A stretch of DNA of 64,000 nt from Bryobacteraceae bacterium. GTDB taxonomy: Bacteria > Acidobacteriota > Terriglobia > Bryobacterales > Bryobacteraceae. The notes below the pieces were generated by a model. That model saw only the letters and a list, made by a program, of their open reading frames with translations, ran no database searches and was not told the origin of the DNA. Every line of letters starts with the position of its first letter. Within the stretch, counting starts at the first letter, position 1. The position numbers and the translations under genes are program-made. The stretch is taken from the NCBI GenBank assembly GCA_049516835.1, contig JBEKSR010000003.1:8302-72301 (forward strand), written 5' to 3'. Below, piece after piece: positions 1 to 64,000 of the stretch.

Positions 1-133
1 CCCGTGATTGTGACGATCGGGACTTGGCAGAGCCAATCGGGCGTGACCATGGCCGTGCAGTAGCCGGGAATTATGGTTTGCCCATTCTGTAGCGCCGCCA
101 ATCCCGGCAACGTACGATTCTAAGGAAACTGCC

Positions 134-646
134 GTGAGCGCGACGATATCTTTGACGACCCTGAACGAGCTGTTCGACTACAACTACTGGGCGCGGGACC
201 GCCAGCTTCAAGCCTGCGCGGGCCTCACGGAGGAGCAGTTCCTGCGTCCGCTGGGAAACAGCTTCCCTTCGCTGCGGGACACTCTGACGCATCTGCTCGC
301 CGTCGAGTGGTTGTGGCTGGAACGCTGGCGGGGACAGTCGCCCCGAACCTTGCTGGCCCCCGAGGAGTTCCCCACGCTGACTGCTTTGTCCCAGCGTTGG
401 CGGACGGTGGAGCGCGAGATGAGAGAGCACGTGGCCGGTCTGAGTGACGAAGCGCTCGAGTGCCCTGCGACCTATGTCAATACCAGAGGGCAAACGTGGA
501 CCTACCCGTTGTGGCGCATGATCCTGCACCTGCTCCAGCACCAGAGCTACCATCGCGGCCAGGTGACGGCCCTGTTGCGGCAACTGGGGGCGCAGCCGCC
601 CAAGGTCGATTTCCTGGACGCGCACGACATGGGGTTCCGCTCCTGA
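134..646 (+). CDS. DinB family protein (DinB/YfiT-like metal-dependent four-helix bundle)
   Basis: 170-aa ORF with GTG start. N-terminal 'YNYWARDRQL' and C-terminal 'HQSYHRGQV' fit the His-containing DinB-family pattern. Confidence 0.8.
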   Translation: MSATISLTTLNELFDYNYWARDRQLQACAGLTEEQFLRPLGNSFPSLRDTLTHLLAVEWLWLERWRGQSPRTLLAPEEFPTLTALSQRWRTVEREMREHVAGLSDEALECPATYVNTRGQTWTYPLWRMILHLLQHQSYHRGQVTALLRQLGAQPPKVDFLDAHDMGFRS

Positions 647-648
647 GG

Positions 649-2259
649 CTACCGCGGTGGCGCGTCCGCCGCTACCGGTCTGAGCAGCAAATCCTGAAAA
701 TCGAAGCTGAAATCGGTGAGCGGCGAAACCGGCGCCATCTTCACCTCGTCAACCGAGCCATCCGGTTTCAACGAGAACGTCACATACGCGTCGGCCGCCA
801 GCGTGCGGTCGCGCCAGCGGGCCACAAATGTGTCGTACTGCCAATGCTCCAGGTCGCCCGTGAGTTGACGGGTGTGGGTGAAGGAAATCGTCAGCTTGCC
901 GCTGTGCTCCTCAATCGCCACGTCCCCGTACCACGCATCGCGATAGCGCCCGGCATAACCCGCCAGCGGCAGCGAGGGCCGCGAGGTCGCGTTCCGTTTG
1001 GCGGCGGCTTGTTTCACGGCTTCCTCCGCGCCGGTTTCTCCCATCTTGGCCTGGGCCAGAAATGGGGCCACCCAATCGGTCTCGGGCGCGCCCAGGTAAT
1101 GATCCAGAATGGTGTAGGTCACGGCTTGGAAAGCTCCGGTGGCTTCCTGGTTGGTGAGCACGACGACTCCCAGCTTCAAGTCCGGGACCATGGTCACACG
1201 CGAGACGTATCCCGCAAGGCCGCCCGTGTGAGACACGATCTTTTTCCCCCGGTAGTCGTTCAACCCCCAGCCCAATCCGTAGGCGCTGAAATTGGGGCGC
1301 AGCGCGGCCAGGGCCGCCGGCGCGCCGTCCGGCGGGTCGCTGATCGGCATGATGGTCTGAGGCGACCACATCTCTTTGGACTGCGCCTCGCTGAACAGCC
1401 GCGAGCTTCCCATGCCGCCGCGATTGAGTTGGACCGTCACCCACTTCGCCAGGTCCGCGACACACGAATTGATGGCGCCCGCCGGGGCGTTGTTGTCGAC
1501 GTCCTCGTGCGGCAGCGGCTCCAGTTTGCCGCCGGCCTTGGAGTGCGGTATCGCCACGTCGCTCGCGGCCTTGAGCGCCTGCGTGCTGGCATTCGTCGAG
1601 GTCATGCCCAGCGGAATGAAGATGCGCTCCTTCACGAAATTGTCCCAGCTCTTTCCGGTGACCGCCGGAATGATCTGGCCCGCCACCAGGTACAGCAGGT
1701 TGTCATAGGCGTACCGGCTGCGGAAACTGGTGGCCGGCTTGACGAACCGCAGCCGCCGGATGATCTCTTCGCGGCTGAGGTCGGTGGGCGGGAAGAACAT
1801 CAGGTCGCCCGCGCCCAGCCCCAGCCCGCTGCGATGCACCAGCAGGTCCCTCACGGTGAGCTCGCGGGTGACGTACGGGTCGTACATCTGGAAACCGGGC
1901 ATGTGTTGGATCACGGCGTCGTCCCACCGGAGCTTGCCCTCGTCCACCAGCATGGCCAGCGCCGCCGCCGTGAAGGCCTTGGTATTGGAGGCGATGCGGA
2001 AGAGCGAGTGGGGCGTCACCGGCGCCGGCTCGCCCAGTTTCCGCACTCCGTACCCTTTGGCGAGGACCACGTTGCCGTCCTTGACAATCGCCACGGCGAT
2101 CCCCGGAACGTCGAACTCTTTTCGGGCGCGTTCCACCACCCGGTCGACGTAATCCTGCGCCGGGCAAACCGCCGCGGCCACGAGCAGCCCAATCAGAACA
2201 CGAAGCGGTTGGCAGGCGGAAGCGCCTGCCCCACAAAGAGGTGAGCCCTTGCGGGCCAA
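649..2259 (-). CDS. Serine hydrolase, beta-lactamase/PBP-like family, secreted
   Basis: 'FRIASNTKAFTAAA' gives the S-x-x-K motif and 'YAYDN' gives Y-x-N. Signal-like 'LRVLIGLLVAAAVCPAQ'. The ORF runs to 2457 but that part overlaps rsmI, so the start is set at in-frame TTG 2259 (ATG 2319 is the alternative). Start uncertain. Confidence 0.75.
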   Translation of the reverse strand: MARKGSPLCGAGASACQPLRVLIGLLVAAAVCPAQDYVDRVVERARKEFDVPGIAVAIVKDGNVVLAKGYGVRKLGEPAPVTPHSLFRIASNTKAFTAAALAMLVDEGKLRWDDAVIQHMPGFQMYDPYVTRELTVRDLLVHRSGLGLGAGDLMFFPPTDLSREEIIRRLRFVKPATSFRSRYAYDNLLYLVAGQIIPAVTGKSWDNFVKERIFIPLGMTSTNASTQALKAASDVAIPHSKAGGKLEPLPHEDVDNNAPAGAINSCVADLAKWVTVQLNRGGMGSSRLFSEAQSKEMWSPQTIMPISDPPDGAPAALAALRPNFSAYGLGWGLNDYRGKKIVSHTGGLAGYVSRVTMVPDLKLGVVVLTNQEATGAFQAVTYTILDHYLGAPETDWVAPFLAQAKMGETGAEEAVKQAAAKRNATSRPSLPLAGYAGRYRDAWYGDVAIEEHSGKLTISFTHTRQLTGDLEHWQYDTFVARWRDRTLAADAYVTFSLKPDGSVDEVKMAPVSPLTDFSFDFQDLLLRPVAADAPPR

Positions 2260-2284
2260 GGTGGGACAGGCGCTTCCGCCTGTC
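2211..2284. repeat. REP-like cluster of three GC-rich tetraloop hairpins
   Basis: GGCAGGCG-GAAG-CGCCTGCC (2211-2230), GCCC-TTGC-GGGC (2245-2256) and GACAGGCG-CTTC-CGCCTGTC (2265-2284). The first and third are near reverse complements of each other. Confidence 0.55.
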
Positions 2285-2293
2285 AACCCCGCA

Positions 2294-3118
2294 TTACCTG
2301 TCACGCAACAACTTCTCATAGACCTCCCTCTTTGACATCCCGCGCCGCCGCGCCACTTGTTTGATGGCGTCCATGCGCGGCGTTCCCGCCCGCAACAGTG
2401 CGTCCACGGCTTCATCCACCGGCGTGTCGTCCGGAGCCGGCCCCGCAGCCCGCCCAATGAGCACCGTCATCTCGCCCTTCACCGCGTCGCGCTCCGCCAG
2501 TTGCGCGCGAATCTGGGCCGCCGTGCCGCGCAGAAACTCTTCGTGGATCTTGGTCAGTTCGCGCGCCACCACCACGGGCCGCGGCCCCAGGGCCTTCGCT
2601 ATCGCCTCCAATGCTTCCAGAATGCGATGCGGCGCCTCGTAGAAGACGAGCGTGGCGTGCTCTTCCGCCAGCGCCTCCAACGTCTTGGCCCGCTGGCCCG
2701 GTTTGGGCGGCAGAAACCCGCAGAAACGGAACGTCTCCGCCGGCAGCCCCGAAGCCGCCAGCGCCGCCAGCGCCGCCGAAGCTCCCGGCACCGGCTGCAC
2801 CGGGATGCCGCTTTCGATGGCCGCCCTCACCAGCCGGTACCCCGGGTCGGATACCAGCGGCATCCCCGCGTCGGACACCAGCGCAATCGCCGCCCCGGCG
2901 CGCAGCCGCGCCGCCAACTCCGCGGCCCGCTCCATTTCGTTGTGCTCGTGGTAGCTGATGGTGGGGGTCCGGATGTCATAGTGATCCAGCAGCGTGCGTG
3001 TCCGCCGCGTGTCCTCGCACGCGATCAGATCCGCCTCCCTCAGCACCCGCACCGCGCGGTAGGTGATATCTTCCAGGTTCCCGATGGGCGTCGCCACCAG
3101 ATAGAGCAGGCCGGCCAT
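2294..3118 (-). CDS. rsmI: 16S rRNA (cytidine1402-2'-O)-methyltransferase RsmI
   Basis: 274 aa. 'LYLVATPIGNLEDITYRAVRVLREADLIACEDTRRTRTLLDHY' is the characteristic RsmI N-terminus (tetrapyrrole-methylase fold). Confidence 0.9.
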   Translation of the reverse strand: MAGLLYLVATPIGNLEDITYRAVRVLREADLIACEDTRRTRTLLDHYDIRTPTISYHEHNEMERAAELAARLRAGAAIALVSDAGMPLVSDPGYRLVRAAIESGIPVQPVPGASAALAALAASGLPAETFRFCGFLPPKPGQRAKTLEALAEEHATLVFYEAPHRILEALEAIAKALGPRPVVVARELTKIHEEFLRGTAAQIRAQLAERDAVKGEMTVLIGRAAGPAPDDTPVDEAVDALLRAGTPRMDAIKQVARRRGMSKREVYEKLLRDR

Positions 3119-3339
3119 TCCTTGAGTATAGAGGCAGACACCCCGGGGCCTCTGGCCCCATAGGCGTTAAGTTGAGTTAAGGGGTTGGTGGACCGATTCC
3201 TGGGGGCCGTAGCGGCTGTCGGCCCTTCTAAACCCTACGGGGTCAGGTGAGATTGATCGGTTGACCGTTTGGCCCGTCACATGTCAGCCATGGGCGTTCT
3301 TCGGCCAAGTGTTTTGTCCCACCAATGGAGCCGCTCCCG

Positions 3340-4044
3340 TCAATCCCAGCGTAGGCCCGCTGCTTCAAGGTGTTCTGGCCGAAACTTCAGGACACCGTCG
3401 GCAACGGCCAAAGGAAAAACCTCCGAAGTGATATCACTAAGATCGCCAACTTGAAACGGAAACGCCTCCTGAGCTCCAGGCGCCAATGCAATGCGATACT
3501 CGGATTGGTAAGAAAAGCTCGCCGGCTTTCGGAATCGCCCGACTTCTCCGGAATAGTTCGATTCATCGTAGTACTCAACGAGGCGGCCCTCGACCTTCAG
3601 TCCTCGGTGCTTTGCTGCGGCGGCTACTCTCGAAAGAAACTCCTGCGTATGAGTGAAGAGAACGAAAGACTCGCCAGGCCACTTATGGCATCTTGGAAAG
3701 ATTGGGCCCTCGACTGGCCTCGTTATCGCGAACATGCAGAAGAGATTGCAGAAAGAAGTTTGCTGGCGAGCAATTTTGATTGGACCGGCAAGGTCCCCAG
3801 GCGCGGCCCGGATCTGATCCAGGCCACGGATTCCCGGGTCGAAAACGAGATTGCAGTGCTCTGGCTGAAGGATGTAATCTGTGCCTTCACGTTTGTCGCT
3901 TCGGGCTGGGTCCCCCTCCAGCGACTTGAAAAAAGCCAGAGGGCTCATGTATAGGAGACCTTTCTGGACCATTTCCAGATGGGCCCTACGGCCGAGCTTG
4001 AGCAAGATCACACAGGGCTCGCCCGTTTTAGTCCAGAGGGCCAC
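3340..4044 (-). CDS. Hypothetical protein (orphan, gene D of the AT-richer island)
   Basis: 234-aa ORF with GTG start preceded by AGGA. AT-richer than the flanks. No motif I can name. Its start lies 34 nt from the left end of the IS1-type element. Confidence 0.5.
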   Translation of the reverse strand: MALWTKTGEPCVILLKLGRRAHLEMVQKGLLYMSPLAFFKSLEGDPARSDKREGTDYILQPEHCNLVFDPGIRGLDQIRAAPGDLAGPIKIARQQTSFCNLFCMFAITRPVEGPIFPRCHKWPGESFVLFTHTQEFLSRVAAAAKHRGLKVEGRLVEYYDESNYSGEVGRFRKPASFSYQSEYRIALAPGAQEAFPFQVGDLSDITSEVFPLAVADGVLKFRPEHLEAAGLRWD

Positions 4045-4198
4045 ACTTAATTATCCTCTGCCACACGCCCTGCCGTGGGTGGTGCGCTAAATCTGTGTCC
4101 CTAGCAGTTCTTGCGCCCCCGTTTCGTCAGCCCAATGGTGCGCCAAATGCACGGGGATTGGCCGAAGACGCACGAAGCGAATCGGTCCAAGTAGAAAA

Positions 4199-4777
4199 TC
4201 AGGGATCGTCGGGAGCCCTGGTCGGCAGAAGCATAGATGGATCGAAAACCATTTCACATTGAGGGCACGATAACTCGGCTAAGACCCACCGACTGAGCCA
4301 TCGCAGAAACTGCGCATCGAGCGCTCTCCGGCCCGCGACGTGAAGCGTTGCGATCTTGGGAACACTCCGAATCAGATCTATATCGACCGTCGTCAGTTGA
4401 TTAAGAAAAGCGATACTGTCTTCCAGCTTGGCTCCGTGGCGCGGAAGAAAAAAAAGATGAGCGATACGGTGACGCTTAGCGTCACCCTGCTTTTCTCTAC
4501 TGAGCGTCGATAACGGCCGTACGGGACATACTACAACTCGATTCTGGGCACGTTCAGGATGAGATATCTCGCAGTCGGGGGTGACCACTAGAGATCGCAC
4601 GCTTTGGCACGCCACGGACACCGGTACCTCTTCGTCCTTTGGCAATGCGATCATAGTCTCTACAGTAAGTCCGTGGTTCTGGTTACCGCGCACGTTGATG
4701 TAGACGTGCGGCGCAAACTCCAATAAATCGCCCTGGCTCAGTTGAGCCGCAGGTTCGCAGTAAAAGCTTCCAAGCAA
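4199..4777 (-). CDS. Hypothetical protein (cargo gene C)
   Basis: 192-aa ORF with TTG start 10 nt after the gene B stop. The order of 'QGDLLEF', 'SLVVTPDCEI', 'VVVCPVRPLS' and 'DSIAFLNQLTTVDIDLI' loosely recalls a MazF/PemK-type SH3-like barrel (weak, by eye). C-terminal 'CPQC'. Confidence 0.5.
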   Translation of the reverse strand: MLGSFYCEPAAQLSQGDLLEFAPHVYINVRGNQNHGLTVETMIALPKDEEVPVSVACQSVRSLVVTPDCEISHPERAQNRVVVCPVRPLSTLSREKQGDAKRHRIAHLFFLPRHGAKLEDSIAFLNQLTTVDIDLIRSVPKIATLHVAGRRALDAQFLRWLSRWVLAELSCPQCEMVFDPSMLLPTRAPDDP

Positions 4778-4787
4778 GAATTACCTT

Positions 4788-5168
4788 TTAGAAGAAACAA
4801 CTATCATCTGGCTCGACTTCTTGCTCGGCTTCGGACGGAGGCCTGAAGTAAGCGTCAAAGGCCAGCGACAAACTTTCTCCGGATCGCGCACGCGCGAAGT
4901 CTATCCCAGGTTTGGCGACGCTTTCGGGGGGCCTCGCAGGACTGCGAGGCGGTTTTGGCGCGCGATGGACTACCAAAATCACATCAGACGTGTGATTACT
5001 GAAGGGCAGAATAACAGTTCCTACTGGTGCAATAGCAAAACCGATTATCAACACCGCGGCCGAAAATGGAGATGGTCCTTTTGCGTGTTGGCGAGGGTTC
5101 GTTTGCCGTTCGGTCAGATCCTCTTCCAAAGAGAATACGTCCACTATATCCCACTGCTCATTTTTCAT
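4788..5168 (-). CDS. Hypothetical single-pass membrane protein (cargo gene B)
   Basis: 126 aa. Its ATG overlaps the gene A stop (ATGA). One hydrophobic helix 'FSAAVLIIGFAIAPVGTVILPF', with acidic N- and C-terminal tails. Confidence 0.5.
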   Translation of the reverse strand: MKNEQWDIVDVFSLEEDLTERQTNPRQHAKGPSPFSAAVLIIGFAIAPVGTVILPFSNHTSDVILVVHRAPKPPRSPARPPESVAKPGIDFARARSGESLSLAFDAYFRPPSEAEQEVEPDDSCFF

Positions 5169-5842
5169 GATTGTCTGACCTCTTCTGCGAAATGATGCAA
5201 CCGCTCTGCGTGCGGCTTACACTGCTCTAGAAATTCAAGCATCAGAGCAGTTGGCAGCGCAATCCGTATGATAGGCTCCAGGTATACGTCCGCTCTCCTG
5301 CCTATACGAACGAAGTGGATATCGGGCGGGGCTATGTAATAGAAGTCCATAATGGAGTCATCGCCGATTGCGGCCATGAAAACGTTGTTCGCACGAAAGC
5401 CCTGCACCTTTTCTGTGTCTTGAGGTTCTGGAATCGGTGCCAACCGTTTGGTGCTAAAGTCGTTTTGTAGGCTCTCGTGAAACGCCCTAGAGCTATTCCA
5501 AAGCCCTCGAACAAAAAGTGTTTCTGGATACGATATTTCGACCTTCGTACGAAGTGCCGCGTTGCCGGGTGCCAGCCGACCAAAGACGAGACCAATTCCC
5601 GCTCTCGCCTCAACCACTCTGCAATAGTCGGCAAAGTACCGGCGATCAGGAACCTCCGCACGCTCATAGTCAACACCGAGTTCGATGAATGTTCCTCTTC
5701 CATCTTCAATGAAGCGGAGGCGAACAGGTCCCTTCGATTGGGCGACAGCGCCGCGTCCGGGGGCTACGAATTTTCGTTCGCTAACAGCGTTCATGATTCC
5801 TTCAGATAGAATGCCGACACAAATCCATTTTGAGTATAGCAT
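5165..5842 (-). CDS. Hypothetical protein (cargo gene A)
   Basis: 225-aa ORF from ATG 5842. Alternative ATG 5794 is preceded by GAAGGA. No recognisable motif. About 50% GC in a spot count. Confidence 0.5.
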   Translation of the reverse strand: MLYSKWICVGILSEGIMNAVSERKFVAPGRGAVAQSKGPVRLRFIEDGRGTFIELGVDYERAEVPDRRYFADYCRVVEARAGIGLVFGRLAPGNAALRTKVEISYPETLFVRGLWNSSRAFHESLQNDFSTKRLAPIPEPQDTEKVQGFRANNVFMAAIGDDSIMDFYYIAPPDIHFVRIGRRADVYLEPIIRIALPTALMLEFLEQCKPHAERLHHFAEEVRQS

Positions 5843-5886
5843 ATTTTTCCGCCAGTCATCTACAAGGGAAACTGGTTTAGTATCAA

Positions 5887-6180
5887 TTAGTTAAAGCCTG
5901 CTGGGCGCTCAGGCCTCCTGATCACGCGGTCTCCGGCAGTTCCCGTGGTCCACATGGCCTTCGTGATGCCGACGGCCATCGCGGGCGTCATGCGCAGAGT
6001 CTGGTGGCGGCGGATGGAGTTGTACCAGGCAAAATGAACGCAGTATGCAGCCCACAGGTTGTCCCACTTCTTGCTAAAGGCGCTCATCAGCCGCGTCATG
6101 CGGCCCATCTGCATCCTGATCGTGAGGTTCTGGCGCTCCACATGGGACGTGCAAATCTTCGCGGGATCGGAGATCGCCAC
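5887..6180 (-). pseudogene. IS1-family transposase, C-terminal fragment only
   Basis: 'TSHVERQNLTIRMQMGRMTRLMSAFSKKW...YN..R.H.TL..TPAMA' parallels the InsB C-terminus '[28 protein letters not shown]'. The N-terminal zinc-finger/HTH region and the region that would carry the two catalytic Asp are absent. The ORF begins 3 nt inside the right inverted repeat. Confidence 0.75.
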
Positions 6181-6440
6181 CAGGATAGGGACACATATTT
6201 AGCGCACTACCCTGCCGTGCGGCTCCGGAAATCGCCAGGTGCAGGCGGAGCCCTCTATTCCGCATCTGGTCAGCCGCGATCATCGGCTGTGAGTGCAACA
6301 CCAGAATGCAATTAGTCGGAGGGCCACAGAAGCCATGTGGACGAGAAGTCGCCATCCCGGAGGCTGACCCCGACGTTATCGTTCAACCGCTTTTCTATGC
6401 CTGCCCCCCCAGTCTTCCATTGGCTCTGGAAGCGGCCTTT

Positions 6441-6935
6441 TTAGCCGCCCTGCTGCGGGTGCTTTTTCATCAGCGAATCGAGAAGCGCTTCCGGGATTCT
6501 AAAAGTTGTCCGCCGAAGACGGTTGACCGTCTGAGCAAGGTTAACCAGGCCGCGCTGGGCGGCAAGATCGAGAACCCCCAGCGTGCCAGTCACACGGAGT
6601 CCCTTGCCGCGAGCTACAATTGCGCCCTTCCGATCGTCCATGAGCGGCAGATCGGCGTCGAGCGAAATGGCCAGGGCGATTGCGGCTGCCTCCCCGTTAT
6701 CGAGTTCTTCCACGGAAGCCTGGTCGAATTGACGGCTTGGCGTTTCGTGGACGTCAAGCCAATCCGGAGGATCGGCAATCCAGTTCCGCACCAAAGACGG
6801 AACGTCCGGGTCGGTCAACTCGGCTCGCACGGCGGATGGCAGGATCACTTTCTCAAATAGAACTGGAAGGAGGTCGACGTTTTCGATCAGTACCAGATGG
6901 TCGATCGGCCCGGTATCGGCGATGATGAGCCGCAC
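6441..6935 (-). CDS. DUF3368-type PIN-like toxin
   Basis: 164 aa, 'LIIADTGPIDHLVLIENVDLLPVLF'. It sits directly downstream of a UPF0175 partner, the classic pairing. Confidence 0.7.
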   Translation of the reverse strand: MRLIIADTGPIDHLVLIENVDLLPVLFEKVILPSAVRAELTDPDVPSLVRNWIADPPDWLDVHETPSRQFDQASVEELDNGEAAAIALAISLDADLPLMDDRKGAIVARGKGLRVTGTLGVLDLAAQRGLVNLAQTVNRLRRTTFRIPEALLDSLMKKHPQQGG

Positions 6936-6938
6936 CGG

Positions 6939-7202
6939 TTAGAATCCCAATTGTTTCAGAGCGTCACGATCCCGCTCAAAATCTTCCATGGTGTAGTCTT
7001 CATACACGTCATGGGATTTTAGGAACCCATCGAGCCGGTACCTGGTTCCAAAACCGAGCAGCCGCCGCAGCTCAGGCTTGGTGATGCGACCGCTCTTGAA
7101 TTCTTCGAGCGCCAGGGCTTCGAGGGCGCGGCGCGAGAGGTCGACGCCGGATGCGCTCATGCGACTGGCCAGCTCATCGGGAATCCGGACGGTCAGTTCC
7201 AT
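6939..7202 (-). CDS. UPF0175 family antitoxin
   Basis: 87 aa. 'ALALEEFKSGRITKPELRRLLGF' is typical of UPF0175. There is a 3-nt gap to the DUF3368 gene. Confidence 0.7.
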   Translation of the reverse strand: MELTVRIPDELASRMSASGVDLSRRALEALALEEFKSGRITKPELRRLLGFGTRYRLDGFLKSHDVYEDYTMEDFERDRDALKQLGF

Positions 7203-7306
7203 GCTCTTTCACCCTACTCCATCCGCATAACTCGATCAAGGAAATAGCCGGACATAAGCGGTCATTTATGTTTGACAGTCCAGGCCTGTCCCCGGATTTC
7301 GCAGTT

Positions 7307-8089
7307 CTAGAACCGTTTCAGCGCGCGCAGCAGGGAGGCGGTGGTGCCGCCGGAATGCAGCTCCACCGAGTGAACGGGTTTCCAATTCTCGTCCATGGTC
7401 CCAATGTAGAGGGCGGCCTGGCGGCTGCCGCCCATCAGGATGACGGTGTACTTGCGGTCCGGGTAGCCGAGGGCGCGGCACTGGAGTTCGCCCGACTCGC
7501 TCTGCCAGCGGTCGGAGGCGGGCCGGCCCAGTTTCTGCACCGCGGCGAGGTAGTCGTCGCGGCTGGTCAGGGTGAGGTACTGCTGGTCCTTAGTGGTGAA
7601 GACCACGCTCTGCCTGACCTCGCCCACTTGGGTCAGGCGGAGGGCCGCCAGGCAGAGGAGAACGGCCACGGGCAGCGCGGCGGCGATCAGCTTGAAGATG
7701 CGGCGGTCGTTGGATTCCAGCCGGATGCCCACCACGGGCGCGGGCGCGCCGCGGTCCGGAACGGCCCCGGATGCCGGAGGAGAGCCGCCCACCGCAACGG
7801 GCATCTGGATCACGCGCCGCTGGTACGGCCACACCGTGCCGCCCTTGTATTCCAGCTCCCGGTTCAAGCCGACTATGAGGACCGGGTCGTCGATGCGCGA
7901 CACTTCACCGACGAGCCGCCGCGAGATCCAGATCTCCGCACCGCTCTTGCAATTGACCACCAGGATCTCCGACCAGGTGGCCTTCCGGAAGAGCCACTCG
8001 TTGTGCTCGATGTTGAGGATGGGGGGATAGAACGAGAATGGCCGGGAGGTCAAGTGGTTGAGCGACGGCGGAATGGGCGGGGAGGCCAT
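7307..8089 (-). CDS. Hypothetical membrane-anchored protein
   Basis: The ORF runs to 8188 but overlaps the upstream gene, so ATG 8089 ('MASPPIPPSLNHL') was chosen. One central TM helix 'IFKLIAAALPVAVLLCLAAL'. Confidence 0.5.
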   Translation of the reverse strand: MASPPIPPSLNHLTSRPFSFYPPILNIEHNEWLFRKATWSEILVVNCKSGAEIWISRRLVGEVSRIDDPVLIVGLNRELEYKGGTVWPYQRRVIQMPVAVGGSPPASGAVPDRGAPAPVVGIRLESNDRRIFKLIAAALPVAVLLCLAALRLTQVGEVRQSVVFTTKDQQYLTLTSRDDYLAAVQKLGRPASDRWQSESGELQCRALGYPDRKYTVILMGGSRQAALYIGTMDENWKPVHSVELHSGGTTASLLRALKRF

Positions 8090-8099
8090 GGGAATTCGA

Positions 8100-8146
8100 G
8101 GACAGGCAGCGAATTTCGCAAAGGCCGCGAAATTCGTAGCCTGTCC
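8100..8146. repeat. Long imperfect palindrome (REP-like or terminator-like hairpin)
   Basis: GGACAGGC..CGAATTTCGC / GCGAAATTCG..GCCTGTCC forms 8 + 10 bp stems with a 7-nt loop, in the gap between two co-directional genes. No U-tract. Confidence 0.5.
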
Positions 8147-8156
8147 CTTAGTATAC

Positions 8157-10640
8157 CTACTTGCGTCCCACCAGGCGCAGCCGCACACTGAATGCGCGGG
8201 CCTGGCCTCCTCCGTACTTCAGGAATTGGGACGTCCCCTGAACGTTGTTGACCACGTTGGCGTTCAGGGTGCCAGTCAGATTGTTGTACCCAAAACGCCA
8301 GGCCCACAAGTAATGCAAGGCGCGAAACTTGCGCTCGAGGTGCAGGTTGATATTGAAATAATCGGGAAAACGGCGGGAGTTCGGCGGACCCACCATGAAG
8401 CCATCCTCGTCCACCACTCCGAACGGAAAACCCGTGCGGTATTCCACCAGGTACGCCGCCGTGGTGTTGCGCACCAGGAATTCGAGCTTCCCCGGAAAGA
8501 AGCGTTTGGGCAGAGGGGCCACACCCCACATGTGAAAGCGATTGGGCGTGTCCCAGGAGAACGGTCCCGGGGCCTGCGGGCCGAACGTGGGGTTCTCGAG
8601 GCTGTAATCCACCACCGCGTTGGTGCGCGAAGCGGATCGCGTGTACCCGACGAACCATTCGAACTGGCCCGCGAACGTGCGCCTCAGGCTGAAATCGACA
8701 GCGTCGTACCGGTCGCGGCGGGTGTTCTGCAACTGGTAGGCGGCGCCGGTGAAGAGGGCGGGATTCAGCTCCGCGGCGGGCGTCACGAACACGAACCCGC
8801 GGCTCCCCGTGCGCCGCGTGTACCCGGCCTTGGCATAGAACTCGTGCGGCAGCTTGCGCTCGACGGTGAGGCTGGCGGTGCGGTAATAGGGCACCTCGAG
8901 GGCCTGCTCGTTCACCTGGAAGGCGGTCGGCACGGGGCCGTTCACAATTCCTCCCGGCAGGAAAAACGTCGAGAGGCTCACCTGGTCCTGCTGGCGCGTG
9001 ATGGCGCCCATGCTGATGGCATCGTAGTAGACGCCCCAACCGGCGGAGAATTTGGTATCGCGCAGGCCGCGCGGCGCCCATGACACCGAAAAGCGCGGCG
9101 CCACCTCGAGGTCGCGGACGATCTCGTTCCATTCCGCGCGGACGCCGGCTTCCAGCACCAGTCCTTCGCGCGGCGTCCAGTGGTCCTGAATGTACTGCGC
9201 GGCCTCGAAATTCTTGCGCACCTGAAAGGGACTGCCCTCGAAGGAAACGTAGCGGGCCACGGAACCGTCGTCCCGCAGGACTTCGTAGTCGTGGCGGACG
9301 ACATGCTGGTGAAACGCCTCCCGCTCGAAGTCGATCCCGAACTTCAACTGGTGGGTGCCGAGGAGGTGCAGCGTGGGCAGGAACAGGTTGGCGATCCATT
9401 GCTGCCGGTACGAGTGGCGGTCGGTGCCGACAAAATAGTTTCCCAGGTCCCCGAAGGGCGTGATTTCGAATAACTGGCTGCCTTGCGGCGAGTCGCGCAG
9501 CAGCGTGCGGTCGTCGGCGAAGCCGAGATCGAGCAGGGCCCCGCGGCCGAAGTAATGCTGGTCGCGGATGGCGCTCATGAAGAGCGTCTGGCGATGATTG
9601 GTAGTGGTCTCGACGGGATTCAGAATGCTGAGGCCGGAGCGGGCGGTGTCGGAGAGGTTAAACAGGAAGCTGCCGGTGAGGGTATTGGCGTGCGTCAGGT
9701 TGACCTGGAACCGCGAGAGATCGCTGGCGGTAAGCCCGGTAGTCCGGTTCTGCCCGTTGGGCAGCCCGTGGATGGTGTCCACGCTGTAGAAGGCGTCGAA
9801 CCCGTTGTGAAACCAGGCGCGCCCCTTGGCCAGCGGCCCGGAGAACTCCAGCCGCGGCGTCCATTTATTCACATGAACGCCGCCCTCGGAGGAAAGTCCG
9901 GGGAAAAAATTCGTGACGCCGAAACGCCAGCGGTCGTCACCCATCTTGGTGGTCAGGTTGAGGACGCCGGCGGAGCCTCTGCCATTGTCGGCCGAGAAGC
10001 GGCTGTTCTCCACGTCCATGGATTGGATGGTTTCGATGTTGACGCGCGCCTCCAGGCGGCCGGTCACGGGGTCGGAAATGTTGAAGCCATCGAGCGTGTA
10101 GTTGGTCTGGCTGGTGTCGCCTCCGTTGAAGTGGGACCGGCCGGCGTTGTCCTGCACCACGCCGTCCATCATCGGCAGCGCGTTGCGGTAATCCTGCGGC
10201 GCGGGGTACGGGATGGCCTGGATTTCGGCGTTGGCGAGCTCTTTGTGATCGGAGGGCTGCTGCAAATCGATGGCCGGAGGCGAATAGGTGACATCGATCC
10301 GTTCCGAGAATTCCTGCACGTGGTTGAGCGCGATGGTGAGCTGAGTGGCGGCGGCGTCAAACCGCTGCCCGCGTCCCTGGTAGAGGTAGAAGCCCAAACG
10401 CTCGGCGCGAATGGCGTATTCCCCGGCGGCGGGCAGGTTCAAGCGGAAGTTGCCGGCGAGGTCGGAAGAGGCCACCACGGCGGCGCCTCCCGCGGCCGCG
10501 CGCAGCTCCACGCGGGCTCCGGCGATGCCGGCGCCGTTTTCATCCACCACGCGTCCCGAGATGGAGACCTGCGCCTGAAGGCCGGCGCAGGCAAGCAGAA
10601 GACCCAGAACGAGTCGCGCACTGTGGGGACACCTGGCCAT
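8157..10640 (-). CDS. TonB-dependent receptor-like outer-membrane protein with N-terminal carboxypeptidase-regulatory-like domain
   Basis: 827 aa. Signal peptide 'LVLGLLLACAGLQAQ', then 'ISGRVVDENGAGIAGARVEL...AGEYAIRAERLGF' (CarboxypepD_reg). The beta-barrel-like C-terminus ends in an aromatic-rich segment. Confidence 0.8.
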   Translation of the reverse strand: MARCPHSARLVLGLLLACAGLQAQVSISGRVVDENGAGIAGARVELRAAAGGAAVVASSDLAGNFRLNLPAAGEYAIRAERLGFYLYQGRGQRFDAAATQLTIALNHVQEFSERIDVTYSPPAIDLQQPSDHKELANAEIQAIPYPAPQDYRNALPMMDGVVQDNAGRSHFNGGDTSQTNYTLDGFNISDPVTGRLEARVNIETIQSMDVENSRFSADNGRGSAGVLNLTTKMGDDRWRFGVTNFFPGLSSEGGVHVNKWTPRLEFSGPLAKGRAWFHNGFDAFYSVDTIHGLPNGQNRTTGLTASDLSRFQVNLTHANTLTGSFLFNLSDTARSGLSILNPVETTTNHRQTLFMSAIRDQHYFGRGALLDLGFADDRTLLRDSPQGSQLFEITPFGDLGNYFVGTDRHSYRQQWIANLFLPTLHLLGTHQLKFGIDFEREAFHQHVVRHDYEVLRDDGSVARYVSFEGSPFQVRKNFEAAQYIQDHWTPREGLVLEAGVRAEWNEIVRDLEVAPRFSVSWAPRGLRDTKFSAGWGVYYDAISMGAITRQQDQVSLSTFFLPGGIVNGPVPTAFQVNEQALEVPYYRTASLTVERKLPHEFYAKAGYTRRTGSRGFVFVTPAAELNPALFTGAAYQLQNTRRDRYDAVDFSLRRTFAGQFEWFVGYTRSASRTNAVVDYSLENPTFGPQAPGPFSWDTPNRFHMWGVAPLPKRFFPGKLEFLVRNTTAAYLVEYRTGFPFGVVDEDGFMVGPPNSRRFPDYFNINLHLERKFRALHYLWAWRFGYNNLTGTLNANVVNNVQGTSQFLKYGGGQARAFSVRLRLVGRK

Positions 10641-10711
10641 CGCGGGTTCGTACGCCTGCGGTACGCCTGCTCACCGTTCAGGATAGCGCGTGGCGCAGGG
10701 TGGCGCGGGGC

Positions 10712-12118
10712 TTACGCAGGCGGGCACGCGGGAATCCCTACTCCGCCATCCTCCAGCGCCGCGCCGATCCTCAGGATGAGCGCCTCGTCCCACGCCGGAC
10801 CGATGATCTGAATCCCGATGGGCAAGCCGTTCGACGCCAGTCCGCAGGGGATCGAAAGCGCCGGCAGGCCCAGCACGTTGATGCCGCGAACCAGGCGGGT
10901 GGTGGCCAGGCGCACGTCCTCGTCCCGGCCGCCCAACCGGACGGCGGCATCGCCGATGCGCGGGGCGGTGTTGGGGGTGGTGGGAGCGATGAGGCAATCC
11001 ACTTCAGACCAGAGCTGATCGAATTCGCGGCTCAGCTTGCGGCGCAGCCGCTGCGCGTTGATGTAGTCGGTGGCGGGCACCAGGCGGCCCTGGTCGAGCA
11101 GGGAGAGCACATCCGGGCCGAATTTCTCCCGGCGTTCGAGGAACGGCTCGGCCACCGCGGCGGCTTCCGCCAGCAGAATGACGCGGCCGACGGCATTCAG
11201 CGCCGCGACATCCGGAACTCGCACCGACTTGACCACCGCGCCCAGCGATTGGGCGCGCGCGAAGACTCCGCGAACCGACGATTCGACGCCGGGGTCCAGG
11301 TGGTCGAAATAGAAATTCCCGGGGAAACCGATGCGCAGGCGGCGAATGGAGCAGCCGTCGTCGGGAATGTAGTCGACCACCGGGTGGCGCGACGAGGTTG
11401 GATCGCGGCGGTCGTGCCCGGCGATGGCATTCAGCACCATGGCGGCATCGCGGACCGAGCGGGCGAGCGGGCCCATGTGATCGAGGCTGTAGGCCAGGGG
11501 CAGGGCGCCGTAACGGCTCACGCGGCCATAGGTGGGCTTGAGTCCCACGGTCCCGCAAAACGCGGCGGGGATGCGGATGGAGCCTCCCGTATCGCTGCCC
11601 ATGGCGGCGTAGACCATCTGGGCGGCCACGGCCGCGCCCGAGCCGCCGCTCGACCCGCCGGGGCTGTGCTCGAGGTTCCACGGATTGCGCACCGGCCCGA
11701 AGTGTGGATTGGCCGAGGTGATGCCGTAGGCCATCTCGTGCATGTTGAGCTTGCCGAGCATCACGGCGCCGGCCGCCCTCAGCCGTTCCACCACGGCCGC
11801 GTCGATGGCGGGAACAAAATCTTCATAGACCTTAGATCCGCAGGTGGTGCGCACGCCGCGCGTAGCGAAGAGGTCTTTTACCGCGACGGGGATTCCGTGC
11901 AGGGGCCCGCGGTCGCGCCCGGCGGCCAGCTCGGCATCCGCCTGCCGCGCCTCTTCACGAGCCTGTTCGGCGGTGACGGTGATGAACGCATTGAGCTTGG
12001 AATTGAGGCGGCCGATGCGCGCGTTGGCCGCGGCCGCCAGCTCGACGGCGGAGACCCGGCGCGCCCGCAGCGCATCGGCGGCTTCCCGAATGGTCACTCG
12101 CCGTTCTCCTCGAGGCAC
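10712..12118 (-). CDS. Amidase (amidase-signature family, GatA/AtzE-like)
   Basis: Amidase signature 'GGSSGGSGAAVAA' plus 'KDLFATRGVRTTCGS'. The alternative GTG start at 12097 would overlap the upstream small-ORF stop as GTGA. Confidence 0.85.
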   Translation of the reverse strand: MPRGERRVTIREAADALRARRVSAVELAAAANARIGRLNSKLNAFITVTAEQAREEARQADAELAAGRDRGPLHGIPVAVKDLFATRGVRTTCGSKVYEDFVPAIDAAVVERLRAAGAVMLGKLNMHEMAYGITSANPHFGPVRNPWNLEHSPGGSSGGSGAAVAAQMVYAAMGSDTGGSIRIPAAFCGTVGLKPTYGRVSRYGALPLAYSLDHMGPLARSVRDAAMVLNAIAGHDRRDPTSSRHPVVDYIPDDGCSIRRLRIGFPGNFYFDHLDPGVESSVRGVFARAQSLGAVVKSVRVPDVAALNAVGRVILLAEAAAVAEPFLERREKFGPDVLSLLDQGRLVPATDYINAQRLRRKLSREFDQLWSEVDCLIAPTTPNTAPRIGDAAVRLGGRDEDVRLATTRLVRGINVLGLPALSIPCGLASNGLPIGIQIIGPAWDEALILRIGAALEDGGVGIPACPPA

Positions 12119-12270
12119 GGCCCCGTAAACGGTTCCACGTCGGGCGTGAGGTCTTTCACCAGCGGACGGAAAGCCGCTTCCAGCGCCTCGAGCGGCTCGG
12201 CGATGCGATTAAGCTCGGCGGGATCGACCTCGAGGCCGCTGGCTTTGGCGATGGCTCTCCAATCTTTCAC
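12094..12270 (-). CDS. Small GatC/AtzG-like (DUF4089-like) protein, putative amidase partner
   Basis: 58 codons, 'VKDWRAIAKASGLEVDPAELNRIAEPLEALEAAFRPLVKDLTPDVEPF', hidden at the 3' end of a longer spurious ORF. Its GTG start overlaps the yihY-like stop (GTGA at 12267-12270). Confidence 0.45.
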   Translation of the reverse strand: MKDWRAIAKASGLEVDPAELNRIAEPLEALEAAFRPLVKDLTPDVEPFTGPCLEENGE

Positions 12271-13130
12271 GCAGCCTCCAACGACAGCGGATCTTCCCGG
12301 TCCTGGCGCGCGGTCCAGTGCGCCCCGGCCAGCACGATCATGGCAGCCGCGAAGCTCCAGAGCAGGATGGTGACGGAGTGCTCGAAGATGAGGTACTCGC
12401 GGTGGAGCTTGGCCTGCAACAGAGGAGCGACCACCAGGTTGACATACTTGAGCGCTTCCAGCGCCAACCCCACCAGAATGGCTACGGGGGCCACGCGGGC
12501 CGGCTCGACCTTCCGGTTGGGCAGCAGCCAATAGATCAGAAACAGCGCCAGAATCGAGATCGGCACGGCAGCCAGTTTGAACATCAGCAGGTTGATCCAG
12601 ACCCCGAATCCGGTGTTGAGGCTGCCCGCCGCCGGCAGCCACCGGCTGTTCAAGGCCGTCAGCATCAAGGAGAGCAGCGCCAGGCCGCCGCACACAAAGA
12701 TGAGGCCCAGGCTGACGAGCTGGTTCTTGATATAGGAGCGGTTCCTGGCGACTCCCCACGCGCGGTTGAGCGCCACCTCGAGCGGCTCAAAAATACCGTT
12801 GGCGGTAATCAGGAGCAGAAACATGGAAGTGAGATGGATCTTGCCGTTTACCTTGAACCATGCCTGGAGGTTCTTCAACATGAACTGGCCCGGCTCGCCG
12901 GCAAAAGAATCGCCGATGGCCAGGTAGATGGCCTGCTCGGCCGCGCGCCAGTGGAGGACATCGCGGCAGAACGACGTGATGACGATGAGGAATGGATAGG
13001 TTGACAGCAACACGCTGGCGGCAATCGCGAGGGCGTAAACGTGCGCCTCGGTTTGCGCCAGGTAGTGGAGAGTGGGCCGCCAGCGCGACCACCAAAGCCC
13101 TTGGTTTTCGGGAAGGATCGTGGGGAACAA
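12267..13130 (-). CDS. YihY/BrkB family membrane protein
   Basis: 287 aa with multiple TM helices. 'AHVYALAIAASVLLSTYPFLIVITSF' resembles the YihY N-terminal pattern. The TTG start is uncertain. Confidence 0.65.
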   Translation of the reverse strand: MFPTILPENQGLWWSRWRPTLHYLAQTEAHVYALAIAASVLLSTYPFLIVITSFCRDVLHWRAAEQAIYLAIGDSFAGEPGQFMLKNLQAWFKVNGKIHLTSMFLLLITANGIFEPLEVALNRAWGVARNRSYIKNQLVSLGLIFVCGGLALLSLMLTALNSRWLPAAGSLNTGFGVWINLLMFKLAAVPISILALFLIYWLLPNRKVEPARVAPVAILVGLALEALKYVNLVVAPLLQAKLHREYLIFEHSVTILLWSFAAAMIVLAGAHWTARQDREDPLSLEAA

Positions 13131-13238
13131 ACTCCAGCTTAACTCGGTTGGTTCACCGCCGAGACGATATGGGCGCCCAACCGGGCGCGTTTGCCGATGC
13201 CATAGGCCCGAAAGTTATTTTCTTCGCAGCCGCTTCCC

Positions 13239-13267
13239 TTGACATTCCTCGCCATCTGATTTATACC
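13239..13267 (+). promoter_or_regulatory. Putative sigma70-type promoter for the padR-permease operon
   Basis: TTGACA (13239-13244), a 17-nt spacer, then TATACC (13262-13267), ending 19 nt upstream of the padR ATG. Confidence 0.35.
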
Positions 13268-13285
13268 TAGTCTGGACAGGGAAAA

Positions 13286-13621
13286 ATGGAATCGAACACC
13301 GTCCCGGAGCTGCTCCCCGGCACGCTCTACTTGCTGATCCTGCGGACCCTGAGCCGCGGCCCGCTTCACGGATACGCCATCGTCAAGCGAATCAAGGACG
13401 CTTCCCGCGAGGGTCTCCGGATCGAAGACGGCTCGTTGTATCCCGCGCTCAACCGCATGCTGGTCAAGGGCTGGCTGACGTCGGAGTGGGGCGTTTCCGA
13501 GAATAATCGCAAGGCCCGCTTCTACCGGCTGACACCGGAGGGCCGCAAACAGCTCAACCAGGAAGCGGGTGAATTCGACCGCCTGGTGCGCGCCATCCAG
13601 ATGGTGATGCGCACCGCCTGA
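13286..13621 (+). CDS. PadR family transcriptional regulator
   Basis: 111 aa. 'LLILRTLSRGPLHGYAIVKRIKD...GSLYPALNRMLVKGWL' is the canonical PadR winged helix. Confidence 0.9.
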   Translation: MESNTVPELLPGTLYLLILRTLSRGPLHGYAIVKRIKDASREGLRIEDGSLYPALNRMLVKGWLTSEWGVSENNRKARFYRLTPEGRKQLNQEAGEFDRLVRAIQMVMRTA

Positions 13622-13633
13622 ACGGAGACCCCC

Positions 13634-16243
13634 ATGGCCTTTTGGAACGAAATCGGCAACCGCGTCGCCTGGCTGTTCCGGCGTTCGCGGTTCGATCGGG
13701 AACTCGAGGAAGAGATGCGGTTCCACATCCAGGCCCGCGCGGACGAACTGGAACAGGCAGGCGTGTCCAGCGCCGATGCCCTGCGGCGCGCACGGCGAGA
13801 GTTCGGTTCCACGCTGCGGAGCCGGGAAGAGACGCGCTCGGCGTGGCAAATGCGCTGGCTGGAGGATCTTGGCTCCGATCTCCGCTATGCGGCGCGCGCG
13901 TTGCGGCGCAATCGTGCGCTGGCGCTGGCGGCAGTGGGCTCGCTGGCCCTGGGAATCGGCGCCAACACCACCATATTCAGCATCGCGAAAGAAGCGCTCT
14001 TCAGCGAGCCCTCCTGCCGCGATTCAAAGTCGCTGGTCGAGATTTCAGTGAGCGGCAACACCTGGATCCCCATGTCGCAATATCGTTTCCTGGAGGCGAC
14101 ACACGCATTCGACGGGCTCGCCGGGATGAACATCCAGATGGTGGTGAACTGGCGCGACGGCAACCGTACCTATCGCCTGGCTGGAACCCGCGTCACCGGC
14201 AACTTCTTCGAGGTGACGGGAATACCAGTCGCCATGGGCCGGCCCATCGAGCGCGGCGAATCCGATGTGGCAGTGGTTACGCACGGGTTCTGGACCAAGC
14301 ACCTGGGCGGCGATCCGAAGGTAGTCGGCCGCACACTGGCGCTGGACGGCAAGCCGTACACGGTGGTCGGAGTATTGCCTCGCGACCACCGCATGCTGGC
14401 CGGGTTCGGTTTCACGCCCGACCTGTACCTGACCAAGGATCCCATCGAGGTCATAATGTATGCGCGGCTGCCGCGGGGGATGACGCGCCAGGCGGCCTAT
14501 GCCGCACTCAAGCCGATCTGCCGCGAGCTGGACCGCGTGTACCCGGACGTCAATCGCAAATGGGCGAAAGAGGTGCGGCTTTCCGCGGTGGGCGGGGTGG
14601 AACGGCTTCAAGAGGACGGCCAAGAGGCGATTCCGTTGGCGGCGTTCTTCGGCATGCTGGTGGTCGTGACGGCGATCGTGGTGCTGATCGCGTGCGCCAA
14701 CGTTTCCAGCCTGCTGCTGGCGCGAGCCTTCACCCGGTCGCGCGAGTTCGCCATCCGTATGTCGCTCGGCGGCAGCCGGGGACGGTTGGTTCGGCAGTTG
14801 CTCGCCGAGAGCCTGTTGTTGGCGCTGCTCGGAACGGGCGCCGGCCTGCTGCTCAACCTTTGGCTCACGAGATTACTGAGCGGTGTGCACATTCCCACGC
14901 CGCTGCCCATCGAGCTGCTGATCCAACCGGACCGGATGCTGCTGGCCTACTCGGTGGCGCTGACCTTCGTGGTGACGCTGGCGACTGGACTTGTACCGGC
15001 GCTGAAGGGCACGCGCGCGGGAATCGGCGGCGCGCTCAAGGAGGGCGGCCGGCAGAACGGACCGGCGGGCTATTCGCTGCGGAACGCGCTGGTTGTCGGG
15101 CAACTGGCGGTATCCATCCTACTGCTCAGCGCGGGGCTGCTGTTTCTCCGCAACCTGATGTACGCCACATCGTTCAACGCGGGGTTCGACACCAGCCATG
15201 CGGTGGTGGCAACGTTTCAGACTGTGTGGGGCACGTACACGCCACAGAGGTTCGCGGGACTGGTGGACACCGCGCTGGAACGCCTGCGGGCGCTGCCGGG
15301 GGTTGAGGCGGCCTCGCCTGCCTCCGCCGTGCCCCTGAACCCATTCCTGGCATTCAATCGGCCCGGCGGCCAGTTCCGGCCGGACGCGGGCAGCCGCACC
15401 GTGCGCGTGCAGTACAACTTCAACGCCGTGGGGCCGGATTATTTCCGCATCATGGGGATTCCCATTCTGCAAGGCCGCGCTTTCGCGGATTCGGACCGTC
15501 TCGGGACGCCGCCGGTCGCGATTCTGAATGAGACCATGGCTCGCCGATTGTTCGGAAACACCAACGCGGTGGGTCACATCCTTCGATTTCCGGACAATCG
15601 CGACGCGACGGTCGTGGGCATAGCGCGCAACTGTAAGTACGTCACCCTGGGAGAAGAAAACGCCATGGCGCTGTATGATCCCTATTTCCAGCAAGATCAT
15701 TCGGCGTTTGCGCACTTCTTCGTGCGCACCCGGAGCGCGCCGGAAACCATGGTCCGAAAAGTGGACGAGACGCTTGCCGGCCTGGACGCGGGGGCCGCGG
15801 TGGAAACCCGCGCCATGGGTGAGATCTTCGCGGGGGCGTTGCTGCCGAGCCGTCTGGGCGCCGCCATCCTGGGATCGATGGCGCTGTTCGGATTGATGCT
15901 CGCTTCCATCGGACTCTATGGAGTCTTGCTGTACGCCACCCAGCAGCGGATTCGCGAGATCGGTATTCGTGTCGCGCTGGGCGCCACGCCAGGCGACGTT
16001 CTGGCGATGGTTGTGGGCCAGAGCCTCAGGCTGGTGACGGCCGGGATGGTAATCGGCCTCGCGGTGGCCGCGGCCGCGGTGCGCCCGCTATCGATGTTCC
16101 TGGTTCCGGAGGTGCGTCCGGCAGATCCGATGAACTTCGTGGCCGTGGCCTGCGCGCTGGCGCTAGTCGCGGGCCTGGCGACGGTGGCGCCCACCGCCCG
16201 CGCGTTGCGCGTCGACCCGGCGGTGGCGCTCAAGCACGAGTAG
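13634..16243 (+). CDS. ADOP-type duplicated FtsX/MacB-like ABC transporter permease
   Basis: 869 aa. N-terminal 'FRRSRFDRELEEEMRFHI...DLRYAARALRRN' and two FtsX-like 4-TM modules. Adjacent to PadR, as is typical for Acidobacteria. Confidence 0.9.
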   Translation: MAFWNEIGNRVAWLFRRSRFDRELEEEMRFHIQARADELEQAGVSSADALRRARREFGSTLRSREETRSAWQMRWLEDLGSDLRYAARALRRNRALALAAVGSLALGIGANTTIFSIAKEALFSEPSCRDSKSLVEISVSGNTWIPMSQYRFLEATHAFDGLAGMNIQMVVNWRDGNRTYRLAGTRVTGNFFEVTGIPVAMGRPIERGESDVAVVTHGFWTKHLGGDPKVVGRTLALDGKPYTVVGVLPRDHRMLAGFGFTPDLYLTKDPIEVIMYARLPRGMTRQAAYAALKPICRELDRVYPDVNRKWAKEVRLSAVGGVERLQEDGQEAIPLAAFFGMLVVVTAIVVLIACANVSSLLLARAFTRSREFAIRMSLGGSRGRLVRQLLAESLLLALLGTGAGLLLNLWLTRLLSGVHIPTPLPIELLIQPDRMLLAYSVALTFVVTLATGLVPALKGTRAGIGGALKEGGRQNGPAGYSLRNALVVGQLAVSILLLSAGLLFLRNLMYATSFNAGFDTSHAVVATFQTVWGTYTPQRFAGLVDTALERLRALPGVEAASPASAVPLNPFLAFNRPGGQFRPDAGSRTVRVQYNFNAVGPDYFRIMGIPILQGRAFADSDRLGTPPVAILNETMARRLFGNTNAVGHILRFPDNRDATVVGIARNCKYVTLGEENAMALYDPYFQQDHSAFAHFFVRTRSAPETMVRKVDETLAGLDAGAAVETRAMGEIFAGALLPSRLGAAILGSMALFGLMLASIGLYGVLLYATQQRIREIGIRVALGATPGDVLAMVVGQSLRLVTAGMVIGLAVAAAAVRPLSMFLVPEVRPADPMNFVAVACALALVAGLATVAPTARALRVDPAVALKHE

Positions 16244-16263
16244 GCGACGCATTCCGGAGGCGA

Positions 16264-16605
16264 TCAGGGGGACGGCCAGCGAGACAATTCCCCTGCGACC
16301 GGTTGAATCGGGTTGCGGTTCCATGCCGCGCGGAATCGCTCCAGGAACTCCGGTCCCCGTAATTGGGGGATGGTGACAAACACCACGCTGAACTGCGGAA
16401 AGCGCTTCAATGCCCGTGCGGCGGACTCGCCAAAAAGCCGGTCGCGTGTGAGCACACAGGAGAAGCCGGCTTGAACCGCGACTTCCACCAGTGCTCCGTT
16501 GGTGAGGCCCTTCCATCCCTGGGCATCGGCCGCCCGGGCCTGGATGCCGAACTCGCCAAGAACCTCGGCGATTCTCTTCGGCATGTTTACGTCAAGCAGC
16601 CACAT
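16264..16605 (-). CDS. DUF5615-type (PIN-like/Mut7-C-like) putative toxin
   Basis: 113 aa. 'LLDVNMPKRIAEVL...GLTNGALVEVAVQAGFSCVLTRDRLF'. Overlaps the upstream DUF433 gene by 14 nt. Confidence 0.6.
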   Translation of the reverse strand: MWLLDVNMPKRIAEVLGEFGIQARAADAQGWKGLTNGALVEVAVQAGFSCVLTRDRLFGESAARALKRFPQFSVVFVTIPQLRGPEFLERFRAAWNRNPIQPVAGELSRWPSP

Positions 16606-16837
16606 TCGGAGCGTCCAACACCTCGGAAGCGACCTTCATAATCTCCGGGATGGCTTCATGGGGAAAAGTGCCGTAGGTCTCCTCGATCTCTTCGACGGCC
16701 ATGCCCTCTGCCATGCACGACAAGATGAAGGATACTGAGAACCGGGTCCCGCGGATAGCGAGTTTGCCGCCCAGCAACTCGGGGTCGGCCACGATCCAGC
16801 GGTAGTCCTTGAATGGCTTGAGATCCCGTTCCGTCAT
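16592..16837 (-). CDS. DUF433 domain protein (putative antitoxin)
   Basis: 81 aa from internal ATG 16837. 'IVADPELLGGKLAIRGTRFSVSFILSCMAEGMAVEEIEETY' is the typical DUF433 core. Confidence 0.75.
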   Translation of the reverse strand: MTERDLKPFKDYRWIVADPELLGGKLAIRGTRFSVSFILSCMAEGMAVEEIEETYGTFPHEAIPEIMKVASEVLDAPNVAA

Positions 16838-16925
16838 TCGCTCACCTATCTCTCCAATTACACCACGGTCGGGCGGGGGATAACCGGCCGAGAAAATTGA
16901 ACCCCCTGGATGAGGGATGGCACCG

Positions 16926-17171
16926 CTATTTCGGGTGCGGGGTGATGCTTTGAATGTGGTAGGTGTCGCCTTTGATCGTGAAATAGAGCCGCCAATCCTT
17001 GCTGGCACGAGCTTGTCAGAGGTCCTCCGATTCGCTGTACTTCTTGGCACGCAGTAAGGGGTGATGGAGGTTCCGGACCAGAAGGCGCGTCTGCTTCAAA
17101 ATGGCGCGCTGAATGTCCAGGGGAGCAACCCTGGTTGCCTTCTAACAGCGCTCAGAGAAGGAAACTCTCAT
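16926..17171 (-). pseudogene. RelE/ParE-family toxin gene inactivated by two in-frame stops
   Basis: The frame starts with an ATGA overlap on the antitoxin stop and reads 'MRVSFSERC*KATRVAPLDIQRAILKQTRLLVRNLHHPLLRAKKYSESEDL*QARASKDWRLYFTIKGDTYHIQSITPHPK*'. TAG lies at 17142-17144 and TGA at 17016-17018. Confidence 0.6.
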
Positions 17172-17482
17172 CTGGCGCGCTTGACTGATTTGGCGGGCGG
17201 GCGCTTCATCTGGGATTTCAAGAAGTTCACGGCTTCATCCGCGGTGAAAGGGCCATGCGAGCGACCTTTGCGGAAATCTTCCATGCCTTCGGCCATTCCC
17301 GCGTCAATGATCCGGCGTTGTTCGGAGGTGTATTCATCATCGGCAGTGGGGAGTTTCGGGATGATGTTGATGATTCCGCCGGACACTTTGAACTCCAGCC
17401 GATCACCGGGTTTGATGCCCGCCCGACGGCGCACGCTGGGCGGCACCACCAAACTGGCCTTGTTTTTCACTGTGATCGTCAT
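17168..17482 (-). CDS. AbrB/MazE/SpoVT-type antitoxin
   Basis: 104 aa. 'ITVKNKASLVVPPSVRRRAGIKPGDRLEF' is the swapped-hairpin AbrB-like DNA-binding motif. Confidence 0.75.
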   Translation of the reverse strand: MTITVKNKASLVVPPSVRRRAGIKPGDRLEFKVSGGIINIIPKLPTADDEYTSEQRRIIDAGMAEGMEDFRKGRSHGPFTADEAVNFLKSQMKRPPAKSVKRAR

Positions 17483-17591
17483 GGAGGTAAAGCAAAAAGG
17501 CTATTGCGGCAGTCGCGCACCCTCGCACCCCCAACGGCAAAGAACACGTTTTCCAAGCGCTTCCAGTGAATCGGAGCCAGCCGGGCCATCT

Positions 17592-17867
17592 TCAGGCGCT
17601 CAACTGGGCGAAGTGGCGTTCAACGGAAATCCACTTCGGCGCCCGCCAGCAGCCCTCATGGTATTCGTAGGCGCACTCTTCCAAAACCTCGCGGAGCGTA
17701 CCCATCTCCTGTGCCGTCGAAAGGAAGAGGCCAACCGCTTCCTCTAGAGCGGCGCGCGCCTGGTCCGGGGTGCTTCCGGCACTGACCACATCAACGGGCA
17801 TCGCCTGCGCGACATACTGCGCGCCCCTTCCCGCCAAATCTGCACCGTATAGTCGATCCGCATCCAC
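17592..17867 (-). CDS. HicB-like/UPF0150-fold antitoxin-type protein, probably frameshifted at its 5' end
   Basis: 'YVAQAMPVDVVSAGSTPDQARAALEEAVGLFL' fits the HicB fold. A better N-terminus, 'MRIDYTVQIWREGA' from ATG 17863, lies in another frame and meets this one at a GCGCGC tract (17819-17824). There is no HicA partner. Confidence 0.45.
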   Translation of the reverse strand: MDADRLYGADLAGRGAQYVAQAMPVDVVSAGSTPDQARAALEEAVGLFLSTAQEMGTLREVLEECAYEYHEGCWRAPKWISVERHFAQLSA

Positions 17868-17942
17868 TTTCCCTCTCTTTTATCATAAGGCCGTTCACGA
17901 GATGCAGCCGCTGGCCGACGCCGGGCGTTATGCCCAACCTTC

Positions 17943-19769
17943 CTACGGATTGGGTGTGGTGAACAGCCGCTTGTAATCTTCCCAGTGCGCGTTCATGATG
18001 TCCATCTTGCGCTTGAGCTGCGCTGGAAGATCTGGCCCCAGCCGGCGAATGGTCTCCTCGGCGGGAGTGGGCGCCAAATCGAGCAACGGCCCCTTGGCCG
18101 ACAGCAACAACTGCCGCAAGCGCATGGCGTTGTCGATTTCATTGCGCGCCAGGCGCATCAGGTCGGTGCGGTCCCAGCCGCTCTGCGCGCCCAGCACCGG
18201 GTTCGGATCGGGCTTCACTCCCAAGGCTTTCACGCGATCGAGTTGAGCCTGATACTCGATAATATCGTCGGCGCCGCGCACCAGGCACTGGAGCGCGGCC
18301 AGCCGCTGGCCTAGCAACTCCCACTCGCCCGGCGAACTGGAACCCGCGCGCAGGCGCAGGGCCAGCGCCTCGGCGCGGCTCAGGCTGCCGGTCACCTTTT
18401 CGATGATGTTCTGCACCAGCAGGCGCGCGCCCCATCCTTCGTACATGCGCATGGCCTGAATATCGATCAGGTCGTCAGCCTGCTCTTCGCCCTTGGCCTG
18501 GAAGAGGAATGGGCGGTAATAGCTCTTCTCTTCGTTCGTCAGGTTCTCCGGGAACGGCACCAGCGGGCGGTTCACCCACCGCCCCAGAATACCGCCCATG
18601 GTCAGCACGGGACCGAAGTTCAACGTTCCCAGATAGCGTTCGGCTTCGTCGGTGGCTATCCACAGGGAGAGCAGGTCGTCGGCCCCATCCTTGCCGGCGG
18701 TCTGGCTGGCGAGCTCGTGAAGCGCCGTCCACAGGTCCACTTCGTTGCGCGGTCCGGCCCTGCGGAATGCTTCGAGCACCTTGAAATTGAAATCGGCGCC
18801 CACGGCATCGGCCACGGAAACCACCAGCTTGTTGCTGGGCGCGCGCCCGCCGGCCATCAACGCGCGCATCGTCGCAATCGGCCGCGGGACCCCGACCACC
18901 GGCGCGAATTCGCCCGCTCCTCCGCCGAAACGCCGTATCGCCACGCGGTGACCATCGGGACCTTCGAGATGATTTACGGCCATCCCAGCGGGCAGCTTGC
19001 GCGCGATCAGCTCGGGATGGTCGAAGGTCGGAATCATCCACTGGCGGGGCGCAATCTCGACCAGGTCCACGGTGATCTGCCGGCCCAGTTGGCCGGCGGC
19101 ATCGTGCAGCGCGGTGAGGAAGCCCGCCACGCGATCTTCCATGGGGCGGCGCTGGCAGAAGGTCGGCCCGTTCAAGCCTGGATAAAGGGCCGGCGTCCAG
19201 CACAGGCCCGAACCCGCGTCGGTGGTGGTGAAGGAAAAGACCTCCACTTCGGGCAGCCGCTTCAGAAGCTTCTGCAAGGCCTCCCGATACAGCGCCAGTG
19301 TGGCGGGCTGGTCGACGCACGGCGCAAAGCGAGGGGTGCGCGAGCGATTGGCATGATCCACGCGCGGGCCGCGCAAATCGGGGTGATCGGCAAAGAACGC
19401 CTCCGGCAACACGTGCGGTTCGTTGGCCGTGTAGGCGGCCTTCAAACCAAGGCGCCGCAGCACTTCACAGCGCGCCCGGAAGAGGTCCGCCACTCTTTCC
19501 GCGTAGTCCTGGTCGAGGTACTTCTCGAGCGCGGCCGGCGGAAAGATCTTCAGTAAACCCGGGTGATACATGTACCAAGCCGGGTACGGGTCGCCGGGCA
19601 CATCCATCTCCCACAGCGCGGGAGGAAGGTCCTCCGTAATCACGACGTGGGTGGCGCCCAGTTGCCTGGCACGCGCCGCATTGCGCTCGAACGTCTCCAG
19701 ATCGGAAGCCGGTTGGCACAAAGGAGCTGCGGCAAAGCATGCGAAGACGGCGAGGTAGTACGGTTTCAT
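17943..19769 (-). CDS. Secreted hypothetical protein (about 608 aa)
   Basis: Start set at 'MKPYYLAVFACFAAAPLCQPA' (signal-like). The longer ORF start at 19841 overlaps the upstream gene. No motif recognised. Adjacent to GH3. Confidence 0.55.
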   Translation of the reverse strand: MKPYYLAVFACFAAAPLCQPASDLETFERNAARARQLGATHVVITEDLPPALWEMDVPGDPYPAWYMYHPGLLKIFPPAALEKYLDQDYAERVADLFRARCEVLRRLGLKAAYTANEPHVLPEAFFADHPDLRGPRVDHANRSRTPRFAPCVDQPATLALYREALQKLLKRLPEVEVFSFTTTDAGSGLCWTPALYPGLNGPTFCQRRPMEDRVAGFLTALHDAAGQLGRQITVDLVEIAPRQWMIPTFDHPELIARKLPAGMAVNHLEGPDGHRVAIRRFGGGAGEFAPVVGVPRPIATMRALMAGGRAPSNKLVVSVADAVGADFNFKVLEAFRRAGPRNEVDLWTALHELASQTAGKDGADDLLSLWIATDEAERYLGTLNFGPVLTMGGILGRWVNRPLVPFPENLTNEEKSYYRPFLFQAKGEEQADDLIDIQAMRMYEGWGARLLVQNIIEKVTGSLSRAEALALRLRAGSSSPGEWELLGQRLAALQCLVRGADDIIEYQAQLDRVKALGVKPDPNPVLGAQSGWDRTDLMRLARNEIDNAMRLRQLLLSAKGPLLDLAPTPAEETIRRLGPDLPAQLKRKMDIMNAHWEDYKRLFTTPNP

Positions 19770-19814
19770 CGGGAAACAGCTAGATCGTATTATGACGCAT
19801 CCCATTGAGCGGGG

Positions 19815-19834
19815 AGGACAAGCTGAAGCATGTC

Positions 19835-19836
<2 letters not shown>
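19815..19836. repeat. Short GC hairpin at the GH3 stop codon (REP-like)
   Basis: AGGACA-A-GC-TGAA-GC-A-TGTCCT, overlapping the stop codon by 2 nt. No U-tract. Confidence 0.35.
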
Positions 19837-21658
<1,822 letters not shown>

Positions 21659-21956
21659 AACATCACCCATGCCGAGAAGATTTACGATCAACGAGAAGGT
21701 AAATCCAATGTTACAGCAGTCCGCCCGTGCCGTACGGCGGTTGGCGATGTTCGTTTTGCCGGTGGCAGCGCTCCTGGCGCAAGACAACGCATTCGACCCC
21801 GCCATCTTCAAGGCCCCACCCGCCATGTACCGCGGCCACGCCGAGCATCAGGGTAACCGGGACACGTGGATGGAGCGGCTGTCGTATGCACTCGCCCGCG
21901 ACTACACCCTGAACGTAACAAGCTTCTGAGTCATCCGTCTCGAACGGGAAGCGCCG

Positions 21957-23006
21957 TCAATCCAGCTTGCTGGACGCCGAGATGCTGCTCGTATAGTTAT
22001 CTTTCAGAGGATCGTCCGGAACCAGGCTTTCGATCTTCTTCCATGCCGAGCCGGGACCGGTCTGCCTCAGTACACCGAGTTGACCGATGGCCCAGGGCGC
22101 CCCGTTCACGGTGATAAGCTGGCACAGAAAAAGCTGGCCGTCGACTCCGATGGTCTTCCAGCTTTCGCCGTCTTCGCTCACCAGAAGACTGTCATCCGCC
22201 GTGATCCAGCCGCGATTCGAGCTATCGAAAAGAATGGAGGTGAGCGACGATTTCACCGGGCTGGTTTGCGCCGTCCATGTGACGCCGCCGTCGCGGCTGC
22301 GCAAGATCTGCCCGCTGAATCCCACGATCCAGCCGTTGTTGGCATCGCGGAAGTACACCGAGGTTAGCGACCACGACGCCGCATCGGTTCGCACCTGCTG
22401 CCAGGTCTTGCCGCCGTCCGTCGTGCGAAGAATCATGCCGGCCCAGCCGACAACCCAGCCGTGGTCCGCGTCCAGGAAGAAGACGTTTTCGAGCGACTCC
22501 TTGGTGCCGGTGGTTTGTGGGGACCAGGTGAGGCCCCCGTCCGCCGAATGAAGAATGACTCCGTCGTACCCGGTCACCCAGCCCGACTGGCCGACGAATT
22601 GAATGGCCGTCAGGTTCTCGGTAACACCCGTTTTCCGAGGCTCCCAGGTCTTGCCGCCGTCGGCCGTGGCCACCAACAGCCCCTCATCGCCGACCGCAAA
22701 ACCGTGGTTCGCATCGGAGAACTCGATATTCCGTAGATGCCCTTTCGCGCCAGTATCGCGGTTGGACCACGTCGTCCCACCGTCGGTGGTGACCATCAAG
22801 CCGCCTTGTTCGCAGAGCAGGTAAACCAGCGATGGAGCCGGCGAAACGCCGTCCCGCAACCAGCAACTTTTTCGATCCTGCGCACCGGCAGCCGTCGGCG
22901 CGCTGGCAGCCACCTGCGCGCTGGCAGCCAACTGCCAGAGCATGGAAAGCGCAAGTACGTTGACCAGGCTTGCCAAAATCCCACCTTGGGACACTCCCTT
23001 AAGCAT
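21957..23006 (-). CDS. Ycf48/BNR-repeat beta-propeller protein
   Basis: Repeated 'T.DGG.TW' Asp-box units occur at least 5 times. ATG 23006 is preceded by GGAGG with a 5-nt spacer. Signal-like N-terminus. Confidence 0.75.
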   Translation of the reverse strand: MLKGVSQGGILASLVNVLALSMLWQLAASAQVAASAPTAAGAQDRKSCWLRDGVSPAPSLVYLLCEQGGLMVTTDGGTTWSNRDTGAKGHLRNIEFSDANHGFAVGDEGLLVATADGGKTWEPRKTGVTENLTAIQFVGQSGWVTGYDGVILHSADGGLTWSPQTTGTKESLENVFFLDADHGWVVGWAGMILRTTDGGKTWQQVRTDAASWSLTSVYFRDANNGWIVGFSGQILRSRDGGVTWTAQTSPVKSSLTSILFDSSNRGWITADDSLLVSEDGESWKTIGVDGQLFLCQLITVNGAPWAIGQLGVLRQTGPGSAWKKIESLVPDDPLKDNYTSSISASSKLD

Positions 23007-23189
23007 GTTTGCCTCCATCTGCTTCGATGATTCGGCTACTGCTGAAGTTACCGATTGCGTGTGCTTTCGCACGGCCCTATCGAGCCATTAACAGGTAGCA
23101 CTTTAGAGCTATGATCCAAATCGGATCCAGATTCCGGCCCAGCACCTGGACTGGCTCTTCGAATAACCTGAGATCAATAGGAGACGGTA

Positions 23190-24533
23190 ATGAGCTTGCG
23201 ACGTCGCAATCTGCTTCAATCCCTGGGGGCCGCCGGGCTGCTAGGCCTCGTCAGCCCCCACGAACAACAGGCGCAGGAGGCGGTGGCGCGCGCCACGGGC
23301 GGCATGGGCGCGCCTCGCATCAAAGACATCGGCGTGATTGAATCCCAACCCGCCGGGGTGCGGCTCACGGTAGTCAAAATCACCACCGACCAGGATGGCC
23401 TCTACGGATACGGGTGCGCCACGTTCACGCAGCGGGCCGACCTGGTCAAGCCCGCGGTGGAGAAGTACCTGAAGCCGTTCCTGCTCGGCAAGACCACGGA
23501 TCGGATCGAAGATATCTGGCAATCCTGCTACGACAGCTCGTACTGGAAGAACGGTCCGGTGCTGAACAACGCCATCAGCGGCATCGACATGGCGCTTTGG
23601 GACATCAAGGGCCGGCAAGCGGGCATGCCGGTTTATCAGTTGGTGGGGGGCAAATGCCGGGAGGCCGCCGATACCTACGGCCATGCGGATGGCCCCGAGT
23701 ATAAAGACGTGGTGGAAGCGGCGAAACGCTATCTGGCGCAGGGGTTTCGCAATGTGCGCGTTCAGGTGGGCATTCCCGGAATGGCCGGCTACGGCGCCGG
23801 GCGCAGCGGCGCTGCGGCGGTTAAGGCCCTGCACGACACGCCGGTCTTCGAACCGGCGGTCTACATCCGGCGCGCGTTGAAACTCCTGGAAGTCTGCCGG
23901 CAGGAGCTGGGCGAAGAGGTCGAGCTGCTTCACGACATGCATGAGCGCGTGTCGCCCAACCAGGCCGTTCAGTTCTGCAAGGACGTCGAGAAGTTCAAGC
24001 TGTTCTTCATCGAGGACCCGCTCTCGCCGGAGGACCTCGGCTATTTCCGGCAGATCCGGCAGAATTGCGCCACGCCCATCGCCATGGGCGAACTCTTCAA
24101 CAGCCCGCATGAGTGGATTCCGCTGATTGCGGAACGCTTGATCGACTACATCCGCGTGCACCTTTCCCAAACGGGCGGATTCACGCCGGCGCGCAAGATT
24201 GCGGTCCTGGCCGAGATGTACGGCGTCAAGACCGCGTGGCACGGGCCGGGCGACGTGTCTCCGGTGGGCCACATGGCGAATGTCACGCTCGACGTGGCCT
24301 GCCACAACTTCGGCATTCAGGAGTACTCGCCGTTCAACGACCGCACCCAGGAGGTTTTCCAGGGCTGCCCGGTGATGAAAGACGGCTACCTGTGGGTGAG
24401 CGAGAAACCCGGCTGGGGCATCGAGGTGGATGAGAAGGCGGCTTCCAAGTTCCCCTTCACCGCGGGGAGAAACAACCTGAACGGCGGCTGGGGAGAGGTC
24501 CGGCGCCGCGACGGCACCGTGATCAAGCAGTGA
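23190..24533 (+). CDS. Enolase-superfamily dehydratase, D-mannonate/D-galactonate dehydratase (ManD/RspA-like), with TAT signal
   Basis: 'ITTDQDGLYGYGCATF', 'ISGIDMALWDIKGR', 'LHDMHERV' and 'FIEDP' fit the ManD subgroup. The N-terminus 'MSLRRRNLLQSLGAAGLLG' is a twin-arginine motif. Confidence 0.85.
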   Translation: MSLRRRNLLQSLGAAGLLGLVSPHEQQAQEAVARATGGMGAPRIKDIGVIESQPAGVRLTVVKITTDQDGLYGYGCATFTQRADLVKPAVEKYLKPFLLGKTTDRIEDIWQSCYDSSYWKNGPVLNNAISGIDMALWDIKGRQAGMPVYQLVGGKCREAADTYGHADGPEYKDVVEAAKRYLAQGFRNVRVQVGIPGMAGYGAGRSGAAAVKALHDTPVFEPAVYIRRALKLLEVCRQELGEEVELLHDMHERVSPNQAVQFCKDVEKFKLFFIEDPLSPEDLGYFRQIRQNCATPIAMGELFNSPHEWIPLIAERLIDYIRVHLSQTGGFTPARKIAVLAEMYGVKTAWHGPGDVSPVGHMANVTLDVACHNFGIQEYSPFNDRTQEVFQGCPVMKDGYLWVSEKPGWGIEVDEKAASKFPFTAGRNNLNGGWGEVRRRDGTVIKQ

Positions 24534-24567
24534 GAGGTCTTGAGAACGCGAGTATCATATTAGGTCT

Positions 24568-25866
24568 ATGACCAACCCGGCGCGCGGCCGGATCAGGTGG
24601 ATCCTGATCATATGGATGTTTACGATCAGCGCCATCGCCTACCTGGATCGCGTGAACATTTCCATCGCCGGCAGTTCCATCGAACAGGAATTCCAGCTTA
24701 GCCATATCCAGCTCGGCTGGGTCTTCAGCGCCTTCGTGCTGGGGTATGCCCTGTTCCAAGCGCCGGGAGGCCGCCTGGCCGATCGTTTCGGGCCGCGGAA
24801 GATTGTCGCGCTGGGAACCCTCTGGTGGGCCGTGTTCACGGCCCTGACGGCGCTGGCGCCTACGGGCATCACCGGCGTGCTGATCATTCTGCTGGCCGTG
24901 CGCTTTTCGTTGGGAGTGGGGGAGGCCGTGGTTTATCCCGCTTCCAATCGGCTGGTGGCAAGCTGGATTCCTTCCCAAGAGCGCGGGGTGGCTAACGGAT
25001 TGATCTTCGCCGGGGTAGGCGCGGGCGCCGGAATTACGCCGCCCCTCATCACCTATATTCTGCTGCACTGGGGCTGGCGCTGGTCCTTCTGGATCAGCGC
25101 GGTGATCGGGCTGGCGGCGGGCGCGGTCTGGTATCTGCTGGCGCGGGACCGGCCCGAGGAACACCCCTGGGTGACCCCGCAGGAGGCCGCCCACATCCGG
25201 TCCGGATTGCCGGACCAGCCGGCCGGAGCCTCGGCGGCAAAGGCAGTGCCGTGGGGAACGATTCTGAGGAGCAAAGAGGTGCTGGCGGTTTCGTTGAGCT
25301 ATTTCTGTTATGGCTATTCCGCCTACATTTTCTTCACCTGGTTCTTCATTTACCTCAACACGGTGCGCGGCCTGGACCTCAAGTCGAGCTCCTTCTTCGG
25401 GATGCTTCCGTTTGTGGCGATGGCCACGTGCTCACCCCTGGGCGGCTGGATCAGCGACGGCCTGACGAAGCGCCATGGGAAACGCACGGGCCGCTGCGGG
25501 ATTGCGGTGGCCGGCATGGGGCTGTCGGCGCTGTTCATCGCGCTGGGGACGCTGGCGGCGGACGCGCGCGTGGCAAGCATCGTGCTCGCGGGAGGCGCCG
25601 GCGCCTTGTATCTTTCCCAGAGTTCCTTCTGGTCGGTGACGGCCGACATCGCCGGCCCTTCCGCCGGAACCGTCTCCGGCGTAATGAATATGGTCGGGCA
25701 GTTTGGCGGTGTCACGACCGCTTCTCTCACTCCGCTGGTCGCAGCGCACTTTGGCTGGCCGGCGTCGTTCCTGGTAGCCGCGGGCCTGGGCGTGCTGGGA
25801 TCTCTGGCCTGGCTGGTGGTGAATCCCGAGCGGACACTGCTTGGGAAGTCCGTGGAAAGGATCTGA
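24568..25866 (+). CDS. MFS transporter (ACS family, sugar-acid type)
   Basis: 432 aa, about 12 TM helices. 'AYLDRVNISIAGSSI...LGWVFSAFVLGYALFQAPGGRLADRFGPRK'. Confidence 0.85.
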   Translation: MTNPARGRIRWILIIWMFTISAIAYLDRVNISIAGSSIEQEFQLSHIQLGWVFSAFVLGYALFQAPGGRLADRFGPRKIVALGTLWWAVFTALTALAPTGITGVLIILLAVRFSLGVGEAVVYPASNRLVASWIPSQERGVANGLIFAGVGAGAGITPPLITYILLHWGWRWSFWISAVIGLAAGAVWYLLARDRPEEHPWVTPQEAAHIRSGLPDQPAGASAAKAVPWGTILRSKEVLAVSLSYFCYGYSAYIFFTWFFIYLNTVRGLDLKSSSFFGMLPFVAMATCSPLGGWISDGLTKRHGKRTGRCGIAVAGMGLSALFIALGTLAADARVASIVLAGGAGALYLSQSSFWSVTADIAGPSAGTVSGVMNMVGQFGGVTTASLTPLVAAHFGWPASFLVAAGLGVLGSLAWLVVNPERTLLGKSVERI

Positions 25867-25869
25867 AAC

Positions 25870-26589
25870 ATGAGTCGAAAAACTTATCTCGCAGGCCTCC
25901 CTGTACTTGTCCTCGCCGGTTGGGTGATGGCACAGCCTTCCGGCGATCCTCTCATCGAGGGCTTTCGCGGGGTGGAAGTGGCCTCCGTGGCGGATGCCAC
26001 GGAGCAATTGTACGGGCAGCGCTCGTATATGTCGCACGACATGCGGCCGCTGTTCAAGACCAAGTTTGCGGGCCCCGCCGTAACCGTCCTCATGAAGAAG
26101 GAGGAGCACAAGGAGGGTTCGGCGGCTTCCCAGGGAATGTTGGACGCCATCGACGCCGCTCCGGCCGGCTCGGTGTACGTCATGGTGCTCGAGGACGGGT
26201 TGGACTACGGAGCGATTGGCGGCCTGATGACCACCGCCATGAAGTTCCGCGGCCTGGCCGGAGCGGTAGTGGATGCCTCCATACGCGACACGCCGCAGAT
26301 CGGCAAGCTGCAGTTCCCGGTTTTCAGCCGCGGGGTGGCGCCTTCCACCACCATCGGTCACTACCGTTTCGCCGGCGCGAACATACCGGTGACTTGCGCC
26401 GGTGTACGGGTGAGCGCGGGAGATATTATCACGGCCGACGAAGATGGCGTGGCCGTGGTGCCGCGCGCGCGCGCCGCCGAGGTCCTCAAGAAAGCTCAGG
26501 ACCTGGACAACACGGAGCACAGCATGATCCCGTTTATCGAGAAGTTCCGCTCCCTCAAAGAGGCGGTGGCGAAGTTCGGCAGGATCTAA
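25870..26589 (+). CDS. RraA-family protein (HMG/CHA-aldolase-like) with N-terminal signal peptide
   Basis: 'GGLMTTAMKFRGLAGAVVDASIRDTPQI...FPVFSRGVAPS' is the RraA-like core. The N-terminus 'LAGLPVLVLAGWVMAQP' is signal-like. Confidence 0.75.
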   Translation: MSRKTYLAGLPVLVLAGWVMAQPSGDPLIEGFRGVEVASVADATEQLYGQRSYMSHDMRPLFKTKFAGPAVTVLMKKEEHKEGSAASQGMLDAIDAAPAGSVYVMVLEDGLDYGAIGGLMTTAMKFRGLAGAVVDASIRDTPQIGKLQFPVFSRGVAPSTTIGHYRFAGANIPVTCAGVRVSAGDIITADEDGVAVVPRARAAEVLKKAQDLDNTEHSMIPFIEKFRSLKEAVAKFGRI

Positions 26590-26598
26590 GGAGCATTC

Positions 26599-28086
26599 AT
26601 GCAGAATTCCGATTTGACACGGCGCACGTTCGTGGGAGCGGTAGCGGCGGCGGGGCTCATGGCCGCGGACGAGGGTTGGGTGGAGCTGTTCAACAAGCGC
26701 GACCTGGACGGATGGCGCCCGAGCGAGAACCATGGCTCCTGGAAGGTCGTAAACGGCGAGTTGGCGGCCGACGGGCCGCGGTCGCACCTGTTCTACACCG
26801 GTCCGGTGCGCGGCGCCAGCTTCCGGAACTTCGAGCTCGAAGTCGAGGCGCTGGCGCGCCCCGGCTGCAACTCGGGAGTCTTCTTCCACACCGCGTACCA
26901 GGAGACGGGCTTCCCGCTGAAAGGCTTTGAGGTTCAGATCGACAACACGGCGGCGAGCGAGGGCACATACCGCGAGAGAAAGTTGACCGGTTCGCTCTAC
27001 GGCCTCCGCAACATCTACAAGCAACTCATCCCCGACGACCAGTGGTTCAAGATCTATGTCGCGGTGCGAGGCAAGAACATCCAGGTGCGGCTCGACGGCA
27101 TGTTGCTGGTGGATTACACCGAGCCGGCGCCGCCCGTCATAGCGGAGGGCGATCAACACCAGCGTTTCCTCGACCGCGGCGCCTTTGCGCTGCAATGCCA
27201 CAATGACGGGTCGAAGGCGCGGTTTCGGAGCGTGCGCGTCCGGCCGCTGCCGGACGAGCTTCTCACGGCCGGCCCCGCCCCCGTGGTGGACGACGTCTTC
27301 CGGCAAATTGTCACCATGGGCACGCACAACATCCCCATGGTGGACTATCACGTCCATTTGAAAGGCGGGCTGACGCTGGAGCAGGCGCTGGGGAAATCGC
27401 GGAAAGACGGCATCCAGTACGGAATCGCGGTGAACTGCGGAAAGGGTTTCCCCACCGAAAACGACGAGGGCGTCCGAACTTTCGTGGATAGTCTCAAGGG
27501 ACAACCCGTGTTCATAGCGATGCAGGGCGAGGGCCGCGAATGGACGCAGATGTTCTCGCGGCGGGCGGTGGCGCTGTTCGACTATACCTTTACCGACTCG
27601 ATGACGTGGACCGACAACCGTGGACGGCGCATGCGCCTGTGGATTCCCGAGGAAGTAGGGAGCATCGCGGATGCCCAGGAGTTCATGGATACGCTGGTCG
27701 AGCGGGCGGTCGGAATTCTGGAGCGGGAGCCCATCGATATTTACGCCAACCCGACCTTCCTGCCGGATCTGATCGCGAAAGATTACGACCGGCTCTGGAC
27801 CGAGAAACGGATGATGCAGGTCATCGGCGCGGCCGCGCGCAACGGAGTGGCCATCGAGCTCAACAATCGCTATCGCCTGCCCAGCCTGGGGTTCGTCCGG
27901 ATGGCAAAGGAAGCCGGGTGCAAGTTCAGCTTCGGAACGAATAATACAGGCCCAGCCGACCTGGGGCGCTGCGAGTACGGGCTGCGCATGGTGAACGAGT
28001 GCAAACTGGGGTGGCAGGATTTCTTCGTACCCGGCGCCTGGGGTCCCAGAGCGGTGGAGCGCAAGGGCGGGGCGCTGAGAGGCTGA
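26599..28086 (+). CDS. DUF1080 (3-keto-disaccharide hydrolase-like) domain fused to a metal-hydrolase-like (PHP/amidohydrolase-like) domain, with TAT signal
   Basis: 'TRRTFVGAVAAAG' (TAT). 'WVELFNKRDLDGWRP...WKVVNGEL...NFELEVE...NSGVFFH...FEVQIDN' fits DUF1080. The C-terminal half starts with 'MVDYHVHLKGG'. Confidence 0.7.
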   Translation: MQNSDLTRRTFVGAVAAAGLMAADEGWVELFNKRDLDGWRPSENHGSWKVVNGELAADGPRSHLFYTGPVRGASFRNFELEVEALARPGCNSGVFFHTAYQETGFPLKGFEVQIDNTAASEGTYRERKLTGSLYGLRNIYKQLIPDDQWFKIYVAVRGKNIQVRLDGMLLVDYTEPAPPVIAEGDQHQRFLDRGAFALQCHNDGSKARFRSVRVRPLPDELLTAGPAPVVDDVFRQIVTMGTHNIPMVDYHVHLKGGLTLEQALGKSRKDGIQYGIAVNCGKGFPTENDEGVRTFVDSLKGQPVFIAMQGEGREWTQMFSRRAVALFDYTFTDSMTWTDNRGRRMRLWIPEEVGSIADAQEFMDTLVERAVGILEREPIDIYANPTFLPDLIAKDYDRLWTEKRMMQVIGAAARNGVAIELNNRYRLPSLGFVRMAKEAGCKFSFGTNNTGPADLGRCEYGLRMVNECKLGWQDFFVPGAWGPRAVERKGGALRG

Positions 28087-28148
28087 GAGCGTGGCGCAGA
28101 CTCTCAGTCTGCCGGGCCCAGAGGGCACCCCCGACTCGTCGGGACGCG

Positions 28149-28385
28149 GCAGGCACGAGTGCCCAATGCCACATACTTTTCCGGATTGCGGCATTCTGCA
28201 CTTGTTGTGGGGCGGGCAATCTTGCCCGCAGCCGCCTTTTAGGCGGCTCTTTCGCGCGGTGCGCGCGCTTTCGGAGCCGCAGTCGCCGGCTGAAAGCCGG
28301 CTGCAGCCAGGATTGGCTGCCCCACGATTTGTGCAGAATGGTCACCAGAATCAAAAAGTATGTGGCATTAGGCACGAGTGCCTGC
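28149..28385. repeat. MITE-like nested palindromic element (237 bp)
   Basis: 32-nt terminal inverted repeats GCAGGCACGAGTGCCCAATGCCACATACTTTT (28149-28180) and its complement at 28354-28385 match 29/32. A second inner inverted repeat CATTCTGCAC lies at about 28191-28200 and 28331-28340. The interior holds four different GC hairpins (28212-28229, 28230-28248, 28285-28301, 28303-28320). Confidence 0.6.
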
Positions 28386-28432
28386 GCCACATGGGGTACG
28401 CAGCCGATGTGAAGTGATTCCTTCGTGGTTCC

Positions 28433-29659
28433 TCACGCCAGTTTTTGCGGGCGCAGCGGACCGAGGAATACCCACAGGATGGCAGCGCACACCAGCGGCA
28501 GGATGCCAAACCCGATGAAGGCCGGCGTATAGGAATAGTGGTCCACCACCCATCCCGTAATGAGGGTGAAGACCATGCCTCCGAAGCCGGCGCCCATGCT
28601 GGCCAATCCGAATACCGAGGCGACGGCGTTGCCGGGAAACACATCCGCGGGAAAGGTGAGCATGTTGGCCAGGCTGCCCGTATAACCGAGCATCGCCACC
28701 GAGACAAAAGCGATCGAGAGCCAGGCCTCCCGCACCAGCACCGCCGGGATGGCGCTGGTCATGAGCACCGCAAAGAAGGTCACGGCGGACTTGCGCGTGA
28801 TGGTTACGGATACGCCGCGCTTCAGGAGAAAGCTGGAGAGCCACCCGCCCAACAGGTTGCCGAGACCGGCGACCAGGAATGGAATCCAGGCGAATTTGCC
28901 GATGGCGGCCAGGTCGAAGTTCCGCACGCGCTTGAGGTACTCCGGGAACCAGAAGATGTAGAAATACCAGACCGGGTCCATGAAGATCTTCGAGATGGTG
29001 AAGATCCAGACGAAGCGCGACCGGAGCAGAACCCCAACCGGGACCAGCGGCACGCTCGCCCCGCCGGCGGGCGCGGCAGGCGTCCGGTAGAGCCGCGACC
29101 AGAATGCCAGCCAGACCAGGCCCGCCGCTCCGACGAACAAAAAGGCAGACTGCCAGCCCCACTTGAGCAAGAGGAAGGCCACGATGGGCGGCGCCAGAAT
29201 CGCTCCCACGGCGGAACCGCTATTGAACAATCCGGCGGCCAGCGCGCGCTCGCGTTCAGGGAACCACTCCGCCACCACTTTCACACCGCCGGGCCAGTTC
29301 CCCGCTTCGCCCATGCCGAGCAGAAACCGATAGACGCCGAGACTGACAGCCCCTCGGGAGAATGCGTGCAACATGGCGGAGATGGACCACCACGCCACGC
29401 ACAGCCCATAGCCCAGGCGCGTGCCCAGCCGGTCGATCACCGGGCCGGAGACGCCGCTCATGATGGTATACGCCAGCATAAACGCGAAGACCACGCGCGA
29501 GTAATCCACGTTGCTCATGTGGAACTGATCGCGCAGCACGGGCGCGGCGACGGAGAGCGTCTGGCGGTCCAGATAGTTGATGACGGTCGCCCAAAAGGCG
29601 AGCGAGATCATGCGCCAGCGGAGCGGCGAGGGAGGGTGCAACTTTCGATTGTAATGCAC
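28433..29659 (-). CDS. MFS transporter, hexuronate (ExuT)-like
   Basis: 408 aa. 'FWATVINYLDRQTLSVAAPVLRDQFHMSNVDYSRVVFAFMLAY' is typical of the ExuT/ACS family. Confidence 0.8.
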   Translation of the reverse strand: MHYNRKLHPPSPLRWRMISLAFWATVINYLDRQTLSVAAPVLRDQFHMSNVDYSRVVFAFMLAYTIMSGVSGPVIDRLGTRLGYGLCVAWWSISAMLHAFSRGAVSLGVYRFLLGMGEAGNWPGGVKVVAEWFPERERALAAGLFNSGSAVGAILAPPIVAFLLLKWGWQSAFLFVGAAGLVWLAFWSRLYRTPAAPAGGASVPLVPVGVLLRSRFVWIFTISKIFMDPVWYFYIFWFPEYLKRVRNFDLAAIGKFAWIPFLVAGLGNLLGGWLSSFLLKRGVSVTITRKSAVTFFAVLMTSAIPAVLVREAWLSIAFVSVAMLGYTGSLANMLTFPADVFPGNAVASVFGLASMGAGFGGMVFTLITGWVVDHYSYTPAFIGFGILPLVCAAILWVFLGPLRPQKLA

Positions 29660-29707
29660 ATCGGGTCTGAAATACCGTTAAATCCGTGCTAGTATCGAAC
29701 AGTTCGT

Positions 29708-30889
29708 ATGGCCAGATTTCAACTCACGCCGTTTCTCCTCGCCGGAGTTCTGATGGCGCCTTCGGCTGTGGCTGGGGCCGCGCCGGATTCGTGGGCCATC
29801 GCCACCGCCGAGACCATCATGAAGCGCAACCCGGGCACGCCGGCGGACCGGCTGGCGAGGTGGTCGTATTGGAAGGGATATACGCTTTACGGGTTCGAGA
29901 TGCTCTGGCGATCCACCGGAGACCAGCGGTACTGGGACTTCATCAAGCGCCAGATGGATCCGTTCGTGGATGAAAAGGGCAACCTCACAGCGGACGTCCG
30001 GCTCAACAGTCTCGATAACATCATGGCCGGCAATCTCATGGTGGCGCTTTATGAACACACTCGAGACGAACGCTACCGCGCCGCCGCCACCCAGATTCGC
30101 AAAGCCTTCGACACCTACCCGCGGAACTCCGATGGCGGCTTCTGGCACAACCCGAGATTGACCGGCGAGATGTGGATCGACGGCGTGTTCATGGGCCAGA
30201 TGTTTCTCATCCGCTACGGGAAGTCGATCGGCGACCGCGAGTACTGCTTCGACGAGGCCACCCGGCAGATCGCCATCTTTGCCAGACACGGGCTGAAGGG
30301 TGAGAGCGGCCTCTACTACCACGCCTGGGCCGAGCAGCCCGAAAAAACTCGCTGGGCCGACCCCAAGACAGGCCTCTCGAGCGAGGTGTGGAGCGAAGGG
30401 CTGGGCTGGTACGCTTTGATCCTGGCCGAGACGCTGGCGGTGCTCCCGCCGGACCACGGACGGCGGCCGGAGGTGGTGGATATTTTCCAGCGCCTGGCCG
30501 GCGGGTTGAAACGCACGCAGGATCCCAAGACCGGCCGCTGGTTCCAGGTGGTTGACAAAGGCGATCAGCCCGACAACTGGACCGACACTTCCGGCAGCGC
30601 CATGTTCACCTACGCCATTCAACGCGGCATCGAGCTCGGTCTGCTGAAACCGAGCGACTACGCTGCCGTGGTCGACAAAGGCTATCACGGCATCATTGCG
30701 AAGGCCAAGATCGACGGCGATGGGCTGGTGGATATCTACGACGCCTGCGACGGCCTGGGCGTGCAAGAGAATTACGGGCGGTATATCAACTACAAGAAGA
30801 CGGTCAATGCCAAGGAAGCCGTTGCGGGCTTCCTGTGGGCTACCGCCATCGTCGAAAAGCCGGTATTGGAGAAGAGCCGGAAGCGTTGA
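29708..30889 (+). CDS. Glycoside hydrolase family 105 (unsaturated rhamnogalacturonyl hydrolase, YteR-like), secreted
   Basis: 'WSYWKGYTLYGFEMLW', 'DNIMAGNLMVALYE', 'GGFWHNPRLTGEMWIDGVFMGQMFL' and 'LYYHAWAE' fit GH88/GH105. Confidence 0.85.
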   Translation: MARFQLTPFLLAGVLMAPSAVAGAAPDSWAIATAETIMKRNPGTPADRLARWSYWKGYTLYGFEMLWRSTGDQRYWDFIKRQMDPFVDEKGNLTADVRLNSLDNIMAGNLMVALYEHTRDERYRAAATQIRKAFDTYPRNSDGGFWHNPRLTGEMWIDGVFMGQMFLIRYGKSIGDREYCFDEATRQIAIFARHGLKGESGLYYHAWAEQPEKTRWADPKTGLSSEVWSEGLGWYALILAETLAVLPPDHGRRPEVVDIFQRLAGGLKRTQDPKTGRWFQVVDKGDQPDNWTDTSGSAMFTYAIQRGIELGLLKPSDYAAVVDKGYHGIIAKAKIDGDGLVDIYDACDGLGVQENYGRYINYKKTVNAKEAVAGFLWATAIVEKPVLEKSRKR

Positions 30890-30960
30890 GAGGAGACAAA
30901 GCGTGGCGGACCTGACTGTCGGCAGGACTTGCGGCCGGGCTGCCCCAGCGATAATTCCGC

Positions 30961-31410
30961 CTATTCAGCCTCCGAAACCATCCCCGGATGAACGGCCCTT
31001 ATCCCGGCGTAGCGTGCGAAATCCCGCCCATTCAGCGTGAGGATGTTGGGAACGCCGTGCACCAACATGGACGCGACGAGCCTTGCGTCGTGTACCTGGA
31101 CGCCAGCCACCGAGTACCGGACAACCAACCGCCGCCATTCGACATGAACGCGTTCGCTGTCGGGCAGAAACCTGAATCTGGCCTCGATTAGCTTGGCTCG
31201 CGCATCGGTCTCGGCAATCAACAAACCAAAGCCGTTCCTGTCGATTGGCCGGGTGCAGACGCTCCAGAACTCGACCAGATTCTGCGCCGCGTAGCACAAA
31301 TGCCCGCCACGGGCCAGCAGTGTTTCCACGGCAGTGCGAACGATCGTGTAATCGGGATCGGACGGCTCCGCGAGGCGCAAGAGGATATTCGTGTCGGCGA
31401 GGAAGGGCAC
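30961..31410 (-). CDS. PIN-domain toxin (VapC-like)
   Basis: 149 aa. 'FLADTNILLRL' gives the first acidic residue and 'QVHDARLVASMLVHGVPNILTLNGRDF' a late Asp. Confidence 0.8.
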   Translation of the reverse strand: MPFLADTNILLRLAEPSDPDYTIVRTAVETLLARGGHLCYAAQNLVEFWSVCTRPIDRNGFGLLIAETDARAKLIEARFRFLPDSERVHVEWRRLVVRYSVAGVQVHDARLVASMLVHGVPNILTLNGRDFARYAGIRAVHPGMVSEAE

Positions 31411-31418
31411 CCCTGGCC

Positions 31419-31670
31419 TCAGTTGTGGTCCTGGTAAATGCTCTCACGGCTAAAGGCGGCCGAGGGCACATGGGGCAGACTCTTCCCCATCTCCGCTAAC
31501 GTGTCGAGCGTAGCTCGAAACTCCTCGAGGTTGGCGGCTGGGGCCGCCGGCGCTCGGGCGAGATCTTCGATCGCGTCCTGGAGGTACGCGTCAAGGGGGA
31601 TGCCCTTCGCCGCGGCCTGGGCATTCAGGGATGCTTCGATTTCCGGTTTGATTTCCAGCCTGACAGTCAT
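31419..31670 (-). CDS. Putative antitoxin of the adjacent PIN toxin
   Basis: 83 aa from ATG 31670, preceded by AGAGG with a 5-nt spacer. The ORF is also open from TTG 31694. There is an 8-nt gap to vapC. Confidence 0.55.
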   Translation of the reverse strand: MTVRLEIKPEIEASLNAQAAAKGIPLDAYLQDAIEDLARAPAAPAANLEEFRATLDTLAEMGKSLPHVPSAAFSRESIYQDHN

Positions 31671-31754
31671 AACGGCCTCTTCAGCCTTCACCAATTATCC
31701 CACGCCTGGCCACGTCTCGGACGCCGGCGGTATACTTCCAGAAGGAGACAAGGC

Positions 31755-32054
31755 GTGGCGGACCCGACCGTCGGCGACACAATCCGCGAAAAGCGCGACG
31801 CGATCATCCGCATCGCGGGCAGCCACGGCGCCACCGAGGTGCGGTTGATCGGATCTGTCGCGCGAGGCGAGGCTCGTCCTGACAGCGACGTCGATCTGCT
31901 GGTGACGTGGAGCGAGGGCACCAGCCTGCTTGACCAGGCGGCTCTCATGCTGGAACTCGAAAAGCTGTTGGGCCGGAAAGTCGACATCGCCAGCGACGGC
32001 TGGGTGAAGCCCTCGATCCGGGAATCGGTCTACCGGGATGCCATCGCCCTATGA
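31755..32054 (+). CDS. Nucleotidyltransferase-domain protein (MNT-type antitoxin)
   Basis: 99 aa with GTG start. 'RLIGSVARGEARPDSDVDLLV' is the GS-x10-DxD minimal NTase motif. Confidence 0.8.
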   Translation: MADPTVGDTIREKRDAIIRIAGSHGATEVRLIGSVARGEARPDSDVDLLVTWSEGTSLLDQAALMLELEKLLGRKVDIASDGWVKPSIRESVYRDAIAL

Positions 32055-32107
32055 GGAGCGACGCGGATCGCTTGAGCGACCCGGGGAAGCAGTTGCTCAG
32101 GGCGTGA
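32051..32107 (+). pseudogene. Possible 18-codon stump of a HepT (DUF86) toxin gene
   Basis: Its ATG overlaps the MNT stop (ATGA), where HepT normally starts. 'MRSDADRLSD' resembles DUF86 N-termini, then the frame stops after 18 codons. Confidence 0.3.
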
Positions 32108-32361
32108 CCGCGAGCGACGAGGCGCTGATCGTCGATCTTGCCGATGGCAGGACAATTACAGTTCCGCTGGCTTGGTTCCCGCGTCTGGCGCACGGGACAG
32201 CGGCGGAGCGAGCCACTTGGCGTCTCATTGGCGGCGGCATAGGGATCCACTGGCCGGACTTGGACGAGGATATCAGCGTGGAAAGCCTGTTGGCGGGCCG
32301 GAGGTCTGGCGAGACTCAGGCGTCCCTTCGGCGCTGGCTCCAGGCGCGCAAGGCCGGCTGA
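32104..32361 (+). CDS. DUF2442 domain protein
   Basis: 85 aa from GTG 32104. 'LIVDLADGRTITVPLAWFPRL...IGGGIGIHWPDLDEDISVESLL' is the DUF2442 signature. Confidence 0.65.
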   Translation: MTASDEALIVDLADGRTITVPLAWFPRLAHGTAAERATWRLIGGGIGIHWPDLDEDISVESLLAGRRSGETQASLRRWLQARKAG

Positions 32362-32477
32362 GTGACTTGCGCTCCCCCGCGCCCTCCCGTTGGCACCCCG
32401 CGGATCGCCTGTCGCTGCATGTAAAGACCATTCAGGTCTGCTTGACTTGAATTTGGCCGGCCGACGCTGCAAACTGG

Positions 32478-35400
32478 ATGGAAATGGGCATCAATATCGG
32501 TCTGGACATCGGGGCCATCAGTCTCAAACTGGCCGCCTTGGGCCGTCCAGGGGACCGGCCGATCCTCGAGGCCCTGTGCGCCACGCACCCGCAGTTCCGC
32601 ATGACGGAGATGGGGGCGCGGCCGCTGGTCCTTTCCGAGTACCGGCGCATCGCCGGCAGCCCAATCCAGTCCACCTACGACCTGTTGCAGGAGTTCTACG
32701 AGATCGTCCCCGAGACCCAGGTGGAAGGCATACGCGTAACCGGCTCGGGCAGCCGCACCATAGCCAAAGTGTTGGGCTTGTTCTTCGAAAATGAGTTCAA
32801 AGCCATCGCGCGGATGATGGGGGCGGTCTACCCGCAGGTGCGCACCGTGTTCGAAATCGGCGGGGAAAGCTCGAAGTACATCCGGCTGGAGGGCGGCAGC
32901 ATCGTGGACTATGACCGCTCGGGCGAGTGCGCGGCGGGTACGGGGTCGTTCCTCGATCAGCAGGCGTTGCGGATGCAGTACTCGGTGGAGGAGATCGGCG
33001 GGATCGTCTGCACGGCCAAGGGCTCGGCGCGCATCGCCGGACGCTGCTCGGTGTTCGCCAAGAGCGACATGATCCACGCGCAGCAGAAGGGTTACTCGCC
33101 GGCGGAGATCCTGCGCGGGCTGTGCGATGCCGTGGCCCGCAATTTCAAGAGCTCCATCGTGAAGGGGCGGCCGGTGGAGGCGCCGGTAGCGCTGATTGGC
33201 GCGGTTTCGCAAAACGCGGGCGTCGCCGGGGCCCTGCGCGAAGCCTTCTCTCTTTCCGCCGCCGACTTGCTGACGCCCGGGGAATACGCCTGGTGCGGAG
33301 CCATCGGCACGGCCATTCTGGAGGCCGAGGAGCAGCGCAAGCGGTCCATTCTGGAGATCCATCGCCTGCGCCAGCACGATTCCGAAGAGAAGGTGCAGGA
33401 CACCCAACCGCTTTCCTCTGAGAATGTCGTGCAGTTGCGCGACCGCGTGGGCTTGTACGTGCCGCCGCCCAATGATGAACCCATCCCGGCGTACCTGGGG
33501 CTCGACATCGGGTCGGTTTCGACCAACGTGGCGGTGATCGATGAATCCGGCACGGTGATTCACGATGTCTACCTGCGAACCGCGGGGCGCCCCATCGAGG
33601 CCGTGCAGCAAGGGCTGGCGGAAGTGGAGAGCATCTGGGGCAAGCGGCTTCGGGTGTGCGGCGTGGGCACCACCGGCTCGGGGCGCGAGCTGATCGCGGA
33701 GTTCGTGGGCGCGGACGCGGTGAACGACGAAATCACCGCGCACAAGACCGGCGCCATCCACGTGAGCAACACGCTGGGCGGCGAGCCGGTGGACACCATC
33801 TTCGAGATCGGCGGGCAGGATTCCAAGTTCATCTCCATTGAAAACGGCGTGGTGGTGGATTTCGCGATGAACGAAGCCTGTGCCGCGGGCACCGGTTCGT
33901 TTCTGGAAGAGCAGGCCGAGAAGCTGGGGATCAGCATCAAGGACGAGTTCGCGAAACTGGCGCTGGCGGCGCCCAGCCCCACGCGCCTGGGCGAGCGCTG
34001 CACGGTGTTCATGGAGCGGGATGTCACCGGCTGGCTGCACAAGGGCGAAACCGTGCCCAACCTGGTGGCGGGCCTGTCGTACTCGATTGCGCTGAATTAT
34101 TTGAACCGCGTGGTGCGCGGCCGCAAGATCGGCAAGGTGATTTACTTCCAGGGCGGCACGGCGTATAACGACGCCGTCACCGCGGCGTTCGCCAGCCTGC
34201 TGGGAGAGAGGATCACGGTGCCGCCGTACAACGGCGTGATGGGGGCCATTGGAATGGCTCTCATCGCGCGGCAGTGGCACCAGGCTACCGGCGCCGCGAG
34301 CCGTTTCCGCGGATACGATCTGCACAAGCTGCGGCTCGCGACACGCGACTTTGTGTGCAAGGCCTGCTCGAACCTGTGCGAGATGAAGCAGTTCGACATC
34401 GAGGGGCAGAAGAGCTACTGGGGCGATAAGTGCTCGGATAAGTTCCGTAAGCCCTCGTTGAGCGGGCGCAAGCCGGTGATCGAGGATTTGTTCGCGTATC
34501 GGGAGCAGTTGCTGGAAGGCGGCAACCGCTCTCTTACGTTCGCGGCTCTGAAGGTTGGGCTGCCGCGGGCTATGTCGCTGCTGGATCAGTTGCCGTTCTG
34601 GAGGCGGTATTTCGCGGAGCTGGGGATCGAGACCGTGCTATCACCGGTGACCGATCCGCGCATTTCGGCGGCGGGCATCGATATGGCGGTCGCGCAGCCG
34701 TGCTATCCGGTGCAAGTGGCCCACGGGCACGTGCAGGCGCTGGCGGAGGCGGGCGTAGATTACATCCTGATTCCCAACATCGCGGACGCCGAAGGGGGCG
34801 AAGACCAATCCTGCCCCTCGCACTACTGCCCGTGGAACCAGACGCTGCCGTGGGTGCTGCGGTCCGCGCCGGCCCTGGCGCCGCACCAGCACAAGTTTCT
34901 CATCCCGACGCTGCACTTCCAGCTTGGCCCGGCGCAAGTGAAGAAGGCGCTCGCCGAGGCCATGCGGCGCATGGGGGTTACCCGGCGCGCGAGCGACCGC
35001 GCGGTGGAGGCGGCCTACGCGGCGCAGCGCGAATTCCAGGATAAGCTGCTGGCGGCCGGCCGGCGGGCGCTGGCAACCCTGGAATCGACCGGCGAGCCCG
35101 GGCTGGTGGTGGTGGGGCGCAGCTACAACATTTACGACCGGGGCGTGAACTGCGACATCCCGCGCAAGCTGCGCCACCGGTACGGCGCCAACGTCATTCC
35201 GCTGGACTTCCTGGTGACCGGCCGCGAGCCGGTCGCGGACCGGCACGCCAACATGTTCTGGGCCTCGGGGCGAAAGATTCTGGACGCGGCGCGGCTGGCG
35301 GCCTCCCGGCGCAACCTGCACGTGGTCTACATCACCAACTTCAAGTGCGGGCCCGATTCCTACATCAAGCATTTTGCCCGCGAAGCCGCCGGCGCGCCGC

Positions 35401-35540
35401 TGCTGGTCCTGCAATTCGACGGGCACGGCAACGACGCCGGCTACATGACGCGCTGCGAAGCCTATCTCGATAGCAAAGGGATTCTGCGATGCTACCAACC
35501 GTCGACGGAGCCGCCGCCCCTGCGGGCGATCATCCACTAA
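32478..35540 (+). CDS. BcrAD/BadFG-type double ATPase (CoA-substrate-specific enzyme activase) fused to a DUF2229-like domain
   Basis: Two ASKHA ATPase modules are present: 'GLDIGAISLKLA' and 'GLDIGSVSTNVA'. Each has the cluster-ligand pattern: 'ECAAGTGSFLD' + 'RCSVFAKSD', then 'ACAAGTGSFLE' + 'RCTVFMERD'. About 380 aa of C-terminal extension follow. Confidence 0.85.
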   Translation: MEMGINIGLDIGAISLKLAALGRPGDRPILEALCATHPQFRMTEMGARPLVLSEYRRIAGSPIQSTYDLLQEFYEIVPETQVEGIRVTGSGSRTIAKVLGLFFENEFKAIARMMGAVYPQVRTVFEIGGESSKYIRLEGGSIVDYDRSGECAAGTGSFLDQQALRMQYSVEEIGGIVCTAKGSARIAGRCSVFAKSDMIHAQQKGYSPAEILRGLCDAVARNFKSSIVKGRPVEAPVALIGAVSQNAGVAGALREAFSLSAADLLTPGEYAWCGAIGTAILEAEEQRKRSILEIHRLRQHDSEEKVQDTQPLSSENVVQLRDRVGLYVPPPNDEPIPAYLGLDIGSVSTNVAVIDESGTVIHDVYLRTAGRPIEAVQQGLAEVESIWGKRLRVCGVGTTGSGRELIAEFVGADAVNDEITAHKTGAIHVSNTLGGEPVDTIFEIGGQDSKFISIENGVVVDFAMNEACAAGTGSFLEEQAEKLGISIKDEFAKLALAAPSPTRLGERCTVFMERDVTGWLHKGETVPNLVAGLSYSIALNYLNRVVRGRKIGKVIYFQGGTAYNDAVTAAFASLLGERITVPPYNGVMGAIGMALIARQWHQATGAASRFRGYDLHKLRLATRDFVCKACSNLCEMKQFDIEGQKSYWGDKCSDKFRKPSLSGRKPVIEDLFAYREQLLEGGNRSLTFAALKVGLPRAMSLLDQLPFWRRYFAELGIETVLSPVTDPRISAAGIDMAVAQPCYPVQVAHGHVQALAEAGVDYILIPNIADAEGGEDQSCPSHYCPWNQTLPWVLRSAPALAPHQHKFLIPTLHFQLGPAQVKKALAEAMRRMGVTRRASDRAVEAAYAAQREFQDKLLAAGRRALATLESTGEPGLVVVGRSYNIYDRGVNCDIPRKLRHRYGANVIPLDFLVTGREPVADRHANMFWASGRKILDAARLAASRRNLHVVYITNFKCGPDSYIKHFAREAAGAPLLVLQFDGHGNDAGYMTRCEAYLDSKGILRCYQPSTEPPPLRAIIH

Positions 35541-36775
35541 GCGGCAAGCGCATTTACATTCCGCCGATGGCTTACGGCAGCGCGCAGGCGTTCGCCTCGG
35601 CCTTTCGCGCCATTGGCCTGGAGGCGGAGCCTACTCCGCCCTCCGATGGCCGCACGCGCGAACTGGGCGCCCGCTACACTTCGGGCGACGAATGCTATCC
35701 GGCCAAGGTGACGGTGGGCGATTTCATGAAGGTGCTGGAGCGGCCCGCAACCGACCCCGCGCGCGTGGCGTTGTTCATGCCGACCGCCCAGGGCCCCTGC
35801 CGTTTCGGCCAGTACGCGCCCTACCTGCGCCACATTCTGGACGCCAACGGATACCGGTCCGTGGAGATCCTCTCGCCGAGCAGTCAGAACGCCTATGGCG
35901 GCCTCGGCAGCCTCGCCAAACCGTTCGTGCGCACGGGGTGGCGCGCGCTGCTGTGCGCCGATCTGCTGCAGAAGCTGCTGCTCATGCACCGCCCGTATGA
36001 GGAGCGGCGCGGCGACACGGAAGCGGTCTATGCGGAGTCGCTGGCCGACCTGTGCCGCACACTCGAGGAGACTCCGGTCGAGCCGGGGGTGCAGCTCCAT
36101 TCGCTGCGCGATTCCATGGTTCGAAGCCGCGACCGTTTCCGCAAGCTGGCGGGGCGGCGGAGCGGGGCGCCCGCTGGGCCCCGGCACCCGCTGATCGGAA
36201 TCGTGGGAGAGATTTTCTGCCGCTTGAACACGTTCTCGAACGAGAACCTGGTCGAGTGTCTCGAGGAATACGGCGCGGAAGCGTGGATCTCGGACCTGGT
36301 CGAGTGGATCTGGTACACCGATTCCGAGCGCTTCCGGAAACTCAAGCTGGAGGGACGCATCTGGACGCTCGAAGCCCTGGGCGCGTGGGTGCGGAAGCGC
36401 GTGCAGAAGCAGGACGAGCACGTCCTGGTGGCGCCGTTCCACGAAGATTTCGCGGGCCGCGAGGAACCCGACATCTACGAGATCCTGGAATGTGCGCGCC
36501 CCTACCTGCCGCGCGAGGGCGCATTTGGCGAGATGGTGCTGAACGTCGGAAAGACGGTGTACCTGGCGAAGAAGGGCGCCGCCGGGATCATCGACATCAG
36601 CCCCTTCACTTGCATGAACGGCATCGTGTGCGAGGCGATCTATCCGCGCGTCAGCCGGGACCTGGGCGGCATCCCCATCCGCAACTTCTATTTCGACGGA
36701 ACGCAGTCGGACCTCGACCGCGACCTGGGCGTCTACATGGAACTGGCGCGGAGCTATCGGAAAAAGCGGGGGTAG
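35489..36775 (+). CDS. 2-hydroxyacyl-CoA-dehydratase-like (HgdB/DUF2229 family) protein
   Basis: 'GDECYPAKV', 'QGPCRFGQY' and 'SPFTCMNGIVCEAIY' are the Cys motifs of this family. The only plausible start (ATG 35489) overlaps the upstream gene by 52 nt. Confidence 0.75.
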   Translation: MLPTVDGAAAPAGDHPLSGKRIYIPPMAYGSAQAFASAFRAIGLEAEPTPPSDGRTRELGARYTSGDECYPAKVTVGDFMKVLERPATDPARVALFMPTAQGPCRFGQYAPYLRHILDANGYRSVEILSPSSQNAYGGLGSLAKPFVRTGWRALLCADLLQKLLLMHRPYEERRGDTEAVYAESLADLCRTLEETPVEPGVQLHSLRDSMVRSRDRFRKLAGRRSGAPAGPRHPLIGIVGEIFCRLNTFSNENLVECLEEYGAEAWISDLVEWIWYTDSERFRKLKLEGRIWTLEALGAWVRKRVQKQDEHVLVAPFHEDFAGREEPDIYEILECARPYLPREGAFGEMVLNVGKTVYLAKKGAAGIIDISPFTCMNGIVCEAIYPRVSRDLGGIPIRNFYFDGTQSDLDRDLGVYMELARSYRKKRG

Positions 36776-37108
36776 GCCCGACCGCTGTTCCCGGAGAACT
36801 CGCGCCAGGCACTTCCGCGAGTCGAAAACTCGTCCGAGTGAATTCACACGCAGAACCGGAGGACTCCGAGGAGTGAGCAAAAACGGTGCTGGTTTTGGGA
36901 CAGGATTTCGCGACGGTGCCGACCGCAACCCCAGGACCGCGGCGACCACCATCTGGCCGCAATTTTGGGGCTGACTTTTGAGACGCTGAGATCCCTGATT
37001 TCAGGCCTCGCCGGGTTTGTCCCGAAACTTACCGTTTTTGAGACAAACGAGGTCCGCATCCGGCGCCATCCGCCACCGTTCTGGCATGATGGGTCGGAGG
37101 GCAATGCT

Positions 37109-37390
37109 ATGGAAACGTTTACGCACGCGAATATCGACGGATACCTCCCCTGGTTGCGGGCAAACTCGGGTGGGTTCGTGGTCAACTTTCGTTGGAAGGG
37201 TGGAAAGCATTTGGTCGTGCATCGCGCTACGTGCCGAGACATCGCTAAGGCAAACGTGAATTATGGCCGAAGAGGTGACGATAGCGGTAAGGTGTGTTCC
37301 TCTGACATTGCAGAACTGCGTGCTTGGGCAAGCAAAACCTACGGCAAACAGCTTGACCCATGCGGCCACTGCTTAGCAGCATCAAACTGA
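37109..37390 (+). CDS. Hypothetical protein (93 aa, AT-richer insert)
   Basis: ATG 37109 is preceded by GGAGGG with a 7-nt spacer. 'VVHRATCRDI...VCSS...DPCGHC' is Cys/His-containing. No family recognised. Confidence 0.4.
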   Translation: METFTHANIDGYLPWLRANSGGFVVNFRWKGGKHLVVHRATCRDIAKANVNYGRRGDDSGKVCSSDIAELRAWASKTYGKQLDPCGHCLAASN

Positions 37391-37454
37391 GCCCTTGCGG
37401 TTTCAAGCGGCTTAAGCCTTCAAAAATGGGCCCGAAAGTGCGAGACTAGCAAGG

Positions 37455-37637
37455 GTGGTCAATCCTAACAAGCGGGGGGAGCGTCGAACTATTTCGCCGC
37501 TACCGATTGCCGGATGCATCGTCGGCTCCGGCGCGGTAGCAGTCCTCGGCTGGTTCGTCTATGCAGGGCTTTGGCTTCCGGCAATCTTCACCATTCTGCT
37601 GATCTGGTTCTTGTTTTGGCTGAAGCGACGATCCTAG
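37455..37637 (+). CDS. Possible small two-TM membrane protein
   Basis: 60 codons with GTG start, strongly hydrophobic ('AVAVLGWFVYAGLWLPAIFTILLIWFLFWL'). There is no other support. Confidence 0.25.
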   Translation: MVNPNKRGERRTISPLPIAGCIVGSGAVAVLGWFVYAGLWLPAIFTILLIWFLFWLKRRS

Positions 37638-37760
37638 TCCTGTAAGTGCCTGCCGGGTCGCGATGCTCATAACCTGCGGCGAGCCTGTTCCCCCGCGCGC
37701 TGCTCGGCCCCGAGACTCACCCTTTTTGAGACGGAAGGGTGCGCCTGCCAGCGTACGCCT

Positions 37761-38213
37761 TCAGCCTCCGGCCAAGGTGCGTGGTTCCAGCAGCGCTACG
37801 CGTTGACGCGCTTTCTGGCATGCGGATGCCAGACCCCGATCAAACGTCACGAGCGTGGCTTCTGTGACCTGGCTGACCGCAAGCAAATAGCAATCGCCAA
37901 GCGCTTTCGGCGACGACAGCCGGGAAACCGAACGGGTTGCCGCACGGAAGGCCCCATCGAGTTCAACCGACTCCAGCCGGATTCCGACTCGCGAATCCTC
38001 AAGCCACCGGTCGTACACCTTCCAGGCTTCGCCGATGGTCCGCACATCCTTGCCCATCACAGCGGATGTTGCCAGCAGCCGCAACAACCCGAGTTGCGTG
38101 AGCCGGCAAAAGAAAAAGCGATCATCCTCCTGCTGGGAAAACCAAGTCCAGGCGGCCCCCGAGTGCATGTGGTTGGCCCAACTCAAGGCCAGCCACACGT
38201 TGAGATCAGGCAA
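37761..38213 (-). CDS. PIN-domain toxin (VapC-like)
   Basis: 150 aa. 'PDLNVWLALSWANHMHSGAAWTWF' is a typical VapC subgroup N-terminus, followed by 'LGDCYLLAVSQVTEATLVTFDRGL'. Confidence 0.75.
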   Translation of the reverse strand: MPDLNVWLALSWANHMHSGAAWTWFSQQEDDRFFFCRLTQLGLLRLLATSAVMGKDVRTIGEAWKVYDRWLEDSRVGIRLESVELDGAFRAATRSVSRLSSPKALGDCYLLAVSQVTEATLVTFDRGLASACQKARQRVALLEPRTLAGG

Positions 38214-38433
38214 ATAGGACGTCGTACGGATTCTCCCTGTCGGGACTACCAGGGGCGGGCTTACCTTTCTTTCCCACCAGTGGTCCCGTCACGGGCCGCG
38301 ATGGCTGCGGCCGGAATTTACTCTCGATGGCTCCGGTAATCAGCGAACGAATCGAGGTGCGCTCTGCCGCCGCAAGCTGCCGGAGCGCGGCATGGAGATC
38401 GTCTGGAATATCGATCGTGGTTCGGACGCTCAT
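38206..38433 (-). CDS. VapB-type antitoxin
   Basis: 75 aa, 'TTIDIPDDLHAALRQLAAAERTSIRSLI' (RHH-like). Overlaps vapC by 8 nt. Confidence 0.6.
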   Translation of the reverse strand: MSVRTTIDIPDDLHAALRQLAAAERTSIRSLITGAIESKFRPQPSRPVTGPLVGKKGKPAPGSPDRENPYDVLFA

Positions 38434-38796
38434 GCCATAATTATGTCACTTTCCGCTCTCCGGCGCTCGGAATGGCAATAGACCCCTCAATTCCGAGCGT
38501 AGGCAAAACGCCCCATGCCGTCCCGCAAGGGGCCCCCTTCCAAAGCATCGGCGTTTCCACTTGGTCGTACACGCCCAACCACTGATGCGTTCCGGCAACA
38601 AGCCCGCGAGGTCCGGTTCTGGAAGACGGCCTCCCGGCGAGCCATGCCCCCGAGCGCCCACTGGCTTGCGGCAGGGACATTCACGGGGCTCAGTGAACGG
38701 CGTTGGGCGTAGGGGTGGCCGTGCGTGCCGGCCTCTTGTGTCAGGGCCCGGCCTTCTTTGCGCCACAAGAGTGGCCGATAATGTTTCAGGGGAGGA

Positions 38797-39519
38797 ATGG
38801 CCTTCAGAAAAACAGCGGCGTCTTACGGAACGGACGATCCACGTCTCTTGCCGGCGTACCCGGTGGCGGAGGCGGCGCACTACCTCCGAATGCCCGAGGA
38901 GACCCTGCGGAGCTGGGTAGTTGGCCGTCTGTACCCCGTTTCCGGACATTCTAAACGGTCTCGGCCTCTGGTCCACCTCGACGATCCTCAACGGAGATAC
39001 CTGTCCTTTATCAACCTGGTGGAGGCGCACGTTCTGGCTGCGATCCGCCGCCGTCATGGAGTCAGACTGCCCAAAGTCCGAGCAGCGCTGGATTATGTGC
39101 GGAAGCAGTTTCACGTTGAGCGCCCGTTGATTGACGAGGCATTTCAGACCGACGGGCTGGACCTCTTCGTGGAGCGTTACGGCGAAATGATCAACGCCTC
39201 GCGCGAAGGGCAGCAAGCCATGAAGGAGATTTTGAGCGTCTACCTTCAGCGGATTGAGCGGGATACCAGGGGGCTTCCAGTCAAGCTGTACCCGTTCACG
39301 CGGGATACGGAGTCGGCCACGGCTCCGAAACGGGACCCGCGGGTGGTGGTGATGAGTCCTACGATTTCGTTCGGCCGCCCTGTCGTAGCCGGCACCGGCA
39401 TTCCCGTTTCCGCCATCTACGAGCGCTACAAGGCGGGTGACTCTGTCGCCGATCTAGCAAGGGATTTCAGGTTGGAAACCGGTGCCGTCGAAGAAGCCAT
39501 TCGCTCGGAAGCCGCCTGA
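38797..39519 (+). CDS. DUF433 domain-containing protein with N-terminal HTH-like region
   Basis: ATG preceded by GGAGGA. C-terminal 'VVMSPTISFGRPVVAGTGIPVSAIYERYKAGDSVADLARDF' fits DUF433. Confidence 0.7.
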   Translation: MAFRKTAASYGTDDPRLLPAYPVAEAAHYLRMPEETLRSWVVGRLYPVSGHSKRSRPLVHLDDPQRRYLSFINLVEAHVLAAIRRRHGVRLPKVRAALDYVRKQFHVERPLIDEAFQTDGLDLFVERYGEMINASREGQQAMKEILSVYLQRIERDTRGLPVKLYPFTRDTESATAPKRDPRVVVMSPTISFGRPVVAGTGIPVSAIYERYKAGDSVADLARDFRLETGAVEEAIRSEAA

Positions 39520-39693
39520 CCTCGCTGGCAACCTCCGTGGAAGTGAAATCGCCGCCGTCTTCATAAAGGCGCTGCCGCGGATCTGCAAGATTCTGGCCTC
39601 GCGATCAGGGCCTTTCGTGGCGCGCATCACGAAGGCCGGAGAGGTTGCCGGCGTTTGAGAGGTGGAGTGGCAGGCGAGCACCGCCTGCCCCAC

Positions 39694-40176
39694 CTACAGC
39701 TTCTTGAAGAGCTTGTCGAAGGCGTTGCGGGCGTCTTCGGGGTTGCGCGGCGCGGGAGGGCCCACATCGATCGGCTCCGCCGCCGGCACATTGTTGGTGC
39801 CTTCGCGGGCCACGGTCACCCGCGGCATGAACCAATTGCACTCGTTGGCCTTGTCCTTCATGGCGAGGCGCACCGGGATGGGTTTGAGGCACTGGAAACG
39901 CATGGATGGCTCAAAGTAGGAACACTGCTTGCAGCAGTGCAGCTCGGCGTTGCACTTGGGGCAGTTGCCGCGGAAATCAACGTCTGGCGGAAGGGTTGTC
40001 GCGCAGTTGAAGCACCGGGCCGCGGCGACGTGCTGGACGAGACGCGGCAGGCGGGGGCCGGTCACGTCGATGGGAGGCCGTGGCCCGTTGGGCTTGGGCC
40101 GATCTTCGCGGTAGCCTCTGGAATCGCGGTCCATATCCATGTACCCTGGTTGTCTGTACTTGCGATCGCTGTCCAT
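39694..40176 (-). CDS. Cys-rich zinc-ribbon-like hypothetical protein
   Basis: 160 aa. 'CFNC...CPKCNAELHCCKQC' forms two CxxC pairs. Disordered basic N-terminus. Confidence 0.55.
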   Translation of the reverse strand: MDSDRKYRQPGYMDMDRDSRGYREDRPKPNGPRPPIDVTGPRLPRLVQHVAAARCFNCATTLPPDVDFRGNCPKCNAELHCCKQCSYFEPSMRFQCLKPIPVRLAMKDKANECNWFMPRVTVAREGTNNVPAAEPIDVGPPAPRNPEDARNAFDKLFKKL

Positions 40177-40443
40177 GGGGAAAAGTTGCTCCGTAACTCG
40201 GGGGACGAAAGAACGTTTTATTCTCGAAAAACCGGCGCTTAAGATACCGATCGATCCCCACGCGGCCGGGCGGCACTCCCGACGGCGGCGGTTAGCGTGG
40301 ATTTACCGGAGGGGTTCTGCGGGAACGCCGGGGCACCTGACACAAACAGGTTCGCGGCCCGCCAATGCTTCAAATACATATGTACCACGGATTGAAGTCT
40401 TTTGCACCCCCCCTCTCACTCTCCTTGGATAGGGCCAAGGCGC

Positions 40444-42996
40444 TTACCCTACGGAACTCCACTTTAGCAGGCTGGTGCAGGGCCGCGTAATGGGATCGTC
40501 AAAATGGTTGGGGCTGACGCGCAGCGCGTAGCCCAGGCGGCCCGTGCGTTCGGGAACGATGTCCCTGGCAAATACGGCAACCGAGCCCTGCTGCTCCACA
40601 ACCGGCAGCACCAGCACCTCGGTCTCTTCCAGGTAGCCATCGCTATCCACGCGCCCGATCACGGCCTCCACGCGCACATCGCCGGGTTTCAAGCCCGCCA
40701 GGTCGATGGCCGCGCGCACCGGAACGGGTTTGCCGCTGGTCACCGAACCGGCCGGCCCGGGACCCGCTTCCAGGAATTTCACGCGATCCCAGACCTCGCG
40801 AATGCGCGCGTTCCAACGCGCTCTTTCGCGCACCAGGCTGTAATCCGCTTGGAAGATGCGCAGGTGCGACGAGTGGGCCGGCTCGTACAATTCGGTCATG
40901 TACTCCCGCACCATGCGGCGGCAATCGAAATGCGGGCTGATGTACGCGAGCGACTGCTTCATGCGGCGCATCCACTCGCGCGGGGTCTGCTCGCGGCGCT
41001 CATAGAACATGGGGGCGATCTCGCTTTCGAGCAGGTAGTAGATGGCGCTGGCATGCAGCGCGTCCTGGTCCTCGGAATACGGCTCCCGGTCGCCGATCGC
41101 CCAGCCGCCGGAATTCTCATAGGCTTCGTCGAACCAGCCGTCCAGGATGCTCAAATTGAGAACGCCGTTGATGGCCGCCTTCATTCCGCTGGTGCCGCAG
41201 GCCTCTTCGCCGCGCCGCGGGTTGTTGAGCCACAAGTCCACGCCCTGCACCATCTCCCGCGCCACCTTCATGTCGTAGTCTTCGAGGAAGACCAGGTGTT
41301 TCCAGAGGTCGGGATCGCGCGAGAGCTGCACGATCTCGCGGATGTAGGTCTTCCCCGGCTGGTCCTTGGGATGGGCCTTGCCGGCGACGACGATCTGCAC
41401 CGGCATGTCCTTGTTCAACAAGATGCGCTTGAGCCGCTCGATGTCGCGGAACAGCAGCGTGGCGCGCTTGTAAGTGGCGAAGCGGCGCGCGAACCCGATG
41501 GTGAGAGCGTTGGGATCGAGCACGCCAGCGGCGCGGTGCACCTCCGCGGCGGAGGCCTGCCGCCGCGCCGCCGAAGCGCCCTGGCGCTCCCGAACGAAAC
41601 CGACCAAGCGGCGCTTGCGCCGGCGATGAGCTTCGAACAGCTCCTCGTCCGGGATCTCACCCACCTGTTCCCAGATGGTGGGATCGTTGAAGCGGTCGCG
41701 CCAGTCGGGTTGCAGGTACCGATCGTACAGCGACGCCAGGTCGCCGTTCAGCCAGCTCGGCAGGTGCACGCTGTCGGTGATCGAAGTGATGGGCACTTCC
41801 CACAGCGGCAACTGCGGCCAGAGGTCGTGGAACATCTCCTGCGAGACCTGCCGGTGCAGGCGGCTCACGGCGTTTCGGTAAGCCGAAGTGTTCAACGCCA
41901 GAACGGCCATGGAGAACCGCTCGTCACGGTCGAAAGCGTTGCGCCGGCCGAGCGCCATCAACTGCTGAAAGTCGATCCCGACTTCGGCGCAATACTCCGA
42001 GAAGTAGTGGTACATCAGGCCGGGGTCGAACAGATCGATTCCGGCGGGAACCGGCGTGTGAGTGGTGAAAACATTGCTGGCGCGCGCGGCCTCCAGGGCT
42101 TCTTCGAAAGTCAGTTTCCGGCCGCGCATCAGCACGCGCACCTGCTCCAGCGCGAGAAACGCGGAGTGGCCTTCGTTCATGTGGTACACGGTGGGATTGA
42201 GCCCCATGGCCTCCAGCGCCCGCAGGCCGCCGATGCCCAGCACGATTTCCTGGCGGATGCGGGTATCGATATCGCCGCCGTAGAGGGAATCCGCGATTCC
42301 GCGATCCTGCGGCAAGACGTTGTCGGGGATGTTGGTATCCAGCAGATAGAGCGCGATGCGGCCCACATCCAGTCTCCATACCTGGATGTAGACGTCGCCG
42401 GTGGGCAGATGGACCACGACCTTCAGATCCCCGCCATTGGCGTCCTTAACGGTCGCCAGCGGCAAGGTATAGAAGTCGTTCACGGGATAGCGCTCCTGCT
42501 GCCATCCGTCGGGGTTGAGGAATTGCCGGAAGAAGCCTTGCTGGTACAGCAGGCCAAGCCCGATGAGCGGATAATCCTGATCGCTCGAGGACTTCAGATG
42601 ATCGCCCGACAGAACTCCGAGGCCACCCGAGTAGACCGGCAGGCACTCCGTGAGACCGTACTCGGCGGAGAAGTAGGCGATCAGCCTGCCGTCGGCGGGC
42701 GGCGGGCCTTTGCGCACCCGCGAATCGTAGGTTTCGCAGGCCGTGCGGTACAGGACCAGGTAGCGCGGATCGGCGCCCGCCTTTGCCAGCGTGGCTTGGG
42801 GAACACGGCCGAGCATCAAGACCGGGTTGTAGCCGCACTCCCGCCAGAGAGCTGGATCGAGGCGGCGGAAGAGCGCGCGCACGATCGGTTCCCAACTCCA
42901 GAAGAGGTTATGAGCCAGTTCGATCAGGCGCGACAGGGACGCGGGCAAGGTGGGGCGCACCAGAAACTCCCGGATTGGCTGAATATGAAAAGGCAT
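40444..42996 (-). CDS. glgP: Alpha-glucan phosphorylase (GT35, DUF3417-containing type)
   Basis: 850 aa. 'YFSAEYGL...PVYSGGLGVLSGDHLKSSSD' and 'EACGTSGMKAAINGVLNLS' (PLP-Lys region). Confidence 0.9.
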   Translation of the reverse strand: MPFHIQPIREFLVRPTLPASLSRLIELAHNLFWSWEPIVRALFRRLDPALWRECGYNPVLMLGRVPQATLAKAGADPRYLVLYRTACETYDSRVRKGPPPADGRLIAYFSAEYGLTECLPVYSGGLGVLSGDHLKSSSDQDYPLIGLGLLYQQGFFRQFLNPDGWQQERYPVNDFYTLPLATVKDANGGDLKVVVHLPTGDVYIQVWRLDVGRIALYLLDTNIPDNVLPQDRGIADSLYGGDIDTRIRQEIVLGIGGLRALEAMGLNPTVYHMNEGHSAFLALEQVRVLMRGRKLTFEEALEAARASNVFTTHTPVPAGIDLFDPGLMYHYFSEYCAEVGIDFQQLMALGRRNAFDRDERFSMAVLALNTSAYRNAVSRLHRQVSQEMFHDLWPQLPLWEVPITSITDSVHLPSWLNGDLASLYDRYLQPDWRDRFNDPTIWEQVGEIPDEELFEAHRRRKRRLVGFVRERQGASAARRQASAAEVHRAAGVLDPNALTIGFARRFATYKRATLLFRDIERLKRILLNKDMPVQIVVAGKAHPKDQPGKTYIREIVQLSRDPDLWKHLVFLEDYDMKVAREMVQGVDLWLNNPRRGEEACGTSGMKAAINGVLNLSILDGWFDEAYENSGGWAIGDREPYSEDQDALHASAIYYLLESEIAPMFYERREQTPREWMRRMKQSLAYISPHFDCRRMVREYMTELYEPAHSSHLRIFQADYSLVRERARWNARIREVWDRVKFLEAGPGPAGSVTSGKPVPVRAAIDLAGLKPGDVRVEAVIGRVDSDGYLEETEVLVLPVVEQQGSVAVFARDIVPERTGRLGYALRVSPNHFDDPITRPCTSLLKWSSVG

Positions 42997-43103
42997 ACAG
43001 GAGGAGCTACCTCCAAGATAGCAGATCGGCGAGAGAAGCCGGCCTCACCATACCTCTCCACGCCTGGAGGTGCGGATGCGTCATTTATAATGGTACAAGC
43101 TCG

Positions 43104-43748
43104 ATGCGGCGTCTTCTGGGAATATTCTTGTGTTCCGTGACCGGCGTAGCGTTCGCCGGCGAATATGCCGTGTTGGCAAGCGGTTCCAGGCTGCACGTCG
43201 ACCGGCACGAGACCTCCGGCGACAAGGTCCGGCTTTACAACGCAGGCGGCTATATCGAGATGGATGCGGCGGCCGTGCGGGGCTACGAAGCGGAGGAATA
43301 CGTGCCGCCGGCGCCCGCGCCAGCGCAACTGACGGATGCGGCAGGGCGGCAGGCTGAAGCCTGCCCCACCAAACTGGCGGATGCGGCAGCGGACAAGTAC
43401 GGCCTGCCGCGCCGGTTGGTGCGCAGCGTGATCTCGACCGAGTCGGACTTCCAGCCGCAGGCGGTTTCTCCCAAGGGCGCCATCGGGCTGATGCAACTGA
43501 CGCCCGCCACGGCGGAAGCGCTGGGCGCCGACCCGCGCGATTCCGCGCAGAATGTGGATGCCGGCACGCGCTACCTGCGGGACCTGCTGGAGAAGTACGA
43601 CGGCGGCCTGTGGCATGCCCTGGCGGCTTACAACGCCGGCCCGGGCGCGGTGGACAAGTACCAGGGCGTTCCGCCCTACCGCGAGACCATCAACTACGTC
43701 GGCAAGATCGACCGGGATTTGAAGAAGGCCGGCGGCGTTACGCAGTAA
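43104..43748 (+). CDS. Lytic transglycosylase (SLT domain), secreted
   Basis: 'VISTESDFQPQAVSPKGAIGLMQLTPATA...AYNAGPGAV' contains the catalytic Glu in the 'ES' motif. Signal peptide 'LLGIFLCSVTGVAFA'. Confidence 0.8.
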   Translation: MRRLLGIFLCSVTGVAFAGEYAVLASGSRLHVDRHETSGDKVRLYNAGGYIEMDAAAVRGYEAEEYVPPAPAPAQLTDAAGRQAEACPTKLADAAADKYGLPRRLVRSVISTESDFQPQAVSPKGAIGLMQLTPATAEALGADPRDSAQNVDAGTRYLRDLLEKYDGGLWHALAAYNAGPGAVDKYQGVPPYRETINYVGKIDRDLKKAGGVTQ

Positions 43749-44262
43749 CCGCGTCCATCACGGCGGCCAGGGCGTGAATTACAGAGGCAATCCGCACCAC
43801 CGCCAGAATGGTCTCCTCGCCAACGCCTTTTTCGCGCAGCACCTTCTCGTGCGAATCGACGCACACGCCGCAGCCGTTAATCGCCGAAACGGCCAGGCAC
43901 CACAGCTCGAAATCCACCGGGTCGCTGCCGTGAGTGCGGATCACCTGCATGCGCAGGCGCGCCGGCATGGAGCCGTATTTCTCGTTGGTGCTGAGATGGC
44001 GAAAGCGGTAGAAGATGTTGTTCATCCCCATGACTGCGGCGGCGGCCCTGGCAGCGTCGAGCGCTGGTTCGTCCAGGCGCCTGGCGGCTTCCGCCAGTAC
44101 GGCATCGAGCACCCGCCGGTTGCGGGACGCCATGGCGGAGCACACGGCGGCGCCCCAGGTTTGCCGCTCGGTCAGTTCCGTCTGCCGCAGCACGGCGCCC
44201 ATGTTGAGCTTCAGGTCCTTGGCGTACTCCGGACAGGTTTCTAGTAATTGTTCGAGTTCCAT
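43738..44262 (-). CDS. ahpD: Alkyl hydroperoxide reductase AhpD
   Basis: 174 aa. 'AVSAINGCGVCVDSHE' is the CxxC motif of AhpD/CMD. Directly downstream of ahpC. Confidence 0.85.
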   Translation of the reverse strand: MELEQLLETCPEYAKDLKLNMGAVLRQTELTERQTWGAAVCSAMASRNRRVLDAVLAEAARRLDEPALDAARAAAAVMGMNNIFYRFRHLSTNEKYGSMPARLRMQVIRTHGSDPVDFELWCLAVSAINGCGVCVDSHEKVLREKGVGEETILAVVRIASVIHALAAVMDAVTA

Positions 44263-44277
44263 GGATGGATGGGTGGG

Positions 44278-44814
44278 CTAGACTTTCAGGACCGCATCGC
44301 CCTTCTGCCAGTTGCAGGGGCACAGCTCATCGGTCTGGAGCGCATCGAGCACGCGCAACACCTCCTGCGGATTGCGGCCCACGGAGAGGTCGTTCACCGA
44401 CACGAACCGGATGATGTTCTCGGGATCTACCACAAAGGTGGCGCGCTGCGCCACGCCTTCCTTGGGGTCGAGGATGCCCAGCGCCGCGCACAGGTCGCGT
44501 TTGATGTCCGCCAGCATGGGGAACGGCAGGTCCTTTAGGTCCGCGTGATGCTGGCGCCAGGCCAGGTGCACGAACTCGGAATCGGTGCTGCCGCCGAGAA
44601 CCTGCGCGTCGCGATCCTGGAACTCACGATTGAGCTTGCCGAAGGCCGCGATCTCGGTGGGGCAGACGAAAGTGAAATCCTTGGGCCAGAAGAAATAAAC
44701 CTTCCACTTGCCCTGGTAGTCCTGGCCCGTGATGGGCTGAAAGGCCTTACCCTTTTCAAGGCCGACTGTCGCCTGAAGGGAAAAGGCCGGAAACTGCTCG
44801 CCAACTCCTAACAT
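44278..44814 (-). CDS. ahpC: Peroxiredoxin AhpC (2-Cys type)
   Basis: 'FFWPKDFTFVCPTEI' carries the peroxidatic Cys and 'ELCPCNW' the C-terminal Cys. Start at ATG 44814. Confidence 0.9.
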   Translation of the reverse strand: MLGVGEQFPAFSLQATVGLEKGKAFQPITGQDYQGKWKVYFFWPKDFTFVCPTEIAAFGKLNREFQDRDAQVLGGSTDSEFVHLAWRQHHADLKDLPFPMLADIKRDLCAALGILDPKEGVAQRATFVVDPENIIRFVSVNDLSVGRNPQEVLRVLDALQTDELCPCNWQKGDAVLKV

Positions 44815-44828
44815 GTATGGTTCTCCAT

Positions 44829-45158
44829 TTAGTTTGGATGCAGCCGATCGATTTTGGCCGCAAGAATAAAATCGCTCTCGGTCAAGCCGTCGATCTTGTG
44901 GGTCCAAGTCTTGACTTCGACCTTTCCCCACGCCAGGTACAGGTCGGGATGATGCCCTTGCTCTTCGGCGACGGTGCCCACGCGGTTGACAAAGTCCAGG
45001 GCCGTCCGAAAATCGGGGAATGTATACGTCTTCGACAGATGGTGCTCATCCACCACCTGCCAGCCGGCGACCAGCGCCTGCATTCTCTGCAATTCTTCGC
45101 CCTTGAGTGGCGGGACGCCACCCCGGCACGGCACGCAATGCTTTTCGGCCAGACTCAT
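44829..45158 (-). CDS. phhB: Pterin-4a-carbinolamine dehydratase
   Basis: 'FPDFRTALDFVNRVGTVAEEQGHHPDLYLAWGKVEVKTWTHKIDGLTESDFILAAKID' is the canonical PCD core. Confidence 0.85.
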   Translation of the reverse strand: MSLAEKHCVPCRGGVPPLKGEELQRMQALVAGWQVVDEHHLSKTYTFPDFRTALDFVNRVGTVAEEQGHHPDLYLAWGKVEVKTWTHKIDGLTESDFILAAKIDRLHPN

Positions 45159-45175
45159 GATTGCCCTCCTCGTTT

Positions 45176-45193
45176 TATGGTACATGTACTATA
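45176..45193. promoter_or_regulatory. Near-perfect 18-bp palindrome, candidate HigA operator
   Basis: TATGGTACATGTACTATA is 16/18 self-complementary with a perfect GTACATGTAC core. It ends 12 nt upstream of the higB-like ATG. Confidence 0.35.
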
Positions 45194-45204
45194 TAAGGTG
45201 CAGG

Positions 45205-45561
45205 ATGGCGGAGGATCCGCAGCTCCATAAAATCCCGTTGATCTTTTTTCGCACGCGGGCGGGAAGCGAGCCCGTGCGGGAGTGGCTGAAGGGGTTGGCT
45301 GAAGTGGAGCGCCGGGCAATAGGGAAGGACCTGTTGCGGGCGCAGTGGCGGTGGCCGGTCGGGATGCCGTTGTGCCGACCGTTGGGAGACGGACTATGGG
45401 AAGTCCGGACGGAGCTGCGGACGAAGCGCACGGCGCGCGTGCTGCTCAGCCTTTACCGCATGCGCCTGATCGCGCTGCACGGATTTATCAAGAAAACGCG
45501 GACGACGCCGTCTGAGGATATGGCATTGGCGCGCAAGCGCCAGAAGGAGTTGGAGCGATGA
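45205..45561 (+). CDS. RelE/HigB-type toxin (Gp49/DUF891-like)
   Basis: 'GSEPVREWLKGL...GDGLWEVRTEL..RTARVLL...LIALHGFIKKTRTTPSEDMALARKR' is the Gp49-like pattern. Overlaps the antitoxin start by 4 nt. Confidence 0.75.
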   Translation: MAEDPQLHKIPLIFFRTRAGSEPVREWLKGLAEVERRAIGKDLLRAQWRWPVGMPLCRPLGDGLWEVRTELRTKRTARVLLSLYRMRLIALHGFIKKTRTTPSEDMALARKRQKELER

Positions 45562-45836
45562 GCAAGAAACACATGGGTTCCAGCATCGATGATTTCCTCA
45601 AAGAAGAAGGAATCTTCGAAGAGGCGCAAGCCCTGGCCATCAAGGAGGTCGTGGCGTGGCAGCTTGCCGAGGCCATGAGGAAAAAGAAAATGTCCAAGGC
45701 GCGGATGGCCGCGCTGCTTAAGACGAGCCGTACTCAGATCGACCGCCTGCTGGACCCCAAGAACGACATCACGCTGTCAAGCCTGCAGCGGGCCGCGGCC
45801 ATGGTCGGACGCCGGGTGACGATCGAGTTAGTGTAA
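45558..45836 (+). CDS. XRE-family HTH antitoxin (HigA-like)
   Basis: 92 aa. 'MSKARMAALLKTSRTQIDRLLDPKN' is the HTH. Confidence 0.75.
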   Translation: MSKKHMGSSIDDFLKEEGIFEEAQALAIKEVVAWQLAEAMRKKKMSKARMAALLKTSRTQIDRLLDPKNDITLSSLQRAAAMVGRRVTIELV

Positions 45837-45856
45837 AGGTTCGGCGGCATCCCGGC

Positions 45857-46288
45857 TCACCTCCCCGACGAACCAAACCCGCCCGTCCCGCGGCGGGAAT
45901 CGGCCGGCTCGCCTTCCACCCACTCGACCGCCTCGTAGCGCGCCACAATCATCTGGGCGATGCGGTCGCCGGCGTGAACCGTGTACGGCTCGCGCCCCAG
46001 GTTCAGCAGGATCACGCGAACCTCGCCGCGATACCCCGGATCGATGGTGCCCGGCGCATTGGGCATGGTGATGGCATGGTGCAGAGCCAGCCCGCTGCGC
46101 GGGCGCACCTGCGCGTCGCAGCCCGCGGGCGCCTCGACGACCAGGCCGGTGGGGACCAGCCGCGGGACGCCTGGCTCGAGCGTGACGTCCTCCACCGCGT
46201 GCAGGTCCATGCCGGCGTCCTCGAGCGGTCCGTGGGCATAAGAAGGAAGAGTGGCGGCCGGATGAATTCGTTGGATTCGGATGCGCAT
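45857..46288 (-). CDS. dut: dUTP diphosphatase
   Basis: 'AGMDL', 'RPRSGLAL', 'GTIDPGYRGEV' and 'RIAQM', with C-terminal 'RGTGGFGSSG', are the five dUTPase motifs. Confidence 0.9.
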   Translation of the reverse strand: MRIRIQRIHPAATLPSYAHGPLEDAGMDLHAVEDVTLEPGVPRLVPTGLVVEAPAGCDAQVRPRSGLALHHAITMPNAPGTIDPGYRGEVRVILLNLGREPYTVHAGDRIAQMIVARYEAVEWVEGEPADSRRGTGGFGSSGR

Positions 46289-47747
46289 CTGTTTCCGTTA
46301 TCATAGCGTCTTGAGCCCCACAAAACGTGTCGTCACCGTGGCGCCCATGCCGCCGGAGAAGAGCGCCTACGCGCTGGCCCGCTACAGCCGCTCGCCCGAT
46401 TCCATTCGCGATTCCATCGAGTGGGTGCGCGCTCACGACTCGCAAAAATTTCTGGAGAGTTTCTATTTCCAGTATGGCCACGCCTCCATCGCCGACCTCG
46501 GCCATACGGTAATGTGCTTCGAGGGCATTTCCGAGCTGGCCGCCACCGAGATCGAAGAGGAGCCGCTCTGGGACGGCCAGGCAAGATCGTCGCGCTACCA
46601 GGATTTTTCGCGCTCCGGCTTCGTCGCGCCGCCGGAGTTTTCAGCCGGCGACGCCGAAGCCTACCGGACGGCGGGCGAGGCGCTGCTGGCGGCCTACGGC
46701 AAGGTGAACGAGCTGGCGTTTGCGCGGCTCTCGGAGCGCCTGCCGCGCCCCGACGCCATGAAGGCGGACGCGTGGCGGCGCAGTATCGCGGCGCGGGCCT
46801 TCGACGTGGCGCGGTACCTGCTCTTCTGGGGCGTGCCCACCAACGTGGGCCAGGTGACCACCATCCGCACGCTGGAAAAACAGATCAGCCGCCTGAGGGC
46901 TTCGGAGTACGCGGAAGTGCGCGAGCTAGGCGGGGAGATGGCACAGGCATGCGCGGCGGAACCGGACTGCCGCTGGGACCTCGAGGCGGCGGCCGAGCCG
47001 CCGGCGCCCACCCTGGCGCGCCACGCCGAACCCGACGAGCACGCCGCGCGTTCGCGGGAAGACCTGAAGCGCTGGGCGGAACAGAACCTGCCAGGCGGGG
47101 CGCCCCGCGGGCCGGCGCCCGAGCGCGTGGACCTGGTGCGCCCCACCGACACGCCGGCGGACATCGCCGCCACGCTGCTCTACCCGGTCACGGATCGCCC
47201 CTTCCGCGAGTTGTACGAAATCGCCCGCGGATGGAGCGCCGCCGAGCGCGCCGAGGTGATGGACGTGGCGCTTCGCTCGCGCACCGAGCGCGATGAGATC
47301 CTGGCCGGCTTCCGCGGCGGCCTCTACGCCTACGATTTCGTCATGGATATCGGCGCTTATCGCGATCTGCACCGGCACCGCCGCTGCCAGAAGTTTCGCC
47401 AGGCCTACTCCGGGAACCTGGGTTTCGACACGCCGAAGCTGGTCGCGGAGTGCGGAGCGGGGGAACTCTACGATTCCGCCATGCGCGGCGCTTTCGGGAC
47501 CATGCGCCGCCTCCGCGCGCCCGGAGCACACTACCTGCTGCCGTTCGGCGCGCGCGCGCGCTTTCTGTTCAAGATGGATTTCGCGGAAGCCGAGTACATA
47601 GCGCGGCTGCGCAGCGGCGTGAAGGGCCACTTCAGCTACCGCGAAATTGCGTGGGCGATGAAGCGCCAGATGGAGCAGACGGAGCCCGAACTGGGCCGCC
47701 TGATGGAAGCCACGCCGCCGTGGGTGGAAGACCCTCTGCGGCGATAG
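46281..47747 (+). CDS. ThyX-like FAD-dependent thymidylate synthase, long duplicated-domain form
   Basis: 'YALARYSRS' in the first half and 'YRDLHRHRRCQKF' in the second resemble a split RHR...S..RY ThyX motif. Start uncertain (ATG 46281, TTG 46311). Confidence 0.55.
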   Translation: MRICFRYHSVLSPTKRVVTVAPMPPEKSAYALARYSRSPDSIRDSIEWVRAHDSQKFLESFYFQYGHASIADLGHTVMCFEGISELAATEIEEEPLWDGQARSSRYQDFSRSGFVAPPEFSAGDAEAYRTAGEALLAAYGKVNELAFARLSERLPRPDAMKADAWRRSIAARAFDVARYLLFWGVPTNVGQVTTIRTLEKQISRLRASEYAEVRELGGEMAQACAAEPDCRWDLEAAAEPPAPTLARHAEPDEHAARSREDLKRWAEQNLPGGAPRGPAPERVDLVRPTDTPADIAATLLYPVTDRPFRELYEIARGWSAAERAEVMDVALRSRTERDEILAGFRGGLYAYDFVMDIGAYRDLHRHRRCQKFRQAYSGNLGFDTPKLVAECGAGELYDSAMRGAFGTMRRLRAPGAHYLLPFGARARFLFKMDFAEAEYIARLRSGVKGHFSYREIAWAMKRQMEQTEPELGRLMEATPPWVEDPLRR

Positions 47748-47775
47748 CCGGTTCTGCCACAATTACGACCTGAAG

Positions 47776-48562
47776 ATGACCACCCGCGCCTGGCGGATTC
47801 TCGGTCTGGTTTCGCTCGCGGCGCCCGTGCTGGTTGGGCAGCAGGGCGGCATCGGGGGTCCCGTAGCCGGATACGTCTTCGATCACTCAGCGCGGGCGCT
47901 GCGCCCAATCCTGGGAATTCCCGGCGCATGGCTCGCGGGCACGGTGGATGCCGGAGATGGCGTATTGGTGGCCTTCGCTCCCGGCGGTTGCGGACGACAG
48001 CGTCGTTGCCCCCGTGGGGTTGGCTTTCTCGCCCGATGGGCGCAGGCTGTATCTCGCCAGCTCCGCCGCGCGATCGGTAGATCTTCCTCAGTTCCAACGA
48101 AGCGGGATAATCCCGATTCGTCGATGCACACAAGGAACGGCCACTCAGTTCGTGGTTGACGGCAAGCCGTTCGTAGCCCTGACGGGAGAAATCGAGGGCG
48201 ACGATGCCACCAGTCTCGACAACATGAAGTGGATGTGGCCCGAGCTGGTGAAGATGAATCTCAACACCATACTTCCCGTGGTTTACTGGGAGCTGTTCGA
48301 ACCCGAGGAGGGCAAGTACGACTTCACCCTGGTGGACGGGATTGTCCAGGAAGGCCGGCGCAACCATCTGCGCATCTGTGAGGATGGCAGTCTTATGGAT
48401 GGCCGATGGGTTGCCGGGCGCCACTTGGATCACCGCGTAACTACCGTCGACAAAGACTGGTGGTACTGCGCGCCCGCCGTGCTGCTACAGGGTGGCTACA
48501 AGCGTCGTGACACTCACGACGAGAATGGTATCTTGCGCGTCAAGCTGTACCGCTACCAATGA
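47776..48562 (+). pseudogene. Mosaic of gene fragments: frameshifted secreted beta-propeller-like N-terminus joined to an internally deleted GH35/DUF5597-like beta-galactosidase
   Basis: 'MTTRAWRILGLVSLAAPVL...YVFDHSARALRPILGIPGA' switches frame near 47985 to 'VAPVGLAFSPDGRRLYLAS'. Next comes 'FVVDGKPFVALTGEI...WPELVKMNLNTILPVVYWELFEPEEGKYDF' (a GH N-terminal TIM-barrel start). It then jumps to a C-terminal-like 'GILRVKLYRYQ'. Confidence 0.5.
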
Positions 48563-48597
48563 GATCCGTGCCAGCCAGTTAAGGAGCCTACTTATCC

Positions 48598-49873
48598 ATG
48601 TCCCCGAGCGAGACTCTTGCCGAACGCCCCACGCGGGTGCGCTATTGGGTGATCGTCTTCGCGGTCACCCTGGCGGCGGTCACCTACATCGACCGGGTGG
48701 TGATCTCGTTCGCGGCCCCGTCTATCCGCCACGAGCTGGGCCTGACCGCGGTGCAGATGGGATGGGTGTTCGCGGCGTTCAACTGGGCCTACGCCATGTT
48801 CGAGATTCCGGGCGGATACCTGGGCGACTGGATCGGCCCGCGCAAAGTGCTGATGCGCATCGTGCTCTGGTGGTCCACGTTCACGGCCGCCACGGGGTGG
48901 GCGTGGAGCTTCCCCGCGCTCGTGGGCACGCGCTTCCCCAACGTGGCCAAGATCTTCACCACCTGGCTGCCGGACCGGGAGGGCGTGCGGGCGCAGGGCA
49001 TCATGTGGCTGAGCGCGCGCTGGGCGGGGGCGTTCACGCCGCCCCTGGTGGCCCTGATTATGGGCCTGGTGGGCTGGCGGCACGCCTTTGGAATCTTCGG
49101 CTGTCTAGGCGTAGTGTGGGCCGCGCTGTTCTTCCTGTGGTTCCGCGACGACCCCATGCAGAACCCCAAGCTGAACGCCGCCGAGCGCGAGTTGCTGCGC
49201 GGGAGCTCGAAGATGGCAGCCGGCCACGGCGACGTTCCCTGGGGCAGGCTGGCGCGCTCGCCGCAGGTGTGAATGCTGTGCGGCCAGTTCTTCTGTCTCA
49301 ACTACGGGTGGTGGTTCTATGTCACGTGGCTGCCCACGTACCTGCGGGAGGCGCGCCACGTGGAGATCGTCTCCGCGGCGCTGTTAAGCGTGCTGCCGTT
49401 GTTCTGCGGGGGGCTTGGGGAATCCGGCCTGCGTGCTGCTGACGCGCGTGGTGACGCGCCGGACGGGGAGCGTGGCCCAGGCCCGCCGCCTGATGGGCTA
49501 CTTGGGATTCGCGGGCGCCTCGGCGTTCGTGCTGGTCTCGACCACGTTGCGCGACCCGCTGCTGGCCATGCTGGCCATCGGGGTGGCCAGCTTTTCGAAC
49601 GACCTGGTGATGCCGGGCGCCTGGACCGCAGCCATGGACGTGGGCGGCAAGTACGCTGGAACGGTTTCCGGCACCATGAACATGGTGGGAAACATCGGGG
49701 GCGCGCTGGCGCCCGTGGCCATCGGCTACATGCTGGCCTGGAGCCACGGCAACTGGAACCTGACGTTTTACATTTCCGCCGCGGTCTACGCCATGGGTAT
49801 TCTGTTTTGGGCGTTTCTGGATCCGGTCACGCCGATCGAGCGCGAAGCTAGCGCAGACAACGCGCTACGATAG
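48598..49873 (+). pseudogene. MFS transporter (ACS family) with nonsense and frameshift lesions
   Basis: In-frame TGA at 49270-49272, where homologues would have Trp ('SPQV*MLCGQFFCLNYGWWFYVTWLPTYL'). Frame change in the G-runs at 49408-49420 ('LFCGGLG|NPACVLLTRVV'). Probable short deletion in 'LVGTRFPNVAKIF'. Confidence 0.65.
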
Positions 49874-49907
49874 CGGTCAGTGTCGAATCCGGAGGAGGAT
49901 TTGCGAA

Positions 49908-51287
49908 ATGAGGCACGGGCGGTGGTTCGAATCAAAGACGTGGGGCGTCTTGCGGCGCCACCCCTACATCTCGAGTGCGGGGTTGATCGTGCTGGTGTTG
50001 GCTGCCGTGGTCCTTCGTTTGGCCCTCAGCATAGGTTTGATCGGTCAGGCGCACTTCACGCCCTCCGATCCGCCCAATCGGCCCATGGGGGTCGGTAAAG
50101 GCATTCACCCGGGCCGGGTCGTCTGGGTCCATGCGCCGGGTGCGGCAACCTGGGACGGCAAGACCGGCAATTGGTGGGACGACGCCAACACGGATCAGCG
50201 CGTGGTCGACCAGATGGTTTCGGATTCTCTCCGAGACCTCACCGGCGAAGCGACGGACGGGCAGGCCTGGGAGATGCTCTTCCGCGATTTCAACCGCACC
50301 CGGAACCTGGGCGACAGCGGCTACCAGCCTGGTGAGAAGATTGCGATCAAGATCAACGCCAACCAGGACCGCGATTCAAAATGGGGTACGGGAAAAGGAC
50401 TCCCCAGCCCCCACGTGGTCTACGCGGTGCTGGCTCAGCTCGTGAGCACAGCGGGCGTCCCTGCCCAAGACATCACGGTTTATGACGCCACGGCAGGAAG
50501 GAGCATCGGCGCGCCGATTGTCGACAAGGTGCGGGCCAACCCGGGCCTGCGCGCGGTGCAGTTCGTGGTGGGCCCGGATCGTGGAGGAGACGGCCGAACG
50601 GCAGCCAGCCCGGACCTGACCGCCGCCATCCACTTTGCCGGGCCGGGGATGGAGCCGGCGTACTTGCCGCGGACGGTCACGGAGTCGAAGTACCTCATCA
50701 ACCTGGCGCTGTTTCGGGCACATTTCATGCTGGGGGTCACGCTCACGGCCAAGAATCACTTCGGCTCGGTGTATTTCAAGAAGAGTGGGACCTTCTCGCC
50801 CAGCCCGTTGCACGGATGCGGGATGAAGGTGAACCCGGAGGGGTCGTACAACTGTCTGGTGGAGCTGATGGGGCACAAGCAACTGGGGGGCAAGACGCTG
50901 CTGTACATGCTGGACGGGCTGTACCCGGCCAAGCACAACGAAGGCGGGGTGATTCGCTTCGCCTCATTCGGCAACCACTGGGCCTCGAGCGTTTTCGCCT
51001 CGCAGGACCCGGTGGCCATCGATTCCGTGGCGGTCGACTTCCTGCGAAACGAGCCCAACCTGGAGGGCACGGTTACCGGCCACGTGGACAACTACCTGCA
51101 CGAAGCGGCGCTGGCGGGAAAACCGCCCTCGGGGACGGTCTACGATCCGGATGGCGACGGCAGGCGGCTCTCGAGCCTGGGCGTCCACGAGCACTGGAAC
51201 AACGCAGCCGAGAAGAAATACTCCCGCAATCTGGGCAAGAGTGAAGGCATCGAGCTGGTGGCCCGGGAAATTCCAGCGGGGCGCTGA
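49908..51287 (+). CDS. DUF362 domain protein with N-terminal membrane anchor
   Basis: 'IAIKINAN', 'PHVVYAVLAQLVSTAGVPAQDITVYD' and 'SQDPVAIDSVAVDFL' fit DUF362. TM helix 'AGLIVLVLAAVVLRLAL'. Confidence 0.7.
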   Translation: MRHGRWFESKTWGVLRRHPYISSAGLIVLVLAAVVLRLALSIGLIGQAHFTPSDPPNRPMGVGKGIHPGRVVWVHAPGAATWDGKTGNWWDDANTDQRVVDQMVSDSLRDLTGEATDGQAWEMLFRDFNRTRNLGDSGYQPGEKIAIKINANQDRDSKWGTGKGLPSPHVVYAVLAQLVSTAGVPAQDITVYDATAGRSIGAPIVDKVRANPGLRAVQFVVGPDRGGDGRTAASPDLTAAIHFAGPGMEPAYLPRTVTESKYLINLALFRAHFMLGVTLTAKNHFGSVYFKKSGTFSPSPLHGCGMKVNPEGSYNCLVELMGHKQLGGKTLLYMLDGLYPAKHNEGGVIRFASFGNHWASSVFASQDPVAIDSVAVDFLRNEPNLEGTVTGHVDNYLHEAALAGKPPSGTVYDPDGDGRRLSSLGVHEHWNNAAEKKYSRNLGKSEGIELVAREIPAGR

Positions 51288-51295
51288 GCGCGGTC

Positions 51296-51925
51296 TCACC
51301 TATCCTCAATCGTGAAGTTGGTGGTCGCCGCCAGGGACTTTGCCTCGCCGGCGGTGATCGTCCAGCCGGGCGGACGTCTCTGGCCAGTAGGTGGTCTGCC
51401 GATGCGAATATGGGCGGTGTCGCCGAGCTTCAGTCCAAGCGACGAATCAGCCAGTCCGCAGTAGTCGCCATTGGCGACGCAAATATGCGTCAGTCCGCCG
51501 CCGATCGGCAATATGCTGGAAACGCGTCCCTTCACGATGCGGTGGCTGTCTACATATTCAAAGATGGGCATTCGGTCTAGCTCGCGGCTGGTGGCGGAAA
51601 ACTCGCGGAGAGTTTCACCGCCGCCCGTGCCGGCTCCGCCGGTGAGGTAGACCGCGAAACGTCTTTCGCCGCCAACGCCCACAAACATCAGAGCATAGAA
51701 TATGGCGACAAAAACCACCAGGCACGCGAGGGCCGACGCCAGGCCCGACAACCCTTTTACGACATCCAGCATCTTGCTGTTTGTCGCCCAATAAGTGAAA
51801 TGACCTCGCCGGGTGCCGGCGTCCGCCGTCTGCCACATTGAGGCAAAGTGGTCAATTGCGAGAGTGGCCGCAAATATGGCCGCAAACAAGGCAAAACAAG
51901 CCAACGAGATGAATAGGAACACCAT
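51296..51925 (-). CDS. Hypothetical membrane protein
   Basis: ATG 51925 is preceded by GGAGGAACC. Two TM helices and a Gly-rich linker 'GGAGTGGG'. No family recognised. Confidence 0.45.
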   Translation of the reverse strand: MVFLFISLACFALFAAIFAATLAIDHFASMWQTADAGTRRGHFTYWATNSKMLDVVKGLSGLASALACLVVFVAIFYALMFVGVGGERRFAVYLTGGAGTGGGETLREFSATSRELDRMPIFEYVDSHRIVKGRVSSILPIGGGLTHICVANGDYCGLADSSLGLKLGDTAHIRIGRPPTGQRRPPGWTITAGEAKSLAATTNFTIEDR

Positions 51926-52264
51926 GGTTCCTCCTCTCAACCGGAATTTCCATCTTGGACTTTCCGGCCCTATTCAGTCTACCTCCAGCCGCCATCCTTC
52001 GATCCTGCAAGCTGCATTTTTCCCTCCGGGAGCCGTCTTCGGCTCCACCCAGCGCCGCTTTCGCCCTGCCGCAAGGAGACCAAAACCGGCAAACCTTGCT
52101 AACGATCCAGCGGGCCGTCACTGTTTGTTCCGGCCGAGCGACCGGGCACTCGGAGAGTGGCGCACGCACGGCCACGCGGCGCGGCATTCCCGGCTGTGTT
52201 TCAGAGGCGGCGTTGCGGCGCGTCTTCGGCGGGATGTGGTACCTTATGCCACGGGAAGTCTACC

Positions 52265-53449
52265 ATGCAAAGGCGAAGTTTTCTCAAAACCATTCCGGCG
52301 GCGGCGATGCTGCCGGCTGTCCAATCGGCGCCGCGGATGAAGATCGCGGACATCCGGGTGGTCTCGCTGAAGACCATCCGGGAAACCGGCACCATGGAGG
52401 CGGCCTGGAACCCGGGTACCCGGACCACCCATCGGATGGGCGGCGGTTCCTTCACGGAGATCCGGACAGACCAGGGGCTGACGGGGATCGGGCCAGGCAT
52501 GGAGGCCGCGTCCGTGCCCGCCGCCAAAGCCCAATTGCTGGGCAAGGATCCCTTCGACATCGAACAGTGCGCCGGCCCGCTGCGGTATTACCTGGGCGCC
52601 AGCTCGCGCGCGGTAGCGAGTCTCGAGATCGCCCTCTGGGATCTCATCGGCAAGGCGGCCCAACAGCCGCTCTACAAGCTCTGGGGGGCGGCCAAGGAAC
52701 GCGTGCCCGCGTATGCCAGCATGATTCAGCTTTCGACGCCCGAAGAAAGAGCGCGGATGGCGGTCGAACTCAAAGCCCAGGGTTGGAAAGCCATCAAGCT
52801 GCGGCTGCATTACCAGACCATGAAGGAAGATATCGGGCTGGTCGAGGCGGTCAGGAAGGCGGTTGGCGAAGACATGGGGATCATGACGGACGCCAACCAG
52901 GCGCAATCCGCGGGCACGTGGCAACCCGGAGTGCAGTGGGATTTCCGCCGGGCCGCGGAGACCGCGCGCGAGTTGCAGCGCCTCAAAGTGCTGTGGCTGG
53001 AGGAGCCGTTGTGCCGCTACGATTTCGACGGGCTGGCCGAACTGAACCGGCTGGTGGATATCCCGATCGCCGGAGGAGAGAACAATCACGGAGTACACGA
53101 GTACCGCTGGATGCTGGAGAGAAGCGTGTTCGACATTCTCCAGCCGGACGTGATGGTGGCGGATGGAGTCACGGGATTCCGCCAGATCGCGGGGCTGGCA
53201 GCGGCGTTCAACAGGCGGATTATTCCGCATCACGGCGGCGGGAACCTGGGGACGATTGCCCAACTCCACTCGATAGCTTGCTGGCCGCACGCGCCCTGGA
53301 TTGAGCTTTTGCACGACCCGCCGACGGCGGCATACATGAACGGCTTCGCCATTATGGAAGACCCGCCGCTGGTGGACAGAGAAGGGTATCTGAACCTGCC
53401 GCAGGGGCCGGGATTGGGTGTCGCGATCCAGAAAGAGCTGATGGCGTAG
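52265..53449 (+). CDS. Mandelate racemase/muconate lactonizing enzyme family protein (enolase superfamily) with TAT signal
   Basis: 'MQRRSFLKTIPAAA' is a textbook twin-arginine motif. 'EIALWDLIGK', 'IMTDANQA', 'LWLEEP' and 'IAGGEN' fit the MR/MLE metal-ligand pattern. Confidence 0.85.
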   Translation: MQRRSFLKTIPAAAMLPAVQSAPRMKIADIRVVSLKTIRETGTMEAAWNPGTRTTHRMGGGSFTEIRTDQGLTGIGPGMEAASVPAAKAQLLGKDPFDIEQCAGPLRYYLGASSRAVASLEIALWDLIGKAAQQPLYKLWGAAKERVPAYASMIQLSTPEERARMAVELKAQGWKAIKLRLHYQTMKEDIGLVEAVRKAVGEDMGIMTDANQAQSAGTWQPGVQWDFRRAAETARELQRLKVLWLEEPLCRYDFDGLAELNRLVDIPIAGGENNHGVHEYRWMLERSVFDILQPDVMVADGVTGFRQIAGLAAAFNRRIIPHHGGGNLGTIAQLHSIACWPHAPWIELLHDPPTAAYMNGFAIMEDPPLVDREGYLNLPQGPGLGVAIQKELMA

Positions 53450-53498
53450 AAGCTGCCGGGCCAAGCTCAATTGCCCACGGGTGTTATGATGCGGGTCT

Positions 53499-54803
53499 AT
53501 GCGCGACGTGAACGTAGGGATAGTGGGTCTGGGCAACATCGGCTCGGGCACGCTGAAGATTCTGGCGGAGAACGCCGATCATATCGCTCTCAAGCTGGGG
53601 TTTCATCTGCGGGTCGGGGCCGTCTGCGATCTGTTGATCGATGCCAAGCAGATTCCCGAATCGCTGGGACCGGTTTTCAAGACCAACGACTGGCGGCGGT
53701 TGATCGAACATCCGGGCCTGGATATCGTGGTCGAACTGGTTGGCGGCACGGCCGTCGCCGCCGAGATCATCCATGCCGCCATCGCGGCGAAGAAGTCGGT
53801 GGTCACGGCGAATAAGGAACTAATGGCGTTGAGCGGCGCGGAAATCTGGGAGCGCGCCATCCAAGCCGGAACCAATGTCGCCATGGAGGCCAGCGTGGCG
53901 GGCGGGATTCCCATTCACACCGTGCTGCGAGAAGGCATCTCGGGCGACCGCGTGGTGGCGCTCTACGGCATCCTCAACGGCACCAGCAACTACATCCTCA
54001 CCGAGATGGAGCAGCACGGCTCGCCGTTCGAAGCCGTGCTGGGGGAGGCGCAGCGGCTGGGATACGCCGAGGCCAATCCCAGCAACGATATCGATGGCTT
54101 CGACGCGCGCTCGAAGCTGGCCATCCTCTCCGCGCTGGCCTTCGGCGAGAAGATCACGCCGGGGGACATTTTCACCGAAGGGATTCGCCGCCTCTCGCCC
54201 ATGGATTTCCAGTACGCGCACCGCCTCGGCCACACCATTCGATTGCTGTGCGCGGCGCGCCAGACGCCCGAGGGGTTGATCCTGTCGGTGCGTCCGGCCC
54301 TGATTCCGCAGACCGCCATTCTGGCGAGCGTGCGCAGCTCCTACAACGCCATCTGGGTGCAGGGGACCTACGGCGAGGACACGTTCTACTACGGCCGCGG
54401 CGCTGGTCCCAGACCCACCGGCGTGGCCGTGGTGAGCGACCTGATGAGGGTGGCGCGCGAGATTCTGGGCGGCAGCCCCACGCGCGTCTCGCCGTTCGCG
54501 CATCAGCGCCTGGGCGAATACAAGCCCATCCCCGTGACGCTCCAGACGCGCTCCTACTACGTGCGGTTCCGCGTCCGCGACCAGCCGGGCATCATCGCGG
54601 CGCTGTCGGGTATCCTCGCCGCGAAACGCATCGGCATCGAGGCCGTGCTTCAACTGCCGCACGAGAACAAGCTGGATCTGCCATTCGTGATCACGCTCGA
54701 ACCCACCACCGAGGAAGCCGTGCGCCAGGCCGCCGCGGAGATGTCCCAGCTCGACTTCCTGTTGGAACCGCCGTTGGTGTTGCCGATGGAGCCGCCTCTG
54801 TAG
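53499..54803 (+). CDS. hom: Homoserine dehydrogenase
   Basis: 'VGIVGLGNIGSG' (NAD site), 'VVTANKELMA', 'LNGTSNYILT' and 'GYAEANPSNDIDGFDA', plus a C-terminal ACT-like domain. Confidence 0.9.
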   Translation: MRDVNVGIVGLGNIGSGTLKILAENADHIALKLGFHLRVGAVCDLLIDAKQIPESLGPVFKTNDWRRLIEHPGLDIVVELVGGTAVAAEIIHAAIAAKKSVVTANKELMALSGAEIWERAIQAGTNVAMEASVAGGIPIHTVLREGISGDRVVALYGILNGTSNYILTEMEQHGSPFEAVLGEAQRLGYAEANPSNDIDGFDARSKLAILSALAFGEKITPGDIFTEGIRRLSPMDFQYAHRLGHTIRLLCAARQTPEGLILSVRPALIPQTAILASVRSSYNAIWVQGTYGEDTFYYGRGAGPRPTGVAVVSDLMRVAREILGGSPTRVSPFAHQRLGEYKPIPVTLQTRSYYVRFRVRDQPGIIAALSGILAAKRIGIEAVLQLPHENKLDLPFVITLEPTTEEAVRQAAAEMSQLDFLLEPPLVLPMEPPL

Positions 54804-54847
54804 GGGGTTCCGAATACTCAACTACCGGGGAGGGACTCGGGGAGCTC

Positions 54848-56116
54848 ATGCAATCGTCAGGCACAGCGTCGGCAGGAGGCGCCGTGGGAAAGGTGTCCCG
54901 GGAGTTTCAGGTCTTTGTCAAGCCGGCCGGGGCCGTCTGCAATCTCGATTGCCAATACTGCTATTACCGGGACAAGCGGAGCCTCTATCCGGATACCGGC
55001 GTGTTCCGGATGCCGGAAAGCCTGCTGGAAGAGTACATCGTCCAGCACATCGAGGCCGCGGCCGGGCCGGAGATTGCCTTCTCGTGGCATGGAGGAGAAC
55101 CCACCACGCTGGGCGTGGACTTCTTCCGCAAGGCCGTCGAGCTTCAGCGCAAGCACAGGCCCGCCGGCTGGCGCATTCGGAACGGCATCCAGACTAATGG
55201 CGTCCTGCTGGACGAAGAGTGGTGCCGCTTTCTGGCGGCGGAGGAGTTCCGGGCCGGTCTCAGCCTGGATGGCCCGGCGGAACTGCACGACCCGTACCGG
55301 GTGACCAGGGGCGGCCAACCGACTCACCAGCAGGCCATGCGCGGGTACCACCTGCTGCGCCAGCATGAGGTCCCCACCGACATCGTGTGCACGGTGCACA
55401 ACCTGAACGTCCGGTATCCGCTCACGGTCTACCGGTTCTTCCGGGAAATCGGCTGCCGGTATCTGGGCTTTCTTCCGGTTGTGGAGAGCGCGCCGGAGGC
55501 GCCGGACGGGGTCGGCCCGTATACGCCATCGGCGGAGGCCTATGGAGCCTTTCTGTGCAAGATCTTCGATGAATGGATCGAGCGGGACACCAGCCGGATG
55601 GCGGTGCAGACTTTCGAGGAGGCGGCCCGGCCGGCCCTCGGCATGGAGCACTCGTTGTGCGTGTTCCGCGAGACCTGCGGCCAGATCCCGGTGGTGGAAC
55701 ACAACGGCGACTTCTTCCCGTGCGATCACTTCGTCGACCGCGAACACCGCTGGGGCAACATCCGCGAGACGCCTCTGGGGGAACTGCTGGAAAGCCCGGC
55801 GCAACGGGCTTTCGGGGAGGCCAAGCGGGACGGGTTGCCGCGTTACTGCCGCGACTGCGAAACGCTGGCCATGTGCCATGGCGGATGCCCTAAGTACCGC
55901 TTCATCCGGACGCCGGCGGGCGATGCGGGCCTCAACTACCTCTGCGCGGGGTTGAAGCGTTTCTTCCTGCACAGCCGGGCGCCGATCGAGCGAATCACGT
56001 CCCGGGAGCGGGAGCAGGCGCCCGGGCCCCGGACCGCGCCGGGCAAGGTGGGCCGCAACGATCCCTGCCCGTGTGGCAGCGGCCTGAAGTTCAAGAAGTG
56101 CTGCGCGGCCAGGTAG
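54848..56116 (+). CDS. Radical SAM/SPASM anaerobic sulfatase-maturating-enzyme-like protein with C-terminal SEC-C motif
   Basis: 'CNLDCQYCYY' (CxxxCxxC). SPASM-type Cys motifs 'CVFRETCG', 'FFPCDHF', 'CRDCETLAMCHGGCPK'. The terminal 'NDPCPCGSGLKFKKCC' is a SEC-C zinc motif. Confidence 0.8.
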   Translation: MQSSGTASAGGAVGKVSREFQVFVKPAGAVCNLDCQYCYYRDKRSLYPDTGVFRMPESLLEEYIVQHIEAAAGPEIAFSWHGGEPTTLGVDFFRKAVELQRKHRPAGWRIRNGIQTNGVLLDEEWCRFLAAEEFRAGLSLDGPAELHDPYRVTRGGQPTHQQAMRGYHLLRQHEVPTDIVCTVHNLNVRYPLTVYRFFREIGCRYLGFLPVVESAPEAPDGVGPYTPSAEAYGAFLCKIFDEWIERDTSRMAVQTFEEAARPALGMEHSLCVFRETCGQIPVVEHNGDFFPCDHFVDREHRWGNIRETPLGELLESPAQRAFGEAKRDGLPRYCRDCETLAMCHGGCPKYRFIRTPAGDAGLNYLCAGLKRFFLHSRAPIERITSREREQAPGPRTAPGKVGRNDPCPCGSGLKFKKCCAAR

Positions 56117-56293
56117 TGTGGCAGGCAGTTTTTTGTGGCGCCACTCAGCCTGGCGTACGCCCACGGTCGAAAACCAAAGAACACTCCATCTCCGAGTCGC
56201 GCGGCCAGGTAGTATTGCAGACCTGAAATGGTTTTTGGGCTTGCGCTGGCGGGCCAATCCGTTCGAAAATAGCGGCACGGGAGCACATCGGAA

Positions 56294-57118
56294 ATGCATA
56301 CAGTTACGAGAAGGCGTTTTGTGGCAGGAAGCGCAACGGGAATGGCCGCCACCGGCTGGGGCGTGGCCTCCCTTGACGCGCAGGATTGGGCGCGCCAGGC
56401 GGTGGACAAGTCGCCGCGGCGGCGCGAGTGGGTGACGGTGAAGCACGATAGCCGGGCCGTCGAGTCGTTTGTGGCTTATCCGCAAGCGCCGGGCAAGGCG
56501 CCGGCGATGGTGGTCATCCACGAGATTTTCGGAATGACCGACTGGGTGGAGAGCGTCACCGATGAGTTTGCGGAGGCAGGCTATCTGGCGATCGCTCCCG
56601 ACCTGCTGTCGGGTATGGGTCCGAACGGCGGACGGACAAAGGACATTCCGGCGAACGGGGTGGGGCAGGCCATCGGCAAGCTGCCGCCCGACCAGATCAC
56701 CGCGGATCTCAATGCCGTGGCCGACTATATCAGGAAACTGCCCGCTTGCAACGGGAAGGTTTGCGTGGTGGGTTTCTCGTGGGGCGGTGGACAATCGTTC
56801 CGCTTCGCGACCAACCGCAAGGATCTGTCGGCGGCATTCGTGTGCTACGGCAGCGGCCCGGCGCCGGACGCCATCCCCAACATCCAGGCTCCAGTCTACG
56901 GTTTCTACGCGGGGGCCGATGCGCGCATCAACGCCAGCGTTCCAGCCACCCAGGAACAGATGAAAGCGGCGGGCAAGTTCTTCGAAGTAGCAACTTACGA
57001 AGGCGCAGCCCACGGCTTCATGCGGGCCGGAGCGCAGCCGGATGCGACGGAAGCCAACAAGAAAGCGCGCGCCGAAGCATGGGTCAAGCTGAAGGCGTTC
57101 AGAGACAAAGCCAAGTAA
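56294..57118 (+). CDS. Dienelactone hydrolase family protein with TAT signal
   Basis: 'TRRRFVAGSATGMAA' (TAT), 'MVVIHEIFGMTDWV' and 'VCVVGFSWGG' (nucleophile elbow with Cys/Ser position). Confidence 0.8.
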   Translation: MHTVTRRRFVAGSATGMAATGWGVASLDAQDWARQAVDKSPRRREWVTVKHDSRAVESFVAYPQAPGKAPAMVVIHEIFGMTDWVESVTDEFAEAGYLAIAPDLLSGMGPNGGRTKDIPANGVGQAIGKLPPDQITADLNAVADYIRKLPACNGKVCVVGFSWGGGQSFRFATNRKDLSAAFVCYGSGPAPDAIPNIQAPVYGFYAGADARINASVPATQEQMKAAGKFFEVATYEGAAHGFMRAGAQPDATEANKKARAEAWVKLKAFRDKAK

Positions 57119-57142
57119 GGGCGCTGCCAATCAAGGAAGCCG

Positions 57143-57343
57143 ATGACAGAAGCCAACGAAGGCAGCTTCAGATGTCCTGAGTGTCATACTCCGGTCGAAC
57201 TGGATACACCAAAATGTCCGGGCTGTGGTGGATTATTCAAGGCGGGGCTTGCTTCACTCTCCGAAAAAGAGCAGCGAGTCTATCAAACCGAACATCAGAA
57301 AGCGATGGCCGCAAAGCAACAGCGACGTTCGGAACGGCGGTAG
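57143..57343 (+). CDS. Small zinc-ribbon protein
   Basis: 66 aa, 'CPECHTPVELDTPKCPGCG'. It ends at a TAG that is followed in frame by 50 open codons containing a TM helix. Confidence 0.4.
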   Translation: MTEANEGSFRCPECHTPVELDTPKCPGCGGLFKAGLASLSEKEQRVYQTEHQKAMAAKQQRRSERR

Positions 57344-57556
57344 GAACTGCAGGACAATCCATTCGATCCCCGCACAGAGGTCTCGGCCGACGCCATCCAC
57401 ATTGCCAGCCGGATAGTGAAGCATCTGTGGATCATTTTCGTGTTGTTGCCGTTCGTCGCCGCGTTGCTGTTGATTTTAGCGGGCGTCATCAAATAGCATC
57501 CCGGCCCGGCGTTAGAAAGGCTTCCCAGTCTTGCTATTCTGGGAAGCGGCGGAAGC

Positions 57557-57739
57557 ATGACGGCGAACGAACTGAAACGGAAGCTGAAAAAGCTGGGATG
57601 CACCTTTGAGCAGGGAACCCGGCACCTGATCGCCGTCCATAAAGGAAAGGCTTCGCCGATCCCGCGCCATCCGGCGCAAGAAATTAAGACCGGAACTTAC
57701 CACAAGATTCTCAGGGATCTCCGATTCAAGGAGGAATAG
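57557..57739 (+). CDS. hicA: HicA mRNA-interferase toxin
   Basis: 60 aa. 'ELKRKLKKLGCTFEQGTRHLIAVHKGKASPIPRHPAQEIKTGTYHKILRDL' is the canonical HicA/YcfA sequence. Confidence 0.85.
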   Translation: MTANELKRKLKKLGCTFEQGTRHLIAVHKGKASPIPRHPAQEIKTGTYHKILRDLRFKEE

Positions 57740-57744
57740 AGAAC

Positions 57745-58176
57745 ATGAAATACCCCGCGCTGTTTGATCCCGCCGAAGAGGGCGGATTCGTCATCACCTT
57801 CCTGGACTGGGACTGGGGAGTCACCCAGGGAGAGGATGAGGCCGACGCGGTTGACATGGCGCAAGACGCACTCATCACGATGATCGCTCACTCGATCCGC
57901 CATGGGAAGCCCGTTCCTCCACCCAGCAGCCAACCAAAGGGCAAGAAGTACCGCATGATCGAACTACCAGCGAAGATCGCGCTGAAAACGGAACTGTATA
58001 TCGCATTCAAGGCATCCGGTATCACCAAAACCGTCCTGGCGCAGAAGCTGTGTATTCCGATTACCAACGTGGACCGGCTGTTCGACTTCAAGAACCACAC
58101 CCGTCTGGAGCAAATTGAGGCCGCCTTCCACGCGCTCGGCAAGGGGCTGACGATCGACGTGCGGGATGCGGCATAG
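57745..58176 (+). CDS. hicB: HicB antitoxin with C-terminal HTH
   Basis: 'YPALFDPAEEGGFVITFLDWDWGVTQGEDEADAVDMAQDAL' gives the HicB N-domain. 'TKTVLAQKLCIPITNVDRLFD' gives the HTH. Confidence 0.8.
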   Translation: MKYPALFDPAEEGGFVITFLDWDWGVTQGEDEADAVDMAQDALITMIAHSIRHGKPVPPPSSQPKGKKYRMIELPAKIALKTELYIAFKASGITKTVLAQKLCIPITNVDRLFDFKNHTRLEQIEAAFHALGKGLTIDVRDAA

Positions 58177-58212
58177 GGGGAAGAGGCAATTCTGGGAACT
58201 GGAGGTAGCGCA

Positions 58213-58503
58213 ATGGCTCTGGTGACTTGCCCCGAATGCGGGAACGAGAAAGTGGCGAGCAGCGCTGAATCTTGTCCCGCGTGCGGCAACACCTGTTGGT
58301 TGATTGTCGTCCGTCGTGAGGAATGCGTCTGTTATATGTGTAACGGAATAGGTACAGCACGAACAATTCTATCAGGGCCTGTTGGATATGTAGGTTCGGA
58401 ACCGTGCGGCATTTGCCAGGGGAAGAAACGGGTGATCGCGAGTTTGATGAGAAATGTAAAGACAGGCCATGAGTATCATGCTTTGGGCGAACCGATCCCG
58501 TAA
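58213..58503 (+). CDS. Small Cys-rich protein: zinc ribbon plus DnaJ-type CxxCxGxG zinc-finger repeats
   Basis: 'CPECG...CPACG' is followed by 'CYMCNGIG' and 'CGICQGKK'. AT-richer than the surroundings. Confidence 0.45.
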   Translation: MALVTCPECGNEKVASSAESCPACGNTCWLIVVRREECVCYMCNGIGTARTILSGPVGYVGSEPCGICQGKKRVIASLMRNVKTGHEYHALGEPIP

Positions 58504-58576
58504 CTTCCTGCACAATCACCACTAGATGTACGCCTCCGTCGCGGCTAGGCGCGAACGGCCAGCCCCGGCCATCTCA

Positions 58577-60682
58577 TCACGTATCGATAGCCACCACTTC
58601 GTGCAGGGCAATGGGCAGCGTGGTGGTCTCGATCCATGCTCCGCTTTGCCGCCACTGCGCCTTGGCTTCGCCGACCAGGAAGCGGACGTTGCGCGCTTTA
58701 GCGCCTTCGGGTAACTTCACACGGACCTTCTGGGGGCCGACCGGCAGGATCTCGCGGAGCGGCCCTTTCATCATCATCGGGTTGGAGAGGTTGACGAGGT
58801 GAACCGTGACGGAGGACTGCTGCTTCCATAGCGCCACATCGAGCACGCCGGGGCCTTCGACGCGAAGCGGCTGCTCCTCGTTGGCGGCCCAGCGGACGGC
58901 ATTAGCCAGAACAATCCCGTGATCCTGGCACATGATTTCCCAGAACGTCCGGTCGATGTCCCACGGAAAGTAAACTACGCGGCCCGAGCCGGAGGAGTGA
59001 ATCATCACACCGGGAATGACGGCCGTGGTGTCACGCACGTACACCTCCTCCATGGGCAGATCGGGGTAGGTGGGCACCGTCATAAGGGGCGCGCGCAAGC
59101 CGGGCGCGGTGCGAATCTCGACGCGCTTGACGCCGTGAATCATGCGGCCCGCATGCTCGAGCCCCGCCAGCAGGGGATGGGAGTGGTCTTCGAGGTTCAG
59201 GTAGGCGTTCTGCTGGCGCTCGATCACGTTGCCGGCAAAGGAGGCGCCGAAGAGGCCGGCGAGGCCGAAATCGTCGCGGCGCCGGCCGCGCTCGTCGCAG
59301 AGCGAGGTTTCGTGAGTGGCAACCAGCCCGCCGCCGTTTTCGACGAAGGACTTCAACTGTGCGCACTGCGCGTCGGACAGGTTGGCGATGTTGGGCAGGG
59401 CCAGGACTTGGAATTGCCGCACGTGCGCCGGGTCGAGTTGGGTTTCCAGAACCATTTCGAAGGGGATCCGGGCTTCCACCAGCGCGTGGTAGAACCCGGA
59501 AGTGTGGTCCGGCGCGGCCCGCGACGCAGACGCGGACACCAGCCCGACGCGGGCCAGCGGGCGCTCGTTGCGCAGATACTTCTCGTTCTTCCAGTGCCAG
59601 ACGTAAAGGTCCTCGACGGGCTTGAACCAGCGCTGGTCGAGGGGCTTGGCATTGAACTTGACGACCCAGGGCCGGAAGCCCTGGGCGATGCCGTCCACGG
59701 CCCACAGCCGGACCTCATGGGGGTTCTGGGTGGAGTCCTTCCAGCGGTAAGGCGCCTCATATCCGACGCTGAATAAACCCACGATGGGCTTCGAGCCGGA
59801 GATCGAGCGGGCCTCCTTGGCAAACTTCCCGTTCTGCCAGGGCAACTGGAATTCGGAGCGGCACTGCCGATCCGCAACGAGAATCGGGACCGAAACGCTT
59901 TCGCGTATCTGGTCGAATCCGTTGGGGAAAAACGCGGCCTCCGGATTGCGCTTGCGGATCTCGGCATCCCAGAGTAAATACAAATCCAAGAGGCGTTTCT
60001 TCTGCCATGCGCTGTATTGAGCGCGCGCGTCGCCGGGCGTCCCCGCTGCTCGCGGAAGTTCCAAGCCGCTGAATTCCTTGAAACTGCGCTGGCAGTGCTG
60101 GCAGTAGCACATGCCCGACCCGCTCCAGCGGTTGGCGAAGATGCCATCGACCTTGTAGAGGGTCATGATCTCCTGGATCACGCTGGTCATGAACTCGAAG
60201 TTGTAGGGGCCGAGCGCACAGGTTACCCATTCGGTAGGCATGGCCCAATGGCGGCGAGGCTGGCCGTTGGCTTCCACGGCGATCCAATCCGGATGAGCGT
60301 CGAAGACGTTCTGATGCGCGGCGTGGGGATCCACGCGCGCGGTCACAATCATGCCAAGCTTGCGGCAGCCCGCGAGCATTTCGCCAAAGGTGTCGCCATT
60401 GCCGAGGAACTTGCTGCGGTAATGCAGCGGCACCTCGGTCGGATAGAAGGCCACGCATCCGCCGGCGCTCAGGCACACGGCATCGGCGTGGATCCGCTTG
60501 AAATAGTCGAGCCAGAAGCCGGGATCGTAGCGGCCTGGATCGTCCTCGACGAAAGCCAGTTGCACCCACCGCATGGGCCGGTCGAACCAGCCTTTGTCCG
60601 GGTTTTGCTGGCTGAAAGCCGTGCCGGCAGCCGCTAACGCGCCGGTCTCGATCATCCATTCGCGCCGGTTGATTTCCATCAA
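58577..60682 (-). CDS. Putative glycoside hydrolase (GHL6-like TIM barrel plus GH42-type middle/GATase-like domain) with TAT-like signal
   Basis: 'NRREWMIETGALAAAGTAF' at the N-terminus. 'ADAVCLSAGGCVAFYPT' resembles a GHL-type barrel. 'FQVLALPNIANLSDAQCAQLKSFVENGGGLVATHETS' resembles the beta-galactosidase trimerisation/GATase-like domain. Confidence 0.55.
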   Translation of the reverse strand: MMEINRREWMIETGALAAAGTAFSQQNPDKGWFDRPMRWVQLAFVEDDPGRYDPGFWLDYFKRIHADAVCLSAGGCVAFYPTEVPLHYRSKFLGNGDTFGEMLAGCRKLGMIVTARVDPHAAHQNVFDAHPDWIAVEANGQPRRHWAMPTEWVTCALGPYNFEFMTSVIQEIMTLYKVDGIFANRWSGSGMCYCQHCQRSFKEFSGLELPRAAGTPGDARAQYSAWQKKRLLDLYLLWDAEIRKRNPEAAFFPNGFDQIRESVSVPILVADRQCRSEFQLPWQNGKFAKEARSISGSKPIVGLFSVGYEAPYRWKDSTQNPHEVRLWAVDGIAQGFRPWVVKFNAKPLDQRWFKPVEDLYVWHWKNEKYLRNERPLARVGLVSASASRAAPDHTSGFYHALVEARIPFEMVLETQLDPAHVRQFQVLALPNIANLSDAQCAQLKSFVENGGGLVATHETSLCDERGRRRDDFGLAGLFGASFAGNVIERQQNAYLNLEDHSHPLLAGLEHAGRMIHGVKRVEIRTAPGLRAPLMTVPTYPDLPMEEVYVRDTTAVIPGVMIHSSGSGRVVYFPWDIDRTFWEIMCQDHGIVLANAVRWAANEEQPLRVEGPGVLDVALWKQQSSVTVHLVNLSNPMMMKGPLREILPVGPQKVRVKLPEGAKARNVRFLVGEAKAQWRQSGAWIETTTLPIALHEVVAIDT

Positions 60683-60750
60683 AAGCGGGTCTCCCGATTC
60701 TTAGTCTACATTGACAGCTTTGGCCCTACGGCCATACCATTTGCTGTTCA

Positions 60751-61860
60751 ATGATGAAAAACAACCCTGATTCGTTCAACCGGCGGAATCTCCTGAAAGT
60801 ATCCACCATTCTTGGTGGTGGGGGCATAATCGCCCAGACGGCAGTCCCGACGAGCGCCCTGGCGCAGCAGCCCCGCCTCACCGAAAAGGACATCTTAACG
60901 AAGGCCCGCGAACGCCTCTACCCCACCTGCCGGGTCTGCCCCGTTTGTGACGGCGTAGCCTGCTCCGGAGATTCCGGGGGAATCGCCGGCAGCGGAACGG
61001 GCATGTCGTTCCAGAACAACTTCACGGCGCTCCAACGCGTGAAGCTGGTCATGCGGAACGTGCATGACGTGGCGAAGGCCGATACCTCCACCACGATCTT
61101 TGGCCGTAAGATCTCTTTGCCGGCGGTGTGCGCGCCCATGGGTCCGGCGGGCACCAGGTTCGGAAAAGGGATGACGCAACAGGAATGGTTCGACTCCCTG
61201 GTCGGCGGATGCGTGGCCGCCGGCACGTTGGGCGCCGTGGGCGACAATCTCACCTATCCCATCGAGGACGTGAAGAGGAACCTGGCGGTGGTCAGCCGTT
61301 TCCAGGGTAAGGCGCTCTACAACAGCAAGCCGATTCCCAACGAAATCATTTTGAAGTGGCAGCCCGAGATCGACGCCACCGGCGCCGCATGGCTTTCCAT
61401 CGACGTGGATTCCGGGCCTAAAAGCGTGGCTCAGTTGCGCGAATTGGTCAAGGCTTTCAAAATGCCGGTGGTGGTGAAGGGCATCATGACGCTCGACGAT
61501 GCCATGCGATGCGTCGATGCCGGTGTGGCGGGCATCGCCGTATCGAATCATGGCGGGCGCAGGCAGGATCACACAGCGGGCACCGCGGAGGTGCTGCCGG
61601 CGGTCGCGGCGAAACTGAAAGGCAAGATCCCGATCCTGACCGACGGCTGCGTGGCATCCGGCACGGACGTGCTGAAGTACCTGGCTCTGGGCGCCGACCT
61701 CGTCATGGTGGGCCGGCACATCCTGCGCGCCGCGTACGGCGGTGGCGCCGACGGCGTCGCGCTTTTCATGAACCGGATGCGCGCCGAGTTGCAGAGCGCC
61801 ATGGTCCTGACGGGCGTTCCGTCGGTGTCGAAGATCGACAGCCGGATCATCTTCGCCTGA
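60751..61860 (+). CDS. FMN-dependent alpha-hydroxy-acid dehydrogenase/oxidase family protein with TAT signal
   Basis: 'NRRNLLKVSTILGGGG' (TAT). 'PVVVKGIMTLDDA', 'GIAVSNHGGRRQD', 'ILTDGCVASGTDVLKYLALGADLVMVGR' fit the FMN_dh pattern. Confidence 0.85.
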   Translation: MMKNNPDSFNRRNLLKVSTILGGGGIIAQTAVPTSALAQQPRLTEKDILTKARERLYPTCRVCPVCDGVACSGDSGGIAGSGTGMSFQNNFTALQRVKLVMRNVHDVAKADTSTTIFGRKISLPAVCAPMGPAGTRFGKGMTQQEWFDSLVGGCVAAGTLGAVGDNLTYPIEDVKRNLAVVSRFQGKALYNSKPIPNEIILKWQPEIDATGAAWLSIDVDSGPKSVAQLRELVKAFKMPVVVKGIMTLDDAMRCVDAGVAGIAVSNHGGRRQDHTAGTAEVLPAVAAKLKGKIPILTDGCVASGTDVLKYLALGADLVMVGRHILRAAYGGGADGVALFMNRMRAELQSAMVLTGVPSVSKIDSRIIFA

Positions 61861-61871
61861 CAAGGGGCGCC

Positions 61872-62258
61872 ATGCGATTTCAGGTGAGCATCGGGCTGGC
61901 GTTGGCCGCGGCGCTGCTGTTGTGCGTGCTGCCGGGCGCGGCCGGCGCGGGTGGCCGCCTTCCTACTCTCAGTTATCGCGGCGGCGGGCATGGCAAGGTG
62001 GTCTTCGACCATCAATTGCATGCGTCCGAGGGTTTTCGCTGCAACGATTGCCACACCGATTTCGCGGGGACGGGAAAGCAGCTTTTTACAACCCGCAAAC
62101 AGGGTCTCATCACGTTTGCGGATCATAAAGCGGGCACCAAGTGTTTTGCCTGTCACAATGGCGACGGCGTGCCCGACGATCGCAAGGGCACCTTCTATAG
62201 CGGGAAGGGCGCGTCTGACGACTGCGATCTCTGCCACCGCAAGATTGGCGGCTTTTAG
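61872..62258 (+). CDS. Triheme c7/c3-type cytochrome, secreted
   Basis: Three CxxCH motifs (CNDCH, CFACH, CDLCH) and 'VVFDHQLH' distal His residues. Signal peptide 'IGLALAAALLLCVLPGAAGA'. There is an 11-nt gap after the FMN enzyme gene. Confidence 0.8.
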   Translation: MRFQVSIGLALAAALLLCVLPGAAGAGGRLPTLSYRGGGHGKVVFDHQLHASEGFRCNDCHTDFAGTGKQLFTTRKQGLITFADHKAGTKCFACHNGDGVPDDRKGTFYSGKGASDDCDLCHRKIGGF

Positions 62259-62428
62259 CACGCGGTGCGGGAACTTGGCGCCAACCCAGGTGCACGCCAC
62301 CAGCCGCCCATCCACGCCGCCCACCAGGGCCGAGCCGCTGTGCGCCTCGCACGCCACCACCACCTGGTCCGCCACGTGCCGTATTTCCTGCAAGGGGCAG
62401 CTTGGCCGCCAGTTCGCTATTGTGAGGT

Positions 62429-63685
62429 ATGATGCCGGGTACGACACCAGGAACGAATGGCAGCGTTCGCCGGAACTGGGTGGTGCTGGTTGCCGCTGCG
62501 CTGGCGTTCGCTCTCAAAGTCGCACTTGCGCTGAACACCTACGGAACCAACGATGTCATTACGTGGGAGCGGCACCTGGCCAAGATCAAGGATGATGGTG
62601 CACTGGCCTGGTATCGCGACGGCCCAGACATACGCACTCCAGACGGGCGCCGCATTGCCGGGCAGGTACCCAATCATCCGCCCTTTGTCATCTCGATACT
62701 GGCAGCTTGGGACTACTTGGCCCGTGTCTCGGGCCTGCCGTTTCGCTTCTGGCTGCGCTTTACCAGTTCCCTCGCGGACATCGCCAGCCTGCTGCTGATA
62801 TGGAGGTGCCGGATCTCCGCCGGTTTGGGCGCGCGGCCCGTAGTGTTGCTGCTGATAGCCCTCTCTCCCGTATCGATCATGGTTTCCGGCTTTCACGGGA
62901 ATACCGATCCCCTCGTGGTCTCCATCCTACTGCTCTCCATCTGGCTGGCCGAAAGCGGCAGGCCGGCTTGGCTGGCTGGCGCGGTGTTTGGGATGGCCAT
63001 GAATATTAAAGTCGTGCCGATTCTCTTCGCTCCCGCGTTCCTGCTTTACTTGCGGGGCACGCAGCGCAGGATTGGTTTTGCAGTTGCCGCCAGTGCGGTC
63101 TTTCTAACAGGTTCCCTGCCGTATATCGCCCAAGACCCCGTACTCATCATCCATCGCCTGTTTGGTTACGATCCGGCACTCGTCATCCATCGTCTGTTTG
63201 GTTACGCCCCGGTGACCGCAACCTGGGGACTGTCGCAGATCGGTTCTGTTTTCCTCCCGAAAGGCGGGTATGAAGTCTACCTGGCCGCAGGCAAGGCGAT
63301 CCTGCTTCTGATCGTCCTTGGGGCATCGTTTTGGATGAACTGGGGGAAGCGCAAACCGGCCCTTTTTCTGCAGTGCGGATTCATTGCATTTCTCTTCATT
63401 TTCTGGACCCCGGGCTTTGGCGTGCAATACCTCGCCTGGCTGGTGCCGTGGTCCGCTGGCCTGGATGGCAGACGCTTGCAGTGGTATTACGCCCTCAGCG
63501 CGGCGTTTCTGTTCATGAAGTATACGTGGTGGTCCCGCGGGTTTCCCTGGTTCCTGGCGAATTCGTTCGACCCCGGTCCGCTGTTTTGGGCCGGGATGCT
63601 GGCAATTCCCTTGGGGCTGGCATGTTGGATTTCGGTCGGCGCCGTCGCGCACAAGTTGAAGATCCGCCTTAGCGCATCCGCTTGA
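62429..63685 (+). CDS. Polytopic membrane glycosyltransferase-like protein (GT-C type, DUF2029/PMT_2-like)
   Basis: 418 aa with about 10 TM helices. The early loop 'NDVITWERH...NHPPFVISILAAW' fits GT-C-type architecture. Family assignment is tentative. Confidence 0.5.
   Translation: MMPGTTPGTNGSVRRNWVVLVAAALAFALKVALALNTYGTNDVITWERHLAKIKDDGALAWYRDGPDIRTPDGRRIAGQVPNHPPFVISILAAWDYLARVSGLPFRFWLRFTSSLADIASLLLIWRCRISAGLGARPVVLLLIALSPVSIMVSGFHGNTDPLVVSILLLSIWLAESGRPAWLAGAVFGMAMNIKVVPILFAPAFLLYLRGTQRRIGFAVAASAVFLTGSLPYIAQDPVLIIHRLFGYDPALVIHRLFGYAPVTATWGLSQIGSVFLPKGGYEVYLAAGKAILLLIVLGASFWMNWGKRKPALFLQCGFIAFLFIFWTPGFGVQYLAWLVPWSAGLDGRRLQWYYALSAAFLFMKYTWWSRGFPWFLANSFDPGPLFWAGMLAIPLGLACWISVGAVAHKLKIRLSASA
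63135..63206 (+). repeat. 36-nt in-frame tandem duplication inside the glycosyltransferase-like gene
   Basis: CTCATCATCCATCGCCTGTTTGGTTACG (63143-63170) against CTCGTCATCCATCGTCTGTTTGGTTACG (63179-63206) matches 26/28. The peptide reads 'DPVLIIHRLFGY|DPALVIHRLFGY'. Confidence 0.7.
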
Positions 63686-64000
63686 GCCAGCCACCTGGAT
63701 TGAAAGTCACGAGGAATTTTTCGCGCGAACGATCCACCGCGAAATTCCGGTTCCCGGCCAGAAACTCCGCCGTCGCTTCCGCCGGACCCGGACCCCATCC
63801 CCTCCAGACCGGGTGGCCGTTTATATTCGTGTCCTCTACGACTAAGTACTGGCCCGGCGTGACCATGCGGCTGTAGATTTCCAGTTCGCGGAGGACGTGC
63901 GGCGCGTGATGGTCGGAGTCCAGCACGGCCATCACCGTCTCGCCCGGCTTTACAAGCGCTTCGATCTGACGCACAATTTCCGGTGAAGTGGAAGACCCGA
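63669..64000 (-). CDS. CmcI/cephalosporin-hydroxylase-family class I methyltransferase (5' end outside the window)
   Basis: 'VLDSDHHAPHVLRELEIYSRMVTPGQYLVVEDTNINGHP...GPGPAEATAEFL' fits the CmcI family. The ORF is open to the window edge. Confidence 0.7.
   Translation of the reverse strand, partial: GSSTSPEIVRQIEALVKPGETVMAVLDSDHHAPHVLRELEIYSRMVTPGQYLVVEDTNINGHPVWRGWGPGPAEATAEFLAGNRNFAVDRSREKFLVTFNPGGWLKRMR

What the first reader, a model, noticed from the sequence alone, without database searches (positions are those of the whole stretch)
4070..6219. IS1-type ends and a perfect 8-bp target duplication bracket a 2.1-kb element with only a transposase stump and a body of three unknown genes
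Seen directly in the sequence:
- Positions 4078-4105 (GGTGGTGCGCTAAATCTGTGTCCCTAGC) and the reverse complement of 6184-6211 (GGTAGTGCGCTAAATATGTGTCCCTATC) match 25/28.
- Both begin GGnnnTG.
- They are immediately flanked by identical CTGCCGTG at 4070-4077 and 6212-6219.

As I recall the ISfinder description, GGnnnTG ends and 8-9 bp duplications are the IS1-family signature.

The only transposase-like sequence inside is a 97-codon ORF (5887-6180). It corresponds to the C-terminal 'IER.NL..R...RL.R...FSK' part of InsB and starts 3 nt from the right inverted repeat. The zinc-finger/HTH region and the first two catalytic acidic residues are missing.

The rest of the element is a co-oriented three-gene operon. 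This looks like a non-autonomous, passenger-carrying IS1 derivative that could be moved in trans by an intact copy. The passengers may be expressed from the IR-proximal promoter (inference).
Basis: partly seen in the sequence, partly recalled or inferred. Interest (0 to 1): 0.8.

Follow-up and report, generated by a model that had tools for sequence, protein, structure and literature searches.

The report
Transposase-less IS1 cassette with cargo
This 2.1-kb stretch is a decayed copy of an IS1-family jumping gene common in Bryobacterales soil bacteria: it has lost its transposase but keeps both ends, its insertion scar and a conserved three-gene cargo, which makes it a known kind of element from a lineage I could not find described.

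Summary
In detail: there are 25/28-nt inverted ends at 4078-4105 and 6184-6211, flanked by a perfect 8-bp duplication, CTGCCGTG.

The ends are real transposon termini. The same 25-nt end (GGTAGTGCGCTAAATCTGTGTCCCT) occurs in 37 loci of Bryobacterales/Terriglobia genomes and in more than 118 metagenome contigs. Many pairs carry their own 8-bp duplications and span 0.3-4.1 kb. At least 19 loci hold a full 312-348-aa transposase that scores as IS1 family. Those full elements also carry varied cargo.

The window copy keeps about 42 nt of the left end joined directly to the last ~82 codons of the transposase gene. That remnant is also frameshifted near its 3' end. A three-gene cargo follows, then the right end.

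The cargo A-B-C is conserved elsewhere and under purifying selection (dN/dS about 0.1). It sits next to the same right end in a second, diverged element. C models weakly as a MazF-like fold.

I found no intact partner in the window, no second insertion site and no empty site. Mobilisation by a transposase supplied in trans is therefore plausible but not shown.

Verdict: this is a cassette-like (MIC-type) derivative of a cargo-carrying IS1 element, a new member of a known kind and of modest interest.

The parts
4070..4077 (.). Target-site duplication, copy next to the right end (CTGCCGTG)
   Evidence: Identical 8-mer directly outside both ends. 8-bp duplications flank at least 12 other pairs of these ends.
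4078..4105 (+). Right end (IRR, downstream of the cargo): GGTGGTGCGCTAAATCTGTGTCCCT plus 3 nt. The family-conserved part is 4078-4102.
   Evidence: Matches the family consensus at 24/25 positions. It lacks the left-end subterminal motif.
4106..4198 (-). 93-nt spacer between the stop of gene C and the right end
   Evidence: The equivalent spacer in L196 is 23 nt.
4199..4777 (-). Cargo gene C (192 aa): conserved protein with a possible MazF/Kid/CcdB-like fold and a C-terminal CPxC motif
   Evidence: 10 close relatives and 185 representative relatives, with invariant RIAHLFFLPR, DCEI and CPQCE motifs. The model has pLDDT 65 and hits MazF chains in Foldseek (prob 1.0, E about 2e-4, TM to target 0.6-0.7). 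No Pfam or PDB sequence match.
4788..5168 (-). Cargo gene B (126 aa): small protein with one hydrophobic, probably membrane-spanning segment. Its start overlaps the stop of A (ATGA).
   Evidence: Conserved at 57-64% identity between A and C in L196-L202. dN/dS 0.13. The membrane segment is read from the sequence (FSAAVLIIGFAIAPVGTVILPF).
5165..5794 (-). Cargo gene A (209 aa from Met17 of the 225-codon ORF that starts at 5842): function unknown, beta-rich with two strand-strand-strand-strand-helix repeats
   Evidence: 34 relatives of about 209 aa. An NCBI copy is called as 209 aa in a Bryobacteraceae MAG. dN/dS 0.09. The model is confident (pLDDT 87), with only weak PUR-alpha-like hits.
5795..5921 (-). 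Region between the transposase remnant and gene A. It contains a TATACT-containing stretch shared with the L200 copy and may be the cargo's own promoter (inference).
   Evidence: Alignment of the regions upstream of A. No consensus sigma-70 site was found.
5922..6168 (-). Transposase remnant: the last ~82 codons (DPAKICTSHVERQNL...W), including the third catalytic residue region. There is a frameshift near 5943, and the canonical stop is TGA at 5924-5922.
   Evidence: 81% nt identity to the L189 remnant over window 6179-5921. 53-82% aa identity to IS1-family transposases. On its own it gives only weak Pfam/NCBIfam IS1 hits.
5887..6180 (-). The 97-codon ORF as listed: a fortuitous reading frame spanning left-end DNA, the transposase remnant and out-of-frame read-through. 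Not a functional transposase.
6170..6211 (-). Left end (IRL) with its subterminal region: GGTAGTGCGCTAAATATGTGTCCCTATCCTGGTGGCGATCTC
   Evidence: 24/25 match to the family consensus. Same layout as the left ends of L124/L161 through position 42 (37 of 42 identical), with no recognisable similarity beyond it.
6212..6219 (.). Target-site duplication, copy next to the left end (CTGCCGTG)

Best explanation
Window 4078-6211 is an internally deleted, transposase-less derivative of a cargo-carrying IS1-family element. That lineage is widespread in Bryobacterales (Acidobacteriota).

**The intact form.** Full elements of the lineage are built as: left end (25-nt inverted repeat plus a subterminal stretch, about 42 nt in all), a left module of about 1.3 kb (often a P63C-domain gene), a single-ORF zinc-finger DDE transposase of about 312 aa, 0.3-2.1 kb of variable right-hand cargo, then the right end. 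They insert with an 8-bp target duplication.

**The window copy.** A deletion has joined position ~42 of the left end to codon ~229 of the transposase gene. This removed the left module, the zinc-finger/HTH region and the first two catalytic aspartates. The remaining ~82 codons have also acquired a frameshift.

**What survives.**
- Both near-consensus ends (24/25 each).
- The 8-bp duplication made when the element, or its intact ancestor, inserted between a PIN-like toxin gene and a 234-aa ORF.
- The right-hand cargo, a translationally coupled operon A-B-C maintained by purifying selection.

**Shown:** the anatomy, the family relationship, the conservation of the cargo and its association with this type of right end.

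**Inferred:**
- The element could still be moved if a cognate transposase were supplied in trans, as with MIC elements.
- The cargo uses its own promoter.
- C is a MazF-type toxin-fold protein, which would make A-B-C an addiction- or defence-like module.
For: **Ends and duplication**
- The ends and the 8-bp duplication are real and not due to chance.
- The same 24-nt pattern is found in 37 GTDB loci, almost all Bryobacterales, Bryobacteraceae or Terriglobia, and in more than 118 metagenome contigs.
- At least 12 independent pairs have perfect 8-bp duplications at different sites, with lengths from 405 to 4027 bp.

**Transposase**
- Full-length transposase homology lies next to these ends in at least 19 loci.
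- It scores as IS1 family: Pfam 26.0 bits against a 24.1 cut-off, and NCBIfam transpos_IS1 at 95.6 bits, E = 4e-27.
- The window's stump aligns to the C-terminal 75-82 residues of these proteins.
- DNA homology stops exactly at the canonical stop codon.

**Junction and derivatives**
- The stump-side end carries the left-end-specific subterminal motif up to position 42, and transposase homology starts at 6168.
- Other derivatives join the end to other points of the transposase 3' region.

**Cargo**
- A-B-C recurs in L196-L203.
- In L196 the layout is transposase remnant, A, B, C, then a window-type right end, with GAAGCGCG on both sides.
- dN/dS is 0.09 for A and 0.13 for B.
- C has a MazF-like fold hit.

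**Co-residence.** A cargo-only derivative (L035) and a transposase-bearing element (L045) lie in the same MAG.
Against: - There is no intact transposase and no third end in the 64-kb window. The rest of the source genome could not be searched.
- The element is seen at a single site only, on every one of more than 40 contigs carrying it or its flanks. The 8 site copies aligned in full (L001-L007, L010) are 100% identical to the window.
- No empty site was found.
- The stump is closer (68-82% aa) to transposases whose elements have a different end sequence (GGTAGTGYCTGAA..GTGCGTTG). It is only 53-65% identical to those found between window-type ends. The parent lineage was therefore not sampled, or the element is chimeric.
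- No transposase-less derivative was seen at two different sites. Mobilisation of truncated forms is unproven even at family level.
- The MazF assignment rests on a model of only moderate confidence and has no significant sequence support.
Confidence: 0.85

Rival explanations
1. The element is a fossil that decayed where it sits. A complete element (left module, transposase, A-B-C) inserted here and made the duplication, then lost its left part by an ordinary deletion. It has never moved in its present form and cannot move in this genome because no cognate transposase is present. This is a sub-case of the main explanation and differs only on mobility.
For: - Single site, fixed in the population, no second copy.
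- No intact partner in the window.
- The remnant has a further frameshift.
- In L196 the same kind of element has decayed further and lost its left end entirely, so decay in place does happen in this lineage.
Against: - Both ends are retained at 24/25 to consensus, together with the whole 42-nt left subterminal region. A random deletion would not be expected to spare this.
- Another IS1-family element is polymorphic 640 bp away in the same population, so IS1-type transposases are active there.
- The rest of the genome was not examined.
Confidence: 0.45
2. The 28-nt sequence is a dispersed REP-like or regulatory repeat unconnected to transposition. Its inverted arrangement around these genes, and the flanking 8-mers, are coincidental.
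For: The sequence is indeed dispersed: 37 genome loci and more than 118 metagenome loci, most showing a single copy per locus.
Against: - At least 12 pairs have perfect 8-bp duplications.
- At least 19 loci have a full IS1-family transposase within 0.3-2.4 kb of the repeat, in a fixed orientation.
- The outermost bases are GGTAGTG, as in relatives with other end types.
- Many single-copy loci are short contigs or are cut by the locus edge.
Confidence: 0.01
3. Two independent IS remnants (solo ends) happen to bracket resident chromosomal genes A-C. On this reading it is a composite or accidental structure rather than one element.
For: - The stump resembles transposases of a different end type more than those found with window-type ends.
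- A-B-C also occurs without recognisable ends in L200-L203.
Against: - The perfect 8-bp direct repeat immediately outside both ends is the mark of a single insertion event.
- The same collinear order (transposase remnant, A, B, C, right end) recurs in L196 at about 64% nt identity at an unrelated site.
- The stump-side end has left-end features and the far end has right-end features, as expected for one element.
Confidence: 0.04
4. The element belongs to the IS6/IS26 family, which shares GGnnnTG ends and 8-bp duplications, rather than to IS1.
For: The GGnnnTG terminal pattern and 8-bp duplications are common to both families (PMC6807381).
Against: The full-length transposase between these ends scores 95.6 bits for IS1 (NF033558) against 16.9 bits for IS6 (NF033587). 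It also has the IS1/IS1595-type N-terminal zinc finger. The stump's only Pfam hits are DDE_Tnp_IS1 and rve_3, both below their cut-offs.
Confidence: 0.02

Closest known systems
Mobile insertion cassettes (MICs), prototype MIC231 of Bacillus cereus, mobilised in trans by the IS231A transposase (described in PMC3913671 and PMC3129680)
   Same: Bracketed by the inverted ends of a known IS family. No functional transposase. Carries passenger gene(s). Flanked by a target-site duplication.
   Different: - The parent family here is IS1, not IS4/IS231.
- A transposase remnant is still present.
- The cargo is a three-gene operon already carried by the transposase-bearing ancestor, not something that replaced the transposase.
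- Trans-mobilisation has not been demonstrated.
tIS ('transporter IS'): IS copies that carry passenger genes, recognised by ISfinder in several families (PMC7986276, PMC3129680). From memory only, the IS1 family includes an ISMhu11 subgroup listed at 0.9-4.6 kb.
   Same: The intact relatives found here (L058, L092, L098, L135, L140, L165) are exactly this: an IS1-family transposase plus unrelated genes between one pair of ends, 2.6-4.1 kb long.
   Different: The window copy has lost its transposase, so it is a derivative of a tIS rather than a tIS. Whether this Bryobacterales lineage falls in the ISMhu11 subgroup could not be tested because no ISfinder data were available.
IS1 of Escherichia coli (InsA / InsAB')
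   Same: GGnnnTG ends, an 8-9-bp duplication, a zinc-finger + HTH + DDE transposase, and the conserved C-terminal ER.NL..R...RL.R...FSK region.
   Different: - Classical IS1 is 768 bp, makes its transposase by a frameshift between two ORFs, and has no cargo.
- The transposases between window-type ends are single ORFs. The L012 relative, which has the other end type, does have two overlapping frames.
- The relationship is distant: NCBIfam score just under the family cut-off.
MITEs (miniature inverted-repeat transposable elements)
   Same: Non-autonomous deletion derivatives that keep the ends. The same family includes 334-565-bp members (L044, L070, L099, L114).
   Different: The window element is 2.1 kb and carries coding genes. 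No amplification to multiple copies was seen.

Membership tests
IS1 family (ISfinder sense) | Terminal inverted repeats beginning GGnnnTG | tested here: met
   GGTGGTG and GGTAGTG at the two tips. The family consensus is GGTAGTGCGCTAAATCTGTGTCCCT. This feature is shared with IS6/IS26 (PMC6807381).
IS1 family (ISfinder sense) | Target-site duplication of 8-9 bp | tested here: met
   CTGCCGTG on both sides. At least 12 further pairs have perfect 8-bp duplications.
IS1 family (ISfinder sense) | Encodes a transposase homologous to InsAB' (zinc finger, HTH, DDE), tested on the window element itself | tested here: inconclusive
   Only the last ~82 codons remain. On their own they score Pfam DDE_Tnp_IS1 17.7 bits (cut-off 24.1) and NCBIfam 14.5 bits. 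The zinc finger and both aspartates are absent.
IS1 family (ISfinder sense) | Same feature, tested on full-length relatives bounded by the same ends | tested here: met
   The L135 transposase scores Pfam DDE_Tnp_IS1 26.0 (cut-off 24.1), NCBIfam transpos_IS1 95.6 bits at E = 4e-27 (cut-off 100, so just under), and the IS1/IS1595 zinc domain 25.8 (cut-off 28). IS6 scores 16.9 and IS1595 20.3.
Mobile insertion cassette (MIC) | Bracketed by inverted repeats of an IS family, with a target duplication | tested here: met
Mobile insertion cassette (MIC) | No transposase gene inside | tested here: met
   Only a truncated, frameshifted remnant is present. A, B and C have no transposase-like hits.
Mobile insertion cassette (MIC) | Carries passenger gene(s) unrelated to transposition | tested here: met
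   A-B-C are conserved and under purifying selection.
Mobile insertion cassette (MIC) | Mobilised in trans by the cognate transposase | not testable with these tools
   No second copy and no empty site. No partner in the window. There is only indirect support: a cargo-only derivative and a transposase-bearing element in one related MAG.
tIS (IS with passenger genes) | Functional transposase plus passenger genes between one pair of ends | tested here: not met
   Not met for the window element, which has no functional transposase. Met by relatives L058, L092, L098, L135 and L140.
IS6/IS26 family | Transposase of the IS6 type | tested here: not met
   NF033587 scores 16.9 bits against a cut-off of 125.
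MazF/PemK-CcdB toxin superfamily (for cargo protein C) | SH3-like barrel fold of MazF/Kid/CcdB | tested here: inconclusive
   Foldseek gives prob 1.0, E about 2e-4 and TM to target 0.58-0.70 against many MazF/Kid chains. The model itself has pLDDT 64.7 and pTM 0.60.
MazF/PemK-CcdB toxin superfamily (for cargo protein C) | Sequence match to PemK_toxin (PF02452) or to solved MazF proteins | tested here: not met
   - In the E<=1 scan of the ten closest members, 1 matched PemK_toxin, at E = 0.026; in the 64-member scan at E<=0.01, none did.
- The family profile has no PDB hit.
- hhalign probability is below 1%.
REP / dispersed non-mobile repeat | Occurs independently of transposase genes and without target duplications | tested here: not met
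   Associated with IS1-family transposases in at least 19 loci and with 8-bp duplications in at least 12 pairs.

The most novel reading that the evidence does not exclude
A-B-C is a three-gene addiction- or defence-like module built around a MazF-fold toxin (C), a small membrane protein (B) and a protein with no confident structural match (A). On this reading it has travelled for a long time as the dedicated right-end passenger of one IS1 lineage, since it is found next to the same type of right end in two elements that have diverged to about 64% nt identity. Selection on the module would be what keeps transposase-less copies such as this one intact. That would make it a standing partnership between a toxin-type module and a very small DDE transposon in Acidobacteriota.
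Probability: 0.25. Interest if true: 0.55.

Novelty: new member of a known kind. Interest (0 to 1): 0.3.

Why it matters
**Annotation.** The result turns a 'hypothetical protein' cluster in a Bryobacteraceae genome into a defined mobile-element relic. It gives the end sequence (GGTAGTGCGCTAAATCTGTGTCCCT, 8-bp duplication) of an IS1-family lineage that I could not find described. The one survey of Acidobacteria mobile elements that I read lists no IS1 family (PMC3469429).

**The lineage.** It is abundant in Bryobacterales from peat and soil, and it routinely carries cargo on both sides of its transposase: P63C-domain genes, a retropepsin-like protease, and the A-B-C module. It therefore behaves as a small gene vehicle rather than a bare insertion sequence. 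It also leaves many cargo-only and miniature derivatives.

**Genome mining.** The end motif is a cheap handle for finding accessory and possibly toxin- or defence-type genes in poorly annotated Acidobacteriota. None of this overturns current understanding, because cargo-carrying IS (tIS) and cassette-like derivatives (MICs) are established concepts.

Tried and rejected
**Empty site.**
- The exact junction CACGCC-CTGCCGTG-CGGCTCCGGA gave 0 hits in the metagenome and genome collections.
- Exact look-ups of both flanking proteins returned only contigs that carry the element.

**Population polymorphism.** The copies are 100% identical over 3.7 kb, so they give no information on selection.

**Junction by microhomology.** I first thought the end/transposase junction lay at a shared GTCCC ('VPI' against 'VPVMG'). 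I rejected this after the left-end subterminal motif showed that homology to left ends runs to position 42.

**Apparent transposase homology beyond the end.** Two tblastn alignments extended to 6276-6297. They contain stop codons and were not reproduced with three other queries, so I treated them as artefacts.

**Function of the cargo.**
- Pfam, NCBIfam, PADLOC and PHROGs gave nothing significant for A, B or C.
- The PDB profile search for C was empty. For A it gave only chance-level Mediator hits.
- The model of A has no convincing match among PDB or viral structures.

**Other searches that found nothing.**
- Rfam and tRNA scans of the region were empty.
- The promoter scan found no site on the coding strand.
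- No transposase-less derivative was present at two different sites.
- The two ISfinder review papers are not in the held library.
Full report
**1. The observation**

- 4078-4105 reads GGTGGTGCGCTAAATCTGTGTCCCTAGC.
- The reverse complement of 6184-6211 reads GGTAGTGCGCTAAATATGTGTCCCTATC, a 25/28 match.
- Both are directly flanked by CTGCCGTG, at 4070-4077 and 6212-6219.

Allowing three mismatches, these are the only two copies in the 64-kb window, and none is expected in shuffled sequence. The repeat finder recovers the pair independently.

All four inner ORFs are on the minus strand: 5887-6180, 5165-5842, 4788-5168 and 4199-4777.

The element lies in a patch of lower G+C (about 3150-7350, 48-60% against 62-73% around it). 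That patch also holds a 234-aa ORF and a UPF0175/DUF3368 (PIN-like) toxin-antitoxin pair.

**2. The ends belong to a real and widespread transposon family**

An exact scan for GGTNGTGCGCTAAATNTGTGTCCC found 37 loci in species-representative genomes. Almost all are Bryobacterales, Bryobacteraceae or Terriglobia MAGs.

I paired ends computationally, allowing up to 5 mismatches. This gave many elements with their own perfect 8-bp duplications at unrelated sites:

| Locus | Length (bp) | Duplication |
|---|---|---|
| L070 | 405 | CATTCCTA |
| L099 | 527 | GGACGGGG |
| L164 | 937 | TGCAATCT |
| L179 | 965 | CAATGGAC |
| L101 | 1045 | CACGGCTA |
| L056 | 1064 | AGTGCGTG |
| L145 | 2346 | GTCCGGTG |
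| L058 | 2623 | GACCGAGG |
| L092 | 3332 | CTCAGGCT |
| L135 | 3545 | CACAAGGG |
| L140 | 3733 | AAAGCCGG |
| L042 | 4027 | GAGTCCCG |

Several further pairs have near-perfect duplications.

**3. The family is IS1**

Between such ends, L058, L092, L098, L135 and L140 carry an uninterrupted single-ORF transposase of 312-348 aa, starting MTCHNCRTECKRKG...CRQCSKTF. L165 carries a 288-aa one.

A survey anchored on every end found full-length transposase homology in at least 19 loci.

The L135 protein scores as follows:
- Pfam DDE_Tnp_IS1: above its gathering cut-off.
- NCBIfam transpos_IS1: 95.6 bits, E = 4e-27, just below that model's 100-bit cut-off.
- IS6: 16.9 bits.
- IS1595: 20.3 bits.

This comparison matters because GGnnnTG ends and 8-bp duplications are shared by IS1 and IS6/IS26 (PMC6807381).

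**4. Anatomy of the intact relatives**

The distance from the left end to the transposase start is fairly constant, about 1.2-1.6 kb in most loci. In about ten distinct elements this space holds a P63C-domain gene on the opposite strand. One of these also has a Cro/CI-type HTH.

Downstream of the transposase, 0.3-2.1 kb of unrelated cargo precedes the right end. One example is a retropepsin-like protease with a SEC-C motif in L092.

Full-length elements share only the roughly 1-kb transposase core, at 72-77% nt identity. These are therefore cargo-carrying IS, or tIS in ISfinder usage (PMC7986276, PMC3129680).

A sister group has a different end sequence (GGTAGTGYCTGAA..GTGCGTTG; L011-L014, L192). 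It shows the same habit:
- L013 is 2703 bp with a left-hand SDH_protease/NfeD gene.
- L012 has a 78-aa ORF between the transposase and the right end.
- L011 is a 1008-bp element with an 8-bp duplication (GCCGGTTT). It holds only an 84-aa transposase tail plus a 100-aa ORF.

**5. Anatomy of the window copy**

- Ends on the transposase-upstream side share a subterminal motif out to about 42 nt (...TGTGTCCCT[G/C]T[C/T][C/T]TGGTGGCGGCCTCG).
- The window's stump-side end has this motif and the far end does not. The stump side is therefore the left end.
- In a three-way comparison the window follows the L124/L161 left ends through position 42 (window 6211-6170).
- From 6168 (GATCCCGC...) it follows transposase DNA of L189.
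- DNA identity to L189 is 81% over window 6179-5921. It stops exactly at the canonical stop codon, TGA at 5924-5922.
- That stop is out of frame in the window, which reads TGG ACC ACG G|GAA CTG CCG GAG ACC GCG TGA. The listed ORF therefore runs on for 20 unrelated codons (my reading).
- The '97-aa protein' is thus a chance frame over left-end DNA plus about 82 transposase codons. It is truncated at the N-terminus by about 230 residues and frameshifted near the C-terminus.
- It retains the region of the third catalytic residue (HVERQNL). It lacks the zinc finger, the HTH and both aspartates.
- Many relatives in the protein database are 84-86 aa and start at the conserved Met of VPVMG. In L011, the one case I read, the upstream gene is disrupted. 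I infer that these are similar truncated calls, not a distinct short protein.
- Other derivatives in the family join an end to other points of the transposase 3' region.

**6. The cargo**

Conservation:
- A (true length about 209 aa) has 34 relatives.
- C has 10 close relatives and 185 representative relatives.
- Several A and C relatives share contigs.
- The trio recurs in L196-L199 (69/57/60% aa identity for A/B/C), in L200-L202 (74/64/53%) and more distantly in L203.
- dN/dS between the window and L200 is 0.09 for A and 0.13 for B. Synonymous sites are saturated in the other comparisons.

Operon structure:
- A and B overlap by ATGA, and B and C are 10 nt apart.
- Some gene callers miss C and call a 57-aa ORF on the opposite strand instead. 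The conservation of C shows that call is wrong.

A second element with the same cargo:
- In L196 the module is preceded by a decayed transposase tail (...RVQAINVTPAMA...NAWSMRERLA*).
- It is followed 23 nt after C by a window-type right end (GGTAGTGAGCTATTTGTGTGTCCCTA).
- GAAGCGCG lies on both sides.
- This is a second element of the same build at a different site, about 64% identical in DNA. The cargo's association with this right end is therefore old.
- L196 has no recognisable left end. It shows that such elements decay where they sit.

Function remains open:
- No library names A, B or C.
- A models confidently (pLDDT 87). It has only weak PUR-alpha-like structural echoes.
- B has one hydrophobic segment.
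- C models at pLDDT 65, and its top 50 PDB matches are almost all MazF/Kid, with a few CcdB-type entries (prob 1.0, E about 2e-4, TM to target about 0.6-0.7).
- Sequence profiles do not confirm the MazF match.
- From my own reading, three C motifs sit in the same order as MazF/PemK signatures: QGD(I/L), R.L(V/I)L.PDCE and DS(I/V)A.LNQLTTVD.

**7. Mobility**

For:
- Both ends are 24/25 to consensus and the whole left subterminal region is kept.
- Intact relatives exist.
- In MAG CAVYZD01 a 908-bp cargo-only derivative (L035, one 188-aa ORF) sits in the same genome as a transposase-bearing element (L045).
- In some strains of the source population another IS1-family element interrupts the PIN-like gene at about 6855, only 640 bp away. 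IS1-type transposition is therefore recent there. That element's end (GGTAGTGGTTCAGTTTGATTT) differs from the window's.

Against:
- There is no partner and no third end in the window.
- The element sits at one site on every contig examined, and the 8 copies aligned in full are 100% identical to the window.
- There is no empty site in public data.
- No truncated family member was seen at two sites.

The duplication proves insertion by transposition. It does not tell whether the element was already truncated when it inserted.

**8. Expression**

No sigma-70-type site was found on the coding strand, although the scan is crude for Acidobacteriota. The window and L200 share a TATACT-containing stretch about 50 nt upstream of the start of A, and L196 has TAGAAT there. 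This weakly suggests that the cargo has its own promoter.

**9. An unexplained point**

The stump is 68-82% identical to transposases from elements with the other end type or with no recognisable ends (L011-L014, L189, L192). It is only 53-65% identical to those found between window-type ends. Either the parent sub-lineage with window-type ends was not sampled, or the element is a recombinant. Neither affects the main conclusion.

**10. Verdict**

The element is a non-autonomous, cassette-like (MIC-type) deletion derivative of a cargo-carrying IS1-family element. It comes from a Bryobacterales lineage that I could not find described in the literature available to me; the one Acidobacteria mobile-element survey I read lists no IS1 family (PMC3469429). 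The concepts involved (tIS, MIC, MITE) are established, so this is a new member of a known kind and of modest interest. The most interesting open thread is the conserved A-B-C cargo and its possible MazF-type toxin.

Noticed in passing
window ~6855 (inside the DUF3368/PIN-like gene 6441-6935); L008:1-220, L031:1-162: In some population variants the sequence upstream of about 6855 is replaced. What replaces it is the C-terminal end of another IS1-family transposase (...FSKKIENH...DHIWSVEEIVGLLEQ...*), followed directly by a third type of IS1 end (reverse complement GGTAGTGGTTCAGTTTGATTT). Contigs stop inside it, as expected for a multicopy repeat. This is a polymorphic IS insertion only 640 bp from the studied element.
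   Followed up: partly
window 3150-7350: This is a patch of low G+C (48-60% against 62-73% in the flanks). It contains the element, a 234-aa ORF (3340-4044, which hits the unknown-function phage family phrog_26561 at E = 3e-13) and a UPF0175 / DUF3368 toxin-antitoxin pair (6441-7202). It looks like a small accessory island. There is no tRNA within 12 kb.
   Followed up: partly
L058:305-1405, L092:3388-4833, L098:2368-3396, and also L128, L139, L150, L180, L077, L124: In about ten distinct full-length elements, the space between the left end and the transposase holds a P63C-domain gene (PF10546) on the opposite strand, always ending about 63 nt from the tip. One also has a Cro/CI-type HTH. It may be a recurrent accessory gene of this IS1 lineage rather than random cargo.
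   Followed up: partly
L196:4725-6545: A second element with the order transposase remnant, A, B, C, right end has GAAGCGCG(G) on both sides but no recognisable left end. The transposase-like sequence starts right after the left repeat. I cannot tell whether this reflects a deletion that ended exactly at the tip, use of a surrogate end, or chance.
   Followed up: partly
window 5922-6168 compared with L011-L014, L189, L192 and with L058/L092/L098/L135/L140: The stump is closer (68-82% aa) to transposases of elements with a different end sequence. It is only 53-65% identical to the transposases actually found between window-type ends. This mismatch between end type and transposase lineage is unexplained.
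   Followed up: partly
window 4340-4513 (+) against 4199-4777 (-): Some public gene calls (JGI) annotate a 57-aa ORF on the plus strand and miss gene C. Conservation across 185 representative proteins shows that the minus-strand 192-aa gene is the real one.
   Followed up: yes
window 5165-5794 (protein A): A has a confident predicted structure (pLDDT 87, pTM 0.82) made of two strand-strand-strand-strand-helix repeats. It has no convincing match among PDB or viral structures, only faint PUR-alpha-like hits. It may be a fold not represented in those two libraries.
   Followed up: partly
L041:2796-2872: Two window-type ends face each other only 25 nt apart, forming a 77-bp 'element' with no target duplication. 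A third end lies 2.2 kb away. This may be a minimal end-to-end remnant or a junction of two elements.
   Followed up: no
L189:4380-4620: Upstream of the closest relative of the stump there are four or more tandem-like copies of a motif of about 60 nt containing GGAACGAACCCAATTTGG. I do not know what it is.
   Followed up: no

Follow-up and report, generated by a model that had tools for sequence, protein, structure and literature searches.

A putative tripartite toxin-antitoxin-like operon carried as passenger by a decayed IS1-like element in a Bryobacteraceae bacterium

The operon and its carrier element

In a Bryobacteraceae bacterium, a 64,000-nucleotide stretch of contig JBEKSR010000003.1 (hereafter the window) carries three tightly packed genes, A, B and C, which a first-pass annotation proposed to be an undescribed addiction or defence-type module. 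What do these genes encode, what carries them, and do they form such a module?

All three are minus-strand open reading frames (Table 1), co-directional as originally described. The overlap of the A stop with the B start as ATGA and the distance of 10 nt between the B stop and the C start were likewise borne out. The B–C spacer contains AAGG, and the 4-nt A/B overlap recurs in three other loci (L004, L012 and L015). We corrected the start of A to an internal ATG at position 5794, on the basis of all homologues and of the NCBI annotation of an identical MAG protein (P0011, 209 aa). The possible promoter box upstream, read by eye, overlaps the ATG of the longer A frame, and L017 has a sequence of the same TGnTATACT type, TGaTATACT, ahead of its A gene as well. 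A scan of the coding strand for sigma-70 and terminator consensus sequences gave nothing above shuffle expectation, and neither tRNA genes nor Rfam families were found within the window.

The block had been described as AT-richer than its host, and its GC content is indeed 0.50–0.57 over approximately 3200–6200, compared with 0.62–0.71 in the flanks; the genes themselves stand in a block of 52–55% GC, against 63–70% for the Bryobacteraceae genome. Profile searches against Pfam, NCBIfam, PADLOC and PHROGs returned no match to A, B or C, in agreement with the claim that the proteins are unrecognisable. The three proteins are conserved (28–74% identity) and collinear in every independent locus, and A, B and C are confirmed as real, translationally coupled genes.

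The operon lies inside a 2134-bp element (4078–6211). Its 26-nt inverted repeats agree at 24 of 26 positions; the window holds two copies, inverted relative to each other, with none expected from shuffles. A perfect 8-bp direct repeat, CTGCCGTG, flanks both of them. IS1 generates target-site duplications of 8–9 bp. Like members of the IS1 family, the element has GGTG(G/A)TGC-type terminal inverted repeats, an 8-bp target-site duplication and a DDE_Tnp_IS1-like transposase remnant; unlike intact members, it has no intact DDE transposase. The remnant matches Pfam DDE_Tnp_IS1 (E 0.005) and NCBIfam transpos_IS1 (E 0.026), both at the C-terminal ends of the models. The N-terminal part of the transposase is absent, and no second transposase copy was found within the window. 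Since the transposase is cut to its C-terminal ~97 aa, the element is non-autonomous.

As in IS1 elements with passenger genes, the element carries cargo, here a three-gene operon between the transposase remnant and an inverted repeat. Together, the inverted repeats and the target-site duplication demonstrate the mobile context in which the first-pass annotation had placed the operon. Its further description of the surroundings, "among toxin-antitoxin loci", held for one adjacent toxin-antitoxin (TA) pair (UPF0175 and DUF3368, 6441–7202) and for no more than that one. In the fetched loci, the inverted repeat of the element was found in none outside the same strain. Gene D was considered as a fourth member of the module and rejected: it lies outside the insertion sequence and is absent beside every other triad. 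In Pfam, NCBIfam, PADLOC and PHROGs it matches only PHROG 26561, a family of unknown function.

Table 1. Features of the A-B-C operon and its carrier element (positions in the window)
Feature	Positions	Strand	Details or basis
Target-site duplication, copy 1, CTGCCGTG	4070-4077	.	identical 8-mer directly outside inverted repeat
Terminal inverted repeat of IS1-like element, GGTGGTGCGCTAAATCTGTGTCCCTA	4078-4103	+	repeat search and shuffles
Gene C	4199-4777	-	192 aa, TTG start
Gene B	4788-5168	-	126 aa, pI 5.0
Gene A	5165-5794	-	209 aa; ORF open to 5842 (225 aa)
Possible extended -10 promoter element for A-B-C, TGcTATACT	5833-5841	-	read by eye
IS1-like DDE transposase remnant, C-terminal ~97 aa only	5887-6180	-	weak Pfam and NCBIfam matches
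Terminal inverted repeat, second copy, GGTAGTGCGCTAAATATGTGTCCCTA	6186-6211	-	repeat search and shuffles
Target-site duplication, copy 2, CTGCCGTG	6212-6219	.	identical 8-mer directly outside inverted repeat

With tblastn and HMM searches, we recovered collinear A-B-C operons in L001-4, L011-16 and L017-27 as well as in 16 further metagenome loci. The co-localisation that the first-pass annotation asked about was found throughout, with the three genes together and in the same order in every independent locus and with unrelated neighbourhoods. Hosts are Acidobacteriota chromosomes, plus one prophage and one viral contig. The neighbours differ at every locus and are mostly housekeeping genes; enrichment beside defence genes, about which it had also asked, was not seen at the loci examined. 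The triad of L015 and L016 belongs to a prophage, with head genes on one side and tail genes on the other, and L027 is an IMG/VR viral contig. A scan of IMG/VR with a broader C profile found no C-like genes. The distribution is sporadic, with the triad in 10 of 185,579 species representatives. In a single case, a MAG (L021), an insertion with an IS1595-like transposase splits B, and C is frameshifted.

The predicted fold of C and the tails of its partners

In a Foldseek search of the PDB, the AF2 model of C (pLDDT 88.3, pTM 0.78) gave 83 matches at E ≤ 1e-3, and the best 50 were all MazF-type toxins (MazF, MoxT, YdcE/EndoA), with E-values down to 9e-6, probability 1.0 and target-normalised TM scores of 0.57–0.73. 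At the level of the predicted model, this shows that C has the MazF/CcdB fold (an SH3-like barrel), the superfamily fold that it would share with MazEF, Kis-Kid/PemIK and CcdAB. The resemblance to MazF/PemK first noticed by eye was therefore right at fold level, as judged from these best 50 PDB matches, and the blocks that had been paired by eye fall in the same register in an hhalign alignment of C and MazF that is itself statistically insignificant.

In its sequence, C differs from MazF and CcdB and has no detectable homology to either. The alignment of the C family with MazF/Kid/EndoA (hhalign) reached a probability of 0.9%. Pfam searches of C found no family even at E ≤ 1, PemK and CcdB included, and PemK (PF02452) matched 0 of 113 C-superfamily members. 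PADLOC gave chance-level matches only for these 113 members, and sequence-profile searches of the PDB with the C and A families returned nothing beyond chance matches (zinc-finger peptides, Med11). The superfamily comprises ~1059 clusters at 50% identity and is unnamed; the source names of 10 of its clusters were all "hypothetical" or blank.

In the insignificant alignment, in which the mapping of residues is approximate, MazF R29 aligns to C R61, in a column with R or K in ~19 of 30 sequences, and MazF T52 aligns to a variable column. By the same approximate mapping, the catalytic Arg and Thr positions of MazF (Arg29, Thr52) are not conserved in the C family, which sets C apart from MazF. Because these columns are variable, RNase activity of C is unsupported by known catalytic residues. 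The polar residues conserved in C are QGD, D/S-C-E/D, R-P, N-R, ES..D.R and the Arg-rich C-terminal helix. Compared with MazF and CcdB, C is ~70 residues longer and has an insertion after the first strand, the basic, Arg-rich C-terminal helix and a CPxC motif; with a pI of 6.4 the protein is not basic overall. A four-cysteine zinc site (C69, C84, C171, C174) was considered and rejected, as conservation of C84 does not extend to the wider family. We also rejected a ToxIN-like (type III) system: the best 50 PDB matches of C, all MazF-type, include no ToxN, and the genes upstream of C, A and B, encode proteins, where ToxIN would have an array of RNA repeats.

B consists of an N-terminal WDIVD motif, a conserved hydrophobic segment (residues ~36–58) and a conserved acidic-aromatic C-terminal tail ending in ...SLAFDAYFRPPSEAEQEVEPDDSCFF. 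Its earlier assignment to the single-pass membrane proteins is plausible, though a borderline case, with a Kyte-Doolittle mean of 2.3 over 19 residues of the hydrophobic segment. The segment scores 1.4–2.2 in orthologues, and its position is conserved. No Pfam domain and no recognisable DNA-binding domain was found in B.

Tails were scored as acidic over the last 15 residues with an aromatic final residue. An ORF with such a tail lies adjacent upstream of 55 of the 67 non-identical C-like genes, compared with 24 of 2501 background ORFs. Nearly all C-like genes of the superfamily are thus preceded by a gene with a C-terminus like that of B, acidic and closed by aromatic or hydrophobic residues. 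In the partners the motif is explicit as DPDDYP[LV][FV]-COOH, with the clade variants EPDDSCFF and VDFSFG. The C-terminal tails of MazE and CcdA are likewise acidic and aromatic at the very end (...EPKDKEVW and ...FADENKDW, respectively, in PDB sequences). The partner N-termini differ among C-superfamily loci. Some are RHH-like by eye, and one partner matches CcdA weakly (E 0.11). The RHH-like N-terminus is found on short partners (~84–111 aa) in L029, L032, L034, L037 and L051; the short partner of L055 has an N-terminus of a different type, and the B proteins of three-gene loci are without an RHH-like domain.

As in MazEF, Kis-Kid/PemIK and CcdAB, the partner gene lies immediately upstream of C and is translationally coupled to it, and the module is on mobile DNA. 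Of the hallmarks of type II TA systems, A-B-C shows adjacent, co-oriented and tightly coupled partner and C genes that co-occur across genomes; an autoregulatory DNA-binding domain is missing from B, which differs from MazE/CcdA-type antitoxins in having neither AbrB nor RHH. The system also differs from these pairs by its obligatory third gene, A. As C folds like MazF in the model and B resembles an antidote, A-B-C probably belongs to a large, as yet unnamed family of TA-type modules.

Alternatively, the triad might not be a toxin system: the barrel of C could bind nucleic acid or protein, without being toxic, within a regulatory or structural complex at the membrane that B anchors and in which A is a partner. 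Such a complex would be consistent with the unconserved MazF catalytic positions, the near-neutral pI of C and the positionally conserved hydrophobic segment of B, and also with the lack of defence-island neighbours and with A being the most conserved component. It is harder to reconcile with a cassette that occurs in so few species representatives (10 of 185,579), rides on an insertion sequence and in a prophage, and has a different neighbourhood every time. The upstream partner tail mirrors MazE and CcdA, and in L021 neither B nor C is intact. Such a pattern typifies selfish modules rather than housekeeping complexes, and we consider a non-toxin role very improbable.

Gene A and the exchangeable first position

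Of the three proteins, A shows the strongest conservation; its 34 homologue clusters are all unnamed. Its AF2 model (pLDDT 86, pTM 0.82) is alpha/beta and contains two beta-sheet-plus-helix units. The protein had been described as having no nameable motif, and this stands: it has no library family and no significant structural neighbour. The best PDB match in Foldseek is human PURA (E 5e-3, probability 0.69, TM 0.23–0.31, rmsd ~17 Å), and a Foldseek search of the viral structure library BFVD returned nothing. SecB structures are not among the best 50 PDB matches of A, an internal sequence repeat is not detectable, and Pfam found no HTH, RHH or AbrB signatures.

Across the loci, four families alternate in the first position, namely A, TIGR04255 (E 6e-11 to 6e-38) and two others, and each of them pairs with its own type of B N-terminus. 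According to hhalign, A has no similarity to TIGR04255 or to the two other families. PADLOC gave one chance-level match only for the alternative first-gene families (GajA, E 0.05). A PDB profile search with TIGR04255 returned nothing, and a literature search on this family found no paper.

In omega-epsilon-zeta and paaR-paaA-parE, the first genes encode omega and PaaR, which regulate their operons. These systems likewise consist of a separate small first protein, then an antitoxin and then a toxin, and their antitoxins are likewise without a DNA-binding domain of their own. By analogy, B and C might be an ordinary type II pair of antitoxin and toxin, with A as a dedicated nucleic-acid-binding transcriptional regulator; B would then have no DNA-binding domain because A supplies one. 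The place of A as the first operon gene, like omega and PaaR, fits this proposal. So do its two beta-sheet-plus-helix units and its only structural matches, weak ones to the ssDNA/RNA-binding repeats of PUR-alpha (probability up to 0.69). The RHH-like N-termini of short-partner loci, which the B proteins of three-gene loci do not have, point in the same direction, but on most short-partner contigs a first gene could lie beyond the contig end.

Other observations speak against a regulator. With TM scores of 0.2–0.3 and an rmsd above 14 Å, the PUR-alpha match is not significant. A carries no HTH, RHH or AbrB signature and, unlike the first proteins of the two known systems, has no recognisable DNA-binding fold; it is also more conserved than the toxin. 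A further difference from those systems is that here four first-position families, with no detectable sequence similarity to one another, each co-vary with the antitoxin N-terminus. This points to protein contact with B rather than to operator binding. On balance, we regard it as unlikely that A is a transcriptional regulator of an ordinary pair.

A candidate tripartite module

It is fairly probable, in our judgement, that A-B-C is a self-contained, horizontally mobile, tripartite TA-like operon and the passenger of a decayed IS1-like element, with putative toxicity and a putative role in defence. The points that count for this reading are the fold of C, the synteny, the mobility, the partner tail, the modularity of the first gene, the decay in L021 and the acidity of B.

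In such a module, C would be a growth-arresting effector, most likely an endoribonuclease that uses non-canonical conserved polar residues or, less likely, a stoichiometric poison like CcdB. The disordered acidic-aromatic tail of B would fill the substrate groove of C and neutralise it, comparably to the C-termini of MazE and CcdA, and the N-terminal part of B (WDIVD and the hydrophobic segment) may dock onto A, the membrane or both. B would in turn be under the control of A, the obligate third member, which would act as a regulator or else as a stabiliser and sensor comparable to the chaperone of toxin-antitoxin-chaperone (TAC) systems. C would be freed when the element is lost or when some insult eliminates A or B, and its release would make the mobile element more stable or cut short an infection by phage.

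Some features fit the TA-like operon less well. The hhalign probability of 0.9%, the variable columns at MazF Arg29 and Thr52 and the pI of C weigh against it, as do the missing DNA-binding domain of B, the lack of any PADLOC model or enrichment beside defence genes, and the fact that decay was seen in one MAG only. Should the hydrophobic segment of B cross the membrane with the C-terminus outside, a C protein in the cytoplasm would be beyond the reach of the tail. A is more conserved than B and C, which is unusual for an accessory component. Judging by its predicted structure, A appears to resemble neither SecB-type chaperones nor any known regulator, and this also counts against a TA-like system.

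Our search of the literature on tripartite MazF-like systems yielded general reviews and TAC papers only. TAC systems, e.g., Mycobacterium HigBA-SecB and CmdTAC (PMC9098466, PMC11618068), likewise have three co-transcribed genes and likewise occur on mobile or phage-related DNA; as in these systems, the antitoxin here has an extra region plausibly dependent on the third protein. In contrast to TAC systems, A is not SecB-like (no SecB among its best 50 PDB matches) and is encoded first, whereas their third component comes last, and the toxin fold predicted here is MazF-like rather than that of HigB, MqsR, HicA or an ADP-ribosyltransferase.

In CmdTAC, the CmdC chaperone senses a capsid protein, which is a precedent for a third-component sensor (PMC11618068). 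Abortive infection or superinfection exclusion is a special case of the TA-like explanation with a specific biological role: A would sense a phage protein, B would be degraded and C would arrest the cell. The position of the triad as a moron-like insert, an additional cassette dispensable for virion assembly, between prophage head and tail genes (L015/L016) and its occurrence on the IMG/VR contig are compatible with this role, and interchangeable first-gene families would fit diversifying sensors. However, A has no SecB-like fold, the third component is encoded first, unlike in the TAC gene order, and no part of the system matches a PADLOC model (PADLOC-DB v2). Moreover, the broader profile finds no C-like genes in IMG/VR, and the genes around the triad have housekeeping functions and do not form defence islands. 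A mainly antiviral role seems rather doubtful.

The TA-like operon described here may also be one representative of a wider class of modular tripartite systems, a possibility that we put forward tentatively. Each would combine a MazF-fold effector (~1000 clusters at 50% identity) with a tailed adaptor-antitoxin and an exchangeable first-gene sensor or stabiliser. The N-terminal region of the adaptor-antitoxin would plug into A, TIGR04255 or at least two further families, and the first-gene proteins would decide when the effector is released. If such a class exists, A would have a fold of which no relative has been solved, and a function would be assigned for the first time to the uncharacterised TIGR04255 family.

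If C is a toxin, it would represent a new sequence superfamily for the CcdB/MazF fold, with roughly 1000 clusters at 50% identity, that is absent from Pfam, NCBIfam and PADLOC. Its different conserved polar residues would then imply that the old scaffold supports a new mode of catalysis or acts on a new target. The conserved acidic-aromatic tail of the partners offers a simple sequence mark by which antitoxins of this kind can be found. Through the exchangeable first gene, several orphan families, TIGR04255 among them, are linked to TA-type modules; the arrangement suggests a division into three roles (sensor or stabiliser, adaptor-antitoxin, effector) and is a candidate for phage defence or addiction. 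For the poorly studied Acidobacteriota, the locus documents an insertion sequence that carries a whole TA-like operon as its passenger.

Layout of the triad and its carrier element

The best-supported reading of genes A, B and C, and one we hold to be fairly probable, is a tripartite toxin-antitoxin-like module. Our analysis recovered the same three minus-strand ORFs that the first-pass annotation had delimited, with A drawn to 5842. In the sequence, A and B overlap as ATGA, and B and C are 10 nt apart; the spacer contains AAGG ahead of the TTG start of C, and the 4-nt overlap was seen again in triads of three other loci (L004, L012 and L015). Since all A homologues start at the ATG equivalent to 5794, as does an identical public MAG protein annotated 'hypothetical protein [Bryobacteraceae bacterium]', the shorter, 209-aa version of A is to be preferred.

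Upstream of A, a box that resembles an extended -10 element is a promoter candidate. TGnTATACT or TGATATCAT lies upstream of A in three triads, namely the window, its closest orthologue L017 (TGaTATACT, ~3700-3710) and L015 (~7890-7900), and these upstream regions are otherwise unalignable. A promoter consensus scan of the window gave no match on the A-B-C strand, and the 64 kb contain no tRNA genes or Rfam elements.

The block had also been described as low-GC cargo of a mobile element, and both descriptions hold. GC content is 50-57% over ~3200-6200 vs 62-71% in both flanks, and A-B-C is enclosed by inverted repeats and an 8-bp target-site duplication. The repeat sequence has these two matches and no others in the 64 kb (0 in shuffles). 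The element is 2134 bp long and carries, in this order, a transposase remnant, A, B and C. The remnant is a 97-aa C-terminal part with weak matches to the ends of IS1 models (Pfam, NCBIfam); nothing is left of the N-terminal part, and the window has no second copy of this transposase. The repeats, the duplication and the presence of only a remnant transposase thus make the cassette a passenger of a non-autonomous IS1-like element. As for its supposed setting among toxin-antitoxin loci, one bona fide pair adjoins the element, but not several.

The insertion point is just upstream of the start codon of D, the gene downstream of C. D, seen in same-strain contigs only, has no match in Pfam, NCBIfam or PADLOC and a sole match to PHROG 26561 (function unknown; E 2.7e-13). 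It was rejected as a module member because it lies outside the target-site duplication and is missing beside every other triad.

Coordinates of features in the window and in fetched loci (L handles)
Feature	Position	Strand or orientation	Basis or remark
A	5165-5794	minus	209 aa; longer ORF to 5842; ORF call and homologue starts
B	4788-5168	minus	ORF call
C	4199-4777	minus	TTG start; ORF call
Candidate extended -10-like box TGcTATACT	5833-5841	minus	by eye; overlaps start codon of longer A ORF
Inverted repeats, 26-27 nt	4078-4103 and 6186-6211	inverted	repeat search
Target-site duplication, 8-mer CTGCCGTG	4070-4077 and 6212-6219		directly outside each inverted repeat
D	3340-4044	minus	234 aa; same low-GC block; 26 nt outside target-site duplication
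DUF3368 PIN-like protein	6441-6935	minus	conventional pair with UPF0175, immediately upstream of IS insertion site
UPF0175 antitoxin	6939-7202	minus	as previous line
Triad in phage-like contigs	L015 8001-9607; L016 7698-9301		between capsid/head genes and tail genes
Decayed triad	L021 10554-14690		A intact; B split; C frameshifted near residue 150
IS1595-like transposase	L021 10830-11786		in insertion within B
Divergent C variant	L023 10992-11726		244 aa
TIGR04255 first genes	L028 2596-3411; L043 603-1301; L044 2589-3458; L063 623-1411; L098 2784-3548		

Distribution of the triad

Called unrecognisable at first, A, B and C indeed match nothing in Pfam, NCBIfam, PADLOC or PHROGs. C has 10 close relatives and A has 34 among 5.8 billion protein clusters, none of them with a Pfam domain or functional name. 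Co-occurrence, which had been proposed as a check, was borne out: each independent contig with one of the genes has all three, in the same order. A is present in 10 of 185,579 species representatives, all of them peat and soil MAGs assigned to Bryobacterales or Terriglobia, and each of the 10 has C as well.

The neighbours differ at every locus (111 Pfam families around nine triads, each in at most two loci) and are mostly housekeeping genes such as GatB, PlsX, IMPDH, SecDF, TatC, UvrC and Ku/LigD. Two triads lie in contigs that also encode terminase, portal, capsid and tail proteins, where their position is moron-like (an extra cassette, dispensable for virion assembly), and another is on one IMG/VR contig. 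In a single MAG, B is interrupted by a ~3-kb insertion that carries other ORFs besides a transposase. This is how a small selfish cassette is distributed, and not how a pathway component is. What argues against a toxin-antitoxin-like module here is that defence-system models match none of its parts and that no defence-island context was found around the triads in the examined loci.

The fold of C and the tail of B

AlphaFold, run on a 32-sequence alignment, gave a confident model of C with pLDDT 88.3 and pTM 0.78. Foldseek returned 83 PDB matches at E<=1e-3, and the best 50 of these are all MazF-type (MazF, MoxT, YdcE/EndoA; probability 1.0, target-normalised TM 0.57-0.73). The MazF/PemK likeness noticed by eye therefore stands at fold level but is not recoverable by sequence: against an alignment of MazF/Kid/EndoA sequences checked in the PDB, hhalign gave a probability of 0.9%. 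The insignificant alignment still pairs the blocks matched by eye, and in its register the MazF catalytic Arg29 and Thr52 are variable columns of the C family. C thus fails MazF/PemK membership on both sequence and catalytic residues; that these residues are not conserved and that its pI is near neutral speaks against the toxin-antitoxin-like reading.

What C conserves instead is QGD, located at the first strand, a D/S-C-E/D motif whose Cys is invariant, CP(V/I), FLP, DS, and a C-terminal Arg/Gln-rich helix (R150, Q156, R159, R163-W164) with a CPxC motif. In an exhaustive profile search, 1059 cluster representatives passed E<=1e-3, and the count fell to 306 at E<=1e-10 and to 20 at E<=1e-30. 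Most of them cover profile positions 3-153 and have no CPxC tail. At most chance-level matches to Pfam, PADLOC and NCBIfam were found for 113 members, and 10 clusters looked up have no functional names in their source records. Together with the predicted fold, this census places C in an unnamed superfamily of considerable size that has the CcdB/MazF fold. A divergent variant in locus L023 keeps QGD, TCDI, SPV and FYLP, and its own CxxC...CxxC zinc-ribbon-like end replaces the single CPxC.

B is acidic (pI 5.0). Its orthologues have in common the N-terminal motif WD(I/V), a hydrophobic stretch at a conserved position and a C-terminal tail that is likewise conserved. The proposed single membrane pass is plausible, but the hydropathy of the stretch is borderline (Kyte-Doolittle mean 1.4-2.3 over 19 residues); this uncertain topology is a further point against the toxin-antitoxin-like reading.

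In 80 metagenome loci fetched for the wider superfamily, the partner, i.e. the gene directly upstream of the C-like gene, encodes from 84 to >200 residues. It recurrently ends in ...ADT(D/N)..(S/T)...LA.A(F/W)..(I/V)SRP......(L/V)S(V/F)DPDDYP(L/V)(F/V)-COOH, of which the tail of the window's own B, ...SLAFDAYFRPPSEAEQEVEPDDSCFF, is a clade variant. A motif-independent test (3 or more acidic and no more than 1 basic among the last 15 residues, an aromatic in the last 5) selected 55 of 67 partners vs 24 of 2501 other ORFs of the same loci. MazE and CcdA in the PDB have the same kind of acidic-aromatic end (...EPKDKEVW and ...FADENKDW). Their C-terminal regions are the toxin-binding parts, and MazE/MazF and CcdA/CcdB are both classical branches of CcdB/MazF fold systems. 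Several short partners look ribbon-helix-helix-like by eye at the N-terminus, with one weak CcdA match (E 0.11). Classic type II antitoxins combine a variable N-terminus with a conserved toxin-proximal tail, and judging by sequence the partners, B included, show this architecture.

An exchangeable first gene and a proposed mechanism

Of the three proteins, A shows the strongest conservation (A/B/C identity 74%/64%/53% in L017 and 47%/30%/38% in L018, another triad), more than expected of an accessory protein, which weighs against the tripartite reading. Its AlphaFold model is confident (pLDDT 86, pTM 0.82) and consists of two beta-sheet-plus-long-helix units; no internal sequence repeat was detected. 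There are no structural neighbours at E<=1e-3 in PDB or BFVD, and the best PDB match, PUR-alpha, is not significant (E 5e-3, TM 0.2-0.3, rmsd ~17 Å). The fold of A may be undescribed so far, or PUR/Whirly-like but very divergent.

Across the wider superfamily the three-gene layout is kept, and the first position is held by differing families: A itself in 16 further loci (E 1e-15 to 1e-85), the uncharacterised NCBIfam family TIGR04255 in five (E 6e-11 to 6e-38), and at least two others without library match. By hhalign, these families have no similarity to one another. In the TIGR04255 units the gene is followed by a tail-bearing partner and a C-like MazF-fold protein, with a 4-nt overlap between the first two genes in L043 and L098. 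The N-terminal region of B is of a different type for each first-gene family, while its tail and C are conserved throughout. From this co-variation we infer that B is a hub whose N-terminus contacts the first-gene protein and whose tail contacts C.

Directly supported are the MazF-type fold of C, the conserved gene order, the carriage on mobile DNA, the signature in the partner's tail and the modularity of the first gene. In the tripartite module, C would be the toxic effector, most likely an endoribonuclease whose active site on the MazF scaffold is non-canonical or, alternatively, a CcdB-like stoichiometric poison. B would be the antitoxin or adaptor, its acidic-aromatic tail blocking C, and A an obligate partner of the B N-terminal region. 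A could act as stabiliser or sensor, like the chaperone of TAC systems such as CmdTAC (PMC11618068), or supply regulation. Strictly speaking, the module falls outside the TAC systems, since it lacks a SecB-like chaperone, with no SecB structure among the 50 best PDB matches listed for A, and its genes are ordered differently. It would function as MazEF or CcdAB do, with a third component added, and setting C free would either stabilise the element that carries the module or abort phage infection.

What is new here is an unnamed sequence superfamily on an already known toxin fold, a tail signature by which the antitoxin can be recognised, and a first gene that can be exchanged, orphan families included, the last being the newest part. 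For TIGR04255, on which a literature search found no paper, the three-gene units supply a genomic context.
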